Under the pieces are notes generated by a model. That model saw nothing but the letters and a program-made list of their open reading frames with translations, made no database searches and was not told where the DNA came from. Position numbers and translations under genes: made by a program. A DNA stretch of 22,273 nt from Tubiluchus corallicola (lineage: Eukaryota; Animalia; Priapulida): positions 1 through 22,273 of the forward strand of contig JAQGDQ010000456.1 of NCBI GenBank assembly GCA_030141605.1, read 5' to 3'. Shown piece after piece: positions 1-22,273 of this stretch. The first letter of the stretch is position 1. Each line of letters begins with the position of its first letter.

Positions 1-424
1 GATCGTTTCAATAAAACTAATTCATGTTTTACAAAAACCTACACAATTTTGCAAAGCCAGAATAACACAGTCAAAGCTTGTAGAAGTTTGATATCACAAT
101 TTGCAACAATCTGACCATTTTGCAGTTTAGTAAACTGATGATGATGAAGATGACAACGATGACGATGATGGTGATGACGACAAAGATGGTGACGATGATC
201 ACGACGATGTTGATAATGATAATGAAGACAATGACGATGATGACAATAACGACGATTTTACGATGACGACGATGATGACAATGATGATGATGATGACGAC
301 GATCACGATGATGATGACGACGAAGACGGAAACCACGATCACGATGATGATGATGACGACGACGACGATGATGGCGACTATGATCACGATGACGATAATG
401 ATGATGATGACGACAGTAACGACG
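1..424. repeat. Left arm of long inverted repeat (may extend beyond the window)
   Basis: Reverse complement of 858-1281; position n pairs with 1282-n; mismatches at 170, 171, 232, 320 and 406; no indels. Confidence 0.97.
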
Positions 425-546
425 ATTTTACGATGACGATGATGATGATAATAATGACGATGACTATGATGATGATGATGATAATGACGATGATGATGAT
501 GACGACAACGACGACGACTGTGACGACAGCAATAACAATGATGACA
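136..546. repeat. Degenerate (GAT/GAC/AAT)n trinucleotide low-complexity tract (mirrored at 858-1146)
   Basis: Visible gatgatgacgacgat arrays; these account for the Ile/Val/His/Met-rich ORFs in the track. Confidence 0.95.
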
Positions 547-611
547 ATATGAAGAACTACTAAGAAAACTGATAAGAATAATAGCATACACACTATGTCA
601 ATAAAACTTAC

Positions 612-789
612 TATGCTATCGGCGTCCAGAAAGACGCATTTGTTGAAATCATCCAGATCTGACCACGCCCTGAGCTTTGTCAGTGTGATACCTAACTCTG
701 GTCTGTCCATCAGAGCTAACCTGTCCGTGTCATGGCTGTCCATGGCTGACACTTCCCTCACGTGATCATACACGTCACCAAGTAGCCGC
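612..789 (-). CDS. GYG1: Glycogenin catalytic-domain exon (equivalent to human GYG1 exon 3), inverted relative to the rest of the gene
   Basis: Minus strand reads tctcag|G CGG CTA... RLLGDVYDHVREVSAMDSHDTDRLALMDRPELGITLTKLRAWSDLDDFNKCVFLDADSI|gtaagt. It has the glycogenin RPELGxTLTKL and KCVFxDAD (DxD) motifs. 178 nt, phase 2 to phase 0, joining in frame to the exon at 2403. Confidence 0.93.
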
Positions 790-857
790 CTGAGACATCG
801 GTAATATCAACGTTACACGCATCACAACTAATCAATTTTAAAGGAAACGTCAACGCG

Positions 858-1281
858 CGTCGTTACTGTCGTCATTATCATCATTATCGTCATCGTGATC
901 ATAGTCGCCATCATCGTCGTCGTCGTCATCATCATCATCGTGATCGTGGTTTCCGTCTTCGGCGTCATCATCATCGTGATCGTCGTCATCATCATCATCA
1001 TTGTCATCATCGTCGTCATCGTAAAATCGTCGTTATTGTCATCATCGTCGTTGTCTTCATTATCATTATCAACATCGTCGTGATCATCGTCACCATCTTT
1101 GTCGTCATCATTATCATCGTCATCGTTGTCATCTTCATCATCATCAGTTTACTAAACTGCAAAATGGTCAGATTGTTGCAAATTGTGATATCAAACTTCT
1201 ACAAGCTTTGACTGTGTTATTCTGGCTTTGCAAAATTGTGTAGGTTTTTGTAAAACATGAATTAGTTTTATTGAAACGATC
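858..1281. repeat. Right arm of long inverted repeat
   Basis: 419/424 identical to the reverse complement of 1-424; includes ~135 bp of non-repetitive sequence plus (ATC/GTC)n low-complexity DNA. Confidence 0.97.
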
Positions 1282-1376
1282 TGTGATGGCACAACGCTTT
1301 ACTACAGACTGTTAGATGTGCCACATGATCACTACTGCTGTATCGATGACTATATACCGCCTCAAATGGTAATTAA

Positions 1377-1847
1377 AGGATAACCACACGATTGATAAAT
1401 GTTAGCAATTGTTTCTAATATTTGAATAATTACCTTGCAAAGGTAATAATTGCAGCAACCGAACACAGCTATCGCTTACGTCACAAACTAACGACAGTTT
1501 GTGCAACGGTAGACATGTTCCCTGCGCGTCACGCATGAAAGACGCTGATGTGATGTCACGACAATGAGCTCTACGTCGCTCTGACCTCACAGACAAAACC
1601 TGCATTTCATGATCGTGCTTATCGCGGTATTGCATCTATTTTTCGGTCACACGAATGTGACAAAAAGGTGCCACTGCCTGTCTCAGTGGAGCCGCTGAGC
1701 CGTGCGTAGCTTTGAAAGTTTAGCAAATTTAACTATCCGAGGTGGTTATTTAATCTAAGCTTTGATTTTAAAAAAGCTGTTGTAGTTTTCAGTATTTTAG
1801 AGCATACTTTATTTTGAAATAATGTCTATACAATCGTCCGGTTTCCT
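1377..1847. mobile_element. Non-autonomous DNA transposon, Kolobok-like (TTAA target, AGG termini)
   Basis: TTAA(1373-1376)|aggataaccacacgattg ... caatcgtccggtttcct|TTAA(1848-1851); imperfect TIR (1 indel, 2 mismatches); internal gtcac/gtgac motifs. Confidence 0.6.
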
Positions 1848-1984
1848 TTAAGGAAAGTTATTTTTAGCCTGGGAACGGTTCTCTTATATAGCTAAATAAA
1901 GGCAGCAATAATGATGGCCAATAGCCGCAACATTTACGTTTTCAAAAAACATCTAAATGCATCTTTTTGTCTGTGTAAAATATC

Positions 1985-2110
1985 GTAACGTGCCCATTTT
2001 CCATCTGGAAAGTCGTGAGTTCGATACTGCGGCCGGGTCATACTAAAGGCTTTAAACATGGTACCTGCTGTTGCCCTGCCTGGCGCGTGGTATTTGGGGT
2101 AAAAGTGGGG
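1985..2110 (+). mobile_element. tRNA-derived SINE fragment (resembles MetaSINE-type central domain, from memory)
   Basis: B-box-like gagttcgatac (2017-2027) followed by ggccgggtcatactaaaggctttaaacatggtacctgctgttgccctgcctggcgc. A-box is degenerate and boundaries are approximate. Confidence 0.55.
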
Positions 2111-2402
2111 TAATAATAGTCTCTGTTATGTAGTTGTAGATTGTTATTTACATTCGACAAAAAATCTCTTTAGAGTTTATGTTAATATTTGATCCAAAAA
2201 TCCGATTTCAAATAAAGATTATTATTGTTATTATACTATAATAGGATTGGCTTGATGTCGATGATTCTTATCAATATCTGTTGCTCTTCATCAATGAATC
2301 TTATGCGTGTTCATAAGCAGCTCTTATTCCCCTACACATAATAGTAACGAGGAGGCTTCCCTTATAAGATCAATAATAGCCGCTCTCTATTATTTAAAAT
2401 AG

Positions 2403-2565
2403 GTGCTGACTAATATAGACGAGTTATTCAAAGAGCCCGGGTTTGCAGCAGCTCCAGATTACGGGTGGCCCGATATCTTCAACAGTGGGGTGTTCGTCTA
2501 TACGCCTAGTAAAGACACATTCGAAGAACTAGTCAAACTTGCAATTGAGAAGGGCAGTTTTGATG
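2403..2565 (+). CDS. GYG1: Glycogenin exon (human exon 4 equivalent)
   Basis: aaaatag|GTG ... TTT GAT G|gtatgt; [54 protein letters not shown] with AAPD-GWPD-FNSGVFV motif; 163 nt, phase 0 to 1. Confidence 0.96.
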
Positions 2566-2708
2566 GTATGTATGTCTTCGAATTTTGGTTTCACTGAAAG
2601 TATTAGCGGTGATTGTGCAGCAAGCCTGTAATAGCAAAAGAATATTAATGCAAAAATATGAATCCAAAAAGTCTCGATCCAGCTGGTTAATTTGTGTTCA
2701 AAGTTTAA

Positions 2709-3212
2709 AGTGTTACAGTACATCCAGTGTTACAGTACAGCTAGTGTTATGGTACAGCCTGTGTTACGGTACATCCAGTGTTACAGTACAGCCAGCGTTA
2801 CGGTACAGCAATGTTATGGTACAGCCTGTGTTACAGTACATCCAGTGTTACAGTACAGCCAGCGTTACGGTACGGCAATGTTATCGTACAGCCTGTGTTA
2901 CAATACAGCCAGCGTTACGGTACGGCAATGTTATGATACAGCCTGTGTTACAATACATCCAGTGTTACAGTACAGCCAGCGTTACGGTACGGCAATGTTA
3001 TCGTACAGCCTGTGTTACAATACAGCCAGCGTTACGGTACGGCAATGTTATGATACAGCCTGTGTTACAATACATCCAGTGTTAACAGTACAGCCAGCGT
3101 TACGGTACGGCAATGTTATCGTACAGCCTGTGTTACAATACAGCCAGCGTTACGGTACGGCAATGTTATGATACAGCCTGTGTTACAGTACAGCCAGTGT
3201 AATGGTACAGCC
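2709..3212. repeat. Intronic minisatellite, 16-17 bp unit (agtgttacagtacagcc), about 30 copies
   Basis: Directly visible tandem units with recurring variant order. Confidence 0.95.
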
Positions 3213-3349
3213 AAGAGAATTAAACATTAGCTTTACACTGTACAAACCAGTTCATATGTACTAACAGGGTTAATTTGTACTACGAAACAAAAAGCACAGC
3301 ACACAGATTCATTTTGTTACAAAGTAATGCTTTTCTCTGTCAAAGTAAG

Positions 3350-6330
3350 CTCTAGTTAGTACTTTCTGCTGTGCAGACCAAAATCAATCTCTGGTTAGTA
3401 CTTTTTGCTTTGTGGTGCAGAGTCATCCCTTGTTAGTACTATTTGTTCTGTGTACAGTCAACCTGTGGGTAGTACTTTTTACTCTGTAGTGCAAAGTCAA
3501 CCTGTGGGTAGTACTTTTTACTCTGTAGTGCAAAGTTAACCTATGGTTAGTACTTTTTTACTCTGTAGTACAAAGGCAACCTATGGTTAGTACTTTTTAC
3601 TCTGTAGTACAAAGTCAACCTATGGTTAGCACTTTTTATTCTGTAGTACAAAGTCAACCTATGGTTAGTACTTTTTACTCTGTAGTACAAAGTCAACCTA
3701 TGGTTAGTACTTTTTACTCTGTAGTACAAAGTCAACCTATGGTTAGTACTTTTTATTCTGTAGTACAAAGTCAACCTGTGGTTAGTATTTTTTACTCTGT
3801 AGTACAAGATCAACCTGTAGTTGTACTTTTTACTCTGTAGTGAAAAATCCACCAGTAGTTAGTACCTTTTACTCTGTAGTACAAGATCAACCTGTGGGTA
3901 GTACTTTTTACTCTGTAGTGCAAAGTCAACCTGTTGTTAGTACTTTTTACTCTGTAGTGCAAAGTCAACCTGTTGTTAGTACTTTTTACTCTGTACTGCA
4001 AAGTCAACCTGTGGGTAGTACCTTTTACTCTGTAGTACAAAGCCAACCTGTGGGTAGTACTTTTTACTCTGTAGTGCAAAGTCAACCTGTTGTTAGTACC
4101 TTTTTCTCTGTAGTACAAAATCAACCTGTGGGTAGTACTTTTTGCTCTGTAGTGCAAAGCCAACCTGTAGTTGTACTTTTTACTCTGTACTGCAAAGCCA
4201 ACCTGAAGTTAGTACTTTTTACTCAGTACTACAAAATCAACCTGTAGTTAGTACTTTTTACTATGTAGTGCAAGTCAACTTGTTGTTAGTACTTTTTACT
4301 CTGTACTGCAAAGCCAACCTGAAGTTAGTACTTTTTACTCAGTACTACAAAATCAACCTGTAGTTAGTACTTTTTACTATGTAGTGCAAGTCAACCTGTA
4401 GTTAGTACTTTTTACTCTGTAGTGCAAAGTCAACCTGTTGTTAGTACTTTTTACTCTGTAGTGAAAAATCCACCAGTAGTTAGTACCTTTTACTCTGTAG
4501 TACAAAGTGTGGTGTTTTTTTTGTGTGGTTGTTGTTGTTTTTTTTGTGTTTGTGGGTGTTTTTTGTTGTGTGGTGTGTTGTTTTTTTTGTTGGTGGTTGT
4601 TTTTTTGTTTTGTGTTGTTTTTTTTGTGTGGTAACTGTGTTAGTACTTTTTACTCTGTAGTGCAAAGTCGACCTGTTGTTAGTACTTTTTACTCTGTAGT
4701 GAAAATGTGTTGTTTTTTTGTGTATCAACCTGTAGTTGTACTTTTTACTCTGTAGTGCAAAGTTAGCCTGTTGGTAGTACTTTTTACTCTGTAGTACAAA
4801 GTCAACCTGTTGGCTGTACTTTTTACTCTGTAATGGAAAGCCAACCTGTGGGTAGTACCTTTTACTCTGTAGTACAAAGTCAACCTGTGGGTAGTACTTT
4901 TTACTATGTAGTGCAAAGTTAAATTGTTGTTAGTACTTTTTACTCTGTAGTGGAAAGCCAACCTGTTGTTAGTACTTTTTACTCTGTACTGAAAAGTCAA
5001 CCTCTGGGTAGTACATTTTACTCTGTAGTACAAAGTCAACCTGTGGGTAGTACTTTTTACTCTGTAGTGCAAAGTCAACCTGTTGTTAGTACTTTTTACT
5101 CTGTAGTGGAAAGCCAACCTGTGGGTAGTACTTTTTACTCTGTAGTGCAAAGCCAAGCTGTTGTTAGTACTTTTTACTCTGTACTGCAAAGTCAACCTGT
5201 GGGTAGTACTTTTTACTCTGTACTGCAAAGTCAACCTGTGGGTAGTACTTTTTACTCTGTAGTGCAAAGTCAACCTGTTGTTAGTACTTTTTACTCTGTG
5301 CTGCAAAGTCAACCTGTGGGTAGTACCTTTCACTCTGTAGTACAAAGTCAACCTGCGGGTAGTACTTTTTACTCTGTAGTGCAAAGTCAACCTGTTGTTA
5401 GTACCTTTTTCTCTGTAGTACAAGATCAACCTGTAGTTGTACTTTTTACTCTGTAGTGCAAAGTCAACCTGTTGTTAGTACCTTTTACTCTGTAGTACAA
5501 AATCAACCTGTGGGTAGTACTTTTTGCTCTGTAGTGCAAAGCCAACCTGTAGTTGTACTTTTTACTCTGTACTGAAAAGCCAACCTGAAGTTAGTACTTT
5601 TTACTCAGTACTACAAAATCAACCTGTAGTTAGTACTTTTTACTATGTAGTACAAAGCCAACCTGTGGGTAGTACTTTTTACTCTGTAGTGCAAAGTCAA
5701 CCTGTTGTTAGTACTTTTTACTCTGTACTGCAAAGCCAACCTGAAGTTAGTACTTTTTACTCAGTACTACAAAATCAACCTGTAGTTAGTACTTTTTACT
5801 ATGTAGTACAAGATCAACCTGTAGTTGTACTTTTTACTCTGTAGTGCAAAGTCAACCTGTTGTTAGTACCTTTTACTCTGTAGTACAAGATCAACCTGTA
5901 GTTGTACTTTTTACTCTGTAGTGCAAAGTCAACCTGTTGTTAGTACCTTTTACTCTGTAGTGCAAAGTCAACCTGTGGGTAGTACCTTTTTCTCTGTAAT
6001 ACAAAATCAACCTGTTGTTAGTACTTTTTTCTCTGTAGTACAAGATCAACCTGTAGTTGTACATTTTACTCTGTAGTGCAAAGCCAACCTGTGGGTAGTA
6101 CCTTTTACTCTGTAGTACAAAATAAACATATAATTAAGCATTTTGCATTGTTGCACAAAACAAGTAGTTGGTTAGTACCTTTCGTTTTGTAAAGCAAGAT
6201 CACACACCGGCTAGTACTTTTTGCTTTGTGGTGCAAAATCAATTAGTAGCTAGACTTTTTTGCACTGCAGTCGCAATCAATTCTTTGTTAGCACTTTTTG
6301 GTTTGTAGTGGCAAAATCAGCCTGTAGTTT
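3350..6330. repeat. Intronic minisatellite, 39-bp unit (caacctgtgggtagtactttttactctgtagtgcaaagt); homogeneous core ~3459-6120, degenerate edges
   Basis: Directly visible; 13-aa periodic ORFs in the track; interrupted by G/T-only stretches at 4508-4632 and 4706-4723. Confidence 0.97.
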
Positions 6331-6546
6331 GAACTAACGTTTGCACGCGGGCTCAGTGTGAGTAGGCTATTACCAGCAGTGTGAGAAATAAGCTACTGTT
6401 AGATTTTCCCGGCTTCGTTAAACAGATAATTTTGACACATTTCTGCTCACTGCCCAGCTTTCTGCTCACTGCTCACCTTTCTGCTCACTACAGTGCGTTC
6501 TTTTTGAATAGAAGCTGATTACCTTCATCAGTTTTTATCGTTTCAG

Positions 6547-6658
6547 GTGGTGATCAAGGAATTCTTAATCAGTACTTTGGCGATGACTGGAAAAGACTGT
6601 CTTGTTTGTACAATGCGCAGTACAGCTCTGTTTACACGTATCTGCCCGCTTATCAACA
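6547..6658 (+). CDS. GYG1: Glycogenin exon with GGDQG motif and the autoglucosylated Tyr equivalent
   Basis: tttcag|GT GGT GAT CAA GGA ... CAA CA|gtatgt; GGDQGILNQYFGDDWKRLSCLYNAQYSSVYTYLPAYQ. The Tyr codon at 6633-6635 aligns with the human IYSYLPAF acceptor Tyr. 112 nt, phase 1 to 2; not in the ORF track. Confidence 0.95.
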
Positions 6659-7658
6659 GTATGTACTTCCTATGTGTGGAATAATTATCATATTGTACAC
6701 AAGTTTGCACTTTGCTCTGTCTGTAACTCTGCAGTTCTAGTGCACCTGTTGCTAAGTTAAATAGTCTTTCTGCAACTTTTTTATCAGATACTAGCTCGTC
6801 TGAGACTTGCCGTCGTCATAATCGTGTAATAAGTGCCATTTACGTCTCAAAAGTTGACAAATTTTGAATTGAAATTAAATCAATTTAACTGGATCTTGGT
6901 ATTTTACAATTTTACTCTTAAATTTCTTAAATTTTCTAATTTTAATTTTCTGTATTGTTTTGTACTTTTTTGCACCTTAGAAGGCTTTATAATTTTATCT
7001 TATGTCAGAAGTGTTCAGTGTTTGTTTAGCTAATACACTACAGACACTTGTAATCGTGTTGCGTTTATTAAGACATCTGGAGGTACAACACTGGCTTTTA
7101 AAACACCACAAACAGTTATTTTTATTATTCGTTTCTCCTAGTACACCACAAATAGTTAATTACGCTAAACAGTTATAAAGCAAATAGGTCAATTTAGTTA
7201 TCGTTCAAGATCTAGGCCATGCAAATAGTTTGAGCTATGTTTGTCAGCAGTTTCATTTGGTTTTGTCTTTTTTCTTAATTAGTAATTATAATGTTTCTTC
7301 TAATTTAGTTTTTAATACAGCCTGTTAATATAACTGTGCAGCTGGCACTTAGAGTTTATGTATATCTCACTGAATATTGTACAGTGAGATAGCACTGCAC
7401 TTCAATGTTTGCTTTATCACGTGCAACACGCTCATGGAATGTTTGTGCTGTTGAAAATTATATGTTCGTTTGTGATGCCTTCACTAGTTGGACTCGTTTT
7501 TTAAAGTTTTTAACCTGTTATTTACTTATCGAAAACACTTTGGCATAGGTGCTAAAATGTATATTTTTTATCCAAATCTTTCCCCAAAATGGAGTGGAAT
7601 ATGAAAAATCGCCCCGTTTTCCTTTAATTTTACAAACAATACATGTGTTAACTTATAG

Positions 7659-7845
7659 GTTTGGTCAGGGCATCAAAGTTGTTCACTTCCTTGGTGCTTG
7701 GAAGCCATGGATGGTTTCTGTCGATCCTCAAACACGTCAGGTGACGTCTACATTGGCGCAGGAGAATCCACAAGCAAGAACATGGCTCGCGATGTTTGAG
7801 GACAAAGTACTTCCTAAACTCAGTCATCAGTTATTGCAGAAATTG
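7659..7845 (+). CDS. GYG1: Glycogenin exon ending the catalytic domain (HFLGxxKPW)
   Basis: ttatag|G TTT GGT ... AAA TTG|gtaagc; FGQGIKVVHFLGAWKPWMVSVDPQTRQVTSTLAQENPQARTWLAMFEDKVLPKLSHQLLQKL; 187 nt, phase 2 to 0. Confidence 0.93.
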
Positions 7846-8075
7846 GTAAGCTTTTTTCCTCGGGCTGCTTTATTTTGAAACTCATAACACACAAGAAACC
7901 TCTTGCTGGATAATCATCTCTCCACCAACCCACATGTACAAGCCCTTCTGTAAATTTGCAGAAACTTGAAAATCTGATTTTTAATGAATCGATGCTTTGC
8001 CAATAGATGGCAGTTTGAAATGCATCCATGAAATTTTTACTGTATGTATATGTATTTATGCATTAGTCCATATTT

Positions 8076-8382
8076 GGGTGAGCATTGTCTATCAGAAAGC
8101 GAAATCGAACTCGAATCAAACCAGATTTCAAGATTTCGAATCCGACTCGAATTCGAATTCAATTTTATAAGATTTTTGAATAAATTTTCGAATTATTAAT
8201 AAAAAACAGCCTTACAAAGATCATGCACATTACTTGATTTTGTTCTGTAGTAAAACACAAATAATTTGTTTCAAAATTGTGCACAGGAAGTGGTGAATTA
8301 TTCGAATTTGTAATTTGAGGTTCGAATCGAATTCGAATTAAAAAAACCGTTCGATTCGAATTCAAACGTTCGATGGTCACCC
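8076..8382. mobile_element. Degenerate MITE-like element with TTCGAA subterminal repeats (possibly hAT)
   Basis: gggtgagcat (8076-8085) vs atggtcaccc (8373-8382) is a 9/10 inverted match; ttcgaa clusters at both ends; no clear TSD. Confidence 0.5.
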
Positions 8383-8548
8383 TTAGGTCATGTGCTTATA
8401 ATATTTGCCATATTTTTTGGTTATTGTTTCTAAACTGGTAACTAAGGATGCTATTGATGTAGAATAACAGCGTAATATTTTGGTTGCCTAGCGACCGGCG
8501 GCTAATTTATAGTGTAGTATTTTGTCACAGTAACTGTTATTTTTGCAG

Positions 8549-8662
8549 CAATCTGCTTTACCATTGCCAAATAAACCAGTTCCACCATTAGAAGACATTA
8601 GAACAGAAGAAGCAAGTGGACAACAACTTGAACCAGCAGCTGATATGGAACCAACAGTCGAG
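8549..8662 (+). CDS. GYG1: Glycogenin linker exon (Pro/Glu-rich, symmetric phase 0-0)
   Basis: tttttgcag|CAA ... GAG|gtatca; QSALPLPNKPVPPLEDIRTEEASGQQLEPAADMEPTVE; 114 nt, stop-free and phase-compatible with both neighbours. No family motif, so the call rests on splice signals and composition. Confidence 0.75.
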
Positions 8663-8754
8663 GTATCAGAGTTGAAGTTTTCTGTGACGTAAAACTTTAC
8701 ATTATTCATAGTAATGTTCGCTTTACGTAGTGAAGATATGCAGTTAAATTGTGC

Positions 8755-9626
8755 AGAATGTAATGCAATGCAATACATAAAATTTATTTACGTAGCGCAC
8801 TATATCATTTAAAATTTCAATACGCTAAACAATAAAATACATTTAAAATTCATAAGAAACAAAATTGAAATGACATTAAAAATAATTCATCATAAAAAGT
8901 ACAATTTAAATAAAAGTGTTTTAAGATGTTGTTTAAAACAATCTAATGAATTTGTAGAACCTACAGCCAGGCCCTATTTCAAGGGGGGGAAGTGGGGATA
9001 GTTCCCCTGGGTCTCACCCTCCAGGGGAGCCTCGCGCCGAGGTAACTTTTTTGCTTTATGCGAACATACTGCCTCTTCTATCCCTCTCTCTCGGTGCCTA
9101 TGTTCAGCTGTTTTCAATTTCGGAATTTCTAACACCGGCTTGTACGGATGTGAGAGTATGGTATTACATATTGCAAACATGTTGTTTTTGATTTGACTAT
9201 TTGTCAAGTATTAAGGACTGGTCTTGAGAATAAAGCAGTTTTTCTTTCAATTGTTCTTTCCTTTAACAACTGTATAACTCCATATTTTCTCTTTGAAAAT
9301 GCTTCTCCGGCGTTCTAGCAGTTCAAAAATTTTCTGGGGGCCTCACATGCCCCCACTTCCCCGGGCCTCGCTTAGGCTGAAATAGGCCCTGCCTACAGCA
9401 ACATGCAAGTTATTCCAGAGACGCAGAACACAGACAGAGAAAGCTTTTTCACATAGAATACAGTATTAGGAATTGGTTGAATTAATTTGTTCATTAGCAT
9501 TAGAAAGAAGTGTTTGGCATGTGTTGCGGCCTATTAAAAGTTCAGTAAGATATGCAGGTGGTAAACCATGTAGTATTTTGTAGGTGATACAAAGAATTTT
9601 ATCTTGAATTCGGAATTTTATTCGGA
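8755..9626 (-). mobile_element. 3' remnant of an L2/CR1-group LINE, interrupted by a hAT MITE
   Basis: Minus strand translates IKFRIQDKILCITYKILHGLPPAYLTELL ... EKAFSVCVLRLWNNLHVAVGSTNSLDCFKQHLKTLLF (L2 ORF2 C-terminus-like, frameshifted), followed by a gcgctacgtaaataaa...(attgc)n tail. Confidence 0.8.
8968..9391. mobile_element. hAT-type MITE (424 bp)
   Basis: Perfect 8-bp TSD cctacagc (8960-8967, 9392-9399); TIRs caggccctatttca / tgaaataggccctg (13/14). Confidence 0.9.
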
Positions 9627-10246
9627 AAATTAGAATTGTGTACTAATGCCATGTTACAGCATGTCGTGTAACATTAATGGCCCTTGCTTGTTGTAGGATA
9701 GTCAGTGTTACGACTCCAAGTTTTTGTTGCATCTGTTTTAATGTGTGAGCTACCAGGTTGTAATGCAAATTTCTGTTAAAATATAATAAAAGGGTTAGCA
9801 GAATGGCAGTGACTAAAAGAAACTGTGTGTGTGCCTCGTTTACCTTGAATGTGCCCATTTGTCGTCTTTGTTGCACATTGGCTGCTACGGTTTGTTAATA
9901 TTATTAGAATTTTAACGTAAATTTAATCCTTACTTTTTGTCATTATCTATTGTTTCATCCTCTTTCTCATCACATCTTCACACTCATTACCTTCACGGCT
10001 TTCCTTTGATTTTGCATCTTCTGCACATCTTATTCCATATTACCTGTTTGGCTCAGATCTTACAAGTTCACCTTCCCATCTGAGCTGAGAATTGTCTGCG
10101 CTGCATTAATCGCTTGGCTTTATCTTATTTATTATTCTTATGTTATTGCTATATTGTGCACTTTTTGTGCAGGATATTGTTAAATTGTGCTTGCCTCTTG
10201 GAATAAGTGAACTATAAACTATAAAGTACAAGAAAGGAGCAAAGGT

Positions 10247-10654
10247 AGAAACTTGGTTACTATAGTCAGAGGCAGTACTAATGTGTGTAGTAGTTGAGGA
10301 TGTCATAGTCTTCAAGAAACTTGGTTACTATTGTTAGAGGCAGCACTAATGTGTGTAACAGTTGAGGATGCCATAGTCTTCGAGAAACTTGGTTACTATT
10401 GTTAGAGGCAGTACTAATGTGTGTAGTAGTTGAGGATGTCATAGTCTTCAAGAAACTTGGTTACTGTTGTTAGAGGCAGCACTAATGTGTGTAACAGTTG
10501 AGGATGCCATAGTCTTCGAGAAACTTGGTTACTATTGTTAGAGGCAGTACTAATGTGTGTAGTAGTTGAGGATGTCATAGTCTTCAAGAAACTTGGTTAC
10601 TGTTGTTAGAGGCAGCACTAATGTGTGTAACAGTTGAGGATGCCATAGTCTTCA
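10247..10654. repeat. 68-bp tandem repeat x6 with alternating A/B variants (136-bp dimer x3)
   Basis: agaaacttggttac starts at 10247, 10315, 10383, 10451, 10519, 10587; gtact..gtagtag..gatgtc alternates with gcact..gtaacag..gatgcc. Confidence 0.95.
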
Positions 10655-10865
10655 AGGTCTTCTTGTGCAGGTCTTGTTTATTTGTTTGCCTGTCAGAGCT
10701 CATTCCATTGCCTCATTGCCTGAGGATAAATAAGATATTTTCTATGAGCTGCTTTCCCGTGAAACTTCCTACTAATGAGCAGGATGTAACATTGATGTGT
10801 TTAGTGCAAGTGAGGCATTTTGTCCAAGAAGGCTCTTAAGGCTCTGGCACAATAATTATCATTGA

Positions 10866-12062
10866 TTTTTGTGGAGTTGTCTTTGTCCTCTATGTTTTTA
10901 TGGAGTTGCCTTTGTCTGCTGTGTTTTTATGGAGTTGTCTTTGTCCTTGATGTTTATATGAAGTTGTCTTTGTCCTCTCATGGTTTTTATGTAGTTGATT
11001 TTGTCCTCTATATTTTTATGTAGTTGCTTTGTCCTCAATGCTTTTTATGTAATTGCCTTTGTCCTCTATATTTTTTTTGTGTAGTTGCCTTTTTCCTCAT
11101 TATTTTTTATTGAGTTGTCTTTGTCCTCTATGTTTTTTGTGTAGTTGCCTTTGTCCTCTATGTTTTTATGTAGTCGTCTTTGTCCTCTATGTTTTTTGTG
11201 TAGTTGTCTTTGTCCTCTATGTTTTTATGGAGTTGCCTTTGTCCTCTATGTTTTATGGAGTTGCCTTTGTCCTCTATGTTCTTTATGGAACTGCCTCTGT
11301 CCTGCATATTTTTCTGGAGTTGTCTTGTCCTCTATGTTTTTATGGAGTTGCCTTTGTCCTCTATGTTTTTATGGAGTTGTCTTTGTCCTCTATATTTTTA
11401 TGGAGTTGCCTTTGTCCTCTATGTTTTTTATGTAGTCGTCTTTGTCCTCTATGTTTTTTGTGTAGTTGTCTTTGTCATCTATGTTTTTTGTGTAGTTGTC
11501 TTTGTCCTCTATGTTTTTATGGAGTTGCCTTTGTCCTCTATGTTTTATGGAGTTGCCTTTGTCCTCTATGTTCTTTATGGAACTGCCTCTGTCCTGCATA
11601 TTTTTCTGGAGTTGTCTTGTCCTCTATGTTTTTATGGAGTTGCCTTTGTCCTCTATGTTTTTATGGAGTTGTCTTTGTCCTCTATATTTTTATGGAGTTG
11701 CCTTTGTCCTCTATGTTTTTTATGTAGTCGTCTTTGTCCTCTATGTTTTTTGTGTAGTTGTCTTTGTCATCTATGTTTTTTGTGTAGTTGTCTTTGTCCT
11801 CTATGTTTTTATGGAGTTGCCTTTGTCGTCTATGTTTTATGGAGTTGCCTTTGTCCTCTATGTTCTTTATGGAGTTGCCTCTGTCCTGCATATTTTTCTG
11901 GAGTTGTCTTGTCCTCTATGTTTTTATGGAGTTGCCTTTGTCCTCTATGTTTTTATGGAGTTGCCTTTGTCCTCTATGTTTTTATGGAGTTGCCTTTGTC
12001 CTCTATATTTTCATGGAGTTGCCTTTGTCCTCTATGTTTTTCTGGAGTTGTCTTGTCCTCTA
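10866..12062. repeat. ~29-bp minisatellite (tttttatggagttgcctttgtcctctatg), about 40 copies, with 292-bp higher-order period
   Basis: Directly visible; identical ORF starts at 11204, 11496 and 11788 show the 292-bp period. Confidence 0.95.
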
Positions 12063-12223
12063 TTATGTTCCTCCAAAAACAAGGATATCTACTGTCCCTG
12101 TTTTTAAGCTCTAAATTTTCTATTTATTCATCATTATTTATTTACTCTGATTATAAACTGCTTATTTCACGGATTTAAAAACTTAAACTCAACCATTGTT
12201 TTTAGCAATTAGAATTTTTCCAG

Positions 12224-12369
12224 GAATCGATAACTACTCCTGTAGTGCCGACAACATCTGACGGTTCTCCAGTGTCTAGTACTCCCACACCACCAGCTCC
12301 ACCTATCGATGGTTTTATGCAAATGTCATTCTCTGAAGGACCTGTGCCTGATGACGTCCAGCAGCTAAG
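12224..12369 (+). CDS. GYG1: Glycogenin linker exon (Pro/Thr/Ser-rich); alternative in-frame acceptor would start it at 12206
   Basis: tttttccag|GAA ... CTA AG|gtaatt; ESITTPVVPTTSDGSPVSSTPTPPAPPIDGFMQMSFSEGPVPDDVQQLR; phase 0 to 2, matching the last exon. Confidence 0.8.
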
Positions 12370-12946
12370 GTAATTATTATTTTAGATCTGCTGATTTTAA
12401 AGAAATTACACAGTCATTCTGTAAACACCGTTGTAAAGCCAAAATTCATACTAATTTCATTAGCACAAAGCAATGTGTCTCTTTCCAAATGCCACTAAGA
12501 CCATTTTTTTAATTCGATCGACAGAATTATTCCACAATCTTTCATCACCGCGCCTCTTCCTGTTTATTTTCTATTTAGCCATACCTTAAAAATGCTGTTG
12601 AATTGTGTGAGGCAATAAATTTGAATTGAATTTTAAATGGCTGACAACCTTACTTCCAGCTTTCTAAGAAAAGTTTTTTTCACGCCTTGTTTTAAACAAA
12701 GCAGCTTGTGCAATGATTATTATGGGTTTATTTATCGTGATATCAATCTTAGATTATGATTGTAGAAAAATTGTTTTGCTTTAAAGGAAGACAGGATGAT
12801 TTTTCATTCACTACCCCATTTTCAAGTCCGATAAAAAGTATATCTTAACATAATTAATACTGCAAAAGCGTTTCTGATAATTAAATAATAGATTGAAAAC
12901 CTAATTAAAGGCGAGTGAGCCCAACTATTGATGCATCACAAACTAA

Positions 12947-14146
12947 GGTCGCGTTTCCACTGCGTCCGCACGAAAAGCCACGTATACGCATGGATCCGCA
13001 CGGAAAGCCACGTATCCACACGGAAAGCCAAGTATACGCACAGATCCGCACGGAAAGCCACATACACGCACGGATCCGCACGAAAAGCCACGTATATGCA
13101 TGGATCCGCACGGAAAGCCACGTATCCGCACGGAAAGCCAAGTATACGCACGGATCCGCACAAGTATACGCACGGATCCGCACTTTAATTGCCAAACCTT
13201 TTTTTGTGCGGACGGATAAGTTCATTTTCTCAATCGCTACGAACAAATCGCAAACGCTATACCAGCTCTATATTACAACAGAAATTCAGAAATAGTCACT
13301 GAGACTTTATAAGGCAACTTGGGTCGAAGTGGCATTTAAAGTTAATACTGAAGGTAGAATACATGCATGTATATCAAGGTTTTGTTGCTAACCTAACGTT
13401 TTTGTAAATGTATGCCTGATTTTGTGATTGCATTGCGCATACGTTTTTTTTAAATTTGCAGTGTATATTTACACGCACTATTGCCACAGTATTTCGACTT
13501 TGTCCCGAAAATTCCATTGCACTGTTGTGCTATTAGAGCAGAGAAAATTACGAGCTTCAATACATTGTTAGCTTAATATTAAAGCCATTTTTTGTTTGAA
13601 GTGAACACTACTAGTCTTCATAAATTTCACTAGAAAACATGTTGTAAAAATGCAACATTTTGGCGTGTAAAATCAAATGATACTGCAATAGACTAGCAAT
13701 AAGAAGGAGAAAAATTACAGTGGATATTTTTAAACCTTCGCATAAGATTTGATTGAAACTGCCACTGTTTGCTTCACCACCATGTGAAAAATAGTCAAGT
13801 TAAAGCCGACTAATGCTTTGGTGCAGAGGGCAGTGAGCCAGGCAGGAGAAAGAAGAAGAGAAATGAAAGAGAATCAAATATCCAAATATTGGGTGTAACC
13901 AAACACGATGGTATCGCTTCCCGTATAGCCTACTTGCCTTTTCTTAAACCACCACAGCAAAATAAAAGCCTTCCTTCTTCTAGAAGGTTTCATGTCTAGA
14001 ATTTCGCGGTAAAATTTTGGCGTATTTTTGACGTGTTTTATGGAATGAGTGCGGTTGCAATGGAAACAACTTTTGCAGATGTAAAACGTGCGGACAGAAA
14101 AGTCCGTGTCTGAGCATGTCCGTGTGGACGCAGTGGAAACATGGCC
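12947..14146. mobile_element. Non-autonomous PIF/Harbinger-type DNA transposon (1200 bp)
   Basis: TAA|ggtcgcgtttccactgcgtccgcacg ... cgtgtggacgcagtggaaacatggcc|TAA; TIR 22/26; 3-bp TAA TSD (12944-12946, 14147-14149); no transposase ORF recognised. Confidence 0.8.
12964..13182. repeat. Subterminal ~30-bp tandem repeats (ggatccgcacggaaagccacgtatacgcac) of the Harbinger-like element
   Basis: Directly visible; the tccgcacg core also occurs inverted near the right end (cgtgcgga, ~14087). Confidence 0.9.
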
Positions 14147-14868
14147 TAAAATAATTTTCAACAGCAAAAATATTCCACGAGCGTGTTGTACGTGTTTGCG
14201 AAAGCGAAAATTGAAGTACAGTGCTACTGTAAAATATTCAGTGTGTTGTACTAAATCTAGGCAAGTTTTAAGATAAAAATTTAGATTTCAAATTTACTGC
14301 CGTGCTCACACATCAGCTGTCGAATGGGTGTAGTATGTCACAAACTAACACATCTGAACTAAGAGGTACAACACGCGTTTTTTGTGCTATGTGTTTCCGA
14401 AATGCAGCCACTAGAGTCCGTCTAACTAGCGAATGGCAAAAGTGCATGTACTTTTGGTGCGAATGCGAAATTGTGTTTGTGTGGTAATAATTCTTTCACG
14501 CAAGTCATTTTTGAAAAAATAGTATGTTTACTTTCAATAGTTTAAAGTGTAGATCGTTTTGACCTGCAGTTTAAGATTGGGCCTGGTTTGTTTTAAGTTA
14601 TTATTCTAATGTAAATCTTTTACCTTAGATGTACCAGGTAAATGACATAGATTTTTGACATTATTTGTGACATCTTGTCCAAAAGTTTCCCTTTGGCACT
14701 GTTCCACCCACTTATTGATGGTTTATTTATCAGACTTAATACAACAATTATGTGTTTTTATTTGACCCTGGCAGAAACTAACAGAAACCCTCAAAAAATT
14801 GACAAATGTGCTATAGTCCATGTAATTTGTTCGACAGTAGTTAATCTAAAAAGATTTTTACTTTGTAG

Positions 14869-16045
14869 ATGGGAATTTGGAACTCCGGATTTCCTTGGCC
14901 AGGACAAGTTTGAAAATATCCTTGATCATCTGAAGAGTAAGACCAATGATAAAAGCAAGAGTGCTGATCATCAATATGATGGCGATCATGATGTTGAAGA
15001 ACGTGCTGCAGGTACATCTGGGCTAGCAGCCGATGCAAGTCCTGCCCCTTGCGCAACACCAAAATTTGTTGGAGAGGACAAGACGTTTACCATGCCCCAT
15101 TTGCATGAAGAAGATGGTGTAGTTAGGCTGGCTAGCACTCTCGAAGCTGATCCACCAGCCGTAGTGAGAGGTGAAAGTACTGACTTGCCTTCAGAATCAG
15201 TATCATCAGTGACTGAAGACCAATCATTTCTAACTAGTGTTCCAGAAAGGACAATAAAATATACAACAGAGACTACAGCAAGTGACAGTTTACCATCACA
15301 TGTCAGTGAAACTTTAGAAAGTGATGTAGAACAAAAGAATGATGTGGTTGTAGAACAGGTTGATGGCATGACAGAGGATACAGAATATATTGTCTCTGAA
15401 CCAAAGACAGTTTTAGATACAAATGTTATAGAAGCGTATGTTGACACCGGTGAGTTTGATGCTAAAGAAACTGAGTCACGTCCGGAACATCCTTTGAAAG
15501 AAATCTACGAATCATCTTTGAAAGAGGACAGTAAGCAAGTAGAGGATATGAATGAAGTTGATCACAGGCCACCAGAGCGAAAACGTTCATTGTTCATGGA
15601 AAGACCGCACTCCTGTGAAAACTTTGAGAAACGCAGTGTGGAACAAACTAACAACGAAGGTGAAGAGGCTGTTGATTCCGATGAGGAGTCAAGAAAAAGT
15701 TATAGTGAATCTGAGTTTGAAATTAGCAAAGACGGTACTCTTACTAGTTCTTTCTTAAATGAAGAAGCAAAAGCTAATTTCATTGATGTTGAAGCTGTCG
15801 AAAATGACGCAAAAATCTATGGAGACCTTTCAGAATCTGAAGACGAACTTACACAGGAGAGTACCCGACGTGCATCAACTGCAGGGTCCGAGACCTCGGA
15901 TATCGATAAAAAGGCAACGCAACTCACACCTGAAGCTGAACAAGAGAAAGAGTTATGGGAGACAAGTGGACCAGACTATTTGGGCCAACATAGTTTTGAT
16001 AAAATTTTGGCTCATTTGAAGTCGCAAATAGGAGAGAAAAGTTAA
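14869..16045 (+). CDS. GYG1: Glycogenin terminal coding exon: GS-binding motif, long acidic spacer, second GS-binding motif
   Basis: ttttactttgtag|A TGG GAA; WEFGTPDFLGQDKFENILDHLKSK ... WETSGPDYLGQHSFDKILAHLKSQIGEKS*. Both resemble the human GYG1 C-terminus [22 protein letters not shown]. The first ~64 aa of the track ORF 14675..16045 are intronic. Confidence 0.9.
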
Positions 16046-17739
16046 AAGTAACAAATCTTGTTAAAGTTAAATTGTATAAAACTATATGCTCAATCGTGGT
16101 ATTGCAAAGTTTATCAAGGTTACTTTGATGAGATGTTTATGTAGTTCTTACAGCAATTAGACTTTTGAAAGCACTTCGGAAGAAGTCTATTTATAGTAAT
16201 CATGTACTGGAATGTTTAAAAATCAATTTAGATTTTAAGGTGTGAAGTTTATGCCTCTGCAAAGGTTCACTACATTAGTAATGCAAACTAGCTGAACATA
16301 AATTAATGTAGAATTAAATTTAGGACCAAGTTAATAGACCGAGTTGTTTATTGTTGTTGTTTATTGTTTGTGAGTTGTTGTTGACCGTTTTCTGTGCTGT
16401 TGTTGACCGTTTTTGTTAGGTTTTCATTGTTGTTTATTATTATCAAGGTAATCGCTAGTGATAAAATCGTTGTTTTGTTGTTGTTAATTGTTAAGATCAT
16501 GATGAAAATGTTTCATCTTTCAATATCTTATAGTGAATATAATGTTAATAGTTTGATACATTGGTGTCTTGTTATGAACTGCTCAGTATCTGTACCTCAT
16601 TTTCTAACCATTTTTCTATTCATGACCTCGTTGCTTTGACTGCATGTCGGCCTGCTGGAGTTTTGTAAAAGCAGCTCAACTCTGCTGTTGTTATTCTTAC
16701 ATGTGTTTCTATGAAAATCATTTATAAATCATAATATAAACAATCCTGAAAGTATTGAAGGCTAAGTTCAACTGTTGCAAAAGATGTTCAATTATTTTTC
16801 TCCAATTTCGTAAACCTTACTATGATGTCTCTTCTGCTTGACGAGTGGGTGGTGCTCTTTGGGTGATGCATAAATCAGCCATTGCTGAATTGAGGTTATC
16901 TGTTTGGCTAGCTACTTAGCTGGTTTAATAATCTAAAGAAAGCAAGACAAAGTTAAAAGCAACAGCGTTTTGAACTGTTTGAATTTTGACTTACGTTTCA
17001 TGGAATTTTTGAAAAGTGCAGAAAAATGTCATATATTGCAATCAATGATCTATTTTCTGCTCAAGCTTTTGCTTTTGGTCTTTATCGTTGAGGTGCTCTT
17101 AAACTGTGATACAATCATGCATAGACCATGTTATGTCACTGTACGTTGTCTTAGTTCTGCAGTGTAAACAGAAGATTACGATTTAATTAAACTAGATCTG
17201 TATAGCAGAGGTTTTAGATAATGATTAAACTATTATAATTAGCTGTGATCTGATATTCAGGTAAAGTGTGTAGTAACAGCATCAGCCACCAGTCGTAGCA
17301 AATAAGGCAAAATTAGTATAAATTACAGCCATATTGTAAGTAGGTGTAGAGTTTAAACACTTATTAAAATCTCCTCTATTCGAATTTCAGTTTACTTTTG
17401 TTTTGGAACGTAGAGTAGTTACAGAATTAGCTGGAACTGTAGAATTAGCTAAAGCATGTCAAAGCAATTTACAGTTTTGCATTAGCATTAAACTGATGGT
17501 TAGACGTAACCATAATAATATGTAATATTAACATTTAAACAGCGACATGGTACTTTTACACGCCAGATGGCACCACTAGTGCTGTTTCAAGTTTTCAATA
17601 TTCAATATGACTACTCTGTAGTCCGCCAGCTTATTCAAGAGAACTAGAAAGAAATTTATCAGAAGTTTAATCGTTTTCATTAGCGATTTTCTTGTTACCA
17701 TATTAATTATTCTGTCATCTTTGTTTGCAGTAAATGCCA

Positions 17740-17885
17740 AGAAAATCGCTTAGATTCTTCATAATGCTGCCCGTTTCATCATTTGATTCGTGATACGCGA
17801 AATACCAACAATTATACCTGATTAGTAGTATCACAGTTACTTCTAGAAAACTCAAAAAATTCTAAGCGCCTCGAAGACAGAAAAA
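17740..17885 (+). mobile_element. Possible highly degraded CR1/L2-group LINE fragment
   Basis: Short motifs HNAARFI and KRLEDRK resemble LINE ORF2 C-terminal segments; heavily interrupted. Confidence 0.3.
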
Positions 17886-18345
17886 AACCAGCGCGCACAA
17901 ACTTTCAACAACACGTGTTGATTTGTTCTGCTGTCTGTCATTGGCTCTTATCGGTTGATTTCTTCTCCTATTTGTCATTGGCTGTTCCCGTCATGACATC
18001 ACGAAGTGTGACACCACACAAAGTGACGTCATTCTTTGATAGTTTCTGCTGTAAAGTTTAAAGAGTAAAAATGATCATTTCTTGGGATTTTCTTGCTGTC
18101 GAATCGATATAACAGTTCCGATTTTATTGATTGCAAATTTCTTTTCTAATAATTAATATTAGTAATATAGACTGTGATAATATTTGCTGATCATCTGGTA
18201 ATTCAGGAATATGCGTTTCCTTGCCACTTATTAGCCTGAACTTAATCTGCCTCCAAAGCAAATTCTCTAATTCTCTACTTCACTTAAGTAACAACATTAT
18301 CACAAGTAGTAACAACGTTCGTACCTTTGTATTGTTAATTCTTTC

Positions 18346-18351
18346 AATAAA
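18346..18351 (+). terminator. Candidate polyadenylation signal of the glycogenin gene (3' UTR about 2.3 kb)
   Basis: First AATAAA I found after the stop codon, followed by a T/GT-rich element (ttttttgattgtttatttgtctttt). Earlier ATTAAA variants exist. Confidence 0.5.
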
Positions 18352-18426
18352 ATTTGAATTTTTTGATTGTTTATTTGTCTTTTCATTGATTTATGGTTGA
18401 GCTAGGCTATTAGTGTAGCATATAAG

Positions 18427-18995
18427 CAGGGCCGGCCAGTGGCGTATGAACCAATAAGCTAACAAAGCTATAGCTAAAGTTTACGGGACGTCACATTTTA
18501 GAAAAAATCCTCTGAACATGTGTATACTTTCATATTCATGTAAAGGTAGCATTTTTATTACACACCACAGGCAATTACTGAGCTCTGTTTTTATATAAAT
18601 GCCACGTAACGAACAGGAGCAAAGTGTTACACAACAAGCAGTAATGCAGCCTGCCTAAAAATAAGCGCTATGCAAATACATGTAATTAATAATGACCATG
18701 TAGAAACTAGGTTAATAGTGTTTCTAATACACCACAAGTAGTTGTTTAATCAGCTCATTACATAAACAACCACAAATTGTTTCTGATGTCCTCTACCCTA
18801 CAAAAGCTGAAGAATGATGTTTTATGCTTCCCGGAAATGTTCAAATATCTCGCTCAGCAATAAGCAACAACAAGATGTAGATTTGTAACTTTAATTCTGG
18901 ATGGTACCAATGGAAAAGTTAACTTTGCGGCTGCGAAGTAAAAAGTGCATTGTTTTGCTTCTCGTGTTTGCTGTTTGGAGATGATGTAACATCGC
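18427..18995 (+). pseudogene. hAT element relic with transposase N-terminal TTF-type zinc-finger fragment
   Basis: hAT-like terminus cagggccggc at 18427; from 18824 reads MLPGNVQISRSAISNNKM*ICNFNSGWYQWKS*LCGCEVKSALFCFSCLLFGDD (FNxxWY..WL.....xxxFCFxCLLF pattern, two stops). Right end not identified. Confidence 0.65.
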
Positions 18996-19402
18996 TGAAT
19001 GTAATTTTCTGAAGCAGCACCCCCGTAATTTTAGCTACGAGCCTCCCTTTGTTTTGCGGAGTACTCCAGCCTCAGCCAAAAATAGTTGAGGGATTGTGGC
19101 TCCACCATTAGCCACGATGATATGTACTAGAAATTGAAAACCTGTATGAAATATTTAATGTTTTATTACAAGTCAAGATAGTTGTGACATTCGATCAGTA
19201 AAAAACAATGAAACAAAGACACAATGTCAGACTGAATAGTTTCACTGCATTCACAGTATCAAGAAACTTCGTGCACACTGGACAATGGACACTCATTAAT
19301 TCATCATAGAGTCCTCGACTTGAGTGTGTGAAAGTGGGGCCTCTCTCGCAGCGGGTAAACAGACGGTTCCAAGTTTTCAACAGTGTGTTTCAAAGAACTT
19401 AC

Positions 19403-19456
19403 CACATTTTTTGCTTGACATTACGCTTATCTGCTCGACTGACATATAAGAGGTAA
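19403..19456 (-). other. Candidate exon of a convergent gene
   Basis: Minus strand tttcttttcag|ttacctc...aaatgtg|gtaagt; 54 nt, open in two frames; no recognisable homology. Confidence 0.3.
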
Positions 19457-19511
19457 CTGAAAAGAAACTTCTTAACAATTTAAAAAGTTTGTGTAACCTA
19501 GTAACATGTTA

Positions 19512-22273
19512 CTGACCTTCCGAGTGTGCGTCATAATGTGACACTGACTCACCTTCCCAGTGTTCACCATAATGTGACACTGACTCACCTTCCCAGTGTT
19601 CACCATAATGTGACACTGACTCATCTTCCCAGTGTTCACCATAATGTGACACTGACTCACCTTCCCAGTGTTCATCATAATGCAACACTGACTCATCTTC
19701 CCAGTGTTCATCATAATGTGACACTGACTCATCTTCCCAGTGTTCATCATAATGTGACACTGACTCATCTTCCCAGTGTTCATCATAATGTGACACTGAC
19801 TCATCTTCCCAGTGTGCACCATAATGTGACACTGACTCACCTTCCCAGTGTTCATCATAGTGCAACACTGATTCATTTTCCCAGTGTTCATCATAATGTG
19901 ACACTGACTTATCTTCCCAGTGTTCATCATAATGTGACACTGACTCATCTTCCCAGTGTGCACCATAATGTGACACTGACTCACCTTCCCAGTGTGCACC
20001 ATAATGTGACACTGACTCACCTTCCCAGTGTGCACCATAATGTGACACTGACTCACCTTCCTGGTGTGCACCATAATGTGACACTGACTTATCTTCCCAG
20101 TGTTCATCATAATGTGACACTGACTTATCTTCCTAGTGTGCACCATAATGTGACACTGACTTATCTTCCCAGTGTTCATCATAATGTGACACTGACTTAT
20201 CTTCCCAGTGTGCACCATAATGTGACACTGACTCACCTTCCCAGTGTTCACCATAATGTGACACTGACTCATCTTCCCAGTGTGCACCATAATGTGACAT
20301 TGACTCACCTTCCTGGTGTGCACCATAATGTGACATTGACTCACCTTCCCAGTGTTCATCATAATGTGACAATGACTCATCTTCCTAGTGTGCACCATAA
20401 TGTGACACTGACTTATCTTCCCAGTGTTCACCATAATGTGACACTGACTCATCTTCCCAGTGTGCACCATAATGCGACACTGACTCACCTTCCCAGTGTT
20501 CACCATAATGTGACAATGACTCATCTTCCCAGTGTTCACCATAATGCGACACTGACTCATCTTCCCAGTGTTCACCATAATGTGACACTGACTCATCTTC
20601 CCAGTGAGCACCATAATGCAACACTGACTCACCTTCCCAGTGTTCACCATAATGCGACACTGACTCACCTTCCCAGTGTTCACCATAATGTGACACTGAC
20701 TCACCTTCCCGGCATCACCATAATGTGACACTGACTCACCTTCCCAGTATTCATCGTAATGCGACACTGACTCATCTTCCCAGTGTTCACCATAATGTGA
20801 CACTGACTCACCTTCCCAGTGTTCACCATAATGCGACATTGACTCACCTTCCTAGTTTTCACCATAATGTGACACTGACTCATCTTCCCAGTGTTCACCA
20901 TAATGCAACACTGACTCACCTTCCCAGTGTTCATCATAATGTGACACTGACTCACCTTCCCAGTGTTCATCATAATGTGACACTGACTCACCTTCCCACT
21001 GTGCATCATAATGTGACACTGACTCACCTTCCCAGTAGGCACCATAATGTGACACTGACGCACCTTCCCAGCAGGGACCATAATGTGACACTGACTCACC
21101 TTCCCAGCAGGCACCATAATATGACACTGACTCACCTTCCCGGCAGGCACCATAATGTGACACTGACTCACCTTCCCGGCATCACCATAATGTGACACTG
21201 ACTCACCTTCCCGGCAGGCACCATAATGCGACACTGACTCCCCTTACCGGCATCACCATAATGTGACACTGACTCACCTTCCCAGCAGGCACCATAATGT
21301 GACACTGACTCACCTTCCCAGTGAGCACCATAATGTGACACTGACTCACCTTCCCGGCATCACCATAATGTGACACTGACTCACCTTCCCGGCATCACCA
21401 TAATGTGACACTGACTCACCTTCCCAGCAGGCACCATAATGTGACACTGACTCACCTTCCCAGCAGGCACCATAATGTGACACTGACTCACCTTCCCGGC
21501 AGGCACCATAATGTGACACTGACTCACCTTCCCGGCATCACCATAATGTGACACTGACTCACCTTCCCAGTAAGCACCATAATGTGACACTGACTCACCA
21601 TAACGTGACACTGACTCACCTTCCCGGCAGGCACCATAATGTGACACCGACTCACCTTCCCGGCAGGCACCATAATGTGACACTGACTCACCTTCCCAGC
21701 AGGCACCATAATGTGACACTGACTCACCTTCCCAGCAGGCACGATAATGTAACACTGACTCACCTTCCCGGCAGGCACCATAATGTGACACTGACTCATC
21801 TTCCCAGTGTTCACCATAATGTGACACTGACTCATCTTCCCAGTGTTCACCATAATGTGACACTGACTCATCTTCCCAGTGTTCACCATAATGTGACACT
21901 GACTCATCTTCCCAGTGTTCACCATAATGCAACACTGATTCATTTTCCCAGTGTTCATCATAATGTGACACTGACTCATCTTCCCAGTGTGCATCATAAT
22001 GCAACACTGACTCACCTTCCCAGTGTTCATCATAATGTGACACTGACTCACCTTCCCAGTGTTCACCATAATGCGACATTGACTCACCTTCCTAGTGTTC
22101 ACCATAATGTGACACTGACTCACCTTCCTAGTGTTCACCATAATGTGACACTGACTCATCTTCCCAGTGTTCACCATAATGCAACACTGACTCACCTTAC
22201 CAGTGTTCATCATAATGTGACACTGACTCACCTTCCCACTGTGCATCATAATGTGACACTGACTCACCTTCCC
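19512..22273. repeat. 36-bp minisatellite (cataatgtgacactgactcaccttcccagtgttcac), about 76 copies, running off the window end
   Basis: Directly visible; interspersed 35-bp variants (cccggcatcac) shift frames; variant blocks gtgttcac vs gcaggcac. Confidence 0.97.

What the first reader, a model, noticed from the sequence alone, without database searches (positions are those of the whole stretch)
1..1281. Essential glycogenin exon lies antisense inside a 424-bp inverted repeat: candidate invertible exon switch
Seen: the exon carrying TKL and the DAD metal-binding motif (612-789) is intact, with canonical splice sites and the right phase, but is on the opposite strand from the other six exons. 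It sits in the loop (425-857) of a 98.8% identical inverted repeat. Reverse-complementing only the loop gives acceptor-exon-gtaagt-intron running seamlessly into 858 onward. Inference, four options: (a) recombination between the arms flips the exon, giving ON/OFF alleles or somatic switching; (b) trans-splicing from an antisense transcript, as in Drosophila mod(mdg4); (c) genomic fold-back duplication with a second partial copy running leftwards; (d) misoriented loop or amplification/assembly chimera. Option (d) is a serious candidate. The 5 arm differences argue against a same-molecule fold-back but could be allelic.
Basis: partly seen in the sequence, partly recalled or inferred. Interest (0 to 1): 0.85.

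Follow-up and report, generated by a model that had tools for sequence, protein, structure and literature searches.

The report
Fold-back chimera flips a glycogenin exon
An intact glycogenin exon sits backwards between two mirror-image repeats at the very start of this sequence, but a deep public DNA run of matching sequence appears to hold that repeat only once, so the flip is likely a sequencing or assembly fold-back and not a genetic switch.

Summary
In detail: arms 1-424 and 858-1281 (5 substitutions) flank a 433-nt loop holding an intact minus-strand glycogenin exon (612-789) that splices in frame with six plus-strand exons. The switch reading is not supported. (1) The 424/425 join is the old one: the microsatellite and a 23-nt repeat unit run through it, whereas 857/858 joins a cut transposon-like end to mid-microsatellite. 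(2) In DNA run X1, one contig runs unbranched across the arm's outer end at depth 147, against 174 (exon) and 170 (downstream); two arms would give about 340. (3) That contig carries the left-arm letters at 1111-1112 while joined to the downstream flank, so these differences are likely allelic. The window is likely an ordinary one-strand gene whose first 857 bases are a folded-back copy (inverted chimera, about 0.8). A rare real fold-back in the sequenced individual is not excluded (about 0.13). No read across 857/858 or 424/425 was seen, no RNA run was listed, and X1 may be another individual. The scan noted fold-back palindromes in two other genomes, none with an exon.

The parts
1..424 (-). 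Left arm: reverse-complement copy of intron sequence 858-1281, running to base 1; likely the folded-back, artefactual copy
   Evidence: single-copy depth of the arm in X1
425..611 (-). 5' part of the intron after the exon (GTAAGT donor at 611-606), ending in microsatellite that continues through 424/425; this is the native join
   Evidence: 23-nt exact and 41 of 46 match to a sister unit inside the arm
612..789 (-). Glycogenin exon with TKL and DxD motifs, 178 nt, intact
   Evidence: X1 contig 614-847 identical, depth 174.3
790..857 (-). 68 nt of the upstream intron (acceptor side); on the plus strand 838-841 is TTAA and 842-857 is a 16-nt stub resembling a Kolobok-type element end
   Evidence: termini rule from PMC9587614
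857..858 (.). Derived junction (fold-back point); an 8-bp palindrome at 853-860 straddles it
858..1281 (+). Right arm: the native intron copy, continuous with downstream intron
   Evidence: X1 contig 1025-1304, depth 146.7, unbroken across 1281
1377..1847 (.). High-copy TTAA-flanked element with AGG..CCT ends (Kolobok-like, non-autonomous, inferred) in the same intron
   Evidence: (summed depth up to 481,023)
2403..2565 (+). Glycogenin exon, 163 nt
6547..6658 (+). Glycogenin exon, 112 nt
7659..7845 (+). Glycogenin exon, 187 nt
8549..8662 (+). Predicted linker exon, 114 nt (splice sites and phase only, no homology)
12224..12369 (+). Predicted linker exon, 146 nt (splice sites and phase only, no homology)
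14869..16045 (+). Last coding exon, 391 codons plus stop, with a glycogenin C-terminal-like motif at each end

Best explanation
The first 857 bases of the window are likely a folded-back, reverse-strand copy of an ordinary glycogenin gene, an inverted chimera carried into the end of an assembled contig. The native order is inferred to be upstream intron, exon, intron start, microsatellite arm, rest of gene, all on one strand. A strand copied leftwards through the arm and the exon would have turned round 68 nt past the acceptor and re-primed 433 nt back at the arm, giving reverse(arm) + reverse(loop) + arm + rest of gene. The upstream exons were lost from the contig in the process. The five arm differences would be alleles of a heterozygous animal, placed on the two arms by read correction or polishing. 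Shown: the geometry, which join is old, single-copy-level depth and an unbranched arm in X1, and left-arm letters on the contig that joins the downstream flank. Inferred: that the junction is not in the animal, the library step that made it, and the polishing step.
For: Old join at 424/425: the microsatellite runs 136-549 on one strand without a break, and a 23-nt exact match (41 of 46 over a longer stretch) spans it and recurs inside the arm; no repeat of 5+5 nt spans 857/858, where a TTAA+AGGAAAC element-like end stops after 16 nt. X1 per-contig depths: exon 174.3, arm 146.7, 1811-2039 156.8, 2256-2700 170; two allelic contigs at 2162-2285 have 118 and 95.7 (table 8). Two fixed arms predict about 340 and a heterozygous duplication about 255. 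One X1 contig alone accounts for all depth over 1185-1304 (bins 146.7 and 84.9 = 146.7 x 44/76) and crosses the arm end at 1281 without a branch or loose end. Its only 2 differences from the right arm in 280 nt are C,C at 1111-1112, the left-arm letters; it keeps the right-arm G at 1050. Arm divergence (5 of 424) does not differ from X1-to-window divergence (12 of 1435 over six contigs, Fisher p 0.56). The arm runs exactly to base 1. Inverted chimeras are intramolecular with a distance peak at 250-300 nt (PMC9984789, passages), reach assemblies (PMC6218980; 10.64898/2026.06.11.730069), and occur without amplification (0.5% of unamplified PacBio reads flagged; 0.18-7.33% of nanopore ligation reads, PMC13141652).
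Against: A same-molecule fold-back should give identical arms; the 5 differences need an extra step (correction or polishing) that I could not observe, and the sites 876 and 962 lie in a masked block and were not tested. No contig bridged 424/425 or showed the native sequence upstream of 847, so the one-strand order is inferred. X1 may be another individual, contigs drop rare variants, and the tool warns that depth is not a copy number. I could not establish that base 1 is a contig end (no genome held), nor the library method. X2, the only independent study laid, has uneven depth (4.7 to 38) and says nothing on copy number.
Confidence: 0.8

Rival explanations
1. A real but private fold-back inverted duplication (one haplotype or a somatic clone of the sequenced animal) that separates the gene from its first exons and would make a null allele.
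For: Same geometry as human fold-back inverted duplications with a single-copy spacer (PMC3907307, passages). The 5 arm differences could reflect age or a switch between homologues. An 8-bp palindrome straddles the junction. X1 may be another individual.
Against: X1 shows neither doubled nor 1.5-fold depth on the arm or downstream. X1 has contigs identical to the window at 614-847 and 2162-2285, so it carries at least closely related haplotypes. The 433-nt spacer is below the 766-70,466 bp range of the 21 sequenced human junctions. The arm differences include letters seen in a single-copy arm, which fits alleles better than divergence after duplication.
Confidence: 0.13
2. An invertible exon: recombination between two real arms flips the loop and switches glycogenin on or off, as bacterial intragenic invertons do.
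For: The exon is intact and flipping the loop restores acceptor, exon, donor and intron in order. A chimera predicts the same.
Against: Both states need two arms with different outer flanks; X1 shows one arm, one flank and single-copy-level depth. The arm is a piece cut out of the middle of a microsatellite and not a defined recombination site. The paper search for invertible intragenic segments listed only bacterial cases (6 listed of 12).
Confidence: 0.02
3. The exon is natively antisense and is joined by trans-splicing, as in Drosophila mod(mdg4).
For: Opposite-strand exons are trans-spliced in mod(mdg4) (PMC4387717, passages). The orientation of the exon relative to the downstream gene was not bridged directly in any run.
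Against: Exons 1-2 are not on the minus strand within the window, so two trans-splicing events would be needed for a constitutive catalytic exon. The 13-nt TSA core is absent from 1-2700 on both strands at up to 2 mismatches. With one arm in X1 and the 424/425 join being the old one, the exon's donor intron leads directly into the downstream gene.
Confidence: 0.02
4. Two real arms exist and the assembler merely put the loop in the wrong orientation.
For: Loops between long inverted repeats are easily misoriented (own knowledge).
Against: Needs two arms with different outer flanks; X1 shows one.
Confidence: 0.03

Closest known systems
Inverted (fold-back) chimeras of long-read libraries: MDA inverted chimeras (PMC9984789, PMC6218980, 10.64898/2026.06.11.730069) and nanopore ligation inverted-repeat reads (PMC13141652); passages read
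   Same: Two pieces of one locus on opposite strands, a few hundred bases apart, giving an apparent inverted duplication with a single-copy loop; the duplication is not seen in a deep DNA run.
   Different: The arms differ at 5 sites instead of being identical; the priming overlap and the library type could not be determined.
Human fold-back inverted duplications with a disomic spacer (PMC3907307; passages read)
   Same: Same geometry: inverted copy, single-copy spacer, loss of what lay beyond the fold.
   Different: Spacer is 433 nt against 766-70,466 bp; no copy-number gain in X1.
Bacterial intragenic invertons (PMC10028968; passages read)
   Same: A coding segment between inverted repeats whose orientation decides the product.
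   Different: Those have two real repeats and reads in both orientations; here the second arm is not supported, and no orientation-spanning reads were available.
Drosophila mod(mdg4) trans-splicing (PMC4387717; passages read)
   Same: An exon on the strand opposite to the rest of its gene.
   Different: mod(mdg4) adds alternative 3' exons in one step using an intronic U1-binding core; here an internal constitutive exon would need two steps and the core motif is absent.
Animal glycogenin (glycosyltransferase family 8; human GYG1, Daphnia pulex P0004)
   Same: TKL and DxD motifs; in human GYG1 the DxD aspartate 102 lies in exon 3 and is needed for autoglucosylation (PMC5203857, passages); Daphnia genomic frame P0001 leaves the protein at the same point after the DxD motif.
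   Different: Long acidic C-terminal linker and two C-terminal-like motifs instead of one.

Membership tests
Inverted (fold-back) chimera | Two segments of the same locus on opposite strands at short distance (under 10 kb, peak 250-300 nt) | tested here: met
   433 nt; range from PMC9984789
Inverted (fold-back) chimera | Duplication absent from bulk genomic DNA | tested here: met
   In X1 only: depth 146.7 against 174.3 and 170, no branch at 1281; X1 may be another individual
Inverted (fold-back) chimera | Arms identical because both come from one molecule | tested here: inconclusive
   5 differences; 2 of the 3 covered sites show left-arm letters on the single X1 arm contig, so likely allelic; 2 sites masked
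Inverted (fold-back) chimera | 5-8 nt priming overlap at the junction | not testable with these tools
   Native sequence beyond 857 not recovered
Inverted (fold-back) chimera | Junction held by one molecule or one library only | not testable with these tools
   Raw reads of the assembly were not available; only contigs were laid
Invertible DNA segment (inverton) | Two genomic inverted repeats with distinct outer flanks | tested here: not met
   One arm contig and one flank in X1
Invertible DNA segment (inverton) | Reads spanning the segment in both orientations | not testable with these tools
   No listed piece spans the loop and an arm
Invertible DNA segment (inverton) | A recombinase that acts on the repeats | not tested
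   No genome held
mod(mdg4)-type trans-splicing | TSA 13-nt U1-binding core in the donor intron | tested here: not met
   0 matches at up to 2 mismatches, both strands of 1-2700; the motif is insect-derived, so this is a weak test
mod(mdg4)-type trans-splicing | Exons natively on opposite strands | tested here: inconclusive
   Not bridged directly; junction anatomy and single arm point to one strand
mod(mdg4)-type trans-splicing | mRNA joining opposite-strand exons | not testable with these tools
   No RNA holder listed
In vivo fold-back inverted duplication | Copy gain of the arm and flank, single-copy spacer | tested here: not met
   No gain in X1; untested in the sequenced individual if that is not X1
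Glycogenin | GT8 domain with DxD motif and C-terminal glycogenin motif | tested here: met
   PDB glycogenin-1 E 5e-14 for the exon; blastp E 3e-68; Pfam PF01501 only weak on single exons, E 0.088 and 0.0016; C-terminal motif weak, E 0.21

The most novel reading that the evidence does not exclude
One allele of this animal really carries a second, inverted copy of the intron arm upstream of the catalytic exon, so that recombination flips the exon and switches glycogenin on or off: an invertible exon in an animal housekeeping gene, absent from the individual behind run X1.
Probability: 0.03. Interest if true: 0.85.

Novelty: not a real feature. Interest (0 to 1): 0.07.

Why it matters
If the best explanation holds, nothing biological: the gene is an ordinary glycogenin and the contig start should be trimmed and re-joined to its upstream exons. 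It is a useful warning for the scan: an intact exon facing backwards inside an inverted repeat that reaches base 1 is what a fold-back chimera looks like, and differences between the arms do not prove the repeat is real in a heterozygous animal. If native reads did show both orientations, it would be a DNA-inversion switch of an exon in an animal, for which my one paper search on this point listed no precedent.

Tried and rejected
No whole genome is held, so the sequence left of base 1 and exons 1-2 could not be looked up. No RNA holder listed; no conclusion on expression. None of the 4 runs laid covers 848-880 (X1 and X2 again), but X1 also lacks 527-611, which X2 partly holds, so this hole is not used as evidence. 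The microsatellite blocks 425-526 and 869-1024 were masked by the tool, so 424/425 could not be bridged and sites 876 and 962 could not be typed. X2 seems to show C at 1112 on its contig starting at 1025 (88 letters from the end), but that row sums many repeat contigs and the contig dropped out at 97% likeness, so it is not counted. A scan of metagenome contigs for the 20 bases ending at 857 gave 1 match, a 51% GC contig with no further similarity, taken as chance. The homologue search with the exon gave 11 proteins of 52 candidates, best 68% identity, none from this species. Earlier scan notes: nothing near this window, no look-alike of the loop, none holding all the fold-back words. A restriction-ligation origin was considered because base 1 starts GATC, and rejected for the junction because 857/858 is not a GATC site. 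A plain low-complexity misjoin was rejected because the loop side of the junction is not microsatellite. No supplementary files were read.

Full report
What is there. The window begins with a 424-nt arm (1-424) whose reverse complement lies at 858-1281, with 5 substitutions and no gaps. The 433-nt loop holds a 178-nt minus-strand exon (612-789) with CAG and GTAAGT splice sites and the TKL and DAD motifs. It is glycogenin: E 5e-14 to solved glycogenin-1, and in phase with six plus-strand exons giving 691 codons and one stop, 49% identical over residues 3-210 to Daphnia pulex glycogenin. Two of the six exons (8549-8662, 12224-12369) rest on splice sites and phase only. The exon is essential by homology: the DxD aspartate of human GYG1 lies in exon 3 and its loss abolishes autoglucosylation (PMC5203857, passages). 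The first 50 or so residues are not encoded in the window on either strand. No whole genome is held, so what lies left of base 1 is unknown.

Which join is old. Most of the arm is a degenerate (GAT/GAC)n microsatellite. On the left it runs from about 136 to 549, straight through the arm boundary at 424/425. A 23-nt exact match spans that boundary and recurs inside the arm (41 of 46 over a longer stretch); nothing repeated spans 857/858. At 857/858 the microsatellite starts abruptly after a 16-nt stub that follows TTAA and begins AGGAAAC, like the end of the high-copy TTAA-flanked element at 1377-1847. TTAA target sites with RR..YY ends define Kolobok elements (PMC9587614, passages); the assignment is a resemblance only. 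So the ancestral order is exon, intron start, arm, rest of gene on one strand, and 857/858 is the derived junction. This holds for every model, but it shows that the arm is an arbitrary piece of intron and not a defined recombination site.

Is the arm present twice? Five runs were listed, none RNA. Four were laid on 425-2700 and two on 527-1330 at 97% likeness. Only X1 is deep. Its contigs have depth 174.3 on the exon (614-847, no differences), 146.7 on the arm (1025-1304), 156.8 at 1811-2039 and 170 at 2256-2700; at 2162-2285 two allelic contigs have 118 and 95.7, one identical to the window. A fixed second arm predicts about 340 on the arm, a heterozygous one about 255. The arm contig is the only one over 1185-1304 (bin depths equal its depth exactly) and crosses the arm's outer end at 1281 with no branch or loose end there. 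An invertible loop needs two arms with different outer flanks, and a longer palindrome needs doubled depth on arm and flank; neither is seen. The tool cautions that depth is not a copy number and that contigs drop rare variants; I compared single high-identity contigs within one run, and treat the result as an inference about that sample.

The five differences. The X1 arm contig covers 3 of the 5 sites. It has the left-arm letters at 1111 and 1112, the right-arm letter at 1050, and no other difference in 280 nt, while continuing into the right-hand flank. The arm divergence (5 of 424) matches the X1-to-window divergence (12 of 1435 over six contigs, Fisher p 0.56). The differences are therefore likely alleles of one locus. 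The other two sites are in a masked block.

Mechanism. The structure reverse(arm) + reverse(loop) + arm + gene is what results when a strand copied leftwards turns round and re-primes 433 nt back. Such inverted chimeras are intramolecular, mostly under 10 kb with a peak at 250-300 nt and 5-8 nt overlaps (PMC9984789, passages). They enter assemblies as false inverted duplications (PMC6218980, passages; 10.64898/2026.06.11.730069, passages), and inverted reads also arise without amplification. A chimera at a contig end would explain the arm reaching base 1 and the missing first exons. Allelic letters on the two arms would come from correction or polishing with reads of both haplotypes; that step is inferred. 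The priming overlap cannot be read because the native sequence beyond 857 was not recovered; an 8-bp palindrome at 853-860 straddles the junction.

Against this reading. No contig bridges either join. X1 may not be the sequenced individual. X2, the one independent study laid, is too shallow and uneven to count copies. Identical arms are expected from one molecule. A real private or somatic fold-back has the same geometry (PMC3907307, passages; spacers there 766-70,466 bp), and I give it 0.13.

Rivals. Invertible exon (0.02): bacterial intragenic invertons have two real repeats and reads in both orientations (PMC10028968, passages); the first is not met in X1, and a search for invertible intragenic segments listed only bacterial papers (6 listed of 12). 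Trans-splicing (0.02): mod(mdg4) uses an intronic 13-nt core to add 3' exons (PMC4387717, passages); the core is absent here at up to 2 mismatches and two trans-splicing steps would be needed. Misoriented loop between two real arms (0.03): needs two arms.

Earlier scan notes. Nothing near this window or like the loop. Two notes on other genomes describe fold-back palindromes; one led me to PMC3907307. Notes on other pieces of this genome call it an invertebrate; I did not test the taxon beyond finding animal glycogenin relatives.

Verdict. Observation confirmed; most likely a fold-back chimera at the start of the sequence and not a feature of the animal. Interest 0.07. No supplementary files were read; PMC9188544 was seen only as a search listing.

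Noticed in passing
window 14870-14959 and 15935-16018: The last coding exon has two copies of the glycogenin C-terminal motif (WE.G.PD.LG...F..I), one at each end of a roughly 330-residue acidic linker. Both match the single C-terminal motif of Daphnia glycogenin weakly (tblastn E 0.014 and 0.028 for P0002); the second matches the peptide chain 4qlb_G at E 0.21. That this motif binds glycogen synthase is recalled. Two sites per chain could change how synthase is tethered.
   Followed up: partly
window 1-4: The window starts exactly at a GATC site (51 sites in 22,273 bases, 0.23% of positions). Possibly chance, or a trace of how the contig was cut.
   Followed up: partly
window 1377-1847: High-copy element with TTAA on both sides and AGG..CCT ends, Kolobok-like; similar ends at 842, about 7620 and about 12785. 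Summed X1 depth suggests thousands of copies.
   Followed up: partly
window 1945-2248: A second high-copy interspersed repeat in the same intron (summed X1 depth up to 668,743 against 170 for unique sequence).
   Followed up: no
window 19511-22273: A 36-bp tandem array of about 77 copies (90-92% matches) runs off the end of the window, as expected at a contig end.
   Followed up: no
window 2709-3213, 3341-6127, 10247-10656, 10866-12063: Intronic minisatellites with 17, 39, 68 and 29-bp units make up a large share of the gene.
   Followed up: no
window 612: Run X2 has C for T at the last base of the exon (Ile to Met after the DxD motif), in one contig of depth 4.7; may be an allele or an error.
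   Followed up: no
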